DNA of 64,000 nt from Acidimicrobiia bacterium (lineage in GTDB: Bacteria; Actinomycetota; Acidimicrobiia; IMCC26256; JAOSJL01). This document shows positions 1 through 64,000 of this stretch, in pieces (position 1 is the stretch's first letter; every line of letters begins with the position of its first letter). The stretch covers positions 79,397 through 143,396 of the forward strand of contig JAWKJA010000003.1 in the NCBI GenBank assembly GCA_041394025.1. Reading direction: 5' to 3'. The position numbers were made by a program, and so were the translations under genes. Under the pieces are notes generated by a model, which saw only the letters and a list, made by a program, of their open reading frames with translations, was not told the DNA's origin and ran no database searches.

Positions 1-840
1 CCACCCGAACAGTGTCTCGGGGACGTCGTCGCCTGTCTCCCCCACGAGCTCGATCGCCGCGAACTTCTCGGGCTCGTTCTCGAAGACGTACCGGGCGAGT
101 GAGTCACCCACGACCATCTGCACCGGTGTCGCGATCGCTGCGACCGTGAACGGGATGATGAAGCCGAGGCGGTGGTACCGGTCGTTGCGGCCCCGCAACA
201 TCCCGAAGGCGTAGACGGACGCCACGAGGAACCCGCCCACGAGGTACGCGGCCACGACCATGTGTGCCGCCTGAAGGGGCATCGCGTCGTTGAAGATCAC
301 GCCGAGCGGGTCGACGTCGGTGACCTTGCCGGCGGCGTCGAGCGTGTAGCCCGCCGGCTGGTTCATCCAGGCGTTGGCCGCCACCACCGAGATGCTCCCG
401 CCGATCCCGGCGATCACCACGGGCACGCCTGTCCAGAAGTGCGGCCAGGGTTTCAGGCGCCGCCAGCCGTAGATGTAGATGGCGATGAAGATCGCCTCGG
501 TGAAGAAGAACAGGCCCTCGACGGCGAAGGGAATCCCGAAGGCCTCGCCCCACCGGTCCATGAATCTCGGCCACAGAAGGCCGAACTCGAAGGTGAGGAC
601 GGTCCCCGTGACGGCTCCCACGGCGAACGTGACCGCCATGTACTTCGACCACCGCTGCGCCAGCCGCAGGGCATCGGCGTCGTCATGCTTGATCCCGCGG
701 TAGTTGGCGATGAGCGCCATGGCCGCCCACGAGACACCCAGTGGCACGAGGACGATGTGGAAGGCGAGGGTGAACGCCATCTGTCCGCGTGCCCACGGCA
801 CCGGGTCGACAGCGAGGATCTGTGACCCGAGGTCGATCAT
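1..840 (-). CDS. cydA: cytochrome bd ubiquinol oxidase subunit I (first 280 codons; C-terminus lies beyond the window start)
   Basis: Own translation from ATG at 840 on the minus strand: MIDLGSQILAVDPVPWARGQMAFTLAFHIVLVPLGV...FAVEGLFFFTEAIFIAIYIYGWRRL...AANAWMNQPAGY. These are typical CydA helices and the start of the Q-loop. Not in the ORF track because no stop falls inside the window. Confidence 0.85.
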   Translation of the reverse strand, partial: MIDLGSQILAVDPVPWARGQMAFTLAFHIVLVPLGVSWAAMALIANYRGIKHDDADALRLAQRWSKYMAVTFAVGAVTGTVLTFEFGLLWPRFMDRWGEAFGIPFAVEGLFFFTEAIFIAIYIYGWRRLKPWPHFWTGVPVVIAGIGGSISVVAANAWMNQPAGYTLDAAGKVTDVDPLGVIFNDAMPLQAAHMVVAAYLVGGFLVASVYAFGMLRGRNDRYHRLGFIIPFTVAAIATPVQMVVGDSLARYVFENEPEKFAAIELVGETGDDVPETLFGW

Positions 841-1219
841 CGGACGTCCCGGTCAGCGGGGCGCATCAGCTCACATTCCCGGAGCGACTCACGCTCGCCC
901 GACCCGATCCGGATGTGGAGAGCGACTCGGTGCGGCGAGGCCTGCCCCGGTTCGCTCACCGCCCCCGACCACGCCACATCCCCTGCTCGACCGAACACGC
1001 CGACGGCCCTGTCGCGTCCACCGGGCGGCAGCCTACCGAGTGACCGGCATCGTCTGTTCGACCTCCGCCGCGGGTCGCTGTGCCTACAGCGTGCAGCGCC
1101 GGAGGCGCCACACCGATCGAACCTGAATCCCCGCTGACGGTCCAGCCCGGGTTCAGGCTGCCTTCAGGGTCGTCGCCGTAGGACTCCGACTACCGAAGCA
1201 CCCGGACGGGAGGCCCGCC

Positions 1220-2203
1220 GTGGCACGTCGATCAGAAGAAGCCGGAACGAGACAGGATCAGACGGGACGACGTCGATCGGAGCAGCGTGAACCGTCGGGC
1301 TCCCGATCCGGTCCGGCGACCCGCCGTGCGCTCCGGGCCGTCGGAGCCCTGTCGGCGCTCGCACTCGTCGTCTCGAGCTGTGGCGGAAGCGGCAGCTCGG
1401 ACTCCGGTGCCTCGGGCTCTGACGAGTCGCTGGACTGCGGCACCACGGTCGAGGTGGACCCGGCGAACTTCGTCGACCCCACGACCGACACGAATCCGTA
1501 CCACCCGCTCACGCCGGGTCTGCAGTGGGTGCGGGGCGGGTCCACGCTCGTCGGCGACCGCGAGGTTCCCCACGAGGTCATCACCACGATGACCGATGTG
1601 ATCCGGGAGATCGACGGGATCCCGACCGTCGCCATGCTCGACGAGTCGACCGACTCGGGCGAGGTCGCCCAGGTCGGAATGGACTACATGGCGCTCGACA
1701 GGGACGGCAACGTCTGGATCCTCGGGGGCTACACCGAGGAGTACGAGGGCGGCGAGTACACCAACACCGAGGGCGCCTGGCTCGGCGACGCCGACGGAGG
1801 AATGGTGGGCATCCTCGCGCCTGCCGACGTCACGATGGACACACCCCGCTGGTGTATCGGCGCCGCCCCGGACGAGGACCCGTCGGTCGGTGAGCCCGTC
1901 GAGGTCGGTGTCAGGGAGTGCGTGGCCTTCGGCTGCTACGACAACGTCCGGGTGATCCAGGAGGGCGAGGCCGGCGCCCCCGACAACGAAAACAAGTACT
2001 ACGCACCCGGCGTCGGGGTCATCAACAACGTCCCGCTCGACGCGAGCCTGCACAAGGACCGCTTCGAGCTCCTCAACCTCGTCGAGCTGAGCCCCGAGGG
2101 CCTGGCCGAGGCGAGCCAGACGGTGCTCGACCTCGAGGCCCACGCCCGTGAGACGGCTCCCGACGTGTTCGGTGCGGCACCCGAGTCGGAGCGGGCGAGT
2201 TGA
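1220..2203 (+). CDS. secreted lipoprotein of unknown function, first gene of the ABC/FtsX cluster
   Basis: ORF track, 327 aa. Arg-rich N-terminus followed by lipobox ALALVVSSC. Its stop overlaps the next start (TTGA). Confidence 0.6.
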   Translation: MARRSEEAGTRQDQTGRRRSEQREPSGSRSGPATRRALRAVGALSALALVVSSCGGSGSSDSGASGSDESLDCGTTVEVDPANFVDPTTDTNPYHPLTPGLQWVRGGSTLVGDREVPHEVITTMTDVIREIDGIPTVAMLDESTDSGEVAQVGMDYMALDRDGNVWILGGYTEEYEGGEYTNTEGAWLGDADGGMVGILAPADVTMDTPRWCIGAAPDEDPSVGEPVEVGVRECVAFGCYDNVRVIQEGEAGAPDNENKYYAPGVGVINNVPLDASLHKDRFELLNLVELSPEGLAEASQTVLDLEAHARETAPDVFGAAPESERAS

Positions 2204-2877
2204 CCGCTTCGCCTGTGCTGCACGTGAGGGGCCTGTCGAAGTCCTTCGGACAGGCCGATGGCGATCCCGTGCCGGTGCTCGCCGACGTGGACCTGACGGT
2301 TCAGCCCGGCGAGAAGGCCAGCCTCATCGGGCTCTCGGGGAGCGGGAAGTCGACCCTGCTGTCGCTCGTGGCCGGGCTGCTGAACCCCGACCACGGCTCG
2401 GTCTCCGTCGACGGTGTGACGCTCGGCGACCTGAGCGAGCCGGCTCGGGCCCGGCTGCGGGCCGAGCGCATCGGCATCGCCCTCCAGGCCGACAACCTCA
2501 TCCCGTTCCTTTCGGCGCGCGAGAACGTGGAGCTCGCCCTCGCCTTCGGGAGTCGACGGTCCCGACACGACGCCAAGGCGCGCGCGCTCGAGCTGCTGGG
2601 TGCGTTCGGAGTGGAGCACCGAGCGGACCACCGCCCACGCCGTCTCTCGGGGGGCGAGGCGCAGCGTGTCGCGCTGGCCGTTGCGGTCGCCAACGATCCG
2701 GACCTCGTACTCGCCGACGAGGTCGTCGCCCAGCTCGACGGGCAGACCGCCGGTCACGTCATCGACACGGTGCTCGAGGCCGACTACGCGTTGCTCTACG
2801 TCACCCACGACCGTGGACTCGCCGACCGGGTGGACGCCCGCTACGAGCTCGCCGACCACCGTGTGCGGCGCCGATGA
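2200..2877 (+). CDS. ABC transporter ATP-binding protein (MacB/LolD-like, paralog 1)
   Basis: Walker A GLSGSGKST, signature LSGGEAQRV, Walker B LVLADE, H-loop VTHD. TTG start at 2200; GTG at 2215 is also possible. Confidence 0.85.
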   Translation: MTASPVLHVRGLSKSFGQADGDPVPVLADVDLTVQPGEKASLIGLSGSGKSTLLSLVAGLLNPDHGSVSVDGVTLGDLSEPARARLRAERIGIALQADNLIPFLSARENVELALAFGSRRSRHDAKARALELLGAFGVEHRADHRPRRLSGGEAQRVALAVAVANDPDLVLADEVVAQLDGQTAGHVIDTVLEADYALLYVTHDRGLADRVDARYELADHRVRRR

Positions 2878-3587
2878 GCTCCGCCAACCGGATCGAGACG
2901 AGCGCGCTCACCGTCGAGCACGCAACACCGGGCGGGCTTGTACGGGCACTGGAACACGCCGGTCTCACCATCGAGGGGGGCGAGGGTGTGGCCATCATGG
3001 GACCGAGCGGATGCGGGAAGTCGACGCTGCTGGGTCTGCTCGCGGGACTCGCGCTCCCGACGTCGGGACACGTCGCGATCGGTCCGACCGCGATCTCGGC
3101 TCTCTCCGAGCGAGAACGGGCCGCGTTTCGACGCCGGTGGATCGGCATGGTCTACCAGGCCGACAACCTCCTCCCTCACCTCACCGTCGAGGAGAACGTG
3201 GGTCTCCAACTCGCGATCGGACGGCCCGTTGCCCCCGCCTTCGGGGGCGAACCGCGGACTGTGCTCGACCGGCTCGGACTCCAGGGTCTCTGGACGCGCC
3301 TGCCCGACCAGCTCTCGGGAGGACAGCGTCAGCGGGTGGCGATCGCCCGCGCCGTGATCTGTGGGCCCGCCGTGATCCTTGCCGACGAGCCGACCGGGGC
3401 GCTCGACGCCGACAACGCCCGTCGAGTGATCGAACTTCTCGTCGAGGTCCACACCGAGATCGGGGCGACGCTGGTCGTCGTCACCCACGATCCGACCATC
3501 GCCGGTCGTGTGGCACGGACCGAGCACCTCGCTCGACCCCGACGACACGAGGAGCCGGCCGGTGCTGGCGCGATACGTCCTCGCTGA
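2874..3587 (+). CDS. ABC transporter ATP-binding protein (MacB/LolD-like, paralog 2)
   Basis: In-frame ATG at 2874 inside ORF 2148..3587 (ATGA overlap with the upstream stop). Motifs GPSGCGKST, LSGGQRQRV, ILADEPTGALD, VVTHD. The upstream 242 codons of the ORF are Arg/Pro-rich shadow sequence. Confidence 0.85.
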   Translation: MSSANRIETSALTVEHATPGGLVRALEHAGLTIEGGEGVAIMGPSGCGKSTLLGLLAGLALPTSGHVAIGPTAISALSERERAAFRRRWIGMVYQADNLLPHLTVEENVGLQLAIGRPVAPAFGGEPRTVLDRLGLQGLWTRLPDQLSGGQRQRVAIARAVICGPAVILADEPTGALDADNARRVIELLVEVHTEIGATLVVVTHDPTIAGRVARTEHLARPRRHEEPAGAGAIRPR

Positions 3588-6500
3588 CCTGTGGCGGAAC
3601 CCTCGACGCACGCTGTCGACGATGGTCGGCGTCAGCCTCGGGGTCGGGCTGTTCTGTGGCGTGCTGTTCTTCGTGGACGGGCTCTCGGCGTCGATGACCC
3701 AGCGCGCCGTCGAGCCACTCGCGATCGACATGCAGCGCGTCGTCACCGAGCGAGCCGCCGGCACGCTCGAGCTCACCCAGACCGTCGACCCGCCGGACAC
3801 CCTGGCGGCAGGCGACGAGGCCGAGATCAGCATCGACGTCCGGAATCCCGGTGATGTCGCTGCTCACGAGGTGACGATCCGATCACTCCCGTCCACCGGG
3901 CTCCGGTTCGTCCCTGACTCCGCCCGCCTCGACGACGGCCCCATCGAGGGCTTCGACGACAACCCACTCTCTTCGGGTCCGGGACAGAACGGCTTCAACA
4001 TCGGAACGCTGGAGCCCGGCGCCTCCCACCGGCTGACGTACCGCGTGAGAGCCGAGACGACGACGGCGGTCGACGACAGCATGGCGGCCACGACGTACTC
4101 GAGTCGCGAGTCGCTCAACCCCACCCCGGCGAACCAGCCGCCGCCTCAACAGGTCGACGAGCTGGCTCGCCAGATCGCAGAACTCCCCGGGGTCGCCAAC
4201 GCCAGTGCCCTGTCGATCGCCGATCTCGGACCGGCCTCTCTTCGGGCCTCGTCAGTGACGGCGGAAGGCCCGGCCAAGATCTTCGGCTTCGATGACGAGT
4301 ACGCCCGGGATGATTCCACGATCTCCATCACCGAAGGGGCTCTCGCCGGCGACGGTGCTGTTCTCAGCGCAGAGGCTGCAACCGCGCTCGGCATCTCGAT
4401 CGGCGACATCACAACGGTCGTGTTGCCCGACGACACGACGCTCGACCTGCCGGTGACGGGTGTCGCCGACCTGTCCCGATCACGCTCGTTGTTTTCCAGT
4501 CGGCGCGGCGGCGATCTCGAAACCTTCATCTACACGCCCAACGCGGTGATCGTCTCCCCGGCAACGTTCGCCGACTCCGTCTTCCCGGCCTACGAACGTG
4601 CCATCACGGCGGGGGCGGGACGGCTGAAGAATCCACCGATCCGGGAGGTCGACATCGCCGTTGACCGTGATGCCCTCGCGGCAGCTCCCGCGACGGCGCT
4701 GGTGGAGACCGAGCACATCGCCTCCGACGTGATGAGCGTGGCCGAAGGCCAGGACTACCTGCTCGACAACATCTCGAACACCCTGGGCGTCGCAGTAGGC
4801 GACGCGGCGGCTGCGAAGCGGCTCTTCGTGTTCCTCGGCGTTCCCGGTGCCGTGCTCGCGGCGATGCTCGCCGCGTACGCGGGCAACGTGCTCGCCGAAG
4901 CGCAGCGCCGGGAGCACGCCACGCTGCGCATCCGGGGCGCCGGCCGCCGCCACCTCCTCCGCATGCTCGCTCTGCACACCGCGCTCATCACCGGCGTCGG
5001 CGCTCTCGTCGGGTTGGTGGCCGGATTCGCCGCCGCGGGTGCCATCCTGGGACGGACCTCGCTCGAGCGCGCCAGCACGGCGAGCCTCGCGACGTCCGCC
5101 GTCGTCGGCACACTGGGCGGTTTCGTCGTCACGGGTTTCGCCCTGTATGCGACAGGCCGGCGCTCCATCGACCGCGAGATCAACGAGGACCGCCGTCGCC
5201 TCGACGAGCGAGCCCCGTTGTGGCGACGGGCTCGACTCGACCTCGTCGCGACCGGTGTTCTCGTCGTCGGAACCGTGTTGGCGCTTCGATCGGGTGCGTT
5301 CGACGGCACACCCGGATCCGTGTACTTCGGACGCTCCGTCGAGCTCGACCTCCCACTGCTCGTTCTGCCCCTCGCGGCATGGCTCGCGGGGAGCCTGCTC
5401 GCGGCCCGTGTCCTGTCCGCACTCCTGTCGCGCGCGCGACCGACCTCGACACCGCACATCGGCCCGCCGGGTCCCGAGCTGTTCCGTCGCAGCGTGGGAC
5501 GCCGACCCTGGGCCATCAGCAACGGAGCGATCGTGGCATCGCTCATCGTGGCTCTGGCCACCTGCCTCGCGGCGTTCACGGCGTCGTACGACGCTGCCAA
5601 GGTCGACGACGCCCGCTACGCCAACGGCGCGGACATCCGCGTGACGCCCAGTCCGACCGCCGAACAGGTCTACGGCGTCCAGGACGCCGGAACCTTCGCC
5701 GCCGATGGCGTCGACACGCCCACCCCGGTGATCTACGGGCTGAGCAACGTGATTCTTCGCAGCGATCGCACGTCGGATCCCGCCAACCTGGCCGCGCTGG
5801 ATCCCGCGGCCTTCGTGACGACGGCCCCCGTCGACCACGAGGCGACGACGTTGCTCGAGGAGATCGACGCTGATCCGACGGCGGTGCTCGTGAGCCTCGA
5901 GATGGCCGACCACCTCCAGGTTCAGGAGGGCGACACGATCCATGTGCTCCTGGCGCGGGCCACGCCCGACCAGGTCGAGATCGACGCGCAGGTCACCGGG
6001 CTCTTCGAGCGGCTGCCGGGCTTTCCCGAGGGCGCTGATGCGGTCATGTCCATCGAGACCCACACGGAGCAGGTACCGGACAAGGCCCCGGACTTCTTCC
6101 TCGCTTCCGTCGGCGGGAGCGACAGCCAGTCACTGAACTCGGCCGTCGACGCGCTGCGTCAGGGTTCGGCTGCCGCCGACGGCTTCCAGATCGACACGCG
6201 CGAGACGCTGCTCGACCGGGACCAGTCGAGCCTCGCCGCACTGAACATCGCGGGCCTCGTCGATCTCGACTCGGGCTTCGCACTCGCCATGGCGACGGTC
6301 GCCATCGCCATCTTCGTGTTCGGTCTCCTCCTCCAGAGGCGAAGGGAGTACGTGACACTGCGCGCCCAGGGCCTCGAGTCCCGTACCGTCCGTTCGCTGA
6401 TCACGGCGGAGGCGGCGACGGTCGCCGTCGGCGGCGCCGCCGCAGGCCTGCTCATCGGTGCGGCGATGGGCTACTACTTCGTCGCCGTCCTGCGTCCGCT

Positions 6501-6648
6501 GTTCGTCCTCGCTCCCGACTACACGCTTCCCGCCGCCACCATCGCCCGGCCCGTTGTCCTGCTTCTGTTCGCCACTGTGCTGGCCTCCCTCGTCGGCTCA
6601 CGGCTCGTCAACGCGCTCGAGCCAACCGAGCTGCTCCGGGACGAGTGA
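3562..6648 (+). CDS. FtsX-family ABC permease, very large, two FtsX modules, extracytoplasmic DUF11/CARDB-like segment
   Basis: ORF 3508..6648. VLARYVLADLWRNPRRTLSTMVGVSLGVGLF is a typical FtsX permease N-terminus, so GTG 3562 was chosen (3508 is possible). Several hydrophobic clusters, including a C-terminal four-helix block. ELTQTVDPPDTLAAGDEAEISIDVRNPGDVAAHEVTIRSLPSTGLRFVPDS reads like a DUF11 repeat. Confidence 0.8.
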   Translation: MLARYVLADLWRNPRRTLSTMVGVSLGVGLFCGVLFFVDGLSASMTQRAVEPLAIDMQRVVTERAAGTLELTQTVDPPDTLAAGDEAEISIDVRNPGDVAAHEVTIRSLPSTGLRFVPDSARLDDGPIEGFDDNPLSSGPGQNGFNIGTLEPGASHRLTYRVRAETTTAVDDSMAATTYSSRESLNPTPANQPPPQQVDELARQIAELPGVANASALSIADLGPASLRASSVTAEGPAKIFGFDDEYARDDSTISITEGALAGDGAVLSAEAATALGISIGDITTVVLPDDTTLDLPVTGVADLSRSRSLFSSRRGGDLETFIYTPNAVIVSPATFADSVFPAYERAITAGAGRLKNPPIREVDIAVDRDALAAAPATALVETEHIASDVMSVAEGQDYLLDNISNTLGVAVGDAAAAKRLFVFLGVPGAVLAAMLAAYAGNVLAEAQRREHATLRIRGAGRRHLLRMLALHTALITGVGALVGLVAGFAAAGAILGRTSLERASTASLATSAVVGTLGGFVVTGFALYATGRRSIDREINEDRRRLDERAPLWRRARLDLVATGVLVVGTVLALRSGAFDGTPGSVYFGRSVELDLPLLVLPLAAWLAGSLLAARVLSALLSRARPTSTPHIGPPGPELFRRSVGRRPWAISNGAIVASLIVALATCLAAFTASYDAAKVDDARYANGADIRVTPSPTAEQVYGVQDAGTFAADGVDTPTPVIYGLSNVILRSDRTSDPANLAALDPAAFVTTAPVDHEATTLLEEIDADPTAVLVSLEMADHLQVQEGDTIHVLLARATPDQVEIDAQVTGLFERLPGFPEGADAVMSIETHTEQVPDKAPDFFLASVGGSDSQSLNSAVDALRQGSAAADGFQIDTRETLLDRDQSSLAALNIAGLVDLDSGFALAMATVAIAIFVFGLLLQRRREYVTLRAQGLESRTVRSLITAEAATVAVGGAAAGLLIGAAMGYYFVAVLRPLFVLAPDYTLPAATIARPVVLLLFATVLASLVGSRLVNALEPTELLRDE

Positions 6649-6847
6649 CGCTCGCAGGAATCCCACGAACACTGATCTGCCGCCACGACCTCTCGGGCGA
6701 CCCCACCGTTGGTGCCGAGCGCCGCGTTGTTGGTGCGACGCCCGAGGACTGATGGAGCCTCCTGGGCTGGCTACGCACCGTCGACGAGCGGGATCACTCC
6801 GGCGCCGCGGGTCGCGTTGTCGGCTCCTGGGCTCCGCGACGTCCACC

Positions 6848-7003
6848 GGCCGGTAGATTCGTGCCAGGAAACGGCGATCGAAATCGGCGAGTCCGGTTTT
6901 CGACCACGTTTTCTACATGCCCCGCCCTCGTGGGGCCGGTAGAAGACCCTCCGGGCAACGGTCGTAGAGCGGGCTCGGAACGGATTTCGCGGATTCTCAG
7001 AAC
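6848..7003 (+). repeat. repeat copy A: 84-nt tRNA-Arg leader plus 5' stub (6848-6931), then a shared second module (6932-7003)
   Basis: GGCCGGTAGATTC...CGACCACGTTTTCTACATGCCCCGCCCTCGT, then GGGGCCGGTAGAAGACC...GCGGGCTCGGAACGGATTTCGC. Colinear with the copies at 16888 and 39750. Confidence 0.85.
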
Positions 7004-7094
7004 GTGCCGTCTCAGGACCAAGCGGGAACTCTTGGCCGCGGGTGTCGTTCACCGGTGGGCAGTCGCCGAGCCGCGGAGGTGGGATCACCGCCCG

Positions 7095-7496
7095 TCAACT
7101 GGCGAGGATCTGACTGACCCGCTGGTGTGACACACCGATCAACGATCCGACATCGCGGGTCGGTAGACCAGCCTCTCGGAGCTTGAGTGCCACCGTGCGT
7201 CGAATCTCAGCTTCGGTAGCTCTGGCGTCTCTTGCTGCGGCGACACTGTCCTCGAGCGCCGAAAGGAGCTCACCGACGTCCGCTGGTGGTTCGACGTGAA
7301 CATCGAGACTGTCGATATCGCTCTCGTCGACGTCGGTCATGAGCGCGATGACTTCACGAGCCATGTCTTCAACCTGGTCGAGGCGGCGTGCCTGCGAGAA
7401 GGCTCCCGGCAGATCGGGGATCTCGATCGTCCACCAGTTACCTGACCGGACAACGTCGACCCGGTAGTTCGACGCCGCGCTCTTGTTCCTAGCCAT
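7095..7496 (-). CDS. hicB: HicB-family antitoxin with C-terminal HTH
   Basis: YRVDVVRSGNWWTIEIPDLPGAFSQARRLDQVEDMAREVIALM is a HicB N-domain; LPTRDVGSLIGVSHQRVSQIL is an HTH. Overlaps hicA by 8 nt. Confidence 0.8.
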   Translation of the reverse strand: MARNKSAASNYRVDVVRSGNWWTIEIPDLPGAFSQARRLDQVEDMAREVIALMTDVDESDIDSLDVHVEPPADVGELLSALEDSVAAARDARATEAEIRRTVALKLREAGLPTRDVGSLIGVSHQRVSQILAS

Positions 7497-7692
7497 GCGC
7501 TGTCACCTCCTCGGCGAACTTGATGATGCTTCGGGCCGTCCGTTCGTTGATCTCGGTGTGGCGAGGGACTGCGACGCGTTGGCCCGAGATTGCCCAGATC
7601 TCATGATTGGAACCCTCCCGAACGAACTGCAACTCCTCACCTGCCTCCTTGGCGATGGACCGCAGCCGCTTGATCAGTGCTTTGCGCTTCAC
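7489..7692 (-). CDS. hicA: HicA-family mRNA interferase toxin
   Basis: 67 aa: KRKALIKRLRSIAKEAG..FVREGSNHEIW....VAVPRHTEINERTARSIIK. Size and motifs fit HicA/YcfA. GTG start. Confidence 0.8.
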   Translation of the reverse strand: MKRKALIKRLRSIAKEAGEELQFVREGSNHEIWAISGQRVAVPRHTEINERTARSIIKFAEEVTAHG

Positions 7693-7710
7693 CAGTGTAA
7701 GGCTAGCTAT

Positions 7711-7729
7711 CTTGCCAACTCAAGGCAAG
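7711..7729. promoter_or_regulatory. inverted repeat CTTGCC-N7-GGCAAG just upstream of hicA (candidate HicB operator)
   Basis: Read directly. Lies 19-37 nt upstream of the hicA start, in a visibly more AT-rich stretch. Confidence 0.3.
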
Positions 7730-7811
7730 GGCGCCTAGCCTTTGTTCAGCAGAAGAACACCCGCGAAGCAGAGCAGTACGACAAGTTGCCGAGTGGGCGA
7801 GCGCCCTTACT

Positions 7812-8756
7812 TCAGCATTTGCCGTCGACGGCGCCGAAGGTGGCGATCGTGACGGAGCGCCCGATCAGGGATGCGACCTCCTCTGCGAGTTCTTCGTTGC
7901 CCACGAGAGCCAGCATTCTGGCGTCGTCGTGTCCGAAGAAGGCCTCCACGATTGGTAGCCGACTCGTGAGTGCGTCCGCCTGGGCGCGGAGCTCTTCGTT
8001 GAACGCCACCTGCACAGCCGAGTTGTCCTGAATGGACAATGACTTGTACCTCTCGCCGCTGATGCGGTCCGTTGCGTCAGCCGCGGGGTTCGCGCGGTAC
8101 TCGCACTCCGTCGATGTCGCCAGTTCGTCCGGCCGATTCGGCGGAGCCTCAGCAACGATCGCCCAGTCATGGATCTCCCACGGGTAGATGGACAGTCGCG
8201 AGCGTTCCCCGGGCAGCAGGTCACCCTCGATCACACCCGGTGTCCCCCGGCCGTCGTCGACGTCCACATCCTCGGGCCACGTGTCGAGGTCGAGCGACCA
8301 TGTACCGAGACAGACCTCGGGGAACCCAGCCTCTGGCCCGCCAGGAAAGCAGTACGCCGGATCGCCGTCGTTGTAGAACACGGTCCCCGCGAACTGCGCG
8401 GAAACGTCGTTCAAGCCGACCTCGTCACCCAAGGACAACAGTTCCCTGGTCAAGGCTGGGAAGCCGAGTGCGGCACTGATCTCGCGAGAGAGTTCGAGTT
8501 CCTCCCGCCTCTGGGCGATGTAGTCGGGCGTCAGAACCGCCTTCGACCGCTCGGTAAGATCCGCGGGAATCAGGCTCACTGCGGGCACGGAGGTGTCCGC
8601 CTGTCCACTGCCGTCGGACCCGTGCTCGGACACCGCCGACTCGGAGGCACACGCGACTACGAGAACCAGCAGCGCGACCAGCAGGCCTCTTGCCGCCTTC
8701 GCGCACAAGAATCGTCGCTCACGCACAGCCGGGAGGCCCTTCCGTAGCGGGTTCAT
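7812..8756 (-). CDS. lipoprotein of unknown function (last gene of the ECF-Kelch-BNR operon)
   Basis: ORF 7812..8780. Lipobox LVLVVACAS. Start uncertain (8780 or ATG 8756); either overlaps the upstream gene end. Confidence 0.55.
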   Translation of the reverse strand: MNPLRKGLPAVRERRFLCAKAARGLLVALLVLVVACASESAVSEHGSDGSGQADTSVPAVSLIPADLTERSKAVLTPDYIAQRREELELSREISAALGFPALTRELLSLGDEVGLNDVSAQFAGTVFYNDGDPAYCFPGGPEAGFPEVCLGTWSLDLDTWPEDVDVDDGRGTPGVIEGDLLPGERSRLSIYPWEIHDWAIVAEAPPNRPDELATSTECEYRANPAADATDRISGERYKSLSIQDNSAVQVAFNEELRAQADALTSRLPIVEAFFGHDDARMLALVGNEELAEEVASLIGRSVTIATFGAVDGKC

Positions 8757-10347
8757 AGGTGGCGATGACCTCGCCGTCACCGATCGAGTACTCGATGAGA
8801 TCGTCGCTCACCAGCGTCACGAATCCGTAGATCGTCTGGTTGGCGACGGGCCAGCCCTCGGGGATCGTGTCTCCCGCCCCCGTCTCGGCGCTCGGCCCGT
8901 CGTCGTTGCGTTGCCAGGCTTCGCCCCCGACGCCGAGCCAGTCCATCCCACAGTGGATGTACATCGGGAGTGCGTAGCGTCGACCCAACTCGGGAACGTC
9001 ACCCTCTTCGAGAAGATCGATATCGGAGACCGGAACGGCGGGCTCTTCCTCCGTTGGCAGTGGCACGTCCCCCGGCCATGTCCAGACCCCGAGTCCGTCG
9101 ACAACACGCCGAACTGCAAACACATCGCCGTCGTCGGTGGCCACGATGTTGTGGACTTCACCGTCGTTGCCGTCACCGATACCCGACGTGTCGATTCGGT
9201 TCCAACGGTCGGCGTCGTCGCTCGCGTAGAGCGCGACGATCATGTCCTGGCGACAGAAGTCGATGTCCGCGTAGCAAGCCTGAGAGCTGGACCACGGCTG
9301 GATTCGCGAAGCGTTCAGTGTGAAGAACCGGTTGCCTCCGCTGACCACTGGAGGACCGTACCCAAGGCCTCCACTACTGGGTGGGGGCTCGGCCGAGTCG
9401 GTCCAACTGTTCCCGCCGTCGGTCGATCGCAGGAGAACCTCGACGGTTTCCACGTCACCCGTCTCGCCGGTCGGAGCGCTACCACTGAGCGCCAGAACGT
9501 CACCCTGGCGGCCGATACCGTCCAACGCCCACGTGCGCGGCACTCCCTCGCGCTCAACGAGCTCCCATGACGCGCCGACGTCCGTGGATGACCACATCGC
9601 TCCGCTCTGGTCGACGACACCTACCGCCAGAAGTTCCATTCCGGTGTCTGCGACGCCTGTCACCGTGCCCTCGGTCCCGTCACCGGTCGGCAGTCGCAAG
9701 GTCTGCCATTCGAGACCGTCCTCGCTTGTCCACGCCACAGGACGGAAGCCGCCATCGGACGGATCGTCGGCGGTTCGCAGCGTCCCCACCGCCACGACAC
9801 CACCGTCATGTGCCTCCAGACCCATCACGTCGGCTGGACCTTCCAGACCCTCGGCTTCAACCTCGGACCACGTCCGACCGTCGTCCGAATAGAACGCGCT
9901 CAGCTCGTGGCGAACGTCGTCATCGTCGGGTCGTCCGCCGCTGCCGAGAGCAAGCCAACCGTCACCCATTGGCGCGATGCCGCCGAGGTCCAGATACCGG
10001 ATCCCGGTCTCGGTCTGCTCGCCCTTCTGGAACTCGCCCCGATCGTCGGTCGAGAAGCCGGTGATCGCCCCATCACCCGTGACCATGGCCACGACGACCT
10101 GATCGCCGTCGGTGGCGATAGGCGACACGATGTCCTCGCCGTAGTCGCCCTCGAGGAACTGATACGCCCACTCCCCAGCTCCAGGACCGGAAGGAGACAC
10201 CTCCGTGCCCGAATCTCCGGTCGAGCCGCACGCCGCGAGTGCGAGGACGGCTGCGACGCCAGCCGCAGCACCCCGGACGCGGATACCTCTCGTCACACCC
10301 GTTGGACGGTGCGAGCCGGTCATCAGTTCCCAGGACCCGAACATCAC
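8719..10347 (-). CDS. BNR/Asp-box repeat beta-propeller lipoprotein (sialidase/Ycf48-like fold)
   Basis: Lipobox VLALAACGS. Repeated SxDxGxxW boxes: YSDDGRTWSEV, TSEDGLEWQTL, SSTDVGASWELV, RSTDGGNSWTD, ASDDADRWNRI. Confidence 0.7.
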   Translation of the reverse strand: MMFGSWELMTGSHRPTGVTRGIRVRGAAAGVAAVLALAACGSTGDSGTEVSPSGPGAGEWAYQFLEGDYGEDIVSPIATDGDQVVVAMVTGDGAITGFSTDDRGEFQKGEQTETGIRYLDLGGIAPMGDGWLALGSGGRPDDDDVRHELSAFYSDDGRTWSEVEAEGLEGPADVMGLEAHDGGVVAVGTLRTADDPSDGGFRPVAWTSEDGLEWQTLRLPTGDGTEGTVTGVADTGMELLAVGVVDQSGAMWSSTDVGASWELVEREGVPRTWALDGIGRQGDVLALSGSAPTGETGDVETVEVLLRSTDGGNSWTDSAEPPPSSGGLGYGPPVVSGGNRFFTLNASRIQPWSSSQACYADIDFCRQDMIVALYASDDADRWNRIDTSGIGDGNDGEVHNIVATDDGDVFAVRRVVDGLGVWTWPGDVPLPTEEEPAVPVSDIDLLEEGDVPELGRRYALPMYIHCGMDWLGVGGEAWQRNDDGPSAETGAGDTIPEGWPVANQTIYGFVTLVSDDLIEYSIGDGEVIATYEPATEGPPGCA

Positions 10348-10357
10348 TGTCGCCGGC

Positions 10358-12226
10358 CTACCCCATGGAGTTCACGGCATCGAACAGCTCTTCCTCCGTC
10401 AGCTCTGCTGAGTTGATCCTGATCCAGACACCATCGCCCGTCACCCACTCGAGGGCACCTGCGAGGAACGTGGGACCCCCGGGGTTCCCCAGAGTCGACA
10501 GCCTCACTTCCCCACACGCTTCGCTCCCGTCGTCGAGGATCACGGGTTCGTCACAGCGAACTTCGTATCCGTTCAGGCGCATCTGCGTCACCTGCAGATA
10601 GGGAGAGACGACCCCAGGCACAGGATCGAGGATCCCGTTGGGTGCCCACGCTTGGTTGTAGTCCGCGCTTGCGGCCTCCCCCGCCCCGGTGCGATTCGCG
10701 GGGTACTGCCGGATCTCACCATGGGCGAGACTCCAACCGGTTGGAAGTGTGCGCGGAACGCGGATGTCGAAACCGAGTTCCTGTTCGGCTTGAGCAGCGT
10801 CGCTCGGGCAGACCAAACGCTCTGACTGCGTGTGTTCCTGTTCCGTTGAGCATTCGAGCGAGCCGACAACCGTGGAACGATCGGCTTCGGGAGCTGCGAA
10901 ATCGTCGCTCGCCATCATGTCGAGCGCCATCATCGGATCCGTTCCGACGAACACGGTGCCGTCGACCACAACCATGGGCGGGTTGTAGCCCTGCACGGGT
11001 AGGGCAGGAAGCTGCCTCCAGATCTCCGAGTCAGGGTCGAAGCTCACGACGGGCGTCGGAACATCCAGATCGGATCCCGTACCGATGGCTCCGGTGAAGA
11101 CCACCACTTCGGTTCCGGTCCAGACGGCGCTGCTACTCCCGAATGTGCCGTCGAAGGGCTCTTGCGGCGGGATCGGTGCGGGGAACGCCGGGAAGACAGC
11201 TCCCGTTCCGCCGTCGATTCCTGGCTCGTACGGAATCCTGGCCGCCACGAACTCGCCTTCGGGGGACTCGGTCCGTCCGCCGAGCTCGATGAGATCCGAG
11301 CCCGTCCAAACGAGGTTTCCACGCTTCGTCGGCATCCCTCCTTCGAAACTCCACTGATCTGTGGAGGGGTCGTAGCTGATGATCCGATCGACGACCTCGC
11401 CGACCACCCTGTCCAGCGACTCGTCCCGAATCAACACGAACAGGCGGTCGCCTGCCCACACGACGTCGGGCTCTCGTCCAATCGTCATCGGCGGCTTCGC
11501 GATCGGCCGCCACTCGCCCGCGGCCGGGTTGAAGGCGACGGCTTCTTCGTTCGGGATCGTGCCGCCACCACGTGTTCCGCCGACGACGATCATCTCCTTG
11601 CCGGTCCAGGCAGCGCCGGCGAACTCGACATCTGACAGTGGCGATGTCGAGATCGTCTCCCACTCATCGCTCTCGGGGAAGTAGGCGGCAGCTCCCGGTT
11701 CACCATCCTCGACCTGGCCGCAGCAGACGATCATGCGATCCCCCGCCCATACGGTCGCGTGCTCCGACCGGGGGCTGAGCGGCGATGGCGCCATCTCCCG
11801 CCACTCGCCGGAATCCGGGTTGAACACGGCGCCGTCGTTTCGCTTGTCGGCCTCGCTCGTCGCCTCTCCACCCCACACGAGGAGCTCGTCGTCCGATGCG
11901 ACGACCGACGCGAACGTCCGAGGCCAGAACGGACCCGTCGGCACCTCGGTCCACGCCTCGGTTCCCGCCGACCATGCCACAGGTTCGTCGGGCTGCACGG
12001 TGGTCTGGTCGTGCGTCCCCAACACACGTGCACTCACCACGAACCCCACGGCCGCCACAGCAATCAGAGCCGCTGCCACGGCACCGACGCGCCGATGGAA
12101 ACGCTTGCGGCGGAGCATGACGCCACGCCGGTAGACCGTGGCCGGGTCACCAAGTGGAACGACGACCTCGCGAGCCTGTGCGAAGTGCTCGCGAGCGGCG
12201 CTCTCCATTGTCTCTTGGTTGCTCAT
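10358..12226 (-). CDS. single-pass membrane protein with Kelch-repeat ectodomain (anti-sigma-like position)
   Basis: Short cytoplasmic N-terminus and TM helix VGAVAAALIAVAAVGFVV. Kelch-like units: LLVWGG..FNPDSGEWREM, MIVCCG..YFPESDEWETI, MIVVGG..FNPAAGEWRPI. Starts 2 nt after the sigma gene stop. Confidence 0.7.
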   Translation of the reverse strand: MSNQETMESAAREHFAQAREVVVPLGDPATVYRRGVMLRRKRFHRRVGAVAAALIAVAAVGFVVSARVLGTHDQTTVQPDEPVAWSAGTEAWTEVPTGPFWPRTFASVVASDDELLVWGGEATSEADKRNDGAVFNPDSGEWREMAPSPLSPRSEHATVWAGDRMIVCCGQVEDGEPGAAAYFPESDEWETISTSPLSDVEFAGAAWTGKEMIVVGGTRGGGTIPNEEAVAFNPAAGEWRPIAKPPMTIGREPDVVWAGDRLFVLIRDESLDRVVGEVVDRIISYDPSTDQWSFEGGMPTKRGNLVWTGSDLIELGGRTESPEGEFVAARIPYEPGIDGGTGAVFPAFPAPIPPQEPFDGTFGSSSAVWTGTEVVVFTGAIGTGSDLDVPTPVVSFDPDSEIWRQLPALPVQGYNPPMVVVDGTVFVGTDPMMALDMMASDDFAAPEADRSTVVGSLECSTEQEHTQSERLVCPSDAAQAEQELGFDIRVPRTLPTGWSLAHGEIRQYPANRTGAGEAASADYNQAWAPNGILDPVPGVVSPYLQVTQMRLNGYEVRCDEPVILDDGSEACGEVRLSTLGNPGGPTFLAGALEWVTGDGVWIRINSAELTEEELFDAVNSMG

Positions 12227-12227
12227 G

Positions 12228-12734
12228 TCATTCCTTCAGCTCGGTTGGGAGTGCGGCGCGCAACGCTGCGAGGCCGCGATGAACGGTCGACTTGATCGTT
12301 CCGAGCGGAACGCCGAGTTGCTTGGCGATATCGGGGTTGGAGAAGTCGGCGAAGTAGCGGAGAAGCAGAACCTGTCGACTCGTCTCGTCGAGATCGTCGA
12401 GTCCCCTCCACACGACCTCTCGGACTTCTACAGCCCGTGCCAGGTCGTCGGCGCCCACATCTTCGTGTGCGCCCGTACGCTCCAGGGCTGACGGTGAGCA
12501 AGATTCGACGCGACGGTGGCGGGGAACCTGACGCTTGGCTTCGTTGAACGCGCACCGCCACAGGTAGCTGCGCAGATCGTCGATGCCGCCGCGCCGATCG
12601 CGGGCTAGGACCTTCGAGAAGACCTCGTCGACGATGTCGCTCGCCATCTCGAGGTCCGACGACAGGAGAAACACGGCGCGCACCATGTCGGCCCGCTCCG
12701 AACGCCAGAGCTCCTCGAACTCCTCGTCGTTCAC
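12228..12734 (-). CDS. ECF-type RNA polymerase sigma-70 family factor
   Basis: Region 2 (DIVDEVFSKVL..DDLRSYLWRCAFNEA) and region 4 (RQVLLLRYFADFSNPDIAKQLGVPLGTIKSTVHRGL). Start set at the in-frame GTG giving 168 aa; the ORF track extends to 12965. Confidence 0.8.
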   Translation of the reverse strand: MNDEEFEELWRSERADMVRAVFLLSSDLEMASDIVDEVFSKVLARDRRGGIDDLRSYLWRCAFNEAKRQVPRHRRVESCSPSALERTGAHEDVGADDLARAVEVREVVWRGLDDLDETSRQVLLLRYFADFSNPDIAKQLGVPLGTIKSTVHRGLAALRAALPTELKE

Positions 12735-12810
12735 TGACCTAAAGAGTCCCCCACGGCCACGAAGGTTGCAGATTCCTTCCGGTCCCTGTGGTGCAGGTAG
12801 ACGAACGACG

Positions 12811-14496
12811 TCAGGGCGAAGGATCGATGACCAGGAGATCGACCGGCGGGTAGGCAATCGTCGAGCCTGCGGCGGTCGTGCAGGTCGCAGTCGCTGTGTA
12901 TCTCCCAGCGTGTGGGAACTGCGTTCCCCGCCAGAAGTACGCCCAGAGACCGTCTTGATCTCCACCGATCTCGTCCTGGGTCCTGTAGCCCTCAGGCCCG
13001 GTCACGACGATCGTGCCCGCGCCGTCGACGCATGGAAGTGACGAAGGCGATACCAGCGACAACGGAGCCTGCTCGCGCATCTCGATCGGGTTGGGATCGA
13101 AGTTGTATGGCGGCTTTCCGGGCCCGAGATCCAGTACGAACTTCCCCAGCACCGTGTCGCCATCCATGGCGATGACTCGGTCGACGATCTCGTCGAGGCC
13201 GATGGAATGGACGAAGTACTTCACGCCAAGCACGTCGTCGGTCGGTTCCACCGTTGCCGTGTCGCCACTGGATGACACGACGCGTACCGCCGTCGCTCGA
13301 GCGTCGACGGGACCCCAGACGAGGGCGGCCGGGTCGCTCACTGTCAGATGGGCAGCGACAGCGTTCGTGTCCGGCACGCCGAATCCGCAGCGTGCCGGGT
13401 ATTGGTCCCTACGCTGTGGCGGATTCTCGAAGGTGACGTCGGCGCAGTGGTGGGCAATCCATTCGTCGCCGTCGTGGATAGGTGTTCGGCCGGCGCGTAG
13501 CTCCCAGCCGATTCCGGAGGCTGTCCCGGTAGCGACGGTGTCCTGTTCGGACAAGTCTGTGGGCCTCACGCCGGCCGGGAAGTCTTCGGGGGGCCTCGTT
13601 GGCCTCGGACGTCCGACATGGACCAGCGAGGCGGCCTTCTCGTTGGAATGGTCCCGTTCGTCGCGAACGCCGACCAGAAGGCCGTCTTCGCAGGCGTATA
13701 CGCCGCCGAAGTTCGGATCCGGACCGAGAACGGCCCCCTCACACGAAGGCCCGACCGTGATGAGTAGCGGGCGTTCGGCGTCGAGTGGCTTCGTGCGCAC
13801 CACCAATTCCCCCGACTCGCCGTTGAAGAACCCGATCCAGCCGGTGTCGACCGACCAATCGACCGCCTGGCCGTAGGCGATTCGCTCGTCGTCGTCGGGC
13901 GCTTCGAGAACGAGTGTCCAGCCACCCTTTTCGACAGTCGTGGTGTCAACGTCGACACCAGGGGCCTCCCAGTCAACCACTGTGGTTCCGCCAGGGCCTT
14001 CGAGGGTCTCTCGGGGTGTGGGAGTGCACGAACTGCAGGCAGCGTCGACAGCTGTCTCGCTCGACAGGCGGGTGAAAGACCGATCGACGGGGAACCCGGG
14101 ATCGCCGCGCAGCGCGGGGATCACCGTGATCCCCTCGTCGTCGGAGACGGACGGATCCAAGAGCAGGAACACCTGTGTCCCGTCGGTGAGGCGAAGGGAG
14201 TAGACGCCATCATCGTTCGGCTGCAATTGGAGGCCGGCCGTCGCGTCACCACCACCTTCGGAGACTTCTGGTTCTTGGGTCGCGGGCTCGACGGGCGGGT
14301 CATCGCCGCGACCGAGACGCGTGGCGAGGAGCACGCCCGCCCCCACGACCGCAACGACGGCAGCGGCGACGCCTGCTCGCCGACGGCGACGTCGGCGTTT
14401 GTGCCGCTCGGTGATGTCCTCGCGGAGGCTCGCGTAGTCGAGTGTGATGTCGCGATCGCCGGCGGCGTTCACGAGCAGCGAGCGCAGGTCACTCAT
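12811..14496 (-). CDS. single-pass membrane protein with a large orphan ectodomain (anti-sigma-like position)
   Basis: ORF 12811..14520. MSDLRSLL start at 14496 overlaps the sigma gene stop. Poly-Arg followed by TM helix AGVAAAVVAVVGAGVLLA. No recognisable domain in about 490 extracytoplasmic residues. Confidence 0.6.
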   Translation of the reverse strand: MSDLRSLLVNAAGDRDITLDYASLREDITERHKRRRRRRRAGVAAAVVAVVGAGVLLATRLGRGDDPPVEPATQEPEVSEGGGDATAGLQLQPNDDGVYSLRLTDGTQVFLLLDPSVSDDEGITVIPALRGDPGFPVDRSFTRLSSETAVDAACSSCTPTPRETLEGPGGTTVVDWEAPGVDVDTTTVEKGGWTLVLEAPDDDERIAYGQAVDWSVDTGWIGFFNGESGELVVRTKPLDAERPLLITVGPSCEGAVLGPDPNFGGVYACEDGLLVGVRDERDHSNEKAASLVHVGRPRPTRPPEDFPAGVRPTDLSEQDTVATGTASGIGWELRAGRTPIHDGDEWIAHHCADVTFENPPQRRDQYPARCGFGVPDTNAVAAHLTVSDPAALVWGPVDARATAVRVVSSSGDTATVEPTDDVLGVKYFVHSIGLDEIVDRVIAMDGDTVLGKFVLDLGPGKPPYNFDPNPIEMREQAPLSLVSPSSLPCVDGAGTIVVTGPEGYRTQDEIGGDQDGLWAYFWRGTQFPHAGRYTATATCTTAAGSTIAYPPVDLLVIDPSP

Positions 14497-14998
14497 CGAT
14501 CCACGTCTCCTCGAGGACACTCGACTGCGCCCGCAGCTTCTCGAGAGCCTGGTGGGTGTGTGCCTTGACGGTTCCGCCGGCCAGACCCAGTGCCGATGCC
14601 GTGTCCTCCACGGAGTAGTCGAGATAGAAGCGCAGAATCAGAACCGAACGTTGTCGAGATGAAAGCACCTGGAGTGCTCGACGAATCTCGATGGCCTGCT
14701 CGCGGTCCTCTGGCTCGACGCTGTCGGCGGAATCGACTCGACGAAGTGCGCGTCGCTCGGCCGCGCGCGACCGGAACCGAGAGCGAGCTCGATTGAAACC
14801 GACCCGGTAGACCCAGGCGTCCGGCCGGTCGAAACCACTCACCTCATCCCAGCGTTCGAGCGCGCGTACGAGGGCATCGTGCGCCACCTCCTCAGCCACG
14901 AAGGGATCTCCGGTGAACAACGTCAGAGAGCGCACGAGCGGCTCCCGGATCGACGACACGAAGGCTTCGGGGTCCTGCTCCCCCGGGGTCACACCCAT
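14489..14998 (-). CDS. ECF-type RNA polymerase sigma-70 family factor
   Basis: FVAEEVAHDALVRALERWDEV..PDAWVYRVGFNRARS (region 2) and RQRSVLILRFYLDYSVEDTASALGLAGGTVKAHTHQAL (region 4). Confidence 0.85.
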   Translation of the reverse strand: MGVTPGEQDPEAFVSSIREPLVRSLTLFTGDPFVAEEVAHDALVRALERWDEVSGFDRPDAWVYRVGFNRARSRFRSRAAERRALRRVDSADSVEPEDREQAIEIRRALQVLSSRQRSVLILRFYLDYSVEDTASALGLAGGTVKAHTHQALEKLRAQSSVLEETWIDE

Positions 14999-15211
14999 AG
15001 AGACGCCTCAGCCTCCTCACTCGGTCTAGTGTCCCTGTGAGTCAGTTCGAGCACCGCTACCCGACCGACCGCGGATCGTCGATCGCCTGCCAGCGATGCG
15101 CGCCGCTGCTGCTACTCGTCGACGCAGGTCACGCACGCAGACACCGCCATTGTCCGAGCTCACCGGGGAATCAGGGTGTGACGAAGGAGACTCCGATCCG
15201 TCCGACCAGGA

Positions 15212-16018
15212 TCAGGACACGGCTTCGTCCAGGTGCTCACTCGACGTCTCGGCGAGTGCCGCCGTCAGATCCGGGGGTCCCATCGACGAGAGGACCTGGA
15301 TGATCGTGACCGCCGGACCGACTCGCACGACAACGAGATCCAGGCTTGTCGACAGGTCAACACCGGAGTCGAACCCGAAACCGAGGAAATCACCGAAACT
15401 CGCCACGGCCTCGAACGCGACCGTCTCATCGCCGAACGACTCGATCGAGAGCTGGCCAGCCGTTGCTTCGACCTCTTCGGGAGAGGGGAACAGCTCCTCT
15501 GGATCGACCTCCGGGATCTCACCCATCTCACCCTCGGGGAACAGGCTCTCGAAGTCCTCCCCGAGGAAGTCTTCGGGAACGGCGAATTGGTTGCCCACGA
15601 ACTCTTCGAGGAGGCCCGTGAGGCATTCGGCCGTTTCGTCACTGTCGAAGGAATCCACGAAATCGGCTGCTGGCTCGTCCGATGCGAAGACCGCGACCTG
15701 GTTGGCTGCCGCCGAATCGAGCCTGGTGTACAGCGTCGAAGCCGCCTCGGCTGATGTCTCGGGAGCGTCGTCTCCACTCAGGCCCGTACAGGAAGACACA
15801 TCCGGCATCGGCGTGAAGGCGCCCGGAAACTCGCTGGTTTCTATCTGTTCCTGGCGCCACCCGCCCGGGAAGTCGTCAATCGTCAAGACCCCCGCCTCCG
15901 CGATTTCGGAGTCCGACAGGTTGCTACCACCCCCACCGGTGCACGCTGCTCCCACAACGACCAGAGCAACCACGGCCGTCGTCTGAAACCGCGAGCCCAA
16001 CTTCCTGCCGTTCTTCAC
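15212..16018 (-). CDS. acidic lipoprotein of unknown function
   Basis: Lipobox LVVVGAACTG. Asp/Glu-rich mature part. 4-nt overlap with the upstream gene. Confidence 0.55.
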   Translation of the reverse strand: MKNGRKLGSRFQTTAVVALVVVGAACTGGGGSNLSDSEIAEAGVLTIDDFPGGWRQEQIETSEFPGAFTPMPDVSSCTGLSGDDAPETSAEAASTLYTRLDSAAANQVAVFASDEPAADFVDSFDSDETAECLTGLLEEFVGNQFAVPEDFLGEDFESLFPEGEMGEIPEVDPEELFPSPEEVEATAGQLSIESFGDETVAFEAVASFGDFLGFGFDSGVDLSTSLDLVVVRVGPAVTIIQVLSSMGPPDLTAALAETSSEHLDEAVS

Positions 16019-16512
16019 TCGGGTGACCCCCCAGGCATCTCGGTGGTGCCGCCACCTTGCGTGACCGTGACGTTGCTTGTCCGTTCGTCGAACGTCGGGG
16101 CGTCGGCTCCGAGCGGAACGAAGCCGAAGCCTGAGTAGTGGTAGCCAACAGGCGTCTCCAAGTCGTCCCCCACGACAGGAATCGGCGGCTCGGGCTGGAG
16201 ACCCGTCACGACATGGTCCGGTGGCGGGCTCGCGCTCGGTCCGAGGATGTCCATCTTGTCGATGTACCCCGCGATGTCGCCGGTCCGATCAAGCGCTGGG
16301 ATGAAATCGGGGACCTGACTCAGGTCGACGTCGTCATCTGTCCACGCCGACTCGGGAATCGGCCCCTTGGTCGGTGGCTCGAGACCGGAGTCGCCGCCGC
16401 GTGCTCCACGCGCGTTCGAGCTGACGAGCAACGCCACCCCAACGAGAACAAGGACGCACCCGCCGACGGCGATCGACCAGGCCCACGCCCGACGCGTGAA
16501 CGTTGAGTTCAC
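16015..16512 (-). CDS. membrane-anchored secreted protein of unknown function
   Basis: N-terminal TM helix WAWSIAVGGCVLVLVGVALLV. 4-nt overlaps on both sides. Confidence 0.5.
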   Translation of the reverse strand: MNSTFTRRAWAWSIAVGGCVLVLVGVALLVSSNARGARGGDSGLEPPTKGPIPESAWTDDDVDLSQVPDFIPALDRTGDIAGYIDKMDILGPSASPPPDHVVTGLQPEPPIPVVGDDLETPVGYHYSGFGFVPLGADAPTFDERTSNVTVTQGGGTTEMPGGSPE

Positions 16513-16778
16513 GACGCCTCAGAAACGGATCGTGTTCTGAGAGCTCGCGACAGGATTACCGCAGATGCTCGGTGAACCCCAACTCCAACGGCGACGTTCA
16601 CCGCCGCGAGGCTGGCCGCACCGACCAAGGCCAACGGGGTCCAGCCCCCGGGGGAATCGACCGTCAGGACAAGAACCACCGCCCAAACCGCCCCGCCAAC
16701 CGCAGTGGCCCACAATCTCCCGATAGCCAGTCCCAGAACGGTCATCACCGGGATCATGAGGCTCTCCCGAATCGACAC
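16509..16778 (-). CDS. small integral membrane protein (about 3 TM helices)
   Basis: 89 aa, almost entirely hydrophobic. First gene of a three-gene overlapping string. Confidence 0.45.
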   Translation of the reverse strand: MSIRESLMIPVMTVLGLAIGRLWATAVGGAVWAVVLVLTVDSPGGWTPLALVGAASLAAVNVAVGVGVHRASAVILSRALRTRSVSEAS

Positions 16779-16887
16779 TGAACTATCGAGAATCTCTTGC
16801 TCAGTCTAAGAGAAGCGCCCGGCACCCGCCGTCGAACTCGCGCTCGGGTCTGTTCCTTGTCAGGGCGTGAGTCTCGGAACGACCATC

Positions 16888-17043
16888 GGCCGGTAGATTC
16901 TCCCCAGGATTGTGTGTCGATCAACGTGGCGAGAGGAATTCGACCACGTTTTCTGCAACCCCCGCCCTCGTGGGGCCGGTAGAGAACCGTCGCTGCAAGG
17001 GTTGTAGGGCGGGCTCGGAACGGATTCCGCCGATCTCGGAACG
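16888..17043 (+). repeat. repeat copy B: 84-nt leader plus tRNA 5' stub (16888-16971), then the shared second module (16972-17043)
   Basis: Same length and order as copy A, offset exactly 10040 nt. About five substitutions in the last 37 nt of the 84-mer relative to A and C. Confidence 0.85.
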
Positions 17044-17191
17044 CGTGGATTTCCCCGTCGAGTCGCCCGCGCCAGTGAGTCGAACGAGTCCACACGAGCG
17101 CGGGTGACGGCGACCCGGTCAACCGCCTGCAGGCAGAAGCCTCTGGCCGTGATATCGCGCTATGGCCTCGAACGTGGGCGAGGCCGAGAGC

Positions 17192-18340
17192 TCAACAGAC
17201 GGGTGCGACCCAGGGGTAGGGGTTCACGGCGCCGCCGCCGCCGGGGTGCACCTCAAAGTGCAGGTGGTTAAAGCCGGGAGTCCCATTGCCGGTGGCGCCG
17301 TTGTAGCCGATCACGTCACCTGCCTGCACGGCACCACCCTTGGCGGTGCCCGACATGTGCATGTACAGGTAGATGTTGCCGTCGCTACCGCTCAGAGTCG
17401 CACCCAGTCCTCCGCCACCCATGTCACCGAACGAGACAGTTCCGGAGACGACGGCGACGAGCGAGCCACCGTAAGGACCGCCCATGTCGACGCCTTGATG
17501 CGAACGGCCGCCCGAGCGGGGATCACCCCACGAATCAGAGAACCCTCCGTGGCCGGGGAACGGGCAGAGGATGTTGCCCGGACCGCCGGGCGAACCGCCG
17601 AGGTTGCCGCCTGGGGTCGGCGGACCGGGTGCCGTGGGGGCCGGGGCAGTAGCGGGCGCCGGGGCCGCTTGCGAATCGGAGGCGACCGCCTCTGCGTCTC
17701 GGCTGGCACGAGCGGCGGCTTCCGCAGCACGGGCGGCCTCGGCAGCAGCAGCGCGCTCGGCTTCGATTCGCGCTTGCTCGCGCGCCTCCGCGAGCACCGC
17801 CTCGGCGGCGGCGGCCTCCTTCTCGAGATCAGCGATCTCAGACTGCATCTCCTCGAGCGCCACGGCTTGGTCCTCGCGCTTCGTCTCGAGCTCGGCTCGG
17901 CGTCGCTTGAGATCCTCTTCGAGCGCTCCCAGCTGCTCGATCTTGTCGTCGTCGTCGCCCTTGAGCTGCTCGAGTAGTCGCGTCTTGCGCGCGACGTCAA
18001 GAACACTGTCGCTTTCGAGGACCTCGGCGATGTCGACGTTGCCGCCGGTGTAGGCCTCGACTGCTCGATCACGGGCTACAGCGCGCACCTCCTCGGTGTA
18101 CGCGTCGGCGGCCTCGACTTCGCTCTCCATGTCTGCGACTTCGTTCTCGAGCTCGTAGTAGGTCGCCTGTGCGTCGGCAACGCGTTCGGCTCCTGCATTC
18201 AGCTCGGCGCGGGCCGCCTCGGCGGCGGCGCTGGCCTCGTCGACCGAAATTTGGTCGCGCGGCGCGGCGCCGACTGGCAAAGCGATGGCAAGCGCGAGAG
18301 CTACAACGAGAAGAATCGTCGTGAGACGAGAAGGGAACAC
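17192..18340 (-). CDS. M23-family metallopeptidase with N-terminal signal/anchor and long Ala/Glu-rich coiled coil
   Basis: C-terminal HQGVDMGGPYGGSLVAVVSGTVSF...YMHMS...GYNGATGNGTPGFNHLHFEVH is the M23 HxxxD/HxH pattern. The N-terminal 200 aa have a heptad-like EAxxAxxE composition. Confidence 0.8.
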   Translation of the reverse strand: MFPSRLTTILLVVALALAIALPVGAAPRDQISVDEASAAAEAARAELNAGAERVADAQATYYELENEVADMESEVEAADAYTEEVRAVARDRAVEAYTGGNVDIAEVLESDSVLDVARKTRLLEQLKGDDDDKIEQLGALEEDLKRRRAELETKREDQAVALEEMQSEIADLEKEAAAAEAVLAEAREQARIEAERAAAAEAARAAEAAARASRDAEAVASDSQAAPAPATAPAPTAPGPPTPGGNLGGSPGGPGNILCPFPGHGGFSDSWGDPRSGGRSHQGVDMGGPYGGSLVAVVSGTVSFGDMGGGGLGATLSGSDGNIYLYMHMSGTAKGGAVQAGDVIGYNGATGNGTPGFNHLHFEVHPGGGGAVNPYPWVAPVC

Positions 18341-18382
18341 GTGAGCTCCGTAGAGGGGGGCTGGCGAGTTGCGGGAACCGTA

Positions 18383-18396
18383 ACAAGAGCTCTTGT
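18383..18396. promoter_or_regulatory. perfect 14-bp palindrome ACAAGAGCTCTTGT in the M23/cupredoxin divergent intergenic region
   Basis: Read directly from the sequence. Confidence 0.3.
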
Positions 18397-18399
18397 GCT

Positions 18400-18453
18400 T
18401 TGCAACTACATGACGTCATATTTCGCTTGCAACTACGTTGCGTCGTATTTCGA
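18400..18453 (+). promoter_or_regulatory. two tandem 27-bp direct repeats TTGCAACTAC(ATGACGTCA/GTTGCGTCG)TATTTCG (candidate operator pair)
   Basis: r1 is 18400-18426 and contains the palindrome ATGACGTCAT. r2 is 18427-18453 and contains GCAAC-TAC-GTTGC and GTCGTA. They lie about 60-115 nt from both flanking start codons. Confidence 0.4.
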
Positions 18454-18513
18454 TAGAGGTCGACTGTCGATCACCAACACATACAGAGCCTTCCCCGATG
18501 GAGGAGATCACTG

Positions 18514-18993
18514 ATGATGGGATCTAGGACCAGGTCACGCATCGTGGGAATCGTGGCGGTCACCGCGGCGGGTCTCCTCGTCCTTGGGGCGTGCGGGAGC
18601 GGCGACGGCGACTCCGCATCCACGACGACCGCCGGCGAGCACATGGAAGAAGAGGGCGAGGGTCACACGGAGGGGGACGGAGGCCACGCGGAGAACAGCG
18701 CGGTGGCTCCTGGCGCGCGAACCATCGAGGTTTCCGCGACGTCGTTCGAATACGGGACGCCGACGATCGAGGCCACCGTGGGCGAAGACATCGAGATCGT
18801 ACTGACCTCCGATGACGTGGAACACGATTTCATCATCGATGAGTTCGAGGCCCACGTCTCTGCGGAACCCGGCGAGACGGCGTCGGGTGGCTTCACGGCG
18901 TCAGAAGCCGGCGAGTACACCTTCTACTGCAGCGTGCCGGGACACCGCGATGAGGGCATGGAGGGAACCCTCGTCGTCACCGAAGCGTCATGA
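18514..18993 (+). CDS. cupredoxin (plastocyanin/azurin-like) domain lipoprotein
   Basis: GGAGGAG RBS and lipobox LLVLGACGS. EHDFIIDEF...YTFYCSVPGHRDEGMEGTLVV matches a type-1 copper site pattern (H...C..H....M). Confidence 0.8.
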   Translation: MMGSRTRSRIVGIVAVTAAGLLVLGACGSGDGDSASTTTAGEHMEEEGEGHTEGDGGHAENSAVAPGARTIEVSATSFEYGTPTIEATVGEDIEIVLTSDDVEHDFIIDEFEAHVSAEPGETASGGFTASEAGEYTFYCSVPGHRDEGMEGTLVVTEAS

Positions 18994-19005
18994 GGGCCGC
19001 GCCCC

Positions 19006-19024
19006 CGAGAAGCTCAGTTTCTCG
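19006..19024. terminator. short hairpin CGAGAA-N7-TTCTCG between the convergent cupredoxin and csoR genes
   Basis: Read directly. Weak 6-bp stem with no clear T-tract. Confidence 0.25.
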
Positions 19025-19026
19025 AC

Positions 19027-19296
19027 TCATTGGCTGGATGGACGACGCGCGCCGAAGACAGCACCCATGAGCTCGTCGGCGACGTCGTCGATTCGTCCTT
19101 CCGCGTAGGCGTCGGCGACGCAGGTTCTCAGGTGCCCGTCGACAATGGCCTGCGCGGCTCGGTCGAGAGCGGCCTGAACGGCTCCGAGTTGATGCAGCAC
19201 GTCGATGCAGTAGCGGTCATCTTCGAGCATCCGGATCACGCCGTCGAGATGCCCGCGAGCGCTCCGCAGGCGTTGAAGAGATTCGGGGTTGCTCAT
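19027..19296 (-). CDS. csoR: CsoR/RcnR-family metal-sensing repressor, Cu(I)-type ligand set
   Basis: 89 aa: RLRSARGHLDGVIRMLEDDRYCIDVLHQLGAVQAAL...GHLRTCV. This gives the C-H-C fingerprint (C30, H55, C59). Confidence 0.85.
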   Translation of the reverse strand: MSNPESLQRLRSARGHLDGVIRMLEDDRYCIDVLHQLGAVQAALDRAAQAIVDGHLRTCVADAYAEGRIDDVADELMGAVFGARRPSSQ

Positions 19297-19577
19297 CGCA
19301 ACGCCTCCAAGCGTTCGTGGTACTCGTCGGTGGTCAGTTCACCACGTGCGTAGCGCTCGGCGAGGATTTCGCGCGGTCGCTCGCCCCTCTCGCGCGGGCC
19401 TCGGTCCTGCCCTCGCATGACGAGCCAGACCGCGATACCGATGACGGCGACCCAGAAGATCATCATCAGGGATCCCCACAGCCACATCCATCCTCCACCC
19501 CAGCCGTCCATGTGTCCCCACCCGCCGGCGAGCATCTCTGCCAGCCCCAGCGTCGGTTGCAGCGTCGTCAATTGCAT
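19293..19577 (-). CDS. SHOCT-domain membrane protein
   Basis: Internal ATG at 19577 of ORF 19293..19643. Gly/Trp-rich segment, TM helix FWVAVIGIAVWLVM, then ILAERYARGELTTDEYHERLEAL (SHOCT). Confidence 0.65.
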   Translation of the reverse strand: MQLTTLQPTLGLAEMLAGGWGHMDGWGGGWMWLWGSLMMIFWVAVIGIAVWLVMRGQDRGPRERGERPREILAERYARGELTTDEYHERLEALR

Positions 19578-19582
19578 GATCC

Positions 19583-22500
19583 TCAGCTCCCTACGAGGTT
19601 CTCGATGAACTTGTCGGGCTCGGCGACGAATGCGTCGCGACACCCCTCCGAACAGAAGTAGCGGTCGCTACCGTCGTCGTGCGCGTGGATCGCGGTTGTG
19701 GGGTCGACGGTCATCCCGCACACGGGATCGGTGGCCATCGGTGTTGGCTCGTCCTCGTCTTCTGCAGCTGTCTCGACACGGGGCTCCACGGGGGCTGCCT
19801 CGACCTCGGGAAGCGGCGCCGCGTGCCATCGTCGGAGACGGTTGGCGTTCGTCACCACCGACAGGGAACTCGCTGCCATCGCCGCCGCGGCGATGATCGG
19901 GCTCAGGCGGATCCCGAAGAACGGGTACAGCACGCCGGCGGCGATCGGGATCCCGACAGCGTTGTACACGAACGCCAGGAACAGGTTCTGGCGGATGTTG
20001 CGCATCGTGGCCCGGCTGAGCGTGATGGCTGTGACCACGCCCGTGACGGCCCCGGAGATGAGCGTGACATCGGAGGATTCGATCGCGACGTCCGTTCCCG
20101 TGCCGATGGCAAAACCGACGTTGGCCTGCGCGAGTGCGGGAGCGTCGTTGATGCCGTCGCCGACCATGCCGACGACCTTGCCTTCCTCCTGAAGTCGGCT
20201 GACCTCGCGTGCCTTGTGCTCCGGAAGGACCTCGGCCAACACCCGGCCGACGCCTGCCTGACGGGCGATCGCTCCGGCGGTTCGCCGGTTGTCTCCGGTC
20301 ATCATCACGACCTCGACCTCGAGACGCGTGAGCGCCGCGACGGCCGACACCGAGTCGTCCTTGAGCGTGTCGGCCACCGCGATCACTCCCGCCGGTTGAC
20401 CATCGACAGCCGCGAGCATCGGGGTCTTGCCTGCTTCGGAGAGGCGGTCGGCGACCGCTTCCAGGTCGGCCCGCCCGACACCGGCGTCCTCGAGGAGGCG
20501 GTGGCTCCCGACGAGGACCTCGTGGCCGTCCACAGTTGCCCGGATGCCCTTGCCGGTCACGGAGTCGAATCCAACGGGCTCGGCCAATTCCAGCGAGGCG
20601 TTCTGTGCGCCGCGCACGATCGCTTCGCCGAGCGGGTGCTCCGATGCGCGTTCCGCCGAGGCGACCAGGCGGAGCAGATCGTTCGGATCGACGCCGTCGA
20701 CCGTCTCGATGTCGGTGAGCGCGGGCTCGCCTCGTGTGAGAGTGCCGGTCTTGTCGAGCACGACGGTGTCGAGCTCGTGGGCCGTCTCGAGCGCTTCGGC
20801 GGAGCGGATCAGGATGCCGTGCTGGGCGCCCTTGCCCGTGCCGACCATGATCGAAAGGGGCGTCGCGAGACCGAGCGCGCATGGGCAGGCGATGATCAGC
20901 ACCGCGACCGAGCTGACCAGAGCGAAGGTCATCGCAGGCTCTGGCCCAACGACGAACCAGACGGCGAAGGTGCCGAGCGCGATGAACATCACGGCCGGAA
21001 CGAAGTAGCTCGAGATCAGATCGGCAAGACGCTGGATCGGCGCTCTCGACGCCTGCGCCTCCTCGACGAGGCGCACGATCTGGGAAAGCATCGTGTCGGA
21101 CCCGACCTTGGTGGCCCGCATGTGGAAGGCGCCCGTCTGGTTGACGGTCGCCCCGATGACGGTGTCGCCGGCCTCCTTCGTGACCGGAATCGACTCGCCC
21201 GTGACCATCGACTCGTCGAGCGTCGAACGTCCCTGGAGGATCTCCCCGTCGACCGGAATCTTCTCTCCCGGGCGCACGACGACTTCGTCGCCAACGACGA
21301 CGTCCTCGATGGGCACCTCGCGCTCGCCGTCGTCTCGCACCACTCGCGCCGTGCGGGCCTGGAGACCGATGAGCTCGCGGATGGCCTCGCCGGTCCCCGC
21401 CTTGGCCCGCACCTCGAGGAGGCGACCAAGCAGGATCAGCGTGATGATGACCCCGACAGCTTCGTAGTAGACGTCGCGCACCTCCGAGGGCAGAAGGCTC
21501 GGCGCAAGCGTGACGAGCAGGCTGTAGCCGAATGCCGCTGTCGTGCCGACCGTGATGAGCGTGTTCATGTCGGCTGTGCGATGGCGCAGCGTGAGCCAGC
21601 CGATGTGATGGATGGGCCAACCTGCATAGAACATCACCGGGGCGATGAGCGCGAGCTGGAACCAGTGGTTCAGCAGCAGCGACGGCACCCAGGTGACGTC
21701 GAAGAGCTCGTGGGCCATCACCCCGACCGCCACCGGAGCACTCAGAACCGCACCAACGATCACCCGGCGGCTCAGGTCGGCGATCTCCGCCTGACGGGCG
21801 GCGGCCTCGGCATCCTCCTCTTCGCCTTCGCGCCCCGCACTGTCGTGCGTCGCGCCTCGCCCGCCTCCGTCCACCGTGCGCACCCGATAGCCGATCTCGG
21901 CGACGGCATCAGTGATCTCGTCAACGGTGAGTCGTTCCGAGTCGTAGACGACCGCGAGTCGCTCCTGGCCGACACTCGCCTCCACCCGATCGACACCGGC
22001 CACGTCCTCGAGCCAAGCTTCGATGTTCGTCACACAGGTCGGGCATCCGGTGCCTACGGACTCGAGTGCCAGCTCCACCCGGGCCTCACCATCCAGGTCG
22101 ACGCCAGGGCCGACTTCGATCGTGCGTGCCTCCTCGTGCTCATGAACGTGCGCCTCGGCGTCGCGGGGCTCGACGCCCGCTTCGGCGGAGGAGGCGGTTT
22201 CAGTAGTCCCGGAGCCGTTGCCCGCCTCGACGACGAGCGTGCCGTGGACCATGTTCATTCCGCAGGCGAAGCCGAACTCTCCTTCCTTCTCCGGAGTGAA
22301 CTCGACGGTGGCGGTCCCAAACGCGGGGAGTGCCTTGCTCACGCCGAAATCCGGGAACAGGACCCGCGACGTGCAGTCACCGGACTCCTGTCGATCGAAA
22401 ATGAGCCGCAGCGGCACCCCCTCCCGCACGATGACCCGATCCGGCGAGTACCCGCCCTTCACCGTTACGACGACTTCTTGGGCGCCGCCCTGCAAGGTCG

Positions 22501-22594
22501 CCTTACCGGCTCGCTTGGAGCCGAAGAAGAACCAGGCCAGGAACAGGATCGCAGCAACCGACCCGGCGATCACGCCCGCATCGACGACATCCAT
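19583..22594 (-). CDS. copA: copper-translocating P1B-type ATPase with N-terminal cupredoxin-like domain, HMA domain and C-terminal TRASH/YHS domain
   Basis: 1003 aa with CPC ([12 protein letters not shown]), [17 protein letters not shown], an HMA domain (GCPTC), an N-terminal [38 protein letters not shown], and a C-terminal [10 protein letters not shown]....[11 protein letters not shown]. Confidence 0.9.
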
Positions 22595-22637
22595 GACCGT
22601 GCTCCCCTCGATCTGTGTCTCGAACGACCTCCTGAGG

Positions 22638-22663
22638 ATACACCCCGGGGGAGGGGGTGTCTA
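22638..22663. promoter_or_regulatory. candidate CsoR operator 1 (ATACACCCC-GGGGGA-GGGGGTGTCTA) upstream of copA
   Basis: GC-rich inverted repeat ACACCCC/GGGGTGT, 44-69 nt upstream of the copA start. Same style as known CsoR boxes (C-tract, spacer, G-tract, A/T flanks). Confidence 0.45.
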
Positions 22664-22673
22664 GCGCTCATCG

Positions 22674-22697
22674 ATGTCGCTATTCAGCCTGCGACAT
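22674..22697. promoter_or_regulatory. inverted repeat ATGTCGC-N10-GCGACAT in the copA/ABC divergent region
   Basis: Read directly. Function unknown. Confidence 0.2.
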
Positions 22698-22733
22698 AAG
22701 GGCAATATCCCGCATTACGATTTCGCCCGGTTG

Positions 22734-22758
22734 ACACCCCCCCTGGGAGGGGTGGTAT
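22734..22758. promoter_or_regulatory. candidate CsoR operator 2 (ACACCCCCCCTGGGAGGGGTGGTAT) between TTGACA and TATGCT promoter-like hexamers
   Basis: TTGACA at 22731-22736 and TATGCT at 22756-22761 (19-nt spacer). The box fills the spacer and lies 24-48 nt upstream of the ABC ATPase ATG at 22782. Confidence 0.45.
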
Positions 22759-22781
22759 GCTCCGCCCCGACGAAGGGTGGG

Positions 22782-23492
22782 ATGATGACGGCGACAACCG
22801 ACCGGCACCAGATTCCCGACCCCGGAAGTGCACGAGACGGCACGGGAGGCGACGACCTCGTGGCCGTCCTCGAGGCCCGGGGGATCGTGAAGTCGTATCG
22901 GACCGGCTGGTGGCCCCGGCGCCGGTCGCTACGCGTGCTGCGCGGCGCCGACGTGACGCTCCGGCCGGGAGAGATCGTCGGCCTCGTGGGGGAAAACGGC
23001 TCGGGCAAGAGCACGCTCATGAGCATCCTCGTGGGAGCCCTCGCTCGCGATGGGGGGACAGTTCGCATGCGCGGCACCATGGGCTACTGCCCGCAGACAC
23101 CTGTCCTCTACGAACGGCTGACCTGCGATGAACACTTCGAGTTGTTCGGCCGCGCCTACGGACTCGATCGAAGCCAGGCCACGGAGGCCCGCGACCCCAT
23201 CTACGACGCACTCGGGTTCGGCAATTGGTCCGAGACCCGCGTCGAGGAGCTGTCCGGAGGGACGCGCGCCAAGCTCAACCTCGGGCTCGCGTTGCTCCCC
23301 GACCCCGAGCTGCTCCTCCTCGACGAGCCGTATGCCGGCTTCGATTGGGACACCTACCTGCGCTTCTGGGAGCTGACTCGAACACGACGTGAGGCAGGAC
23401 GGAGCGTGCTCATCATCAGCCACTTCGTGACCGATGAAGAGCGCTTCGACCGCATCGTGCACCTCCGCGACGGTCGGACGGCCGAGCAGTGA
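22782..23492 (+). CDS. ABC transporter ATP-binding protein (ABC-2/DrrA-like)
   Basis: Internal ATG 22782 of ORF 22674..23492, chosen because the promoter-like box lies upstream of it. Motifs GENGSGKST, LSGGTRAKLNL, LLLLDEPYAGFD. Confidence 0.8.
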   Translation: MMTATTDRHQIPDPGSARDGTGGDDLVAVLEARGIVKSYRTGWWPRRRSLRVLRGADVTLRPGEIVGLVGENGSGKSTLMSILVGALARDGGTVRMRGTMGYCPQTPVLYERLTCDEHFELFGRAYGLDRSQATEARDPIYDALGFGNWSETRVEELSGGTRAKLNLGLALLPDPELLLLDEPYAGFDWDTYLRFWELTRTRREAGRSVLIISHFVTDEERFDRIVHLRDGRTAEQ

Positions 23493-24979
23493 CCGCGCTG
23501 CTCACCCATCGCTACCTCGTCGAGTACGGCCGACGCCCGATCAATGTCGTGCTGCTCGCGGTCGTGCCTTTCGTATTCGTCACACTCTCGGCCGGCGCGA
23601 TCGTCGATTTCGCCGAGGTCTTCGGGGGGCTGGGTGATCGCGGCTCGCTCGAGGCGGCCACAGCCGGATGGGCGGCCGCCTTCATCGCGGGTGTCGCCGG
23701 CTTCTTTCATGTCACCGGGTCGCGCGCTGCAGACCGACGTGTCGCCGCGGCGGGCGCAGGGACCGGCCCGGTGGTCACCTCCCGGATGCTCTCCGCCGTC
23801 GCGATCGCCGGGGTCGCCGTGGTCGGGTCGCTGCTGGCGCTCGCCCTCCGAGCGGGTATCTCGGACGTGCCGCTCGCGGTGGTAGCCACGGCGATGTTCG
23901 CCCTGATCTACCTGTCGATCGGCGTCGCTGTCGGCGCGGTGGTGCGCTCCGAGGTCAACGGCTCGCTCGTCATCATCTTCGTGTGGATGTTCGATGTCTT
24001 CCTCGGTCCGACCATGGGCGGCTCCGACGTCGCGGTGCTGCGTCTGCTCCCGACGCACTTCCCCACACTCGTGATGATCAACGCACACACAGGGCATGCC
24101 GGCCCAATCGGCGACCTCGGCGCGTCGCTGCTCTGGACGGTCGGAGCACTGACCCTGGCGTGGTTGATCCTCTCGGCGACCACACGTCCGGCACGGGCGC
24201 GTATCCGCACGACGTCCGGGTCCTGGGCCCGGCTCGTCGCTGGACTGCGGTACGGATTCCGCGAGTACCGACGCAACGTCGCCCTCTGGATCCTCCTCAT
24301 CGGCCTCCCCATCTTCTTCATCACCGCCGCAATCGCCGTGACCCCAGCCGATCCGACACCGGTGAGTCTCACCGAAGGCGGAATCAGCGCGATCGAGATC
24401 ATCTCGATGACGAGAGTCCACGGGGCGATCATGGTTCCGATCACGGTCGCGTTCCTCGCCGGCCTTGCGGGCATGTTCGTTGTACTCGACTCGGCCGAGG
24501 GTGATCGCCGCCTCGTCCTCGCCGGGTTTCGGACCCGCGAAGCACTCGCAGCGCGACTCGGCATCATCGCCTTCGCATCGCTCCTCGCGACGGTCGTGTC
24601 CTTGCTGATCACCGCCCGCGACTTCACTCCCGACGTGTGGCTCACATTCGCCGCGGCCACCGTGCTCGTTGCTCTCACCTACGGCATGATCGGCGTCATC
24701 GTCGGAATTCTCTTCGGACGCGTCGGTGGCCTCTATGTCATCTTCCTGCTCCCTTTCATCGACGTCGGACTTGCTCAGAACACGATGTTCAGCGCCGCGC
24801 CGCCCGACTGGGCCCGGTTCATGCCCGGGTACGGCGCAGTGCAGGTGCTCATGGACGGAGCGTTCACACCGGGGTTCGATACAGAGTTCGCGCTCGGACT
24901 TGCTGTCGCCTGGCTGGCGGGGATCACGGCAGTCGCCGTCGCTGTGTTCCATCGTGTCGCTGCCGCTCGAAGAACATGA
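23489..24979 (+). CDS. ABC-2-type transporter permease (polytopic)
   Basis: 496 aa, hydrophobic throughout. ATGA-type overlaps with both neighbours. Confidence 0.7.
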   Translation: MTALLTHRYLVEYGRRPINVVLLAVVPFVFVTLSAGAIVDFAEVFGGLGDRGSLEAATAGWAAAFIAGVAGFFHVTGSRAADRRVAAAGAGTGPVVTSRMLSAVAIAGVAVVGSLLALALRAGISDVPLAVVATAMFALIYLSIGVAVGAVVRSEVNGSLVIIFVWMFDVFLGPTMGGSDVAVLRLLPTHFPTLVMINAHTGHAGPIGDLGASLLWTVGALTLAWLILSATTRPARARIRTTSGSWARLVAGLRYGFREYRRNVALWILLIGLPIFFITAAIAVTPADPTPVSLTEGGISAIEIISMTRVHGAIMVPITVAFLAGLAGMFVVLDSAEGDRRLVLAGFRTREALAARLGIIAFASLLATVVSLLITARDFTPDVWLTFAAATVLVALTYGMIGVIVGILFGRVGGLYVIFLLPFIDVGLAQNTMFSAAPPDWARFMPGYGAVQVLMDGAFTPGFDTEFALGLAVAWLAGITAVAVAVFHRVAAARRT

Positions 24980-25659
24980 CGCTCCCTCCTGCGAAGCCCG
25001 AAGCCGCCGAGACGAAGCAGGAGCGGACGTTCGCCTTCGTGGACCTCGCCGGCTTCACCGCGCTCACCGAGATCCACGGCGACGTCGAGGCTGCCGACCT
25101 CGCGGAGCGTTTCACGACGCTGAGCAGATCAGTGCTCCAGCCCGACGATCAGCTCGTGAAGTCGATGGGCGACGCGGTCATGCTCGCGTTCCCCGGGCCG
25201 GACTCAGCTCTCGGAGCGCTCGCGCGCCTGATCGACGCGTGTAACCAGGAGCCTGGCTTCCCGTCGCCGCGCGCGGGGCTGCACCACGGCAGCGCGGTCG
25301 AACGCGGTGGTGACTGGTTCGGCCGTAGTGTCAACCTCACGGCACGCGTCACCGACCAGGCGCGAGGAGGACAGTCGTTGGCGACCTCCGACGTCGCCGA
25401 TGCTGCACGAGCGCTGGAGCTACCCACCGTGGCACTCGGTTGCTTCGAGTTCCACAACCTCGCCGACGCGGTGGAGCTCTGGGACATTGCTGTCGCGGAA
25501 TCGCCGTGTTGCTGGTTCGTCGACCCCGTGTGTCGCATGCGGATTGAGCGGAACGAGGCGGCGGGTCGACTCAGGTACGCGGAAAAGGACTGGTGGTTCT
25601 GCTCGCTTGAATGCGCGAGCGCGTTCGCTCAGTATCCCAAACGCTACGCGGCTAAATGA
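24976..25659 (+). CDS. class III adenylate/guanylate cyclase catalytic domain fused to a C-terminal TRASH/YHS metal-binding domain
   Basis: Internal ATG 24976 of ORF 24637..25659 (ATGA overlap). Cyclase motifs FAFVDLAGFTALTE, VKSMGDAVMLAF, GLHHGSAVERGGDWFGRSVNLTARV. Then DPVCRMRIERNEAAGRLRYAEKDWWFCSLECASAF. Confidence 0.75.
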   Translation: MTLPPAKPEAAETKQERTFAFVDLAGFTALTEIHGDVEAADLAERFTTLSRSVLQPDDQLVKSMGDAVMLAFPGPDSALGALARLIDACNQEPGFPSPRAGLHHGSAVERGGDWFGRSVNLTARVTDQARGGQSLATSDVADAARALELPTVALGCFEFHNLADAVELWDIAVAESPCCWFVDPVCRMRIERNEAAGRLRYAEKDWWFCSLECASAFAQYPKRYAAK

Positions 25660-25711
25660 TGAGTCGCGCGTGCGCCCGTCTCGATCACCCTCGGCGCTGA
25701 GGAGCTGACTG

Positions 25712-26302
25712 ATGCCGGCGATGTCACAGATCGAGCGGACCTTCTGTCGAAGCGCACCGTGGCGTGCATTCACCCGAGGCATGATCTTGCCGTGGGTACT
25801 AGGAGCTGAGCCTCTTGTTGGCGACGTCTTGGAGATCGGATCCGGCAGCGGTGCAATGGCGGCAGCCGCGGTCGAGCGCTTCCCCGACGTGAGGTTCACC
25901 GCGACCGACGCGGACCCAGCCATGGTCGACGCAGCAACGACGCGCCTCGCTCCACTTGGTGATCGGGCCGACGTACGTCTGGCCGATTCCACGGCGCTCG
26001 ACTTCGCGGACGACCGTTTCGACGCCGTGCTCTCCTTCCTCATGCTCCACCACGTACTCGAATGGGAACAGGCCTTGGCAGAGGTCGTTCGGGTTGTCCG
26101 GCCAGGTGGATACTTCATCGGCTACGACTTACTCGACACTCCGCCGGCGCGGCTCATCCACAGGCTCGACGGTTCCGCTCACCACTTGTTCCCGCTCTCC
26201 GCGCTGCGCGCTGCCGTGGCCGGCCTTCCCGTCGAGACGCTCGAGGTCGCCGCTGGGCTCGGAGGGCTCGTCGCCCGGTTCCGGCTTCGCACGGACGGGT
26301 GA
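25712..26302 (+). CDS. class I SAM-dependent methyltransferase
   Basis: Motif I VLEIGSGSGAMA, then FDAVLSFLMLHHV and VVRPGGYFIGYD. Confidence 0.75.
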   Translation: MPAMSQIERTFCRSAPWRAFTRGMILPWVLGAEPLVGDVLEIGSGSGAMAAAAVERFPDVRFTATDADPAMVDAATTRLAPLGDRADVRLADSTALDFADDRFDAVLSFLMLHHVLEWEQALAEVVRVVRPGGYFIGYDLLDTPPARLIHRLDGSAHHLFPLSALRAAVAGLPVETLEVAAGLGGLVARFRLRTDG

Positions 26303-26312
26303 CGCCCGTCGG

Positions 26313-26849
26313 TCAGCTCACCTCACGCATGGTGTTCTCAGCGCTGCCCCACGCGAGGATCACGCCGACGATCAGGAAGACGTCGGCGAGGTTGAAGGTC
26401 GGTCCTGACGACCATGTGATCCAGTCCACCACCGCGGCATCGGGGAAGCCTCCTCGCTGGACGAGTCGGTCGACGAGATTTCCCAGCGCTCCCCCGATCG
26501 CGAGGCCCAGCCCGACTGCACGCGCGGGAGTCGCTGTCGGAAACGCGCGGACCGACACGATCAGGAGCACGGCCGTTGCAGCGAAGACGACCCAGAGCGG
26601 GGCGGGGATTCCCATCAGGATTCCACGATTCGCCACGAGCCGCAACGAGATCGGCCCCGGAAGGTCAACCGGCCCGTGTGCCAGCCAGCCGACGGCAATC
26701 GCCTTGCTGATCTGGTCCACCACCAGTGCCGCGATCGCGACCCCTATCGCTGTCGTTGCCGACACAACTGGTCGGCGAGCCGTCACGAAGGACGGCTGGG
26801 CCTCTGTTTCCGTGGCGCTCTGTTCCGCGATCTCGGAGTCGTCCCGCAT
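26313..26849 (-). CDS. lspA: lipoprotein signal peptidase II (island-borne copy)
   Basis: VDQISK..LVANRGILMG..GGALGNLVDRL..AAVVDWI..FNLADVFLIVGV. Start set at ATG 26849; the ORF track start is 26888. Confidence 0.8.
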   Translation of the reverse strand: MRDDSEIAEQSATETEAQPSFVTARRPVVSATTAIGVAIAALVVDQISKAIAVGWLAHGPVDLPGPISLRLVANRGILMGIPAPLWVVFAATAVLLIVSVRAFPTATPARAVGLGLAIGGALGNLVDRLVQRGGFPDAAVVDWITWSSGPTFNLADVFLIVGVILAWGSAENTMREVS

Positions 26850-26860
26850 GCTCGCGGATG

Positions 26861-26877
26861 CTACGACATCATGTCGG
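26861..26877. promoter_or_regulatory. palindrome CTACGACAT-C-ATGTCGGTG in the lspA/ccdA divergent region (TACGAC/GTCG-type candidate BlaI-family operator)
   Basis: CGACAT-C-ATGTCG is a perfect 6+6 inverted repeat, 12-28 nt upstream of the proposed lspA start. Confidence 0.35.
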
Positions 26878-26988
26878 TGGTTACACACCGCCTCGGTACT
26901 GGTCTCGGTGTTACTCCCGCCGAGTTGCCCGAGGTGACGAGCGCCGGTGGGAAGTGGGCTTCTTTGAACTACTACGGTTTGTCGTTGT

Positions 26989-27717
26989 ATGGAGTTGGTG
27001 GCGCTCCCGCTGATCGCAGTCGTTGCCGGAGTCGTGTCGTTCAGCTCTCCGTGTGCACTGCCTCTGGTCCCTAGCTACCTGTCGTACGTTTCGGCCCTTC
27101 CTGTCTCTGACTTGGATCGCGCCGAAGCGAGGTCGATCACGCTGCGTGCTGCGCTCCTGTTCGTCCTCGGTTTCACCCTGGTCTTCACGCTGCTCGGCGT
27201 CTCGGTCGGGATTCTCGGATCGGCGCTCAACCGGAACATGCCGCTCATTCTCAAGATCTCGGGATTCGTGATCATCGTCATGGGCCTCGGGATGCTCGGG
27301 ATCGTTCGGCTGCCGATGCTCACACGGGAGCGACGTCTCGACCTCGCTCGGGTTCCGACCGGCCCGAAGGGCGCGGTTCCGCTCGGAATGGCGTTTGCAT
27401 TCGGTTGGACTCCGTGTATCGGTCCCGTCCTGGCCACGATCCTCGCGACCGCGTCCGCCACTCAGACTGCGGCGTGGGGCGGTCTGCTCCTGGCCCTGTT
27501 CTCGATCGGCCTCGGCCTTCCGTTCATCCTGCTCGCGCTCGGCTACGACCGTGCCCGAGGATCGCTGGGATGGCTTCGACGGCACGGCCAGGCGATCGAG
27601 CGCATCGGTGGTGCGATGCTCGTTGTCATCGGAGTCCTGTTCGTCACCGACGTGTGGAGCTCCTTCTTCCTGCCGTTGCAGCGCGAGTTCGCGAGGCTCG
27701 GATGGCCTCCGATCTGA
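26989..27717 (+). CDS. ccdA: cytochrome c biogenesis thiol-disulfide transporter CcdA/DsbD-family
   Basis: VVSFSSPCALPLVPSYLSYV and FAFGWTPCIGPVLATIL, the two conserved Cys motifs in a 6-TM protein. Confidence 0.85.
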   Translation: MELVALPLIAVVAGVVSFSSPCALPLVPSYLSYVSALPVSDLDRAEARSITLRAALLFVLGFTLVFTLLGVSVGILGSALNRNMPLILKISGFVIIVMGLGMLGIVRLPMLTRERRLDLARVPTGPKGAVPLGMAFAFGWTPCIGPVLATILATASATQTAAWGGLLLALFSIGLGLPFILLALGYDRARGSLGWLRRHGQAIERIGGAMLVVIGVLFVTDVWSSFFLPLQREFARLGWPPI

Positions 27718-28358
27718 CCGGCCCCGCACCCACAGGGTCAACACGCCCACCTGCCCGCCCTTCCGTGAAGGAGCGACGGCGTCGAGTTCGGCGACCCGTG
27801 TTCTGGGGAGGCATCGCCGTCGTCGTGGTCGTGGTCGTACCGATGGCATTCATCCTCGGCAGTCGACTCGGAGAAGACCCGACTCTCGTGGATTCACCTC
27901 TACTCAGTCGGCCTGCACCCTCTTTCGACCTCGAGACCCTGGAAGGGGAGCGCATTCGCTCCGTCGACCTCACAGGGAAGCCCTACGTCGTGAACTTCTG
28001 GGCTTCATGGTGCGTTCCATGCCGGGAGGAGGCGCCGGCGCTGCGCGCTTTCGCGGGACGGTGGGAGGGATCGATCGAGGTGGTCGGTGTCGTGTGGAAC
28101 GACTCGGCCGATGCTGCGCGTGAGTTCCGAGACGAGTTCGGTCTGACCTATCCGCAGGCGCTCGACCCGAATGGACGAACCGCGCTTGATTTCGGTGTGG
28201 CAGGGATCCCCGAGACGTTCGTCGTCGACGCCGATGGGATCGTACGCGCCAAGCTCATCGGAGCCATCGGCGCGACGACCCTCGATGATCTCCTTCCCGA
28301 CGTGCGCGCCGGTCGCGAGGTCCAAGGGCGTAGCGACGCCTACGAGACATCCCGCTGA
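27702..28358 (+). CDS. membrane-anchored thioredoxin-like TlpA/ResA-family thiol-disulfide oxidoreductase
   Basis: Internal ATG 27702 of ORF 27405..28358. TM anchor, then PYVVNFWASWCVPCREEAP and GIPETFVVD. Confidence 0.8.
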   Translation: MASDLTGPAPTGSTRPPARPSVKERRRRVRRPVFWGGIAVVVVVVVPMAFILGSRLGEDPTLVDSPLLSRPAPSFDLETLEGERIRSVDLTGKPYVVNFWASWCVPCREEAPALRAFAGRWEGSIEVVGVVWNDSADAAREFRDEFGLTYPQALDPNGRTALDFGVAGIPETFVVDADGIVRAKLIGAIGATTLDDLLPDVRAGREVQGRSDAYETSR

Positions 28359-28381
28359 ACGAATTCGTGACGGCGCTCTTG

Positions 28382-29308
28382 TCAGGAGAAGCAGTGACCG
28401 CCCAGTGCAAGCAGGTGATGGGCGTCGGTGACCCAAGCCGTTGCGACCGCGAGGCCGACGATTCCGAGAGCGGCCATGGGTGCGTAGGTCAGCATTCGAG
28501 CGCTGCGAATTCGGGAGGGGCCGTGCCGGCGAAGGCCTCGGAGCCGGTTGGCGACGGAGTCGGATTCGGGCTTGTCGGGTACTGCGCTACAGCGGGCGAT
28601 CGCATGCAACGCCGCGCTGACCGGCAGTGGACCCTGCGATCTCGTGGCTGCCTGCTCGTCGGCCGAGCGTTCGACCTCCTCTCTCAGCACGTGGGCGCTC
28701 CGCCGCGCTCCCGGAACCAAGAAGAAGACTTGCTCGACAACAACCGCAAGAGCAAGAAGCCGGTGGTGGCGTAGCTGATGGTGTGCGATCTCGTGGCCGA
28801 TCACCGCGTCGAGCTCAGTGGTATCAAGAAGCTCGACGAGACCGCTGGAGACAACGACCTGAGGGCGCGGACCCGGAACGCAGAGCGCCATGACGCGGCT
28901 CGTCGGAACGGTGACGAGCTCGTAGGAGCCCTTGTCCTCATGCCGGCCGAGCCACGGATCGACGTGAAGGGCGCGGGCGCCGACATGCGCTCGCGAGGCG
29001 GCGTGCATGGCAGTCGCCGGGATCCCGACCGCAAGCGCAGCGGCTAGCCATCCGATGGTGGGACCGCCGGGCGTCACGTGGACGAGGACCTCCTCGCAAA
29101 GATGCGCGACCTCCGGGATTCCCGCCGCACGGAGCACGGTCGGAAGAGCGAGCATCACCAGCCCCGCCTCGACGACGATCACGCCCGAGGTGAGTGCCAA
29201 CGTTGTGACACGGGTGCTCTCGGCGGCGGGGAGAACACCGAGGCGCGTTTGCAACCATCTCGGCGCTGCGATGAGCGCGATGCCCACGACGAGCAAAGCG
29301 ATACTCAC
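28382..29308 (-). CDS. M56-family (BlaR1/MecR1-like) membrane metalloprotease, short form
   Basis: Internal GTG 29308 of ORF 28382..29620 (GTGA overlap with the blaI-like stop). Four or more TM helices and the HEIAHHQLRHH zinc motif. Confidence 0.75.
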   Translation of the reverse strand: MSIALLVVGIALIAAPRWLQTRLGVLPAAESTRVTTLALTSGVIVVEAGLVMLALPTVLRAAGIPEVAHLCEEVLVHVTPGGPTIGWLAAALAVGIPATAMHAASRAHVGARALHVDPWLGRHEDKGSYELVTVPTSRVMALCVPGPRPQVVVSSGLVELLDTTELDAVIGHEIAHHQLRHHRLLALAVVVEQVFFLVPGARRSAHVLREEVERSADEQAATRSQGPLPVSAALHAIARCSAVPDKPESDSVANRLRGLRRHGPSRIRSARMLTYAPMAALGIVGLAVATAWVTDAHHLLALGGHCFS

Positions 29309-29691
29309 GAGCGCCTTCCGCCGCTCTGCCCACGCCGAAGTAGGTTTCGGAGCCGTCGAGTCTCTGCAGCATTCATGGAATCGACGAAGTGCCCGAGCGC
29401 CAACGATGGGTCGCCCGCCTGCTCGAGGAGGTCGTGCATGCGCTGGGCGGCCAGTTCCTCGCGTGTGGCGACGGGCCGGTACAGGTACTTCTTGCCTTCT
29501 CGGCGCCGCTCCAACAGGCCCTTTTTCCAGAGCCGTACGAGAATCGTCATGACTGTCGAATACGCCAGACGACGACGCGGAGCGGAGACGGCTTGCTGGA
29601 CCTCTGCCGGAGCGAGCCAATCCTCCTCGTCCCAGAGAACGTCCATCACCTCTGCTTCGAGTTCGCCGCGCTCGCGTCGCTTCACCGTCAC
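29305..29691 (-). CDS. BlaI/MecI/CopY-family winged-helix transcriptional repressor
   Basis: ELEAEVMDVLWD..LAPAEVQQAV....LAYSTVMTILVRLWKKGLLERRREGKKYLYRPV. No C-terminal Cys cluster, so it is not a classical CopY. Confidence 0.85.
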   Translation of the reverse strand: MTVKRRERGELEAEVMDVLWDEEDWLAPAEVQQAVSAPRRRLAYSTVMTILVRLWKKGLLERRREGKKYLYRPVATREELAAQRMHDLLEQAGDPSLALGHFVDSMNAAETRRLRNLLRRGQSGGRRS

Positions 29692-29751
29692 ATCACTTCC
29701 GGCGCATTCACGATCGCGATTGTGTCCTACGGAAGCCTCGGAACGCTACAT

Positions 29752-29770
29752 ACTACAAGATGTCGTCTAT
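29752..29770. promoter_or_regulatory. ACTACAAGATGTCGTCTAT motif in the blaI-like/cytochrome c divergent promoter region
   Basis: Shares ACTAC...GTCGT with the 18400-18453 repeats. Preceded by a second CTACA. Confidence 0.35.
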
Positions 29771-29803
29771 ATTCCGTTGGTTGAGACGACCCAAGGAGGA
29801 CCT

Positions 29804-30244
29804 TTGGGACCCACCGAAGCCGTCCGACGGTCGGAGCTTGAGCGAGGCTGGGTGCGCAGCATCGCCACAGCTCTCGTCGCCATGGTGCTGGCAGCGTCCT
29901 GCGGGACAGCCGACGACTCCGACGGCAACGATCCGAGTGCCGCCGCCGGCGATCTCGAGAGTGGCCAGATGCTCTATGAGGCGTCGTGTGCGACGTGCCA
30001 CGGCAACGACCTTCGTGGAACAGAGCAAGGGCCCCCGTTCCTGGACGCGACCTACGCACCGAACCACCATTCCGATGAAGCCTTTTTCGCCGCTGTCGCC
30101 AACGGAGTGCAACCCCACCACTGGAACTTCGGACCCATGCCGCCGCTCGAAGGTCTCACCGACGACGACGTGGGGGCGATCATCGCATACGTGCGCGCCG
30201 CACAGGAGCAGGACGGGATCACCGTCGATCCGAGACACGGGTAA
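29804..30244 (+). CDS. c-type monohaem cytochrome lipoprotein
   Basis: AGGAGGA RBS and TTG 29804 (GTG 29852 is possible), inside ORF 29078..30244. Lipobox MVLAASCGT. Haem motif CATCHG with a distal Met candidate (GPMPP). Confidence 0.75.
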   Translation: MGPTEAVRRSELERGWVRSIATALVAMVLAASCGTADDSDGNDPSAAAGDLESGQMLYEASCATCHGNDLRGTEQGPPFLDATYAPNHHSDEAFFAAVANGVQPHHWNFGPMPPLEGLTDDDVGAIIAYVRAAQEQDGITVDPRHG

Positions 30245-31612
30245 GTGACCACGACCGGCGGCTCGGCTCGTGACAGCGACGAACCGGACCGAAGCGCGCC
30301 CGAGGACGTACCCGACAGTCTGAGCCTGGTCGGGGCGATATCGCTCGGCACCGGTGTCATGATCGGAGCCGGCATCTTCGCCATCACGGGTCAGACCGCG
30401 GCGCTCGCCGGCGGACTCTTTCCCGTGGCCTTTCTCGCCGCAGCGCTCGTCGTTGCGTTCAGCGCCTATTCGTACGTGAAGCTGTCCAACGCCTTTCCGT
30501 CGTCGGGTGGAATCGCGATGTTTCTCAAGGAGGAGTACGGCCTCGGCACCACGACCGGTGTCTTCGCGCTGTTCATGTACGTGTCGATGGTCATCAACGA
30601 GAGCCTCGTCGCTCGCACCTTCGGTGCCTACACGCTCCAAGTTCTGGACTTGACCCCCGCCTCGTTCTGGATTCCGGCACTCGGCGTGTTTCTCCTTGTT
30701 GTCGCCTTCGTTGTCAATATTTCCGGGAATCGGGTCATTCAGGCTGCAGAAGGTGCAATGGCGGTGGTCAAGATCGCCGGCATCGCGATTTTCGCCATCG
30801 CCGGTCTCTGGTTCGTCGAAGCTGCGAACTTCACGAGCGGTTCCAAGGGCACGGGATTCGAGCTCTCGGTCGACGGCTTCCTTGCGGCGGTGGCGCTCGG
30901 AATCCTCGCCTACAAGGGATTCACGACGATCACCAACAGCGGCGGTGAGATTGTCGACCCGCACCGCAACACGGGACGCGCGATCGTCATCTCGATCTCG
31001 ATCTGTACGGTCCTGTACCTCGCGCTCTCGATTGCCGTAGCCGGAAACCTCGGCCTCAACGAGATCATTGCGGCTCAGGACTACGCACTCGCTGAAGCTG
31101 CACGGCCCGCGTTCGGTGATGCGGGGGTCTGGCTCACCGTCGTACTCGCCATCATCGCGACCGCTTCGGGCGTCATCGCCAGCATCTTCGCCGCCTCCCG
31201 CATGCTGGCAATGCTCACGCGTATGAAAGAAGTGCCACACCGCCACTTCGGCCTACCGGGCACCGTCCGCACACACGCCATGATCTACACGACGGCCTTC
31301 GCGATGGCTCTCACGATCGCGTTCGATCTCCGGCGAATCGCAGCGTTGGGCGCTATCTACTACCTCATCATGGACATCGCCATCCACTGGGGGATCCTCC
31401 GCCACCTCAGATCCCGAATCGACGCAAGGCCAACGATCGTGGCCGCAGCGATCGTTCTCGACCTCGTCGTCCTGGGCGCCCTTGTGTGGGTGAAGGCCTC
31501 CACCGACCCGCTCATCCTCTACGTGTCCGCTGCCGGCATCGCTCTCATCGTGATCGGTGAGCGACTCTTCATGCGGTCGCACACCGACTCTGAAGGGAAC
31601 ATGGCCATGTGA
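30245..31612 (+). CDS. APC-superfamily amino acid/polyamine permease
   Basis: 455 aa, 12 TM helices. N-terminal GAISLGTGVMIGAGIFAITGQ signature. Confidence 0.8.
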   Translation: MTTTGGSARDSDEPDRSAPEDVPDSLSLVGAISLGTGVMIGAGIFAITGQTAALAGGLFPVAFLAAALVVAFSAYSYVKLSNAFPSSGGIAMFLKEEYGLGTTTGVFALFMYVSMVINESLVARTFGAYTLQVLDLTPASFWIPALGVFLLVVAFVVNISGNRVIQAAEGAMAVVKIAGIAIFAIAGLWFVEAANFTSGSKGTGFELSVDGFLAAVALGILAYKGFTTITNSGGEIVDPHRNTGRAIVISISICTVLYLALSIAVAGNLGLNEIIAAQDYALAEAARPAFGDAGVWLTVVLAIIATASGVIASIFAASRMLAMLTRMKEVPHRHFGLPGTVRTHAMIYTTAFAMALTIAFDLRRIAALGAIYYLIMDIAIHWGILRHLRSRIDARPTIVAAAIVLDLVVLGALVWVKASTDPLILYVSAAGIALIVIGERLFMRSHTDSEGNMAM

Positions 31613-31679
31613 ATCCCTCGTCGGTCGCGCCAGCTTCCTCGGCTTCGTTTGCAGCATACGTTCGGCGTGCATGGATCAT

Positions 31680-32074
31680 TGCCGCGGGATGAGATGGCAG
31701 ACGTCGCTGGGGTCGCAATCGCGTTTTGATCGAGTCGCCGTGCCCGACGGGCCAGCTTGCGGAGCTCACTGCGCAGCGCCTCGAGATCACGCATCTGCTC
31801 GTCGATTGTCTTCGGCATGCTCGCCGAGCAGGTTGTGACGTTCACAGGGTGCCTCGCCCTCGGTCGCGGAAGGCCAGGACCTCGCGATCTCGGCCAGTGA
31901 GCCCGACCGGCTTGCGCGGCCTTCACGAACGCCAGCCGGTCGACCGTCTCCTCGCCGTAGTCGCGATGGCCTCCGACGCGGTCCGCTCGGGTTCGCCGAG
32001 CACACCGATTTGCTGTAGTAGCGGATCGTTTTCGTCGTGACGCCGCTGCTGTCCGCGAGCTCACCGATCCGCAC
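31680..32074 (-). pseudogene. MerR-family (heavy-metal/redox type) regulator, disrupted by several frameshifts
   Basis: VRIGELADSSGVTTKTIRYY in one frame, GHRDYGEETVDRLAFVKAAQ in another, SLAEI...GEAPCE in a third, then IDEQMRDLEALRSELRKLARRA. The lower boundary is approximate. Confidence 0.6.
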
Positions 32075-32141
32075 CGAACCCCCCTCGACCCACGAAACCG
32101 ACTCCGGCCCCACCTTCCATCGTACGGGAGGCCCGGTCCGC

Positions 32142-32418
32142 TCAGTCGGTGGCGGGTCGGTGGACAGCGCCGGCGGCGGAGTCGAGCGCTTCGCCGAGGT
32201 CACCGACGATCAGGGCCGAGAAGAGCGGGTCCCACGCACTATGCGTGAGGGATCGACATCACCCATCCGGGATGCGGTGCGGCCTCGGACAGCGCCAGGC
32301 CACCGAAGGCGACGATCCCGCCCCGTCATCACGGAACACCAGACCACGACCCGGCGAGTCTCGCGGCGCCGGCGAGCGCGGTGTCGACGTCGTCGAAGGC
32401 CGGCCGGGGATCGCTCAT
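32142..32418 (-). pseudogene. alkylmercury lyase (MerB)-like fragment, frameshifted and truncated
   Basis: Pieces MSDPRPAFDDVDTALAGAARLAG, GIVAFGGLALSEAAPH and DPLFSALIVGD lie in different frames. The resemblance to MerB N-terminal regions is from memory only. Confidence 0.3.
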
Positions 32419-32730
32419 TCGTCCAGCACCGCCCGGAGCTGCTCGAGCGTCGGCGATCCCGCCGGCCCTCCGGGGTCCGGTAGACGCGACACGACAGGCC
32501 GACGGGCCTGTCGCCCCGGGCGAACGGGTCCTGGCCCTCGACCAGAACCGTCGGGGAACCCTGAACGCGACCGTCTCGGCCTCCTCCGGGGTCGTCACCA
32601 GCCGTCGGTCCACCTGAAACGTGCTCGGTCGACAACCGTTGTAGGCGCTCCTCGACGGTCCTCCAGTTCGGGCACCCTCGAAGTACTGCAGCTCGACCGC
32701 ATCAACGGTCCTCCACGTGTGGGGTCTCAT
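32415..32730 (-). pseudogene. thioredoxin-fold protein of the type usually found next to MerB, frameshifted
   Basis: VELQYFEG then (shifted) CPNWRTVEERL; GSPTVLVEGQDPFA..PVGLSCRVYRTPEG, then a shifted tail ...PTLEQLRAVLDE. ATGA overlap with the downstream fragment. Confidence 0.45.
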
Positions 32731-32769
32731 GGGACGGTCCGTACGGTAAACCCTTCCACTCGAGGAAGG

Positions 32770-33271
32770 TCAAGGCCTCCGCGCGTCCGGGCGACGGTCC
32801 GGCTCGCGAACACTGGGGACGTTGGGAATCACGCTGTGGCGCTCGACCTCGAGGGTGCCTCTCCATCCCTGCCTCCCCCGGTGGCCGGGCACCGAGCAGT
32901 AGAACGCTTAGGTGCCGGGCTCGTCGACGACGAGTCCGCTCCTCTGCGGTGCTCTCCGCGCCGGCACTGAGCGGGAAGTCGACTCCGTCGACGACGAAGT
33001 CGTAGAGATCACCGAGATCGAGCGATCGTTACGTTCTCCCCGCCAGGACGTCGATCTGATCGGGCTCGAATGCGAACGAGCGGGCACGCACCGCTTACCT
33101 CGCTATCGGGCGCTGTCGGCGGCGCCGGTTCGACGAACCGCCGCTCATGTGGCCGCCCCTGGGGTCGTCCATGTGTCCGCCCATTCCGCCCGGGGGGCCA
33201 TGCCCACCACCATCGCCGCAGGCGGCCACCAGCAACGACAGGACGACGGCGACGAGAACCAGCCTGCTCAT
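32770..33271 (-). pseudogene. cupredoxin lipoprotein paralog with a His/Met-rich N-terminus, multiply frameshifted
   Basis: Own translation. MSRLVLVAVVLSLLVAACGDGGGHGPPGGMGGHMDDPRGGHM, then in other frames SFAFEPDQIDVLAG.NVTIA..DLYDFVVDGVDFPLSAGAES and YCSVPGHR..G..GTLEV. Compare the intact gene at 18514. Confidence 0.55.
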
Positions 33272-33294
33272 CACGAGACCCCGGGAAAACGAAC

Positions 33295-36051
33295 TGAACC
33301 GCCCTGGGTTTGATGGAGACTCTGTTCATTGCCCAACCGTGGTGGTCGGTCTGCGGCAGCGTAGAACGCTGCTCTGAACTCCGCTGGTGGCACGTCGTCG
33401 CAGTGGCCGTGGAGTCGGTCGTGGTTGAACCAGTGCACCCACGACAGGGTCGCCAACTCGAGTTCGTCGACGTCGTCCCAGCCGGTGGTGTCGGGCTCGT
33501 AGATGCACTGGCCTTGTAGAGACCGTTGGTCGTCTCGGCGAGCGTGTTGTCGTAGGAATCCGCGGATGGTGCTGGACGACGGGCGTGCCCCCCGATCTCG
33601 TCGAGGCGTTCGGTGAATCTCACCGATGTGAACTGACTGGGTTCAATCAGTCGTTGCAACACCTGCCCGTTCGAGTGACCGAAGCTGTTCGTCGAGGACC
33701 GGCGGGGCTTCCAGCTGAGGATCTTGCGGGTCTGCTGTTGAGCGTGTCCTGGACGGCGAGGAGATCTTCGAGGTCCCAGCGAGAGAGGTCGGTTCCTTTG
33801 GGAAGTATTGGCGAAGCAGACCGTTGGTGTTCTCGTTCGTGCCTCGCTGCCATGGCGAGTGTGGATCGGCGAAGTACACCGAGATGCCGGTGTCGATCGT
33901 GAACTGCGCGGGTGGACAGTTCCTTGCCCGGTCCCAGGTCAGCGATCGAAGCAGCCCTGCTGGCATCGTCCCCAGGGTCGATTCGAGGGCGTCTTTCATG
34001 GCGAGTGGCGCCGTAGCCGCCGAGAGCAGGGCCCGTTCTGGACCGGCGGCCTGACGCCGTAGCCCTCGAGCCGAGGCAGGTGGACAAGGAGCGTAGCGGC
34101 TGGTGCGTTCCACGACGGTGCTGATCGCCGAGCGATGCAGCCTGATGATGAGGTCACCTTCCCAGTGCCCGGGCACGGGTCGGTCCTCGCTTCGGCAGGC
34201 CGCTCGCTCAACACGACATCCGAGGTCACGTGACCCTGGGGCCGGTTGCGGGCCCGTTGCCGAGGCTTGCGCAGGGCGCGCCCGGTGCGCAGGCACGCCA
34301 CCAGCTCACGCTTGAGCGCACCTCCGACCCTCGATGTAAAGCGCCTGATAGATCGCCTCGTGCTGATGCGCATGTCCTCATCATCAAGTCGACGACCAGC
34401 CGTCGAGAGATCTGCTCGGGACTCCATGCTGTCGCCCACCGGCGATCCGCCCGATGTGGCTTGTTCAAACCCTTCCAGGTCGTCGGCGGGCCAGGCGAGG
34501 CTGTTCCGTCGGGCTGCTTGAGCTCGCCGCTGAGGCGTTGTCGCACATAATTGTTCAAATCGCGGGTTCGTGGCCAACTTCGCCGGCTTCGGCCGCTTGG
34601 CCGCCATCTGCGCCTTCCATTGCGCGACCGTCGCCCGGTACTCGGAGCTTCGCCGCGGGTTGCTGCGTTGCGCGCAGCTCCCGCGACCGTCCCGGATCTC
34701 GGTTCATCTCCTGGGCGATGGCACGCACGCCGAGACCCCGCGCAGCAGCGCCAACTCCTCAAGCTCCGGAAACGACAAGTACCGGCCCGACGGTTCGCCG
34801 AGGTTCAAAGGTGCCATGCCGCCAGCGTGACGAAACCAGCGCGACTCCGACAGGAACCGACACCCTCGACACCGGCCGCTGCGTCCTCGGTGCGCTTGCC
34901 CTGGGCGATCAGACGCCAGAACTCGTGCCCATGACGCAGATCGGCCGTCCCGGCGAACGGCATCGCCGGGCGAAGCGCCCTGTTCAAGCCGTCCGCCGCC
35001 GTCGCGACCTCACCTCGGTCACCTCCATCATCATGAGGTGTTGCGACAACCAGTTGATTTCGCCCTGCGACCTGGCATCGGAGTGTGCAACGAGTCCGAC
35101 CAGGCGTCGAGCCCCACGGGATCGTCGGGCCATCTCCAATGCATCGAGCACCATCTCGGTTTTCATGTTCGCCGGTACACGCCAACCGACGATACGCCGG
35201 CTGAACGCATCGACGATGAAACACACATAGGCCATCCCCGACCTCGTCGGCAGCGATACGTCAGATCGGTCACCCACAACGTTGGGCCGATCCGCACTGG
35301 AAGTCCCGGTTGACGATCCCGCGCCCGAACGGCGTCGGGATCCGCACGGTCGTGAACACCTTTGGCGTCGCGACACACCGCGGATATCCAGCTCACGCAT
35401 GAGGCGAGCCACCTGATCGCGGGGGCCGATGTCATGGCCAGCACGCCGTGCTGCTTTCCAAAGTTTGTGGGCTCCGTAGACCTTGCGGTTCGCGACCCAC
35501 AAGACCATCAGCACCCGCATCATCGCCGCGCCGCAATCGCTCTGGCCGACGGCGTGCGGTTCCTGGCGGCGTAGTAGGTGCTCGGGGCGAACTGCAACAC
35601 TCTGCAGATCGGCTCGACCCCGAAACTTTCCTTGTGAGAATCGATGTAATCGACCATCACTTCTGTGGGCGGTCGAGCTCCGCCGCGAAGAAAGCCGACG
35701 CAGACTTGAGAATCGTGCTCGCTCGCTTGAGCTCACGGTTCTCCTGCTCGAGCGCCACTGGACTCCGCTCTGAGTCCTCCGTGTTCAGACCGCTGACGCC
35801 CTCGTCGACATCAGCCTGACGCACCCACTTACGCACCCGTCTCAGGCCCGTAACCGAGCTGATCCGCGATGCGGTCACCGGCCCTTGCGATGTTCCGAGC
35901 TCTTCACGCAACTGACGGACGAGTCGCACCGCACGAGCCTTCTCCGGGCGAGTACCGACGCGCCGTCGGCTTCCTCAACGTTCGTCTCCTTCGGCATGAC
36001 TCCATCCTCGTTTCCAAGCTCAGGAGTCTCCAATCAACCCAGGGCGGTTCA
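33295..36051 (-). mobile_element. IS3-family insertion sequence, inactivated (extra frameshifts and an internal IS30 insertion)
   Basis: Terminal inverted repeats TGAACCGCCCTGGGTTTGATGGAGACTC (33295-33322) and its near-perfect complement at 36024-36051. OrfA pieces (MPK.. ATG 35997, WVRQADVDEG, ENRELKRASTILKSASAFFAAE). OrfB pieces (KVYGAHKLW, FIVDAFSRRIVGWRV, HSDARSQ | FTSVRFTERL, YDNTLAETTNGLYK, WVHWFNHDRLH). Confidence 0.8.
33642..35061 (-). mobile_element. IS30-family insertion sequence nested inside the IS3 orfB, transposase frameshifted at least three times
   Basis: End sequences GGTGTTGCGACAACCAGTTGATTTC (35037-35061) and the complement of TTCAATCAGTCGTTGCAACACC (33642-33664). Transposase pieces from ATG 34817: RYLSFPELEELALLR, RPKPAKLATNP, WSPEQISRRL, HWEGDLI, LTWDR, SPWQRGTNENTNGLLRQYFPK. 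Confidence 0.7.
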
Positions 36052-36334
36052 CGTCTACGCTCCCGCGACCGATGGCCGAATCGACCACCTCTGGCTCGCC
36101 CGCTTCGGTCAACCCGGCCAACACCGACCGTCACCCCACACACCGACTCGCCCAGTTCGCACTCGCCGTCGCCACCCTCATCACCGCCAAACTCATCGAC
36201 TGGCGCAACCGCTGGAACCCGACCCCCACCCCCATCCGCTGAACTCTTGGGCACCAACACCGCATCCAACAACTCACCGGCAACGGCGACCCTCCGCCTG
36301 ACCGCCAGCGGCGGCTCAGTCAGTCCGGCGCTGG

Positions 36335-36851
36335 TCAATCCAGGATGTCGCTGATTCTGTCGTCGATTGGTCCGGTAGCCGTGCACGCCGTAGTCGCCGA
36401 CCGGCTCGATCGGCCCAGACAACTGTCCAGTGCTTCATCGAAGTAGTGGCCATCCCAGCGCCGGAAGCAGTGCTGGTCGAGGACGTCGTCGCCGTCGATG
36501 GCAGGTTCTCCGATCGTCTCGGAAGCATCCCTTGGTCCACGGCCGCTGGTTCGTCATGATCGGCGACACCAAGAGCCGGTCTGGTCGCAGCTCAGCCCGC
36601 TTGGGCAGCGCTTTCTGGTCGGAACGCTCCCGGTACACGTAGATCAGAATCGCCCCGCCCATCGACGGTCCCGCCATCGCGTCCGTCGAGATGATCCGAC
36701 CGAACAAGTACCGGCCGTCGGCTAGCTGCAGCGCAAAGACATCGCCAACCTTCGGCTTCTTCCGGGACGGGCTCAGCACCTGCAGGTTCGTCTCACCGTC
36801 GCTCACCGTTGTCACCCGTACCCGTTCGCTCGGAGCCAGGCCTCGCCCCAA
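36335..36851 (-). pseudogene. Imm26-like polymorphic-toxin immunity protein, frameshifted near the C-terminus
   Basis: KVGDVFALQLADGRYLFGRIIS...ILIYVY...LLVSPIMTNQRPWTKGCFR, then the reading continues in shifted frames (TIGE..LDQHCFRRWDGHYFDE, PIEPVGDYGVHGYRT). Family call is from memory of Imm26 motifs. Confidence 0.4.
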
Positions 36852-36983
36852 TCGACGCTCTGCTGGTAGTAGGAGTGTCTCGGACTGATCGAGTTGATGG
36901 CGTTCTCATCGACAGGCCCGCAAGCGCGATTGCAATCGGCATCGGTCGCACGGGCGAACTCCCCCGCCTGGCGACCGGTCTGC

Positions 36984-37187
36984 TCAACGACTGCGCTTGT
37001 CGATCCACGCTCGTAGTTCCTGGCGAAGCCAGAACTGGCAGCGGCCGGAGGCGCGTTCGAGCACCGGGCCCGGGAAGTCCTCGTATCGCTTTCGGTACAC
37101 GCTGACGGCTCCTTGGCTGCTGAGCCCGAGAAGCTCGGCGACCTGCGTTGCGTCGAGAAGATCGTCGAGGTCTACGCGTCTGGCCAT
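36984..37187 (-). CDS. excisionase/AlpA-MerR-like helix-turn-helix DNA-binding protein
   Basis: 67 aa: DLLDATQVAELLGLSSQGAVSVYRKRYEDFPGPV....WLRQELRAWIDKR. Divergent from the integrase-like gene. Confidence 0.6.
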   Translation of the reverse strand: MARRVDLDDLLDATQVAELLGLSSQGAVSVYRKRYEDFPGPVLERASGRCQFWLRQELRAWIDKRSR

Positions 37188-37196
37188 GAAGCCTCA

Positions 37197-37207
37197 ATGT
37201 AGTTGCA
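37197..37207 (-). promoter_or_regulatory. TGCAACTACAT 11-mer (minus strand) just upstream of the xis-like RBS; identical to the core of repeat r1 at 18402-18412
   Basis: Plus strand reads ATGTAGTTGCA. It is followed by AGTTG..CAACT and GTAC-TGTT-GTAC symmetric elements in the 126-nt divergent region. Confidence 0.3.
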
Positions 37208-37313
37208 TTGCGACAACTGGGCGGAGTACTGTTGTACTACCACAACACAGAAGTGGCCCCGGCGGTGCGCCAACACCCCGGGGCCTGGCCGGAACCCGGC
37301 GAGGGGTCCCGAC

Positions 37314-38228
37314 ATGGACAAGAGTAGGACGCAGAGCGTTGGGCCGCGTGAACGACGCGGACCAGGGATCGGCGAATGCGTCGCGCTTGTCGAGGCCGAA
37401 ATCGGTCGGCGGGGTCTCCTCTCCGAGCAGAGCCATCCCCGGATCATCGACCTCCTAGCTCGTTTCAGCGACTTCTGCGTTGCGGGGCACAACCTCGAGC
37501 GGCTCTTCGATGCCGAACCCAACGTGGTCGAGGAGTTCGTTCGAACGAGGGTCGCCGGGGATGTTCCGGCGGCGGCCACGATGCACATGCGCCGGTCGGC
37601 GATCCGGCTGCTCTTCCGGATCGGTCGAGAACTGGGAGTGGCAACCGGTGATCCGACACTGGATCTCGAGCTTCCACCTCGATCCCGCAGCAAGGGTCGG
37701 CCACTCACGGACGACGAGGTAGCGCTTTGCCGCAGCGCTTCGGTCCACACGTTGTCTTCGACGCGACCCTCAGCGTCGTGGGCGCTTGCCGAGGCGACCG
37801 CGACCACTTCCGAGATCCCTCTCGTCCGTTGCGGAGATGTAGATCTCGAGCACGAACGGGTGTGGCTTCGTGGCGGCCGGTCGACTGCCGCCCGGTGGGG
37901 TGAGTTCTCGAGCTGGGGTGTCGCCCAGGCCGGCCGCCGCCTCGATGCGCTCAGAAGGACCACACGAACGGAGCCGCTCGTCTACGAGGGGTCCGGTTCC
38001 GCGCAGAGCCGCCAAGCCTCCGCCTGCGCCGCGATCAGCCAGGTGGTGGGCTGGGCAGGACTCGGCAATGAGCCCGATCTGCGGCCGGCGTCGGTCACAG
38101 CGTGGGCCGGCGCCCAGCTGCTCGATGACGGTTACCCGATCGATGAGGTGGCGAGACGCCTCGGACGGCGAAGTCTCGACCGGACAGCAGAACTGATCTG
38201 CTGGGACTGGCGAGATACCGATGGGTAG
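37314..38228 (+). CDS. tyrosine-recombinase-like protein with apparently degenerate catalytic residues
   Basis: Internal ATG 37314 of ORF 37203..38228. Phage-integrase layout is readable (GRPLTDDEVALC, ATTSEIPLVRCGDVDL, RGGRSTAARWGEF). Where HxxR, LGHxS and the terminal Tyr are expected I read DLRPASVTAWAG, LGRRS and TAELICWDW. Confidence 0.55.
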   Translation: MDKSRTQSVGPRERRGPGIGECVALVEAEIGRRGLLSEQSHPRIIDLLARFSDFCVAGHNLERLFDAEPNVVEEFVRTRVAGDVPAAATMHMRRSAIRLLFRIGRELGVATGDPTLDLELPPRSRSKGRPLTDDEVALCRSASVHTLSSTRPSASWALAEATATTSEIPLVRCGDVDLEHERVWLRGGRSTAARWGEFSSWGVAQAGRRLDALRRTTRTEPLVYEGSGSAQSRQASACAAISQVVGWAGLGNEPDLRPASVTAWAGAQLLDDGYPIDEVARRLGRRSLDRTAELICWDWRDTDG

Positions 38229-39657
38229 ACCGCGAGTTGGTGTGTCTGCCTTCGAACGGATCGAGGCGATCCTGTCCAACCCCGAGATCTACGAGCTGGG
38301 GGAACTCGTCCCAGCTCAGGATCCATCGGCAGGTGGTCGGCGGCGCACCTATCCCGATTTCATGCTGATCCTCTACGAGGCTCTGATCTCCGTCTACGGC
38401 TCGGCACGCCAGGTCGAAGCCGAGCTCGCACACCCCAAGGTGTGGTCATTCATCCGCACACACGTGCGGAAGATGCACCCACGAAGACGAGACCTGCACC
38501 TACCTCGCGAGCCGATGCGACGACATCACTACATCTACGGCCGCAACCGCTACCTCGCCGACCCCGAACTCCTCGAGCAGTTCGTCGACGCTCACCGACA
38601 GGCCGCTGCGCGCACAGCGAGAGAGGTCGGGCTCTTGGACCCCAACGGCCCCGGCTCGTTCACCCGCCCCCACCGGAGTCGTCTCCTCTATGGAGACGGC
38701 AAGGTCGTCACGCCGCTGTTCAAGGCCAAGCCGGGCGAAACACGCGTCGACACAGAAACCGGCGAAGTGATCCCGAAGCGCCATGAGCCTGATGCCGGAC
38801 TGCATTTCGAGGGGACCGGCGAAACAGCGTGGGGAACCAAGTTCGTCCTCGTCGCCGCACGCGGCGAAACCGAGCACTCGCGGGTCATTCTCGACTTCGA
38901 GAGCGTGCCCAAACCTGGAGCGGAAGCAACGACCGCTCTCGAGTGCATCCGACGCACCACTCCCCTCGTCCCCGGTGCCACCGGCGTCGTCTACGACACC
39001 GCCTTCCGAGGCACACACCACCAGACGCTGCTACGAGAGCTCGGCCTGCTCCCCATTAACCGCGTCACAGCTGCCAAAGCCGACGCCAACAGGCCACGAC
39101 GCGGCGAAGGCAGGCGCGTCGAGAAGACGGTCCGCATCGAAGACAAGACCGTGACGCTCCCCGATGGCTCCAAGGCCTCGATCACCCTCTACGCCCGAGG
39201 CGGTGGAGTCGGGATCGGACGACTCGACGACCGCGGCAACATGGGCTTCGTCGAGCTCCGCCGGATCCGCACGCAACGAGCAAGAGACCAGTCCGGCAAG
39301 TACCGCTGGTATAACCACTACGCCCTCCCCGCCGAATACGGCGACACGACGATCACCGTCCGGCTCCACGGCACCGCCGACGACGACCAACGCGGACTCA
39401 ACCGCCCCGAGAACGTCCGGCCCATCCCGCCGACCGATCCCGACTTCACCGAGCTCTTCCGCCGTCGCAACGACGCCGAATCCATCAACCGAGCCCTCGA
39501 CGACACCCTCTATCTCAGAAGGGCCCACAGCATCGGCCACCACCGGCAGCTCGTGAACGTCCTCGGCTACGCGCTGATGGTCAACTCGCTCACGCTCCAC
39601 CGCCACCGGCATCGTCACCGAGGCCGACCACCTGACCGGCTGGCCACCGCCGCCTGA
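38221..39657 (+). CDS. IS4/IS5-superfamily (DDE_Tnp_1-like) transposase-like protein, 478 aa
   Basis: 8-nt overlap with the upstream gene. C-terminal FRRRNDAESINRALDD fits the Y-x2-R-x3-E-x6-K/D transposase signature (compare YKxRNxVERFFxxLK). Candidate Asp in VVYDTAFRG. Confidence 0.55.
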   Translation: MGRPRVGVSAFERIEAILSNPEIYELGELVPAQDPSAGGRRRTYPDFMLILYEALISVYGSARQVEAELAHPKVWSFIRTHVRKMHPRRRDLHLPREPMRRHHYIYGRNRYLADPELLEQFVDAHRQAAARTAREVGLLDPNGPGSFTRPHRSRLLYGDGKVVTPLFKAKPGETRVDTETGEVIPKRHEPDAGLHFEGTGETAWGTKFVLVAARGETEHSRVILDFESVPKPGAEATTALECIRRTTPLVPGATGVVYDTAFRGTHHQTLLRELGLLPINRVTAAKADANRPRRGEGRRVEKTVRIEDKTVTLPDGSKASITLYARGGGVGIGRLDDRGNMGFVELRRIRTQRARDQSGKYRWYNHYALPAEYGDTTITVRLHGTADDDQRGLNRPENVRPIPPTDPDFTELFRRRNDAESINRALDDTLYLRRAHSIGHHRQLVNVLGYALMVNSLTLHRHRHRHRGRPPDRLATAA

Positions 39658-39749
39658 ATCTTCCTCGGCGTTCGAACCGGCGAGATCAGCGCGCTGGAGC
39701 ACGCTCGAATCCGCGCGACTGACCTCCACGGACCTCCGAAACGCCTCGG

Positions 39750-39833
39750 GGCCAGTAGATTCGACGCAGAATCGGGTGTCGATCAACGTGCCGAGTGGTT
39801 TTCGACCACGTTTTCTACATGCCCCGCCCTCGT
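39750..39833 (+). repeat. repeat copy C: 84-nt segment running into the intact tRNA-Arg
   Basis: GGCCAGTAGATTC...GGTTTTCGACCACGTTTTCTACATGCCCCGCCCTCGT. The last 37 nt are identical to copy A. The last 8 nt are tRNA positions 1-8. Confidence 0.85.
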
Positions 39834-39898
39834 AGCTCAGGGGATAGAGCACCGGTTTCCTAAACCGGGTGTCGCAGGTTCGATTCCTGCCGAGGGCG
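39826..39898 (+). tRNA. tRNA-Arg (anticodon CCT)
   Basis: Manual cloverleaf: acceptor GCCCTCG/CGAGGGC, D arm GCTC-AGGGGATA-GAGC, anticodon arm CCGGT-TTCCTAA-ACCGG, variable GTGTC, T arm GCAGG-TTCGATT-CCTGC, discriminator G. No encoded CCA. Confidence 0.9.
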
Positions 39899-39943
39899 CT
39901 CAGAGGAACGCTCCCACTCCGCCTGACACTGGAGACCCGAATC

Positions 39944-40204
39944 GTGTCGATCCTCGAGACCCGGTACGCGGAGGCCGACGAAGGCGTGCGCATCGCGTAC
40001 CAGGTGTTCGGCGACGGCGACGTGGGCCTGGCGCTCATCCCGGGCTTCGTGTCGCATCTCGAGTTCCTCGGGGAGTACCCGCCCTTCGCCGACCTGCGCG
40101 CGGGCTGGGTTCGTTCGCACGAGTCATCGCGCTCGACAGGCGTGGGACGGGGTTGTCCGATCCGGTGACCAGCCTGCCCGGTCTGTCGTTCGAGGACCGG
40201 GGTG
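39944..40204 (+). pseudogene. alpha/beta-hydrolase N-terminal fragment (frameshifted, then truncated)
   Basis: VSILETRYAEADEGVRIAYQVFGDGDVGLALIPGFVSHLEFLGEYPPFA, then in a shifted frame LGSFARVIALDRRGTGLSDPV..LSFEDR. No nucleophile-elbow region follows. Confidence 0.5.
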
Positions 40205-40280
40205 AACACAGCTCGAGGGGGTCGACGGCTCATGGCGCCTTCGGGCTGACAGACTGACAGCGTCGACCAGAGGAGTCACC

Positions 40281-41009
40281 GTGGCGCGTTGGGTCCGTCA
40301 GTCGCTCGTCGTCATCACCGCCGCCGCGCTCGTCGGCGCCGGGTGCGCGAGCGATCCGACCGAGGCACCGACCGTCGCCGACGGAACGCCGGCTGAGCCG
40401 GCGGAGTACGCGGAGCAGGCCGGCGCGATCTGCGATGAAACGGTCGATGCTGCGGAGTCGGCGTCTGCAGACGACGATGACCCCGGTCGTGCAGCCGAGC
40501 TCCTCCGCACCGGCGCCGAGGAGCTCGCGGCCCTCACGCCCCCCGCCGATCGACGCGAGATGGCGCAGGCGCTCGTCGACTCGCTCGCTGCCTATGCCGA
40601 TCTCTACGGGCGAAGGGACGAGAACCGCGAGGAGTTCAGCCAAGACCAAAACGAGCTCGCCATCGTGATTCGCGTGCGCGCCACAGGCCTCGACGCCGAA
40701 TGCCCGTCCGCCGGGATCCAGATCGCGGAACCCGAACCGCCCCAGGAGGGCCTCGGTACATTCAGCGAAGATGAGTTCGGCGTCGACCCCGAAGCCGACG
40801 CGCTGGCGCAGCGCTGCTTCGAAGGGGAGCTGGCTGCATGTGACGAAGTGTCCGAGACCGACGCCTACCGCCTTTACGGCGTCATGTGTGGCGGCCGCAT
40901 CGCCCATGAAGAGGCCAACAACAACTATGACTGTGTCGAAACCTTCGTGGGCGACGAACCCGTCCGAGGACAGGTGGTCGTCGGCGTATCCGGCGACGAC
41001 GTCTTTTGA
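40281..41009 (+). CDS. acidic Cys-containing lipoprotein of unknown function (tandem paralog 1)
   Basis: GTG start after AGAGGAG. Lipobox ALVGAGCAS. Shares AEEYA..ICDE, LTPP.DR, AQ.CFEG.LAACEEV, FVG.EPVRGQV with the next gene. Confidence 0.65.
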   Translation: MARWVRQSLVVITAAALVGAGCASDPTEAPTVADGTPAEPAEYAEQAGAICDETVDAAESASADDDDPGRAAELLRTGAEELAALTPPADRREMAQALVDSLAAYADLYGRRDENREEFSQDQNELAIVIRVRATGLDAECPSAGIQIAEPEPPQEGLGTFSEDEFGVDPEADALAQRCFEGELAACDEVSETDAYRLYGVMCGGRIAHEEANNNYDCVETFVGDEPVRGQVVVGVSGDDVF

Positions 41010-41166
41010 TGGAGACGACGACTTCTGACGGATGGTTCGTCGAACGCCGCGTCGTCGGCTCCGGTCTGTCGTCCGAGGACAGCGGCAAGCACGAGCTCGA
41101 GGGCGTCGGCGGCTCATGGCGCCTGCTCACGCTGACAAACTGATGCATGGACCGAGAGGAGTCGCC

Positions 41167-41952
41167 GTGCCGCGTTGGTTCTGTCAGTCGCTCATCGTCG
41201 TCACCGCTGGCGCGCTCGTCGTGGCTGCCTGTGGCGACAAGTCTTCCACGTCGCCGTCGGTTTCGGAAGGGACCCCGATGAGCGCGGAGGAGTACGCGGC
41301 CGAGGTCACCCGCATCTGCGACGAGGCGGTGGCCGGCGCCGACGATGCCATCGACTCTGCCGACGACGTCTACGACATCGACGCCGCCGCCGAGGCGCTC
41401 AGGAACGGTGCCGAGGAGCTGGCCTCCCTGACCCCTCCCGACGACCGCGCCGACATGGGCCAGGCGCTGGTCGACTCGCTCACCGAGTACGCGGAGCTCG
41501 TGAAGGTCGCCGACAAGAACCCCGAGGAGTACAGCCAGAACCAGAACGCCCTCGAGCTGACGATCTCGGTCCGTGTCGTCGGGCTCGACGCGCGATGCGA
41601 GGAAGTGCCCTACGTCCTGGAGCCACCGACACCTCCCGAGGACGGCCTCGACTCCTACTACGACGTCGAGTTCGGCGATGACCCCGAGGCGGACTCGCTG
41701 GCGCAGGAGTGTTTCGAGGGTTCGCTCGCGGCGTGCGAAGAGGTTCGACACGTCGATGCCTACCGTGGGTATGGCGTCACGTGTGGCGAACGCGTCTACA
41801 TCGAGGAAGCCAATGCGTGGCCTCTCTGCACCGAGCTGTTCGTGGGTGAGGAACCAGTGCGCGGCCAGGTTCTGACCGAACCTGTGGAGACCGAGTGGTG
41901 CGCCACCGACGACTGCGAACCGACGGGATGGCCCCCTTCAGGTGATGAATAG
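41167..41952 (+). CDS. acidic Cys-containing lipoprotein of unknown function (tandem paralog 2)
   Basis: GTG 41167 inside ORF 41032..41952, homologous to the paralog 1 start. Lipobox ALVVAACGD. Confidence 0.65.
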   Translation: MPRWFCQSLIVVTAGALVVAACGDKSSTSPSVSEGTPMSAEEYAAEVTRICDEAVAGADDAIDSADDVYDIDAAAEALRNGAEELASLTPPDDRADMGQALVDSLTEYAELVKVADKNPEEYSQNQNALELTISVRVVGLDARCEEVPYVLEPPTPPEDGLDSYYDVEFGDDPEADSLAQECFEGSLAACEEVRHVDAYRGYGVTCGERVYIEEANAWPLCTELFVGEEPVRGQVLTEPVETEWCATDDCEPTGWPPSGDE

Positions 41953-42000
41953 GGGCAGCCGGACCATCAGGTTACGGGGCCACGTGCCGATGGTTCCCCC

Positions 42001-43350
42001 ATGGCAACAACCAAGAGAAGTCGTGCACTGCTCCGCGCCTGTGCCGCTCTGACGACCCTGCTCCTGCTTGCCACCGCCTGCGATTCAGGCTCTGAGTCGA
42101 GCAGCGACGCGACGGGCGACGAGGCTACGAGCGTCGGCACCGGCTCAGACACCGACACGGCGGCGTCGATCGAGGTTCCCGACGCCTACACGGCGGTCGT
42201 CGCCGATGTCCTGGGCGCCCCCACCTACCCCTTCCTCGGGACCGACGGCGACTACCACGTCGCCTACGACCTCGGCCTCCAGAACACCTCCGTCGGCGTC
42301 GATGCCACGATCACCCAGATCGAGGTCGTCGCCGCCGACGACCCGAGCACCGTGGTCCACACCGTCGCGGGTGGTGCACTGGTCGACCCGGACTGCGTTG
42401 TCGGCGACTGCGACCGGCTCCGGAACCTCACGGGGCAGCCCGTGGAGAGCTCGACCATCGAGCCCCAGGGTGGCCGCATGGTCTTCATCGACTTCAGTGC
42501 CCCCGAGCGTGAGGACCTGCCGGACAACGTCCTCCACCGGATCGTCGGGCAGGGCGCGACCTCTCCGGCGTCACAGGAGCCGAGCGACATCGACTACCTG
42601 GCCGCGCCCTACGACATCTCCGCCGGTGAGGCCCCGGTGATCGGTCCGCCACTCGCCGGCGACAACTGGGTGGCTCTCAACGGATGCTGTGATCCCGGGT
42701 TCCCGCACCGCTCCAGCCCCGGGCCCTTCAACGGCAAGATCGTGAACGGTCAGCGGTTCGCCATCGACTGGAAACAGATGAACGACGACGGTGAGTTCTT
42801 CGAGGGCGATCCCAACAGCAACGAGAGCTATGTCGACTACGGAGCCGACATTCTCGCGGTCGCCGACGGAACCGTCGTGGCGACCCTCGACGGCATGCCC
42901 GCCAACGAACCGGGGGTGCTTCCCGCCGACGACCCGGAGCTCCGCGACCAGCTCACCGTGGAGACCGTGGACGGCAACCACATCGTGCTCGACCTCGGCA
43001 ACGGCGTGTACGCCTTCTACGCGCACCTCCAGGCCGGTACGCTCGAGGTGGAGGAGGGTGACACGGTCGAGCGCGGCGACAAGCTCGCCGAGCTGGGCAA
43101 CACCGGCAACGCCAACGCGTCGCACCTCCACTTCCACCTGATGGACGGGCCCTCGGTGCTGGGCTCCAACGGGCTCCCCTACGTCATCGACGAGTTCGAC
43201 TTCGCCGGGCAGGTCGATCCACAGACGCTCATCGACAGCGACGACTTCCTCTCGGGCGAGTACAACACCGGGCAGCTCGCCGATCCCGAGTCGCGCACCG
43301 ACGAGTCGCCCCTCCAGCTGAACATCATCGACTTCCCCGCCGGCGGGTAG
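42001..43350 (+). CDS. M23-family metallopeptidase lipoprotein
   Basis: Lipobox LLLATACDS. C-terminal GADILAVADGTVV...HIVLDLGNGVYAFYAHL...GNTGNANASHLHFHL. Confidence 0.8.
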   Translation: MATTKRSRALLRACAALTTLLLLATACDSGSESSSDATGDEATSVGTGSDTDTAASIEVPDAYTAVVADVLGAPTYPFLGTDGDYHVAYDLGLQNTSVGVDATITQIEVVAADDPSTVVHTVAGGALVDPDCVVGDCDRLRNLTGQPVESSTIEPQGGRMVFIDFSAPEREDLPDNVLHRIVGQGATSPASQEPSDIDYLAAPYDISAGEAPVIGPPLAGDNWVALNGCCDPGFPHRSSPGPFNGKIVNGQRFAIDWKQMNDDGEFFEGDPNSNESYVDYGADILAVADGTVVATLDGMPANEPGVLPADDPELRDQLTVETVDGNHIVLDLGNGVYAFYAHLQAGTLEVEEGDTVERGDKLAELGNTGNANASHLHFHLMDGPSVLGSNGLPYVIDEFDFAGQVDPQTLIDSDDFLSGEYNTGQLADPESRTDESPLQLNIIDFPAGG

Positions 43351-43466
43351 TCCCGGCTCCGCGTCCCCGCACGACGGATCGTCGATTCCCCATCGGAGCT
43401 CCACGGGGTCCGCCCGGCGCTCCCGCCGAGTCGTCCGGGCCCCTGCATGCGAGACTCCGGAGGACC

Positions 43467-44000
43467 ATGAGCCCCGAGGACACGCCGCTCGAACCGACTG
43501 ACCAGACCGACCGGGGACCCCGGTCCGGGATGATCGCCTACACCGTGATGCTCGGCATCGGTGTCGTGCTCGTTCTCGCTGCGGCCGTCACGACCTTCCT
43601 CGCTGTACGTGCCGAGTGGCAAACGGCCGACGCCGAGGCTGACACACGATCGGCCGAGGAGGATCTCTCCGACACGAACGCCGACACGGCCGACCTCGTG
43701 GCCCGACAGGCCGACATCCAGGCGGCAGCCGCCCAGCAGTCGGCCCTCCGGGCGCAGGTCGTCGAAGCCTGGAATGCCGTGGCCGGCGCCAACGACGCCG
43801 CACTCGCAGCGGCCACCCGTGCCGTCGACCTCTTCAACGACGGTGATGTGGTGCAGGCGAGGCAGATCCTCGACACCGAGGCCGGTGGTGCTCTCGAAAC
43901 CGCCGAGCAGGACCTGGAGGCGCTCCGGGACGAGGCGAAGACACTCGAGGCTGCCGTGGACGAGCTCCGGGGACTGCTGGCCGACGCGGGGCAGCCATGA
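43467..44000 (+). CDS. single-pass membrane protein with Ala/Asp/Glu-rich coiled-coil ectodomain
   Basis: TM helix YTVMLGIGVVLVLAAAVTTFLAV. 4-nt overlap with the next gene. Confidence 0.5.
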   Translation: MSPEDTPLEPTDQTDRGPRSGMIAYTVMLGIGVVLVLAAAVTTFLAVRAEWQTADAEADTRSAEEDLSDTNADTADLVARQADIQAAAAQQSALRAQVVEAWNAVAGANDAALAAATRAVDLFNDGDVVQARQILDTEAGGALETAEQDLEALRDEAKTLEAAVDELRGLLADAGQP

Positions 44001-44512
44001 CACGGATCGAACCCACCTCTGCCGGGCCTCCGGCCGGGTGGAGGGGGACGACCGCCCGACCACCGACCTCCCCCGTCGAGACACCCGACCGGCAGCACAC
44101 GCTGGCGTGGGTGTCGGTCTTCGCTCTCGTGTTCGGCGGTGTGGCACTCGCGCTCGCCCTTCTATGGGTCTCGAGAGTGGGAGACGCCCGCGACGAGGCG
44201 CGGGCGTCGAGGACCGCTGCCGAGGAGGCTCTGGGGGGCGCCCGGAGCGAGCGCGCGGAGGCTCGGTCCTCGCTCGACGCGACGGTCGACGAAGCCGACG
44301 GTGTCGCAGGCACCAGCGAGGAGTTCCTCGACATCAACCAGCAGATGATCGACACGGCCGCCGAGCAGATCCTCGTGTCGTACTCGCTGATCGAGACGAA
44401 CACCCGGGGCGACGCAACCGCCTACAACGACCTCGCCGCCGAGGCACGGCGTCTCGCCGACACGGTCAACGACCTCGCGGCCCAGAGCAACTCACTGCTC
44501 CAACCCGACTGA
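43997..44512 (+). CDS. single-pass membrane protein with coiled-coil ectodomain
   Basis: TM helix LAWVSVFALVFGGVALALALLWV. Composition similar to the upstream gene. Confidence 0.5.
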   Translation: MTRIEPTSAGPPAGWRGTTARPPTSPVETPDRQHTLAWVSVFALVFGGVALALALLWVSRVGDARDEARASRTAAEEALGGARSERAEARSSLDATVDEADGVAGTSEEFLDINQQMIDTAAEQILVSYSLIETNTRGDATAYNDLAAEARRLADTVNDLAAQSNSLLQPD

Positions 44513-44515
44513 CGG

Positions 44516-46234
44516 CTACGGACCGGAGGCGAAACCCGGGCGCGGCGCCTCCTTCAGGCCCCGGACGGCACTGTCGACGCTGGCGAAGAACCACCGCTCG
44601 CCGATGAGGTCGTAGACGCCTGCCTTTCTAAGGATCTCTCGACCCTGTGCGTTGAGCCGCGCGACACCGAAGGCCATTCCCCGGGCCGCGGCCGTCTCGA
44701 CGACCGAACGCAGGGCATCGGCTCCGTCGACGTCGACGTAGTTCACGGTCTCGAGATTGACCACGATGCCGTCGGGCTCACGTGCGATGATCTCGGCCAT
44801 CCGTTCCTGAAACGCCTCGGCGTTGGCGAAGAACAGAGGGGCGTCCAACCTCACCACCGCTATCCGCTCGGGTTTGATCGCCAGCGGCGCTGTATCTGTC
44901 GACGCGTACGCGCGCCGTCCGGGAAGGTGCCCGAGGGTCGGCATACGCGGACGCGACGCGCGGTAGACCAGCATCACGAACGATATCCCGACCGCGATCG
45001 CGAGACCTTCCAGGATTCCGACCGCACACACACCGACGAGGGCGGCCATCGCCGCGGCAAAGTCTCCGCGGCGGATCCGCCAGATCCGGCGCATCTCGAC
45101 GACGTTGAAGGTCCCCCACACGGCCGCGATGACGACCGCTCCGAGAACGGCGCTGGGGAGGTTCTCGAACACCGGCGTGAAGGCGGCGATCGTGAGCAGC
45201 GTCACCACCCCGCAGATGAGCATCGCCATCTGGGTTCTCGCACCAGCGTCGTCGGCGGCTGCGGACTTGGACAGGCTGCCGGAGACGGTGAAGCCACCCA
45301 GCAGGCCTGCTCCGATGTTCGCGGCCCCGGTGGCGACCATCTCCTGGTTCGCGTCGATGTCGTGTCCGTGGCTGCGTGCGTAGTTCGCCGCGATGCCGTA
45401 GCCCTCGGCGAACGCCACGACGACGATCCCGATCGCTCCGGGGACGAGCATGATGAGGTCCCTGAGGGAGACGTCGGGAAGGGTCAACCTCGGGAGTGCT
45501 GCCGGCACATCACCTACGACCTCCACGCCGTCGGATGACCAGTCGAGCAGCGTCGACAGCGCCACGGCCGCGATCACGACGACGAGGGCCGCCGGGGCCC
45601 TACGCCCGAGGGTCATCCGGCTCACCAGAAGGATGGCGAACGACACGAGGCCGATGATCGTCGTTGTCGTGTCGATGTCGGGAAGGCTCTCCAGAAGGGA
45701 CCAGAGCTTCTCGAAGAAGTTGCCGGAGCCTCCGGTGACGCCGACGACCTCGGCCGCCTGGTCGACCGCGATCGTCAGACCGAGTCCGAAGGTGAATCCG
45801 ACGAGCACCGACCGGGACATGAAGACGCTGATGAAGCCCAGCCGGAAGAGCCCGAAGGCGATGAAGACCACGCCGACGAGCAATGCGAGCGCCACGGTCA
45901 TGGCGACGAAGTCCTCGGACGCCGTCGCGACCGCCGCGACCGTGGATGCCGAGAGAATCGCGACGGTCGAACTCGGCCCCACGAACATCTGGCGCGACGT
46001 CCCGAAGACCGCGTAGGCGACGATCGCCCCCAGGCCGGCGTAGAGACCGGTCTCGGGCGGCATCCCCGCCAGCTCGGCGTAGGCCATGGCCTCGGGAACG
46101 AGCAGCGCCCACACGGTCAGGCCCGCCAGGAGATCGGGTCGCCACCAGGTCTTCTCGTATCGAGAGAGCCACGCGACGATCGGCAGGATGCGTTGTGCCC
46201 GCGTGGTGCGAGTTGTCATCGACGCCTTCGCCAC
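44516..46234 (-). CDS. SulP-family anion transporter with C-terminal STAS domain
   Basis: 572 aa: RPDLLAGLTVWALLVPEAMAYAELAGMPP, a polytopic core, and a C-terminal STAS-like IAVVRLDAPLFFANAEAF...VNYVDVDGADAL. Confidence 0.85.
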   Translation of the reverse strand: MAKASMTTRTTRAQRILPIVAWLSRYEKTWWRPDLLAGLTVWALLVPEAMAYAELAGMPPETGLYAGLGAIVAYAVFGTSRQMFVGPSSTVAILSASTVAAVATASEDFVAMTVALALLVGVVFIAFGLFRLGFISVFMSRSVLVGFTFGLGLTIAVDQAAEVVGVTGGSGNFFEKLWSLLESLPDIDTTTTIIGLVSFAILLVSRMTLGRRAPAALVVVIAAVALSTLLDWSSDGVEVVGDVPAALPRLTLPDVSLRDLIMLVPGAIGIVVVAFAEGYGIAANYARSHGHDIDANQEMVATGAANIGAGLLGGFTVSGSLSKSAAADDAGARTQMAMLICGVVTLLTIAAFTPVFENLPSAVLGAVVIAAVWGTFNVVEMRRIWRIRRGDFAAAMAALVGVCAVGILEGLAIAVGISFVMLVYRASRPRMPTLGHLPGRRAYASTDTAPLAIKPERIAVVRLDAPLFFANAEAFQERMAEIIAREPDGIVVNLETVNYVDVDGADALRSVVETAAARGMAFGVARLNAQGREILRKAGVYDLIGERWFFASVDSAVRGLKEAPRPGFASGP

Positions 46235-46236
46235 GC

Positions 46237-47451
46237 CTACGCCGCCGCTGACGACCTCATGAGGCTCGTCCCCCCGTCGCCGTTTCGTCGCCGACGGTTC
46301 TCGACGGCCCAGCCGGGGCCGCGGAACACGTTCGACAGCCGTTCACGCCAGGTTCGTGAACGCGACACATCGCGGAGCATCTCGACGTGCTCGTGGGTCG
46401 CGACCCGCAGCGGATCGTAGGTGTCGATGTTCTTCGTGAGTCCGTAGACCACCTTCTCCCCTTCGGCCTCGAAGGTACCGAAGAGCTTGTCCCACACGAT
46501 GAGGATGCTTCCGTGGTTCCGGTCGAGGTACTGCGGCTGCGACCCATGGTGCACGCGGTGGTGACTCGGTGTGTTGAAGCCCGGTTCGAGGGGGCCGACT
46601 CCGTCGATCGTGTCGGTGTGGATCCAGTACTGATAGAGCAGGTTCAGCGCGCGGGCCGTGGCCACGACGTCGGGCCGGAACCCGAACATGCACAGAACCG
46701 AGTACGGCAGGAATGTCCCGAAAGCGTCCGCCACGGGTTGTCGCAACGCCGTCGAGAGGTTGTAGTGCTCGCTCGAATGGTGCACCACGTGGATCGCCCA
46801 CATGTAGCGGCTCTCGTGCATGAACCGGTGGTTCCAGTAGTAGACGAAGTCCCATGCCAGCGTGGCGGCGATCACCGCCAGAGGGCCGGCGCCGAGATCC
46901 CGAACGAGGCGCCTGTTCCACATCTGCCGTGGGGAGGTTCTCGCCGCCCACCACGTGGTGAGTGCGAGCCCGCCGGCCACGATCGAGGCCACACCGCCGA
47001 CCTTCGCCACCCGACGCGCCGCCACTGCGACGCGCCGTCGCCGGGAGCGGTTCCGCGGAACCGTCGTCGGCATCGTGGCCGACGGCTCCTCCGGGCCCGG
47101 CCGCTTCCCGTCGAACAGGGTCCTGTCGTCCGGGCCATCGGGGTCACCGGGCTCCTCCCCGTCGAGGCGGGCCAGGAGGTCGGCCACGGTCGTCACCACG
47201 ACCGCCCCGCCGGCGGTGACGAGCAGCACCTTGCCGAACTTCCCCTTGCCGGGAGCGAAGGGCGCGAGGATCCGCGGCAACACGAGCGGCGTCAGCAGGC
47301 TGCCGACACCCATCGAGAGGCTGGCGATCGTGTCGCGACGCTCGTAGTCGGCGGCCGACGGCCCCTCGCGTCGTGCGCGGTCCCGGAGCGCCCTGTACTC
47401 GAGTGCCATGGTGCCGAAGTACAGCGGCGTGGCTGTCACCGTCAGGTCCAT
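46237..47451 (-). CDS. fatty acid hydroxylase/sterol desaturase-family membrane di-iron enzyme
   Basis: Histidine boxes HRFMHE, HVVHH, HHRVHH. N-terminal membrane region. Confidence 0.8.
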   Translation of the reverse strand: MDLTVTATPLYFGTMALEYRALRDRARREGPSAADYERRDTIASLSMGVGSLLTPLVLPRILAPFAPGKGKFGKVLLVTAGGAVVVTTVADLLARLDGEEPGDPDGPDDRTLFDGKRPGPEEPSATMPTTVPRNRSRRRRVAVAARRVAKVGGVASIVAGGLALTTWWAARTSPRQMWNRRLVRDLGAGPLAVIAATLAWDFVYYWNHRFMHESRYMWAIHVVHHSSEHYNLSTALRQPVADAFGTFLPYSVLCMFGFRPDVVATARALNLLYQYWIHTDTIDGVGPLEPGFNTPSHHRVHHGSQPQYLDRNHGSILIVWDKLFGTFEAEGEKVVYGLTKNIDTYDPLRVATHEHVEMLRDVSRSRTWRERLSNVFRGPGWAVENRRRRNGDGGTSLMRSSAAA

Positions 47452-47548
47452 CCGGCACTCCCTCGTCGCACGACCGAGCCGTACTCACTCATTGTGGCGC
47501 ATCCGCCGGTGGGCGTGGCCAGGTAGCCCGAATCTGTCGACGCGCCCC

Positions 47549-48970
47549 TCAGAGGCGGTAGTCGTACTCCTCGAGGAGTCGGAGCCACACCTCGCTCACC
47601 GTGGGGTACGACGGCACCGAGTGCCAGAGCGCCTCAAGGGGGACCTCGCCCGCCACGGCGACGGTGGCGGCGTGGAGCATCTCCTGAACGCCCGGCCCGG
47701 TGAACGTCGCCCCGACGACGATCTGGCGGTCGTCGTCGATCACGAGCTGGCACGTACCCTCGATGTCACGCCCGAGGACGGTGGCACCGGCCACGCTCCC
47801 GGTCCCCACGCTGACGGCCGTGACGTCGAGCCCGGCGTCGCGCGCCGTGGCCTCGGTCATCCCGACCGACGCTATCTGCGGCTCTGTGAACACGACACTC
47901 GGCACGGCCCGGTTGTCGGCCCAGGCCGTGATGTCCTGTCCGGCGAGGACGTCCCCGATGACACGCGCCTGGTACTTGCCCATGTGGGTGAGCAGCGCCC
48001 GGTGGTTGACGTCGCCCGCGGCGAAGAGCCAGTCGCCGTCGACACCGGTGACACGGAGTTGGTCGTCGACCTCGAGCCAGTCTCCGGGCTCCAGGCCCAC
48101 GGTCTCGAGCCCGATGTCGTCGGTGGACGGCCGCCGCCCGGCGGCGACGACGATCTCGTCGGTCGTGAAGGTCCCCCCGTCGGCCATCGTGACGGTCACG
48201 GGACCGTCACCGTCGCGTTCGACCTTCTCGGCGCGCCCGGCCTCGCCGGTGCGCACGGTGATGCCCTGGTCCTCCATGGCGGCGCGTAGCTCACCACCGG
48301 CGAAAGGCTCGAGCCTCGGCAGAAGGCGCTCGGAGGCCTGGACGAGGACGACGATCTCGGTCCCGAGTGAGTGCCAGGCCTGTGCCATCTCGCAGCCGAC
48401 CGGCCCACCACCCAACACGAACAGGCTGTCGGGTGCCTCCTCGGCCGCTGTGATGTCGCGGTTGTCCCACGTGGCGATGTCGCTCAACCCGGACACGGGT
48501 GGGACAGCGGCGTGACTGCCGGTGGCCACGACGACGGCCTTCGTGGCCCGCAGCGTGCGGGTGCTGCCGTCGGACCGCTCGACCTCGACGGTGCGCTCTC
48601 CCGCCAGGCGCCCCTTCCCCCGTACGAGCTCCGCACCGATGCTGTCGACCCACTGCACCTGGTACTTGTCGTCCCAGTGCGAGGTGACACTGTCGCGCCG
48701 TGCGAGGACAGCGTCGACGTCGATCGATCCGGTGACCGCCTCGGACGCACCGGGGACACGGCGGGCAGCCGCCAGAGCCTCCGCGGGGCGCAGCAGCGCC
48801 TTGCTGGGCATGCACGCCCAGTAGGAGCACTCCCCGCCGACCAACTCACTCTCCACGAGGGCCGCTGTCATGTCGTGGTCGCGGGCCCGCCAGGCGACGT
48901 TCTCGCCGGTGGAGCCGCCGCCGATCACGACGACGTCGAACTCGTCCACCGCGCCGCCTCCGTCAGCCAT
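47549..48970 (-). CDS. class I pyridine nucleotide-disulfide oxidoreductase (dihydrolipoamide dehydrogenase/mycothione reductase-like)
   Basis: FDVVVIGGGSTG, redox disulfide GGECSYWACMPSK, second Rossmann motif LFVLGGGPVGCEMA, C-terminal HSVPSYPTVSE. Confidence 0.85.
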   Translation of the reverse strand: MADGGGAVDEFDVVVIGGGSTGENVAWRARDHDMTAALVESELVGGECSYWACMPSKALLRPAEALAAARRVPGASEAVTGSIDVDAVLARRDSVTSHWDDKYQVQWVDSIGAELVRGKGRLAGERTVEVERSDGSTRTLRATKAVVVATGSHAAVPPVSGLSDIATWDNRDITAAEEAPDSLFVLGGGPVGCEMAQAWHSLGTEIVVLVQASERLLPRLEPFAGGELRAAMEDQGITVRTGEAGRAEKVERDGDGPVTVTMADGGTFTTDEIVVAAGRRPSTDDIGLETVGLEPGDWLEVDDQLRVTGVDGDWLFAAGDVNHRALLTHMGKYQARVIGDVLAGQDITAWADNRAVPSVVFTEPQIASVGMTEATARDAGLDVTAVSVGTGSVAGATVLGRDIEGTCQLVIDDDRQIVVGATFTGPGVQEMLHAATVAVAGEVPLEALWHSVPSYPTVSEVWLRLLEEYDYRL

Positions 48971-49012
48971 GCAGGTGGGAACACGGTGGACGGCGACGAT
49001 CTTCCCGGTGTG

Positions 49013-49606
49013 TCATGACGTCCGGTACAGCCCTTCGTTCAGCGATCGTACGACCCGGTACTCGTGCTCCCATCCGAGCACGCTCAACGTACCCGTGGCG
49101 AGGGTGAGCAGCCGACCGTCGGCGGGACCGAGCCCCAGCCAGCGCGCCATGAGCACCCGCAGGACGTGTCCGTGGGCGAAGAGTGCGACGGGGCCGTCCG
49201 CAGCGAGGACGCGCTCGATGACGCGGTCGACGCGTGTGGCGACCTCGTCGGGTGTCTCACCACCGGGGGTGTGCCCGGTCCAGATCAACCAGTCGGGATC
49301 GTCTTCACGGATCTGTGGGGTCGTGAGGCCCTCGTAGTCGCCGTAGTTCCACTCGAGGAGGTCGTCGTCGATCTCTGCCACGTCGCCGAGTCCGGCCAGA
49401 CGGCAGGTCTCGCGGGCGCGCTGGAGGGGGCTCGTGAGAACCAGGGCGAAGTCCCACTGCGCCAACGCGGGGCCGATGTTCTCGGCATCCTTCCGACCCT
49501 TGTCAGTGAGGGGAACGTCGGTCCGCCCGGTGTGGCGGCCGTTCCTGGACCACTCCGTCTCGCCGTGGCGGGCGACGACGGCGTCATGGTGTGCAGGAGC
49601 GGACAC
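49013..49606 (-). CDS. histidine phosphatase (phosphoglycerate mutase-like) family protein
   Basis: VVARHGETEWSRNGRHTGRTDVPLT is an RHG motif; FAHGHVLR follows. Confidence 0.8.
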   Translation of the reverse strand: MSAPAHHDAVVARHGETEWSRNGRHTGRTDVPLTDKGRKDAENIGPALAQWDFALVLTSPLQRARETCRLAGLGDVAEIDDDLLEWNYGDYEGLTTPQIREDDPDWLIWTGHTPGGETPDEVATRVDRVIERVLAADGPVALFAHGHVLRVLMARWLGLGPADGRLLTLATGTLSVLGWEHEYRVVRSLNEGLYRTS

Positions 49607-49763
49607 GACGGCATCGTAGCGACTACGGCGGGCCGTCCCCGCGGGTCGTGGACGGCGATGTGGTCGGGACGCGTGCCGACGCCGGTTCAGGCCGTAGGAT
49701 CGACATCGACGTGTTCATCTCCGGCACGACTCGGTGCCGGTCGCCACCGGAAGGACTCCAGTC

Positions 49764-50792
49764 ATGCAGCTCGGGATGATCGGCCTCGGCCGGATGGGCG
49801 CCAACATGTCACGCCGACTGATGCGCGACGGCCACGACATCGTCGCCTACGACCTGAACTTGGACGCTGTGACGGAACTGGCCGGCGAGGGCGCGACGGG
49901 GTCGTCGTCGTTCGAGGACTTCGTGGCGAAGCTCGACAAGCCCCGGGCCGTGTGGATGATGGTGCCCGCTGCTGTCGTCGACGAGACGATCGAGAAGGTC
50001 GTCGACCTGCTCGACGCCGGCGACATCCTCATCGATGGCGGGAACTCCTACTACAAGGACGACCTGCGCCGGGCGAAGGAGCTCGAGCCGAAGAAGATCC
50101 ACTACGTCGACGTCGGTGTGAGTGGCGGCGTGTGGGGTCTCGACCGGGGTTACGGCCACATGATCGGCGGTGAGACCGACATCGTCGACTACCTCGACCC
50201 GATCTTCCGGTCGATCGCACCCGGACCCGGCGACGTGGAACGGACCGAGGGCCGCACCGGCGACTACTCCCGGGAGGAGTGCGGTTACATCCACTGCGGG
50301 CCGCACGGCGCCGGCCATTTCGTGAAGATGGTGCACAACGGCATCGAGTACGGCGTGATGGCCGCCTACGCCGAGGGGCTGAACATCCTCGCCCACGCCG
50401 ATGCCGGTGAGCACCAGCGCGAGGTCGACGCGGAGACGACGCCGCTGCGCAACCCCGACGAGTTCAGGTACGACCTCGACCTCCCGGCGGTCGCCGAGGC
50501 GTGGCGACGTGGCACGGTCATCGGGTCGTGGCTGCTCGACCTCACTGCCATCGCCCTCCACCGCAACGCCGACCTGTCGGACTTCACGGGCAAGGTGTCC
50601 GACTCCGGCGAGGGGCGCTGGACGAGCATCGCCGCCATCGAGAGTGGCGCGCCGTCGCCGGTTCTCACGACCGCGCTCTACGAGCGCTTCACCTCACGTG
50701 GTGAGGCCGACTTCGCCGACAAGCTCCTCTCGGCGATGCGCTACGAGTTCGGCGGCCACGTCGAGAAGGGCGCCGGCAAGGGCCAGAAGTAG
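49764..50792 (+). CDS. gnd: 6-phosphogluconate dehydrogenase, decarboxylating (short Gnd/YqeC type)
   Basis: Internal ATG 49764 of ORF 49734..50792. MQLGMIGLGRMGANMSRRL, GGNSYY, HFVKMVHNGIEYG. Confidence 0.85.
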   Translation: MQLGMIGLGRMGANMSRRLMRDGHDIVAYDLNLDAVTELAGEGATGSSSFEDFVAKLDKPRAVWMMVPAAVVDETIEKVVDLLDAGDILIDGGNSYYKDDLRRAKELEPKKIHYVDVGVSGGVWGLDRGYGHMIGGETDIVDYLDPIFRSIAPGPGDVERTEGRTGDYSREECGYIHCGPHGAGHFVKMVHNGIEYGVMAAYAEGLNILAHADAGEHQREVDAETTPLRNPDEFRYDLDLPAVAEAWRRGTVIGSWLLDLTAIALHRNADLSDFTGKVSDSGEGRWTSIAAIESGAPSPVLTTALYERFTSRGEADFADKLLSAMRYEFGGHVEKGAGKGQK

Positions 50793-50802
50793 GCGACCCA
50801 GA

Positions 50803-50851
50803 TTTGATGCGTCCGTGAAGCGCGCTATGCGCGCTTCACGGACGCATCAAA
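50803..50851. terminator. perfect 23-bp stem, 3-nt loop hairpin between convergent gnd and tal (bidirectional terminator candidate)
   Basis: TTTGATGCGTCCGTGAAGCGCGC-TAT-GCGCGCTTCACGGACGCATCAAA, with TTT/AAA at the stem ends. Confidence 0.6.
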
Positions 50852-50859
50852 TTCTTTGG

Positions 50860-51945
50860 CTACGACGCCTTGCCGAGAGCCTCGCTCTTGTCCTCGATGC
50901 AGGTGAGCAGCTCGTCCCAGGAGTCGACGAACGCCTTGGCGCCGTCGGTCTGGAGCTGCGCGCCCAGAGCGTCGTAGTCGACACCGGCGTCGGCCAGCTT
51001 CGCCATCGTCTCCTCGGCGTCACCGCCGTCGGGGGGAAGCATGTCGCCGACCGTGCCGTGGTCGGCGAAGGCGTGCAGCGTCTTCTCCGGCATGGTGTTC
51101 ACGGTGTGGGGTGAGGCCAGCTTCTCGATGTAGAGGACGTCGGAGGCGTCGGGGTCCTTCGTGCCGGTGCTGGCCCAGAGCAGGCGCTGCGGCCTGGCGC
51201 CCGCGTTGGCGAGCGTCTGCCACTCGTCGGAGTCGAGTAGCTCGCGGTACGCCTTGTAGCACCGCTTGGCCACCGCGACCCCGAGCTGGTCCTTCAGCTC
51301 GTCGGGGATCTTCCCCATGACGGCCTTGTCCCACCGGCTGATGAAGACCGACGCCACCGACGCCACCTGCGGGCTCTCGCCGGCGTCGATACGGCGCCTG
51401 ATCCCCTTCATGTACGCCCCCGCCGCAGCCATGTAGTGCTCACGGGAGAAGAGGAGCGTGACGTTGACGTTGATCCCCGCGGCGATGGCCTCCTCGATGG
51501 CCGGAAGCCCTTCGGGAGTGCCAGGGATCTTGATGAACAGGTTGGGCCGCTCGGCGCGTGCGAAGAGGTTCTTCGCCTCCTCGATGGTGCTCCGGGTGTC
51601 GTAGGCGAGCTTCGGTGAGACCTCGAGCGACACGTAGCCGTCGGTGCCGGCTGTCTCGTCGTGGATCGGGCGGAAGAGGTCGGCGGCCTCGGTGAGGTCC
51701 TCGAGGGCCAGGTCGAAGAAGAGGTCCTCACCCGAGCGCCCGGCTGCAACCTTCGCCGTGATGGCGTCGTCGTAGAAGTCGGTCTTGCGGACGGCGTTGT
51801 CGAAGATGGTGGGGTTCGACGTGAGGCCCGTGACCGACAGCTCGTCGATGTAGGACTTCAGTGTCCCGCTCGTGAGCAGGCCGCGCGTGATGTTGTCGAG
51901 CCACAGGCTCTGACCGGCGTCGTGCAGCTGCTGGGTGGGCTTCAT
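50860..51945 (-). CDS. tal: transaldolase (long actinobacterial type)
   Basis: Internal ATG 51945 after GAGGAG. GQSLWLDNITRGLL, LTSNPTIF, and the lysine region NLFIKIPGT. Confidence 0.9.
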   Translation of the reverse strand: MKPTQQLHDAGQSLWLDNITRGLLTSGTLKSYIDELSVTGLTSNPTIFDNAVRKTDFYDDAITAKVAAGRSGEDLFFDLALEDLTEAADLFRPIHDETAGTDGYVSLEVSPKLAYDTRSTIEEAKNLFARAERPNLFIKIPGTPEGLPAIEEAIAAGINVNVTLLFSREHYMAAAGAYMKGIRRRIDAGESPQVASVASVFISRWDKAVMGKIPDELKDQLGVAVAKRCYKAYRELLDSDEWQTLANAGARPQRLLWASTGTKDPDASDVLYIEKLASPHTVNTMPEKTLHAFADHGTVGDMLPPDGGDAEETMAKLADAGVDYDALGAQLQTDGAKAFVDSWDELLTCIEDKSEALGKAS

Positions 51946-52010
51946 CGGGCTCTCCTCGGGTCGCACGGGGCGTCACCCCGCACGCTACCCGCCGGAACCG
52001 ACGTCCGGCT

Positions 52011-52643
52011 TCAGGTCGACGTGTGCGGCCCGGCCGTGGCCTCTGTGCCCTCGGAACCGTTCGACCGCCACGCGGCGGCTGTGATCTCGTAGACGAGCAC
52101 GTCGACCGGTGGCAGCTTCTCCACGGTCGTCGAGATGTCGGGTGTGCGGGTCTCGCGCTCGCGACGCATCCCCAGACGCTCGGCGACACGCCAGGATGCC
52201 TCGTTGGCGGGCTCGATGACGGCGATGACGCGGTCCAGGCCGAGGCGGCCGAACGCCACCGCGAGGCTCGCCCGGGCCCCCTCGGTGGCGAGCCCGGATC
52301 CCCAGTGGTCCGGATGGAGCCTCCACCCCACCTCGACCGCCGGCATGACCTCGGGCAGGAAGTCGGGTGTTCCGAGGCCGATCGTCCCGACGATGTCGCC
52401 GGTGGCACGCAGAACGGCGGCGTGGTAGCCGAAGCCGTGCTCCTCCCAGTGGTCGACGAGCAGGGCGTGCCCGGCGGCTGCCTCGTCGGCGGTGAGACCC
52501 CTCCCCCACGGGTAGCGTGACACGTCCGGGTCCGCGAAGAGACGGGCGTGCGCCGCGCGGTCGTCGCGTGTCCACGGCCGCAGCAGCAGCCTCTCGGACT
52601 CGATCGCCGCCGTCCCGTGCGACTCCCAACGCCCACCGTCCAT
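52011..52643 (-). CDS. GNAT-family N-acetyltransferase (RimJ/RimL-like)
   Basis: Internal ATG 52643 of ORF 52011..52937. ERLLLRPWTRDD, VEVGWRLHPDHWGSGLATEGARA, NEASWRVAERLGM. Confidence 0.75.
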   Translation of the reverse strand: MDGGRWESHGTAAIESERLLLRPWTRDDRAAHARLFADPDVSRYPWGRGLTADEAAAGHALLVDHWEEHGFGYHAAVLRATGDIVGTIGLGTPDFLPEVMPAVEVGWRLHPDHWGSGLATEGARASLAVAFGRLGLDRVIAVIEPANEASWRVAERLGMRRERETRTPDISTTVEKLPPVDVLVYEITAAAWRSNGSEGTEATAGPHTST

Positions 52644-52685
52644 TGCTGCATGGTCGCGCTCCCGGAGGGCGCGGTACGATCGTCG

Positions 52686-52778
52686 ACACCACAGGGGAGC
52701 TCGGGGCGCCGGGCTGAGAGGGTGGCCGATCCGCCACCGACCCTCCGAACCTGACCCGGGTAATGCCGGCGGAGGAAC
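52686..52778 (+). promoter_or_regulatory. TPP (THI-box) riboswitch
   Basis: CAGGGGAGC..GGGCTGAGAGGG..ACCCTCCGAACCTGACCCGGGTAATGCCGGCGGAGGAAC matches the conserved GGGG..CTGAGA..ACCC..GAACCTGA..GG.TAATGCC.GCG.AGG.A core. Its 3' arm contains the GGAGGA RBS of the GTG at 52782. Confidence 0.85.
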
Positions 52779-52781
52779 AAC

Positions 52782-53465
52782 GTGGACGGCACGGACGCAG
52801 CCGGAGCCATCACGGCGATCGTGTGCACGGGCGGTGTCTCGTCGCGCTCGGAGAGCGGCGCCGACGCGTCGATCGGCGATTCTCTTCCCGCCCACGACCT
52901 CGTGATCGCCGCCGACTCGGGGCTCCACCTGGCACACGAGCTCGGTCTGGCGGTCGACGTCGCCGTCGGCGACTTCGATTCCGCCTCACCGGCGGCGGTC
53001 GCGTCCGCAGAGAGGACGGGCGTCGTCGTCGAGCGTCATCCAGCCGACAAGGACCGGACCGACCTCGAACTGGCCCTCGACGCCGCCGTGGGGCGCGGGG
53101 CGACACACCTCGTCGTCGTGGGGATCGACGGTGGGCGGCCCGACCACGAGCTGGCGAACCTCCTTCTCCTCGGATCCCACAAGTACAGGTCGGTGGCGAT
53201 CGAGACACTGTCCCCTTCGGCGCGTGCCGTCGTGGTCACGGGGTCGGCCACCCTCCCCGGAACGGTCGGCGACCTCGTCTCGCTCCTGCCACTGGGGGGA
53301 GGGGCCCGGGGGGTGCGAACGTCCGGCCTGGAGTTCGCTTTGGCGGGCGACAACCTGGAGCCCGGCACGACGCGCGGGGTCAGCAACATCATCGAGTCAG
53401 CACCGGCGACGGTGAGCGTGACCGGGGGGACCCTGCTCGCCGTGCTTCCCCACGAGGTCTCCTGA
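52782..53465 (+). CDS. thiN: thiamine diphosphokinase
   Basis: VIAADSG...VGDFDS...HPADKDRTDLELAL...VVVGIDGGRPDHELAN, the TPK catalytic-domain pattern. Sits directly behind the TPP riboswitch. Confidence 0.8.
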   Translation: MDGTDAAGAITAIVCTGGVSSRSESGADASIGDSLPAHDLVIAADSGLHLAHELGLAVDVAVGDFDSASPAAVASAERTGVVVERHPADKDRTDLELALDAAVGRGATHLVVVGIDGGRPDHELANLLLLGSHKYRSVAIETLSPSARAVVVTGSATLPGTVGDLVSLLPLGGGARGVRTSGLEFALAGDNLEPGTTRGVSNIIESAPATVSVTGGTLLAVLPHEVS

Positions 53466-53541
53466 CATGACCGGCCGTGCGTTGACGGCCCTGACCCGTC
53501 CGATCCCGACCGAGACCGAACCACCGAGGAGGAGACACAGC

Positions 53542-54624
53542 ATGACCACGACCCTTCGACGCATCCTCGGCGTCGCCGTCGCTCTCGCGCTGCTCCTGAC
53601 GGCCTGCGGCTCCGATGACGACGACACGGGCGGTGACGCCGCCGGCGATGGAAGCACCGACGTGACGCTCACGCTCGTCGCACACGACTCGTTCGCCGTG
53701 AGCGACGACCTGCTCGACGCCTTCACCGACGAGACCGGCATCTCCGTGGAGATCCTGATGGCCGGCGACACCGGCAGTGTCGTCAACCAGGCGGTGCTCA
53801 CGAAGGACGACCCCCTCGGCGACGTCCTCTTCGGTGTCGACAACACCTTCCTCACCCGCGCCCTGGACGAGGGGATCTTCGAGCCCTACGCCTCGCCGGC
53901 GCTCGCGGATGTTCCGGGCACGCTCCAACTGGACGACGAGCAGCGGGTCACGCCAATCGATCTGGGCGACGTGTGCCTCAACTACGACATCGCCGCCTTC
54001 GGCGAGTCCGGCGTCGCTGTTCCCGACTCGCTGGAGGCCCTGACCGATCCGGCCTACGCCGACCTGCTCGTCGTGGAGAACCCCGCCACGTCGTCGCCCG
54101 GGCTGGCGTTCATGCTCGCCACGATCGAGGAGTTCGGCGAGGACGGCTGGCTCGACTTCTGGTCGGCGCTGCGCGACAACGGTGTCGAGGTCGCCGACGG
54201 CTGGGAGGAGGCCTACTACGGCAGCTTCTCGGCGGCCTCCGACGACGGCACGCGGCCCCTCGTCGTGAGCTACGCCTCCAGCCCGGCTGCGGAGGTCTTC
54301 TTCGCCGAGGGCGCGCTCGACGAGGCGCCCACGGGCGTGATCGACGCCTCCTGCTTCCGCCAGATCGAGTTCGCCGGCGTCCTCGCGGGGACCGAGCACC
54401 CCGACGAGGCGGGCGAGCTCATCGACTTCCTGCTCTCCCCGGAGGTCCAGGAGGACATCCCGCTCACCATGTTCGTGTATCCGGCGCGTGACGATGTCGA
54501 GCTGCCCGAGGTCTTCGTCGACAACGCCCAGCTCCCTGACGACAGCTACGAGATGCCGCCCGACGAGATCGGCGAGAACCGCGACCGTTGGATCGAGGAG
54601 TGGACGAACACGGTGCTGCGCTGA
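53542..54624 (+). CDS. thiB: thiamine ABC transporter substrate-binding lipoprotein
   Basis: Internal ATG 53542 of ORF 53467..54624. Lipobox LLLTACGSDDDD. Fe3+/thiamine-type periplasmic binding protein composition. Assignment rests mainly on the riboswitch context. Confidence 0.65.
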   Translation: MTTTLRRILGVAVALALLLTACGSDDDDTGGDAAGDGSTDVTLTLVAHDSFAVSDDLLDAFTDETGISVEILMAGDTGSVVNQAVLTKDDPLGDVLFGVDNTFLTRALDEGIFEPYASPALADVPGTLQLDDEQRVTPIDLGDVCLNYDIAAFGESGVAVPDSLEALTDPAYADLLVVENPATSSPGLAFMLATIEEFGEDGWLDFWSALRDNGVEVADGWEEAYYGSFSAASDDGTRPLVVSYASSPAAEVFFAEGALDEAPTGVIDASCFRQIEFAGVLAGTEHPDEAGELIDFLLSPEVQEDIPLTMFVYPARDDVELPEVFVDNAQLPDDSYEMPPDEIGENRDRWIEEWTNTVLR

Positions 54625-56297
54625 ACGCCCCCGGTCCTCCGGATCCGGGCCGCCCGCGTCGCCGACCCCGTTGGCGACGATGGGCACTCGGCGCCGCGCT
54701 CGTGGTGCCCCCGCTCGCGTTCCTGGCGGTCTTCTTCGTCTACCCGCTCGTCTCGATACTGCGGGAGAGTTTCACCCGCGTCGACGGTGGGCTCCTGTCG
54801 ACCTTCGGAAACGTCCTGGGCGACGCGGCACTGCGCGACGTCATCTGGTTCACGGCCTGGCAGGCCGCGGTCTCCACCGTGCTGACACTGCTGGTCGCGC
54901 TTCCCGGTGCCTACGTGTTCGCCCGCTACGACTTCCCCGGCAAGGGTGTTGTCCGCGCGTTGGCGACCGTTGCGTTCGTGCTCCCGACCGTGGTTGTCGG
55001 ATCGGCGTTCCTCGCGCTCCTCGGCCCCAGCGGCCCACTCGGTGTCGATCTCGTCGGCACGGTCTGGGCCATCTTCATCGCCCACGTGTTCTTCAACTAC
55101 GCCGTCGTACTTCGCACGGTCGGTGGATTCTGGGCGAACCTCGACCCTCGCGCCGTGGATGCCGCCCGTGTCCTCGGCGCATCGCGGCTCCGGGCGTTCC
55201 GTTCGGTCACGCTGCCCCTTCTGCGCCCGGCGATCACCTCGGCCGCACTCATCGTCTTCCTGTTCACGTTCACCTCTTTCGGGGTGATCCTCATCCTCGG
55301 AGGGTCGACCCACGCCACGATCGAGGTCGAGATCTACCGGCAGACCACCCAGTTCCTCGACCTGCCCTTTGCCGCGGCCCTGTCGGTCCTCCAACTCCTC
55401 GCCGTGTCGGCCGTCCTTCTCGTCTACGGCCGGTCGCAGCGGACGGGCACAGTGGAACAGCCGCTGCGCTCCCGGGGTGAGACGACACGTCGCCCCCGGG
55501 GTGCGGGGCAGTGGTCGCTCGTCGGCGTCAACCTCGCCGTGGTCGTGGCGCTCATCGGCGTCCCGATCGGCGTTCTCGTCCAACGCTCGTTCGACACGGC
55601 GACGGGTCTCGGCCTGCGCTACTACCGCGAGTTGGCGGCGGATCCGCGCGGGAGCACACTGTTCGTCCCACCCATCGAGGCCATACGCAACTCCCTCGTG
55701 TTCGCCCTCGTCGCGACGCTCATCGCCGTGGTTCTCGGCACGATGATCGCCGTCGTCGTGACGTCGCCGGGAGCGACACGGCGCGGGCTCGACCTGCTCG
55801 TCATGCTCCCGCTCGGTGCGTCGGCGGTCACACTCGGCTTCGGCTTCCTGATCGCCCTCGACCAGCCCCCCTTCGACCTGCGGTCGTCCCCGTGGCTGAT
55901 ACCGATCGCCCACGCCCTCGTCGCCACGCCGTTCGTCGTGCGGGTCCTCGTCCCGGTGCTGCGGTCCATCGACTCCCGTCTACGCGAGGCAGCGACGATG
56001 CTGGGCGCCGGCCCTGTGCGTGCGTGGCGCGAGGTCGACCTGCCGATCGTGGGTCGTGCCGTGGCCGTGGGCGCCGGATTCGCGTTCGCCATCTCGATGG
56101 GTGAGTTCGGCGCCACGGCCTTCATCGCGCGGCCCGACTACCCCACCATCCCCATCGCCATCTTCCGCTTCCTCGGCCAGCCGGGGGCGCTCAGCTTCGG
56201 GCAGGCCATGGCCATGAGCACCATCCTCGTGGCGGTCACGGCCACGGCGGTCTTCCTCATCGACCGTGTGCGGGTCGGAAACGTGGGCCAGTTCTGA
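54588..56297 (+). CDS. thiP: thiamine/iron-type ABC transporter permease (fused two-domain, about 12 TM helices)
   Basis: 569 aa with two MetI-like halves, each carrying an EAA-like loop (DAARVLGASRLRAFRSVTLP; EAATMLGAGPVRAWREVDLP). Start uncertain. Confidence 0.7.
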   Translation: MDRGVDEHGAALNAPGPPDPGRPRRRPRWRRWALGAALVVPPLAFLAVFFVYPLVSILRESFTRVDGGLLSTFGNVLGDAALRDVIWFTAWQAAVSTVLTLLVALPGAYVFARYDFPGKGVVRALATVAFVLPTVVVGSAFLALLGPSGPLGVDLVGTVWAIFIAHVFFNYAVVLRTVGGFWANLDPRAVDAARVLGASRLRAFRSVTLPLLRPAITSAALIVFLFTFTSFGVILILGGSTHATIEVEIYRQTTQFLDLPFAAALSVLQLLAVSAVLLVYGRSQRTGTVEQPLRSRGETTRRPRGAGQWSLVGVNLAVVVALIGVPIGVLVQRSFDTATGLGLRYYRELAADPRGSTLFVPPIEAIRNSLVFALVATLIAVVLGTMIAVVVTSPGATRRGLDLLVMLPLGASAVTLGFGFLIALDQPPFDLRSSPWLIPIAHALVATPFVVRVLVPVLRSIDSRLREAATMLGAGPVRAWREVDLPIVGRAVAVGAGFAFAISMGEFGATAFIARPDYPTIPIAIFRFLGQPGALSFGQAMAMSTILVAVTATAVFLIDRVRVGNVGQF

Positions 56298-57301
56298 TGG
56301 GTGACGTCGACGAGCTGTCCGGCCGGCGACCCGGGCGAGGAGGAGGGAGGGCGGCCGTGCTGGAGATCGACGCCCTCCGACGCTCGTACGGTGACGTCGA
56401 CGCGCTCGGTGGGTGCGGTGGGCTCGACCTCACCGTCGCCGACGGCGAGATCGTGGGCGTCCTCGGCCCGAGTGGGTGCGGGAAGACGACGCTGTTGCGG
56501 CTGCTCGCCGGCCTGGAGGAGCCCGACACCGGCACCATCCGCTGGGACGGGCACGACCTCGCCGGCGTGCCACCCGACACGCGCGGCTTCGGCCTCATGT
56601 TCCAGGACCACGTGCTGTTCCCCCACCGCGACGTGGCGGGCAACGTCGCGTTCGGGCTCCGGATGCAGAGGACCCCCAGGTCGCAGGTGGACGATCGTGT
56701 CGCGGAGGTGCTCACGACCGTCGGTCTGGCCGGGACGCAGCATCGTGCCGTGTCGACACTGTCGGGCGGTGAGCAGCAACGGGTCGCTCTCGCCCGCGCC
56801 CTGGCCCCCCGACCGCGGCTTCTCATGCTCGACGAGCCGCTGGGAGCACTCGACCGCGCTCTGCGGGAACGGCTCGTGGTCGACCTGCGGAGCATCCTGC
56901 GGGACCTCGGCACCACGGCGGTGTACGTGACGCACGACCAGGACGAGGCCTGCACGGTCGCCGACCGTGTCGTCGTGATGCGCGCAGGAAACGTCGAACA
57001 GGACGGCACGCCCCGCGACGTGTGGCACGACCCCGTGAACGCCTTCGTCGCCGGGTTCCTGGGCTGGACCGACATCCACGACGGTACGGGCATTCGTCCC
57101 GGGGGCGTCGTCCTCGATACGGAGGGTGAAATCGGCGCCGAGGTGGTCGACGTGCTGTTCCAACGGAACCGCTTCGTCGTGCGGGTGCGCACCGCCGACG
57201 ACCGGGTGCTCACGACGTCGGTGGCCGACACGCCCCCGTCGGTGGGCGACCACGTGCACGTCGCCGTCGACCCCGATGCCGTCCTCACCTTCGGCGCTTA
57301 G
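56297..57301 (+). CDS. thiQ: ABC transporter ATP-binding protein with C-terminal TOBE-like domain
   Basis: GPSGCGKTT, LSGGEQQRVALARAL, LLMLDEPLGALD, YVTHDQ. ATG overlaps the upstream stop by 1 nt. Confidence 0.75.
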   Translation: MGDVDELSGRRPGRGGGRAAVLEIDALRRSYGDVDALGGCGGLDLTVADGEIVGVLGPSGCGKTTLLRLLAGLEEPDTGTIRWDGHDLAGVPPDTRGFGLMFQDHVLFPHRDVAGNVAFGLRMQRTPRSQVDDRVAEVLTTVGLAGTQHRAVSTLSGGEQQRVALARALAPRPRLLMLDEPLGALDRALRERLVVDLRSILRDLGTTAVYVTHDQDEACTVADRVVVMRAGNVEQDGTPRDVWHDPVNAFVAGFLGWTDIHDGTGIRPGGVVLDTEGEIGAEVVDVLFQRNRFVVRVRTADDRVLTTSVADTPPSVGDHVHVAVDPDAVLTFGA

Positions 57302-57417
57302 ACCACCACGCTCTGCACGAACCCCCACCGGGTTGGTGCGATCCCGCTACCCGGTTCGAGGCCGGGTTGGTGCAGAAACCCGGCCCATGACCCGGAAATC
57401 GCACCATCTCGGGGGGG

Positions 57418-58707
57418 TCAGTGGCCCTGGCGGAAGAAGGGCGCTGTGCCGCCCGCCTGGATGGCGTCGCACAGCCGTTGGAGAGCGTGCACGTAGGCCG
57501 CAACCCGCAGGCTCACCGACAACTCCCCGGACAACCCGCGCACGGCCGCGAACTCGCGGCGCATCCGGGCAGCGAGCCGATCGTGGACCGTTTCGAGCGG
57601 CCAGTAGTCGCCGGTGCGGTTCTGGACCCACTCGAAGTAGCTCACGGTGACGCCCCCGGCGTTGGCGACGATGTCGGGAACGACGGTGACGCCCGCGTCC
57701 TCGAGGAACGGATCGGCACCGGCGCTCACGGGGCCGTTGGCCACCTCGACAACGGTGCGCGCACGCACCCGCTTGGCATTGTCCTCGGTGATCACACCCT
57801 CGATGGCAGCCGGCACGAGAATGTCGACATCGAGCTCCAGGAGCTCCTCGTTGCTGATCCCGTCGGCGGGTGCGACCTCACACACCGCACCCCTGCAGTA
57901 CACGGCCTCCAGCCTTCGGGTTTCCTCCTTGAAGCGAACGAGGCTCGCCACGTCGAGACCCTCCGGTCGGTAGAGGCCGCCCTGGGAGTCGCTGACCGCC
58001 ACGACGCTGTAGCCCGCCTCGTCGAGGCGCAACGCCACGGAGCGGCCGGCGTTGCCGAAACCGTGCACCGCGACCGTCGTGTTCTCCCGATCCCAGGCGT
58101 TGGCGTTCGCCAGATCCTCGATGCAGTGGAACGCGCCGCGCCCCGTGGCGTCGTCGCGACCGAGGCTTCCACCGAGCTCGATGGGCTTGCCGGTGATCAC
58201 CGCGGGAGTCCGCGTCCGCTTGATCGTCGAGTACTCGTCCATCATCCAGCCCATGATCCGGGCGTTGGTGTAGACGTCGGGCGCGGGTACGTCGGTCTCG
58301 GGTCCGATGAAGTCGGCAACATGCTCGATGTAGCCGCGACTGAGGCGTTCCAACTCGAGGTGCGACAACTGCTTCGCGTCGACGACCACGCCGCCCTTGG
58401 CGCCGCCGAAGGGCAGCCCGAGGGCTGCGCACTTGAAGGTCATCCAGAAGGCCAGTGACTCCACCTCGTCGAGGCCGAGTTTCGGGTGGAAGCGGATCCC
58501 GCCCTTGGAGGGGCCGCGGACGTCGGTGTGGCGCACGCGCAACCCCTCGAAGATCCGCTCGCTCCCGTCGTCCATCCGGACAGGTATCCACACCTGGAGC
58601 ACGGCCTGGGGGACCTTCAGACGCTCGAGAACCTCGGGATCCGGGTTCACATGCTCGGCGGCCGCCTCCATCGAGGCGATCGCGCCGCTCAGAACGGGGC
58701 CTGTCAC
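57418..58707 (-). CDS. gdhA: Glu/Leu/Phe/Val dehydrogenase family, glutamate dehydrogenase-like
   Basis: KGGIRFHP, LAFWMTFKCAALGLPFGGAKGG, and NAD(P) Rossmann motif VAVHGFGNAG. Confidence 0.85.
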   Translation of the reverse strand: MTGPVLSGAIASMEAAAEHVNPDPEVLERLKVPQAVLQVWIPVRMDDGSERIFEGLRVRHTDVRGPSKGGIRFHPKLGLDEVESLAFWMTFKCAALGLPFGGAKGGVVVDAKQLSHLELERLSRGYIEHVADFIGPETDVPAPDVYTNARIMGWMMDEYSTIKRTRTPAVITGKPIELGGSLGRDDATGRGAFHCIEDLANANAWDRENTTVAVHGFGNAGRSVALRLDEAGYSVVAVSDSQGGLYRPEGLDVASLVRFKEETRRLEAVYCRGAVCEVAPADGISNEELLELDVDILVPAAIEGVITEDNAKRVRARTVVEVANGPVSAGADPFLEDAGVTVVPDIVANAGGVTVSYFEWVQNRTGDYWPLETVHDRLAARMRREFAAVRGLSGELSVSLRVAAYVHALQRLCDAIQAGGTAPFFRQGH

Positions 58708-58848
58708 AGGTGCAACCTAGGACACGGCGCCGTGCCGGCGCGAACATCTACCCGTGCAACCACAGGGATCGGTACGCCTCCACGGAATCCACACATCTCC
58801 GGCCGGTTCCCCACACAGCCGCTTCCTTATGCTGATGCGGTGCCCGTG

Positions 58849-59652
58849 ATGACACCTCCGAAGCCCCGCGACGCGACCACCTCGCCGTCGGGCGCCGCAC
58901 CGCCGAAGGGCGCCACGGTGCTCGTCGTGGAGGACGAGACCGCCATCGCCGCGGCCGTCGCCGCCCGGCTCCGCAGTGAGGGCTACACCGCGGAGGTGGC
59001 CCACGACGGCCCCACCGCCGTGGCGCGCTGCGAGGAGATGGTGCCCGACCTCGTGGTGCTCGATCTCATGCTCCCGGGAATCGACGGGCTCGAGGTGTGC
59101 CGGCGCATCCAGGCGCAGCGCCCCGTGCCCGTCCTGATGCTCACGGCCAAGGACTCCGAGACCGACAAGATCGTCGGCCTGGGTGTCGGTGCCGACGACT
59201 ACGTCACGAAGCCCTTCAGTACGCGCGAGCTCGTGGCCCGCGTCGGCGCCATTCTCCGTCGTGTGGAACGCAGCGCCACCGACGGGGGCGGGCCTGAACC
59301 ACGCGTGCGGATCGGAGCACTCGAGCTCGACCGCGAGAGCCGGCGCGTGCACCGCGACGGCACCGAGATCCACCTCACACCCACTGAGTTCGACCTGCTC
59401 GCGGTCCTCGCGGAACGCCCCGAGCGCGTCTACTCACGCCGCGAGCTCCTGGCCGACGTGTGGGGCTATCCGGAGGGCACCGGCGAGCGCACCGTCGACT
59501 CCCACGTCCGGGCACTGCGCGCCAAGGTGGGTGCCGACGTCGTGCGGACCGTGCACGGCGTCGGGTACGCCCTCGCCGAGCCCGAGCCCGAGCCCGAGCC
59601 GGGGTCCGGGTCCGGGTCCGAAGACGACGCCACACCGGACGTCGCGCCGTGA
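58849..59652 (+). CDS. OmpR/PhoB-family response regulator with low-complexity C-terminal tail
   Basis: Internal ATG 58849 of ORF 58486..59652. VLVVEDE, DLVVLDLMLPGIDG, LMLTAK, and a winged-helix region (LTPTEFDLL, VRTVHGVGY). Confidence 0.85.
   Translation: MTPPKPRDATTSPSGAAPPKGATVLVVEDETAIAAAVAARLRSEGYTAEVAHDGPTAVARCEEMVPDLVVLDLMLPGIDGLEVCRRIQAQRPVPVLMLTAKDSETDKIVGLGVGADDYVTKPFSTRELVARVGAILRRVERSATDGGGPEPRVRIGALELDRESRRVHRDGTEIHLTPTEFDLLAVLAERPERVYSRRELLADVWGYPEGTGERTVDSHVRALRAKVGADVVRTVHGVGYALAEPEPEPEPGSGSGSEDDATPDVAP
59578..59619 (+). repeat. in-frame hexanucleotide tracts (GAGCCC)x3-GAGCCG followed by (GGGTCC)x3
   Basis: Read directly. Encodes EPEPEPEP-GSGSGS at the response regulator C-terminus, just before the overlapping kinase start. 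Confidence 0.8.
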
Positions 59653-60683
59653 GACCGCTCGACCAGGTCCCCTACTTCAAGCTGCGCCTCGGCGCTGTGA
59701 TCCTGGCCGCCGTCGGCACCACCGTCGTCGTCTTCTGGGCGGGTGTCCACACGGGCCTGTGGCCGTCGGTCAGCGGCGTGCTCGCCGGCTCACTGGCGCT
59801 CGCGGTCGTGTGGTTCCTCACCCGCGGCATGACCTCCCCGCTGCGTGAGATGGCGGCAGCGTCCGAGGCCATGGCGCGCCACGACTACTCGCAGCGCGTC
59901 CGCGTCACCTCTGCCGACGAGATCGGGCGCCTCGCCAACGCCTTCAACAACATGGCCGACGAGCTCGCCGAGAACGACCGCGTACGCCGCGAGATCGTCG
60001 CCAACGTCTCGCACGAGCTGCGCACGCCGATCACCGCTCTCCAGGCGTCGCTGGAGAACATCGTCGACGGCGTGGAGTCGCCCGACCCCGAGAAGCTCGA
60101 CACAATGCTCCGGCAGGTCGAGCGCCTGGGTCGCCTGGTCACCCAGCTCCTCGACCTGTCCCGTCTCGAGTCGGGTGCGGTTCCACTGGAGTGCCGGGAG
60201 TTCGAAGTGGAGCCGATGCTCACCGACGCGGCACGTGAATCGGAGCTGCACGCCCCGAACACCGAGATCAGGGTGCGGGTCGACAGCGCCGGGCTGGCCG
60301 CTGACGGCGACCCCGAGAGGATCCACCAGGTCGTCGCCAACCTCCTCGAGAACGCGGTCCGGTTCACCCCCGACGGAGGGCTGGTCGAGGTACGGGCACG
60401 CCGGGCACCCGACAACGTCGTGATCGAGGTCGCCGACGAGGGACCCGGCATTCCCGAGACGGAACGTGGCAAGGTGTTCGAGCGTTTCTACAGGGCCGAC
60501 CCGGCCCGGGCGGTCGACGGCGGTGGCGCCGGCCTCGGCCTGGCGATCGCACAGTGGATCGTCGACCTGCACGGCGGGCGTATCCACCCCGAGGACCGGG
60601 AGCCGCGGGGATGCCGAATGGTGGTCGAGCTACCGGCGTCGCAACGACGCGACGCCGCAGAGAGCGCACAGAGAGGTGAGTGA
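59649..60683 (+). CDS. sensor histidine kinase (two TM helices, HAMP, HisKA, HATPase_c)
   Basis: GTG 59649 (GTGA overlap with the regulator stop) inside ORF 59460..60683. H box NVSHELRTP, N box LLENAVRFTP, DEGPGIP, GGAGLGLAI. Confidence 0.85.
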   Translation: MRPLDQVPYFKLRLGAVILAAVGTTVVVFWAGVHTGLWPSVSGVLAGSLALAVVWFLTRGMTSPLREMAAASEAMARHDYSQRVRVTSADEIGRLANAFNNMADELAENDRVRREIVANVSHELRTPITALQASLENIVDGVESPDPEKLDTMLRQVERLGRLVTQLLDLSRLESGAVPLECREFEVEPMLTDAARESELHAPNTEIRVRVDSAGLAADGDPERIHQVVANLLENAVRFTPDGGLVEVRARRAPDNVVIEVADEGPGIPETERGKVFERFYRADPARAVDGGGAGLGLAIAQWIVDLHGGRIHPEDREPRGCRMVVELPASQRRDAAESAQRGE

Positions 60684-60684
60684 C

Positions 60685-61320
60685 ATGAGTTTCACCACAG
60701 TCGAAGACGCCGTCCGGCGCATCCGCCGCGGGGAGATCGTTCTCGTCGTCGACGACGAGAACCGCGAGAACGAGGGCGACCTCACGATGGCGGCCGACTG
60801 GGTCACTCCCGAGGCGATCAACTTCATGATCACGTGGGGCAAGGGTCTCGTCTGCATGCCCGCCACCGGCGACCATCTCGACCGCATCGGCATCGCGCCC
60901 ATGGTCGACGACAACACGTGCGAGCAGGAGACGGCCTTCTGCGTGACGATCGACCACACGTCGACCGGTAGCGGCATCTCCGCCGAGGATCGTTCGCTCA
61001 CCATCCGCAGGGCCGCACACCCCGACACCACGTCCGACGACTTCCACCGCCCCGGCCACGTCTTCCCGCTGCGAGCCAAGGACGGCGGTGTCCTCGAACG
61101 CCCCGGTCACACCGAGGCCGCGGTCGACCTCGCCCGCATGGCGCGCCTCGCCCCCGTGGCCGCGATCTGCGAGGTGCTCACCGAGGACGGCGAGCCCGCA
61201 CGCCTCCCCTGGCTCGCCGACTTCGCCGACCGCCACAGGATCGCCATCGTCTCCATCGAGCAGCTCATCGAGTTCCGCCACTCGGGAAGCGAGCTCCCCG
61301 AGTCGATGGCGGTCCTGTAG
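60685..61320 (+). CDS. ribB: 3,4-dihydroxy-2-butanone 4-phosphate synthase (stand-alone)
   Basis: Internal ATG 60685 of ORF 60466..61320. VVDDENRENEGDL, GLVCMP, HRPGHVFPL, RPGHTEAAVDLARMA. Confidence 0.9.
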   Translation: MSFTTVEDAVRRIRRGEIVLVVDDENRENEGDLTMAADWVTPEAINFMITWGKGLVCMPATGDHLDRIGIAPMVDDNTCEQETAFCVTIDHTSTGSGISAEDRSLTIRRAAHPDTTSDDFHRPGHVFPLRAKDGGVLERPGHTEAAVDLARMARLAPVAAICEVLTEDGEPARLPWLADFADRHRIAIVSIEQLIEFRHSGSELPESMAVL

Positions 61321-61343
61321 CCACCCCGGTCGCACCCGGATCC

Positions 61344-62549
61344 GTGCCCGATCCACCCGCCCGCGAGCCGGAGGCCGCGACGGCGTGGGCACGCCTGTCG
61401 GATGCCGTCGCCGCCGCGGGTGGGCGGCTCCTGGCCGACGACGCTCCCGGCGGTGAGCACGTCCGTGCCGCCGCCCTCGGCTACCTCTCCGAGTTCCTGA
61501 GCGCGGGCATCGGCCAGTGCGTCACCCACGCCGACGCCGACAACCCGAGCTTCGTACGCATGATCGCCCCCGACGCGCGCTGGGGCCTCGACAACCCCGA
61601 CTGCCTCTACCTCTACGCCCCCGTCGGACCGGGGCGCACCTACCGGATCGAGGGAAACCGTGGCAGCGCCACAGCCATCGAGCTCCAGGTGAACACCGGA
61701 CACTTCGCCGGCGGTGACCCCGGCGAATGGCGGACGATCTCCTCGATCACCGACGACACCCTCCAGTGCGCGCCGGACGGCTCCCTGTCGGTGGCCGTGG
61801 GCCCCGACGTCACCGGGCCGAACACACTCATCACCGACAGCCCCGGTCTCGACCCCACGTTCCTCCTCGTTCGCCAGTACTTCGGCGACTGGGAGACCGA
61901 GCGGCCCGCCGACCTCTCCATCTCGCTTGTCGGAGCGGAGTTCCCGACACCGCTCCCCGACGTGGCGACCATGGTCGAACGCGTCGAGCGGCTGACGACG
62001 TGGATGAGCGCCGGCCTCGGCTGGTGGGACGACTGGATGACAGAGCTCGCGAAGCGGCCCAACGACCTGAGTGTCTTCGTGACCCCCGGCGAGGACGCAA
62101 CGGCGATGCACGGGTTGGTCTACGGCGTGGGTGCGTTCGCCTGCGCACCGGACGAGGCGGTGGTCCTCGATGTGGAGGTTCCGCCCTGCCGGTACTGGAG
62201 CGTGGCGCTGATGAGCCCGTTCAACGCGGCGCTCGACTACCACGGCCGCCAGAGCCACCTCAACCACACGCAGGCCCGTATCGACTCCGACGGCGTGCTG
62301 CGGCTCGTGATCAGCCACGACGACCCGGGTGTGTGGAACTGGCTCGACCCGTGCGGCTTCGACACCGGTGGTCTCTTCTGCCGGTTCCTCGACCCGGAAT
62401 CCGATGTGCCGCGCCCCACGTTCCGAACTCTTGCGCGAAAGAACCTCGACGCCGAACTGCCGGCCGACACACCTCGCGTCTCACCCCACGAGCGACCGGA
62501 GATCCTCGAGCGGCGTCACGCCGCAGGCCTGCGCCGCTATCGCGCGTAG
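61344..62549 (+). CDS. hypothetical protein (possibly DUF1214-like)
   Basis: 401-aa ORF with coding-like composition. WGLDNPDCLYLYAP and RYWSVALMSPF recall DUF1214/DUF1254 proteins, from memory only. Confidence 0.5.
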   Translation: MPDPPAREPEAATAWARLSDAVAAAGGRLLADDAPGGEHVRAAALGYLSEFLSAGIGQCVTHADADNPSFVRMIAPDARWGLDNPDCLYLYAPVGPGRTYRIEGNRGSATAIELQVNTGHFAGGDPGEWRTISSITDDTLQCAPDGSLSVAVGPDVTGPNTLITDSPGLDPTFLLVRQYFGDWETERPADLSISLVGAEFPTPLPDVATMVERVERLTTWMSAGLGWWDDWMTELAKRPNDLSVFVTPGEDATAMHGLVYGVGAFACAPDEAVVLDVEVPPCRYWSVALMSPFNAALDYHGRQSHLNHTQARIDSDGVLRLVISHDDPGVWNWLDPCGFDTGGLFCRFLDPESDVPRPTFRTLARKNLDAELPADTPRVSPHERPEILERRHAAGLRRYRA

Positions 62550-62561
62550 CCGGCGGGCCGA

Positions 62562-63692
62562 TCAGACGTCGAAACGGCTCCGGTAGTCGGAGAAGCGCTC
62601 GTCGACCTCGCCGGCGGTCAGGCCGAACTCGTCGAGGGAGTACTCGACTCGCCCGTGCTTGCCCTGGGGGTTGTCGTCCCGGTAGCTCGCCAAGGCCGCT
62701 TCCGCCTGCTCGGTCATGGGACGGCCGGTGTGGGCGTAGATGGCGTCGACGGTGCCGATCGGGTCGGCCACGAGGTCGGGGTAGCGGACGTGGAGGATCC
62801 GGTCGCCACGGCGCGCGTCGACGTCGAGCAGTCGGTCCGTCATCTCGGCCAGGAGCTCGAACCAGAGACGCGCCATGGCGTGCCGGTCGACCTCCCCCAA
62901 TGCCGCCGATCCCAGCGTGACCAGCTTCCCCGTGGACGCCACGGCCTCGGTGGGGTCGCGGTGGGTGACAACGACCGAGGCGTCCGGGTACTCGTCGAGG
63001 AGCGCGTCGAGCGCCATGAGGTGGTACGGGGCCTTGAGGGTCCAACGCCCCGGAGCGGCGGAGCCGAGCACCTGGAGGGCCAGACGGTGGAACCGGTAGG
63101 CCGAGCGGGTGTCGTCGGCGAAGAGCCATGCGGTGTAGTCGGGGATGAAGGCCATGCCGGCCACGTCGACACACCGGAAGTCCTGGCCGAGCAGGATCCC
63201 GCACTCGGTGGGACCGTCACCGGCCTCGTAGTGCATGGCCCGCAGTTCGGGAACCGCCTCGTACATGGCCTCGGTCGAGGCCACCGACGGAGCGACGCGC
63301 GGGTCGTCGTCGAGGTGGTCGCCGTCGGGGGGCGGCACCGAGTCGAGGGCCTCCCACTTGAGCAGCGCACGGGCACCGGGATCCGATGAGAGCAGGTTGT
63401 GCAGGAAGGTCGTTCCGGTGCGCGACATCCCGACGACGAACACCGGCGCCGACACCGGATCGTCGCGAACCTCGGGATGCTGGGCCGCCCAGTCGACGAT
63501 CTTCAGTCGGTTCTCGAGGCGGTGGTCGACATAGCCGTCGATCACGGACCAGCCTCCCTCCGACAGTCGGGCGGTCGCCTGGGCAGCGCTCAGCAGCGCC
63601 GCCAGCCCTTCGCGCCAGGAGCCGTCGCCGAAGTCGTCGTGACCCGTGACCGCTATGGCGCGATCTACTCGTTCGTCGATGGCGGGTCGCAC
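62562..63692 (-). CDS. sulfotransferase-family protein
   Basis: 5'-PSB-like loop VFVVGMSRTGTTFLHNLL, plus HLMALDALL and RDP motifs. Confidence 0.7.
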   Translation of the reverse strand: MRPAIDERVDRAIAVTGHDDFGDGSWREGLAALLSAAQATARLSEGGWSVIDGYVDHRLENRLKIVDWAAQHPEVRDDPVSAPVFVVGMSRTGTTFLHNLLSSDPGARALLKWEALDSVPPPDGDHLDDDPRVAPSVASTEAMYEAVPELRAMHYEAGDGPTECGILLGQDFRCVDVAGMAFIPDYTAWLFADDTRSAYRFHRLALQVLGSAAPGRWTLKAPYHLMALDALLDEYPDASVVVTHRDPTEAVASTGKLVTLGSAALGEVDRHAMARLWFELLAEMTDRLLDVDARRGDRILHVRYPDLVADPIGTVDAIYAHTGRPMTEQAEAALASYRDDNPQGKHGRVEYSLDEFGLTAGEVDERFSDYRSRFDV

Positions 63693-63704
63693 CGACGAAA
63701 CGTG

Positions 63705-64000
63705 TCAGCCGAGGAGACCGAGTGTCAACCCCGCCTGCCCCAGGTGGTAGGTCACGATGATCGCCACGGGCATCCAGGCCGCGGGGCGTACGAAGCGGTT
63801 CCAGGCGATGAGGGCGTCGCTTGCGTAGAACAGCACCGCGCCCAGGATCATCCACGCGATGCCGGCCGCGACCGCGCTCACCACCATGGCCGTGATGGCC
63901 AGGATGTAGACGACGACAGGCCCGACGAGCTTCGTGTCGACGGCCACTACCGACCGCACGATCTTCAACGCCAGGGGGGCCGCAACGGCGACAACAACGA
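63705..64000 (-). CDS. YhhN/lysoplasmalogenase-family membrane protein (C-terminal part; N-terminus beyond the window end)
   Basis: ILGAVLFYASDALIAWNRF and further TM helices. The reading frame stays open and hydrophobic upstream of the TTG at 63968, up to position 64000. Confidence 0.6.
   Translation of the reverse strand, partial: VVVAVAAPLALKIVRSVVAVDTKLVGPVVVYILAITAMVVSAVAAGIAWMILGAVLFYASDALIAWNRFVRPAAWMPVAIIVTYHLGQAGLTLGLLG

Follow-up and report, generated by a model that had tools for sequence, protein, structure and literature searches.

A predicted CsoR-controlled locus joining an adenylyl cyclase of the MpAC type to an ABC-2 exporter and a methyltransferase in an Acidimicrobiia bacterium

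Introduction

Nucleotide cyclases carrying a C-terminal YHS metal-binding domain have a characterised representative in MpAC of Mycobacterium (Mycolicibacterium) phlei (Linder, 2015, PLoS One; PMC4626032). Assayed in vitro with Cu2+, MpAC has its Mg2+-dependent activity switched on by 1-10 µM of the metal, a response that requires the YHS domain, and copper above 10 µM inhibits even the isolated catalytic domain (PMC4626032). The alignment in that study already includes a member of the Acidimicrobiia, Candidatus Microthrix parvicella; gene context was not analysed, and the physiological role of the enzyme was left "open to speculation" (PMC4626032). In the literature after the 2015 study no later paper on the copper-activated cyclase was found. 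The operators of the copper-sensing repressor CsoR are G-tract pseudopalindromes containing a TAC/GTA dyad at 9-nt spacing (PMC3902906).

The locus described here lies in a stretch of 64,000 nucleotides from an Acidimicrobiia bacterium (hereafter the window). It encodes a cyclase-YHS fusion within an island of copper genes. A preliminary description of the same DNA knew of no characterised example of such a fusion, and in this it was wrong, given the work on MpAC; the cyclase-YHS fusion follows an established design and does not constitute a novel type of system. The gene context does, though, make the physiological role of a copper-activated cyclase testable. We consider it likely that the locus is a copper-stress module made up of two divergent CsoR-controlled units, with a copper-gated cyclase and an exporter that shares its regulation.

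Organization of the Locus

The genes form two divergent units (Table 1). The minus-strand unit comprises copA, a SHOCT-domain gene and csoR, and the plus-strand unit comprises the ATPase gene (abcA), the permease gene (abcB), the cyclase-YHS gene (cya) and a methyltransferase gene. Within the latter unit the first three genes are joined by 4-nt overlaps, GTGA between ATPase and permease and ATGA between permease and cyclase, with coordinates and overlaps as first described. Translation of the ATPase may start from its second ATG (22785), the one matched in the alignment to the sister species. A longer ATPase reading frame from 22674 was rejected because this stretch contains non-triplet gaps in the sister species.

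The methyltransferase gene begins 52 nt downstream of the cyclase gene and is preceded by a GAGGAG ribosome-binding site; no terminator was found between the two, and the arrangement is syntenic in the sister species (G002). The operon probably includes it as a fourth gene. Its product matched no specific family in NCBIfam. On the opposite strand, CopA carries in order an N-terminal Cupredoxin_1 domain, an HMA domain, the ATPase core and a C-terminal YHS domain (residues 955-997; Pfam). The SHOCT gene and csoR are joined by a 4-nt overlap, and the true start of the former is probably the ATG at 19577; SHOCT homologues recur in related copper loci. Among the other regulators encoded in the island is a BlaI/CopY-like repressor (29305-29691). 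No RNA elements were found between 18000 and 27000 (Rfam).

Table 1. Features of the copper locus, in window coordinates.
Feature	Position	Strand	Basis
csoR, last gene of the copA operon	19027..19296	-	Pfam Trns_repr_metal, 88 bits
SHOCT-domain small membrane protein, between copA and csoR	19293..19643	-	Pfam SHOCT, 28.6 bits
copA, P1B-type Cu ATPase	19583..22594	-	Pfam and NCBIfam
copA promoter-like site, TAGACA-17 nt-TATCCT	22635..22663	-	Consensus scan; box 1 in spacer
Box 1, ACACCCCGGGGGAGGGGGTGT, G-tract pseudopalindrome with 7-nt arms ACACCCC/GGGGTGT	22640..22660	.	Pattern match
Promoter-like site of the ABC-cyclase operon, TTGACA-19 nt-TATGCT	22731..22761	+	Read from the sequence
Box 2, ACACCCCCCCTGGGAGGGGTGGT, fills the ABC-cyclase promoter spacer	22734..22756	.	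Pattern match
ABC transporter ATPase (nucleotide-binding domain)	22782..23492	+	Pfam ABC_tran, 88 bits
Permease, 496 aa, two fused ABC-2-type membrane domains	23489..24979	+	Internal repeat, homologue profiles, fold
Class IIIc adenylyl cyclase with C-terminal YHS (predicted), 227 aa	24976..25659	+	Pfam, phmmer, alignment, AlphaFold
Cyclase domain	~25015-25491	+	Part of the 24976..25659 gene
YHS domain	25519-25650	+	Part of the 24976..25659 gene
Class I SAM-dependent methyltransferase	25712..26302	+	Pfam Methyltransf_11, Methyltransf_25

The Cyclase-YHS Protein

The fusion protein exceeds the Pfam cut-offs for both Guanylate_cyc (23.6 bits, cut-off 21.9) and YHS (34.0 bits, residues 182-225, cut-off 30.3). 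The preliminary description had read intact class III cyclase motifs in this protein and one TRASH/YHS module shared with CopA; all the motifs that it quoted are present, and Pfam identifies YHS in both proteins. The catalytic residues D23, K62, D66, D113, N120 and R124 are all present and are invariant in an alignment of 24 homologues. The catalytic domain of Rv1264 aligns without gaps to residues 15-143 (phmmer, E = 1e-23), including the region of the short dimerisation arm typical of subclass IIIc, and places identical residues opposite all six. By the established roles of the Rv1264 residues, these correspond to two metal-binding Asp, the adenine-specifying Lys/Asp and the transition-state Asn/Arg. 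K62 and D113 thus form the adenine-specifying pair, and a guanylyl cyclase reading is ruled out by this Lys/Asp pair. The subclass follows from Rv1264, a class IIIc enzyme by the Linder and Schultz classification. An AlphaFold model of the cyclase (pLDDT 92.7) has Rv1264 and Ma1120 as its top Foldseek matches. In the model the linker is of the short kind (8-11 residues) that marks the MpAC type: the cyclase domain closes with a strand reaching residue 171, and the YHS domain opens with one starting at 180. The single C-terminal YHS domain presents D183, C186, C209 and C213 as an Asp-X2-Cys ... Cys-X3-Cys ligand set that is invariant among the 24 homologues; counted together with the Trp pair W206-W207, these positions are invariant or nearly so across this diverse set. 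The protein can be predicted to be an ATP-specific class IIIc cyclase of the MpAC type.

Copper activation of the window cyclase would be an extrapolation from MpAC. An earlier proposal that the enzyme might be metal-gated has gained from the copper gating published for the same architecture and from the D/C/C/C ligands at the same spacing. Alternatively, the operon could be copper-regulated while the YHS domain serves as a structural treble-clef, buffers copper, docks a chaperone or inhibits the enzyme; cAMP would then follow transcription only. Consistent with this, a single enzyme of the cyclase-YHS architecture has been assayed, the window protein is distant (about 44% identical to mycobacterial homologues), the inhibition of MpAC by higher copper extends to its catalytic domain, and the window linker contains an extra Cys-Cys pair, C178-C179, that is not conserved. 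Against it, conservation of all four ligands and the Trp pair in the 24 homologues, at MpAC spacing, is as expected of a functional metal site, and we judge a YHS domain that is not an activating sensor improbable.

Promoters, G-Tract Boxes and CsoR

The plus-strand promoter-like site consists of TTGACA at 22731-22736 and TATGCT at 22756-22761. A spacer of 19 nt is long for a sigma-70-type promoter. A consensus scan, which allowed spacers of 16-18 nt, called no plus-strand promoter at the ABC-cyclase operon because this spacer falls outside its range; the copA site was the only promoter-like site that it called in 22500-26500. Each of the divergent promoters holds a G-tract box in its spacer, and both boxes have 7-nt inverted arms around a centre of 7-8 nt. 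The preliminary description had already noted that box 2 fills the spacer, which holds, the box beginning at 22734 inside the promoter-like site, and that it resembles the box at copA; the two indeed match one strict pattern, ACACCCCN5-10GGGGTG. The window contains this pattern at 22640 and 22734 only, with 0.03 sites expected. Genome-wide (3.05 Mb) there are three matches, the third in apparent coding sequence, leaving boxes 1 and 2 as the only intergenic ones. In the sister species box 2 is kept as TTGACCCCCCGGGGGAGGGGGGCTA and a G-tract box is kept at the position of box 1, as are the TTGAC and TA..G.T parts of the plus-strand promoter; the DNA between the boxes is deleted or diverged. A box similar to box 2 is also found in a metagenome locus (L143). 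No G-tract box precedes the second copA of the genome, on contig C4, and the boxes are therefore not a general copA feature.

Alignment of the csoR product to 2HH7, the CsoR of M. tuberculosis (E = 1.6e-19), sets C30, H55 and C59 opposite Cys, His and Cys. In 2HH7 these are the Cu(I) ligands Cys36, His61 and Cys65. The genome has a single csoR (tblastn), located within the copA operon that box 1 precedes. CsoR control of both boxes is supported by comparison, and the copper-derepressed expression first proposed for the operon is likewise favoured by the intergenic uniqueness of the boxes, their conservation in the sister species, the single csoR and the cyclase loci of other lineages described below.

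The boxes may, on the other hand, be operators of a different regulator, or simply reflect a GC-rich promoter architecture that involves no repressor, in which case copper would not affect the operon. Neither box contains a TAC-N9-GTA dyad, nowhere does the genome contain the canonical pattern, and the island has candidate regulators of its own, including the BlaI/CopY-like repressor. Set against these points are the placement of the genome's only intergenic sites of this kind within both divergent promoter spacers, beside its only csoR, their retention in the sister species, and the related long and canonical boxes found ahead of ABC-gene homologues in numerous CopA/CsoR loci; in addition, the intergenic region shows no CopY-type TACANNTGTA motif. 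Boxes that are not CsoR operators are, on balance, unlikely.

The ABC Exporter

The ATPase retains intact Walker A (GENGSGKST), signature (LSGGT), Walker B (LLLLDEP) and H-loop motifs in translation. The two halves of the permease resemble one another (E = 6e-8), and about 12 transmembrane helices are predicted. The permease itself scores just below the Pfam cut-off for ABC2_membrane_3 (29.4 bits, cut-off 31.6); all 13 aligned homologues match that family (best 1.7e-13) and nine match ABC2_membrane. A profile search of PDB sequences with the permease found nothing. Its AlphaFold model (pLDDT 74) has as best match, over the full length, 8K1O (TM-scores 0.63/0.61), confirmed as the structure of Rv1217c (PMC11406275). 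The exporter pair is accordingly modelled as having an Rv1217c-1218c-like type V fold.

Among 46 well-flanked loci of permease homologues, CopA or CsoR is encoded in 33. Across the permease loci canonical boxes number 11, against none in simulation, and the loose pattern ACCCC-N2-12-GGGGT occurs 36 times against 12.6 simulated; for 12 of 50 loci the 120 nt preceding the ATPase gene include a G-tract box. The exporter probably belongs to the copper-stress regulon of the cell. Such recurrence of an Rv1217c-1218c-like ABC pair in CopA/CsoR loci is new here, and no paper linking a pair of this kind to CsoR or CopA was found in the literature.

Cyclase-YHS Loci in Other Genomes

A survey of cyclase-YHS genes, with neighbours assigned by conservation-based clustering of open reading frames, covered 81 loci, of which 53 were well-flanked. 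The relatives of the cyclase are often found in metal-homeostasis loci, which is also new: 25 of the 53 have a metal-homeostasis gene within 3 kb, and about half of the loci have no metal gene nearby. Neighbours in mycobacteria include ArsR-type regulators and P1B ATPases other than CopA. In L007, L008 and L069 csoR lies directly upstream of the cyclase gene in the same orientation, and L165 has the order permease-cyclase-csoR, with a permease/cyclase stop/start overlap and a cyclase 41% identical to that of the window. Canonical TACCCC-N-GGGGTA boxes occur 10 times in the cyclase loci against 0.05 in simulation, and head a methyltransferase-cyclase operon in L057 and L073; the loose ACCCC-N2-12-GGGGT pattern is not enriched there (19 observed, 14.3 simulated). 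In other lineages, then, some cyclase-YHS genes appear to be co-transcribed with csoR or to stand behind canonical CsoR operators.

The most conserved neighbour of the cyclase is the methyltransferase, not the exporter. Methyltransferase homologues adjoin cyclase-YHS genes in 19 of the 81 loci, and this gene, as the probable fourth member of the operon and the most faithful companion of the cyclase, is a further new element. Coupling of cyclase and exporter is rare rather than general. That the two form a functional unit beyond a shared promoter, the cyclase docking on or regulating the transporter for instance, is very unlikely: the stop/start overlap is shared by the window and L165, which are far apart in lineage, and the two genes also lie near each other in L026, L039 and L060, but a window-type permease adjoins the cyclase in 3 of 81 cyclase loci (window included), a cyclase is present in 1 of 46 well-flanked permease loci (L134; L165, on a shorter contig, is a second case), and the ABC-linked cyclases are scattered over the tree, with the methyltransferase the closer associate.

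A Model for Copper-Dependent Signaling

Copper in the cytosol is present as Cu(I). In the copper-stress module favoured here, a single CsoR tetramer would occupy both boxes when copper is absent and block RNA polymerase. A rise in cytosolic Cu(I) would load C30, H55 and C59, release CsoR from the DNA and allow transcription of both units. The newly made cyclase, by analogy with what was shown for MpAC, would remain nearly inactive with Mg2+ until copper occupied D183, C186, C209 and C213. Because derepression and enzyme activation would both depend on copper, cAMP would be formed only if copper derepresses the gene and stays to activate the protein, a two-step (AND-type) gate that would turn a persistent copper load into a cAMP signal. 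Placement of the cyclase gene in the CsoR regulon in several unrelated lineages carries the same implication, namely that cAMP would arise only under sustained cytosolic copper load. Four cNMP-binding proteins are encoded elsewhere in the genome, and one of them may read the signal. No CRP/GlxR-type site (TGTGA-N6-TCACA, at most one mismatch) occurs in the window, which gives no sign of local cAMP feedback.

The exporter would be a separate, recurrent member of the copper regulon, linked to the cyclase by shared regulation and not by obligate partnership. Tentatively, and with rather more doubt than attaches to the module as a whole, the ATPase and fused ABC-2 permease could represent an unrecognised and widespread copper-resistance determinant of high-GC bacteria, controlled by CsoR and in other genomes possibly by other copper regulators. 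Its substrate might be copper, a copper-thiol complex or a copper-damaged envelope lipid of the outer leaflet, and in this genus it would be wired with a copper-gated cyclase and a conserved methyltransferase such that one promoter yields both efflux and a two-step cAMP response. The exporter and the small SAM methyltransferase are uncharacterised recurrent companions in copper loci, and each is a possible new component of copper tolerance in bacteria.

Comparison with Known Systems

MpAC is the closest relative in design. [quoted passage not shown] The window protein shares about 44% identity with its mycobacterial relatives, the group to which the M. phlei enzyme belongs, and its gene is part of a CsoR/CopA island, where the same operon also encodes an ABC exporter and, probably, a methyltransferase. 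Among solved structures, the nearest catalytic domain is that of the M. tuberculosis enzyme Rv1264 (PDB 1Y10/1Y11; Foldseek E ~1e-15), a pH-sensing adenylyl cyclase that lacks a YHS domain and is controlled instead through a pH-sensing domain at its N-terminus.

As for the regulator, the CsoR-controlled copZA/copA operons of M. tuberculosis, B. subtilis and Streptomyces lividans (PMC3902906) likewise encode a C-H-C CsoR with copA. Their G-tract pseudopalindromic operators overlap the promoter and csoR is autoregulated, as is predicted for the window. The window boxes are long in comparison and lack the dyad, and its proposed regulon extends to an ABC-2 exporter, a cyclase and a methyltransferase. 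The exporter resembles Rv1217c-Rv1218c (PDB 8K1M-8K1P; PMC11406275) in pairing one ATPase gene with a permease of two non-identical ABC-2 domains. Sequence identity is only 15%, and the mycobacterial pair has the regulator Rv1219c and is linked to rifampicin resistance and lipid-like substrates, whereas the window pair belongs to copper loci. An ABC-2 domain in a copper context is also known from NosFY of the NosDFY(L) system for copper-centre assembly (PDB 7O0Y and others), the second-best match of each permease half; NosY, however, is a single six-helix domain that needs NosD and NosL, partners that are not encoded at the window.

Organization of the locus

Positions 19027-26302 of the window read as two divergent gene strings, one leading from copA to the repressor gene csoR and the other from an ABC ATPase through a permease and a cyclase to a methyltransferase, with all gene assignments borne out by Pfam. 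The 4-nt overlaps between plus-strand genes, the class III cyclase motifs joined to a YHS domain, and the box lying in a promoter spacer, all put forward in a preliminary description, were confirmed by sequence reading, Pfam and alignment. A scan found no terminator-like site between the cyclase and methyltransferase genes; lspA is convergent to the latter, 10 nt beyond its stop codon. The whole block is syntenic in a sister species of the same genus (genome G002) at ~80% nucleotide identity. Within the G002 locus (L086, 6900-10430) copA, ATPase, permease and cyclase each match in two reading frames, which is tentatively read as assembly indel errors and not decay.

Features of the copA-cyclase region (window coordinates)
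Feature	Position	Strand	Remarks
csoR	19027-19296	-	Pfam Trns_repr_metal, 88 bits
SHOCT small membrane protein	19293-19643	-	As listed; between copA and csoR
copA	19583-22594	-	Pfam Cupredoxin_1, HMA, ATPase core, C-terminal YHS
Box 1	22640		G-tract pseudopalindrome, copA side
Box 2	22734		ATPase side
ABC ATPase	22782-23492	+	First gene of plus-strand string
Permease, 496 aa	23489-24979	+	GTGA overlap with ATPase gene
Cyclase-YHS, 227 aa	24976-25659	+	ATGA overlap with permease gene
Cys-Cys pair C178-C179	25507-25512	+	Cyclase linker just before YHS
SAM methyltransferase	25712-26302	+	52 nt past cyclase; methyltransferase-cyclase loci elsewhere: L007, L017, L018, L021, L022, L033, L051-L057, L065, L067, L073, L080
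ORF adjacent to repressor	28382-29620		Overlapped by repressor gene
BlaI/CopY-like repressor	29305-29691		Same island

As listed, the SHOCT reading frame shares 61 nt with the 3' end of copA; translation more likely begins at an in-frame ATG at 19577, 6 nt past the copA stop. CopA carries a fused N-terminal Cupredoxin_1 domain (residues 16-122), and many related metagenome loci (L088, L091, L096, L103 and others) have a separate Cupredoxin_1 match between copA and the ABC ATPase gene.

The cyclase-YHS protein

Both domains of the 227-aa protein score above the Pfam cut-offs (Guanylate_cyc, 23.6 bits against 21.9; YHS, 34.0 bits against 30.3). The closest catalytic domain is that of Rv1264 from Mycobacterium tuberculosis (E = 1e-23), which aligns with residues 15-143 without gaps. 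In an alignment of 24 homologues (51-68% identity) the residues that we take to be the two metal-binding aspartates (D23, D66), the adenine pair (K62, D113) and the transition-state pair (N120, R124) are invariant, as are D183, C186, C209 and C213 of the YHS domain. With a pLDDT of 92.7 and a pTM of 0.84, the AlphaFold model is confident; Rv1264 and Ma1120 are its best structural matches. Because of the Rv1264 match, the invariant catalytic and YHS residues and the confident model, the protein is predicted to be an ATP-specific cyclase of class IIIc, intact and with a YHS domain at its C-terminus. Homologues do not share the additional Cys-Cys pair of the linker; the nearest of them has Phe-Cys there.

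The genome encodes six other class III cyclases and four cNMP-binding proteins, with only two YHS domains, both at the copA-cyclase locus. Neither a CRP-type site nor an Rfam element was found in the region. The cyclase-YHS family now counts 1539 proteins (E <= 0.001), far more than in 2015, with at least 537 loci among species-representative genomes.

Promoter boxes and CsoR

The pattern ACACCCCN5-10GGGGTG matches twice in the window, at the two boxes, against 0.03 expected, and three times in the whole 3.05-Mb genome, the third match falling in apparent coding sequence. Box 1 lies inside the spacer of the minus-strand element TAGACA-17-TATCCT, which precedes copA and is the only promoter-like site called by a consensus scan of 22500-26500; box 2, by sequence reading, lies inside that of TTGACA-19-TATGCT, ahead of the ATPase gene. 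The intergenic region of G002 retains both G-tract boxes, whereas the intervening DNA is deleted or diverged; this also argues against a longer ATPase reading frame starting at 22674.

The csoR gene is single-copy in the genome, and residues C30, H55 and C59 of its product align with those of M. tuberculosis CsoR that we take to be its Cu(I) ligands. CsoR operators in the literature are pseudopalindromes with G-tracts and, usually, a TAC-N9-GTA dyad (PMC3902906). The window boxes are longer and lack this dyad, and a genome-wide pattern search found no canonical CsoR box, so that their assignment to CsoR is well supported rather than demonstrated. A second CopA paralogue (46% identical) is encoded on another contig of the same genome (C4, ~253600-255900). 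No G-tract box was found upstream of this copA, so the proposed CsoR regulon seems to comprise just the two divergent promoters of the window.

Genomic context of related cyclases

Neighbors were sought around cyclases in 80 loci from species-representative genomes (81 with the window) by tblastn with the window's proteins and by conservation-based ORF clustering, cluster representatives being annotated by Pfam. The most conserved neighbor, present in 19 of 81 loci, is a homologue of the window's class I SAM methyltransferase of ~200 aa; 18 matches lie within 1 kb, mostly on the same strand. It directly adjoins the cyclase in 11 of 53 well-flanked loci, upstream or downstream, and the cyclases so linked come from no fewer than four separate clades of the cyclase tree. 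The methyltransferase matched no specific NCBIfam family.

Other common neighbors include ArsR-type regulators (16 loci), ABC ATPases (12), CsoR (9), BlaI/CopY-like repressors (7), multicopper oxidases (6), P1B ATPases, redoxin, DsbD and DsbA proteins, CopZ, SCO1 and DUF305. A metal-homeostasis gene lies within 3 kb of the cyclase in 25 of the 53 loci that are flanked by 3 kb or more on either side. In L007, L008 and L069 csoR is directly upstream of the cyclase and co-oriented. Canonical TACCCC-N-GGGGTA operators number 10 in the cyclase loci, against 0.05 in simulation; they precede methyltransferase-cyclase operons in a Nocardioides (L057) and a Marmoricola (L073) and lie in divergent copper promoters of L063 and L069. 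By these neighbors and operators, the link between the cyclase and copper regulons recurs across lineages, with mycobacteria differing: there the neighbors are ArsR-type regulators and non-CopA ATPases.

The ABC ATPase-permease pair

The permease is an internal duplication (E = 6e-8) of about 12 helices. ABC2_membrane_3 is matched by all 13 aligned homologues, the window permease itself falling just below the cut-off. A sequence search detected no solved structure, and the model (pLDDT 74) best matches, over the full length, Rv1217c of the Rv1217c-1218c exporter (TM-scores 0.63/0.61), followed by NosY. Rv1217c-1218c belongs to the type V exporters and has its two membrane domains fused (PMC11406275). 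Invariant permease His and Met residues (M176, H190, H203, H311, M315, M433) lie without exception in loops or at the ends of helices, which the usual type V topology, if assumed, would place on the outer-leaflet side. They could form a candidate Cu(I)-type site, their enrichment not being statistically convincing.

Among 80 metagenome loci with permease homologues (36-68% identity), CopA or CsoR occurs in 33 of the 46 loci of at least 5 kb, frequently in the orders copA-cupredoxin-ATPase-permease, csoR-ATPase-permease and ATPase-permease-copA-csoR. In 12 of 50 permease loci the 120 nt upstream of the ATPase gene contain a G-tract box, and canonical CsoR boxes number 11, against none in simulation. 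A literature search found no searchable paper combining csoR, copA and ABC-2. The exporter probably forms a regular, as yet undescribed part of copper regulons.

Linkage of exporter to cyclase is rare. Counting the window, a window-type permease is a neighbor of the cyclase in 3 of 81 cyclase loci, and a cyclase is present in two permease loci (L134, L165). As in the window, the stop codon of the permease gene and the start codon of the cyclase gene overlap in L165, where csoR comes next, behind its own box. ABC-linked cyclases are scattered over the tree. A second ABC set, comprising an ATPase, a small free-standing YHS protein and a MacB/FtsX-type permease, adjoins csoR or the cyclase in several Acidimicrobiia loci (L008, 3886-6786; L069, 166-2567; L002, 3-617; L087, 3177-3998); in L008 it belongs to a co-oriented gene run that ends in csoR and the cyclase and has a canonical CsoR box in front.

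Comparison with a copper-activated cyclase

The preliminary description knew of no characterized example of this design, wrongly, as MpAC of Mycobacterium phlei (233 aa) has the same cyclase-YHS architecture and is copper-activated (Linder, 2015; PMC4626032). MpAC shows no activity with Mg2+ alone but is activated by Cu2+ at 1-10 uM, whereas Zn, Fe, Cr, Co and Ni have no activating effect; on the isolated catalytic domain copper acts as an inhibitor only (PMC4626032). Its proposed ligands D178, C181, C204 and C208 and reporter tryptophans W201/W202 (PMC4626032) correspond, at a constant offset of +5, to D183, C186, C209, C213 and W206/W207 of the window protein. Twenty-six proteins of the MpAC type were found in 2015, one from Candidatus Microthrix, and the physiological role of the design was left open (PMC4626032); a literature search found no later paper on the family.

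The box pattern, its conservation in the sister species and the MpAC precedent support the proposed copper derepression of a metal-gated cyclase, regulation and function at the window locus being throughout what we infer. The window enzyme extends a family that is already known and biochemically characterized, to which the gene context adds likely CsoR control of an ABC-cyclase operon, a conserved methyltransferase partner and an apparently recurrent, putative ABC exporter of copper regulons.
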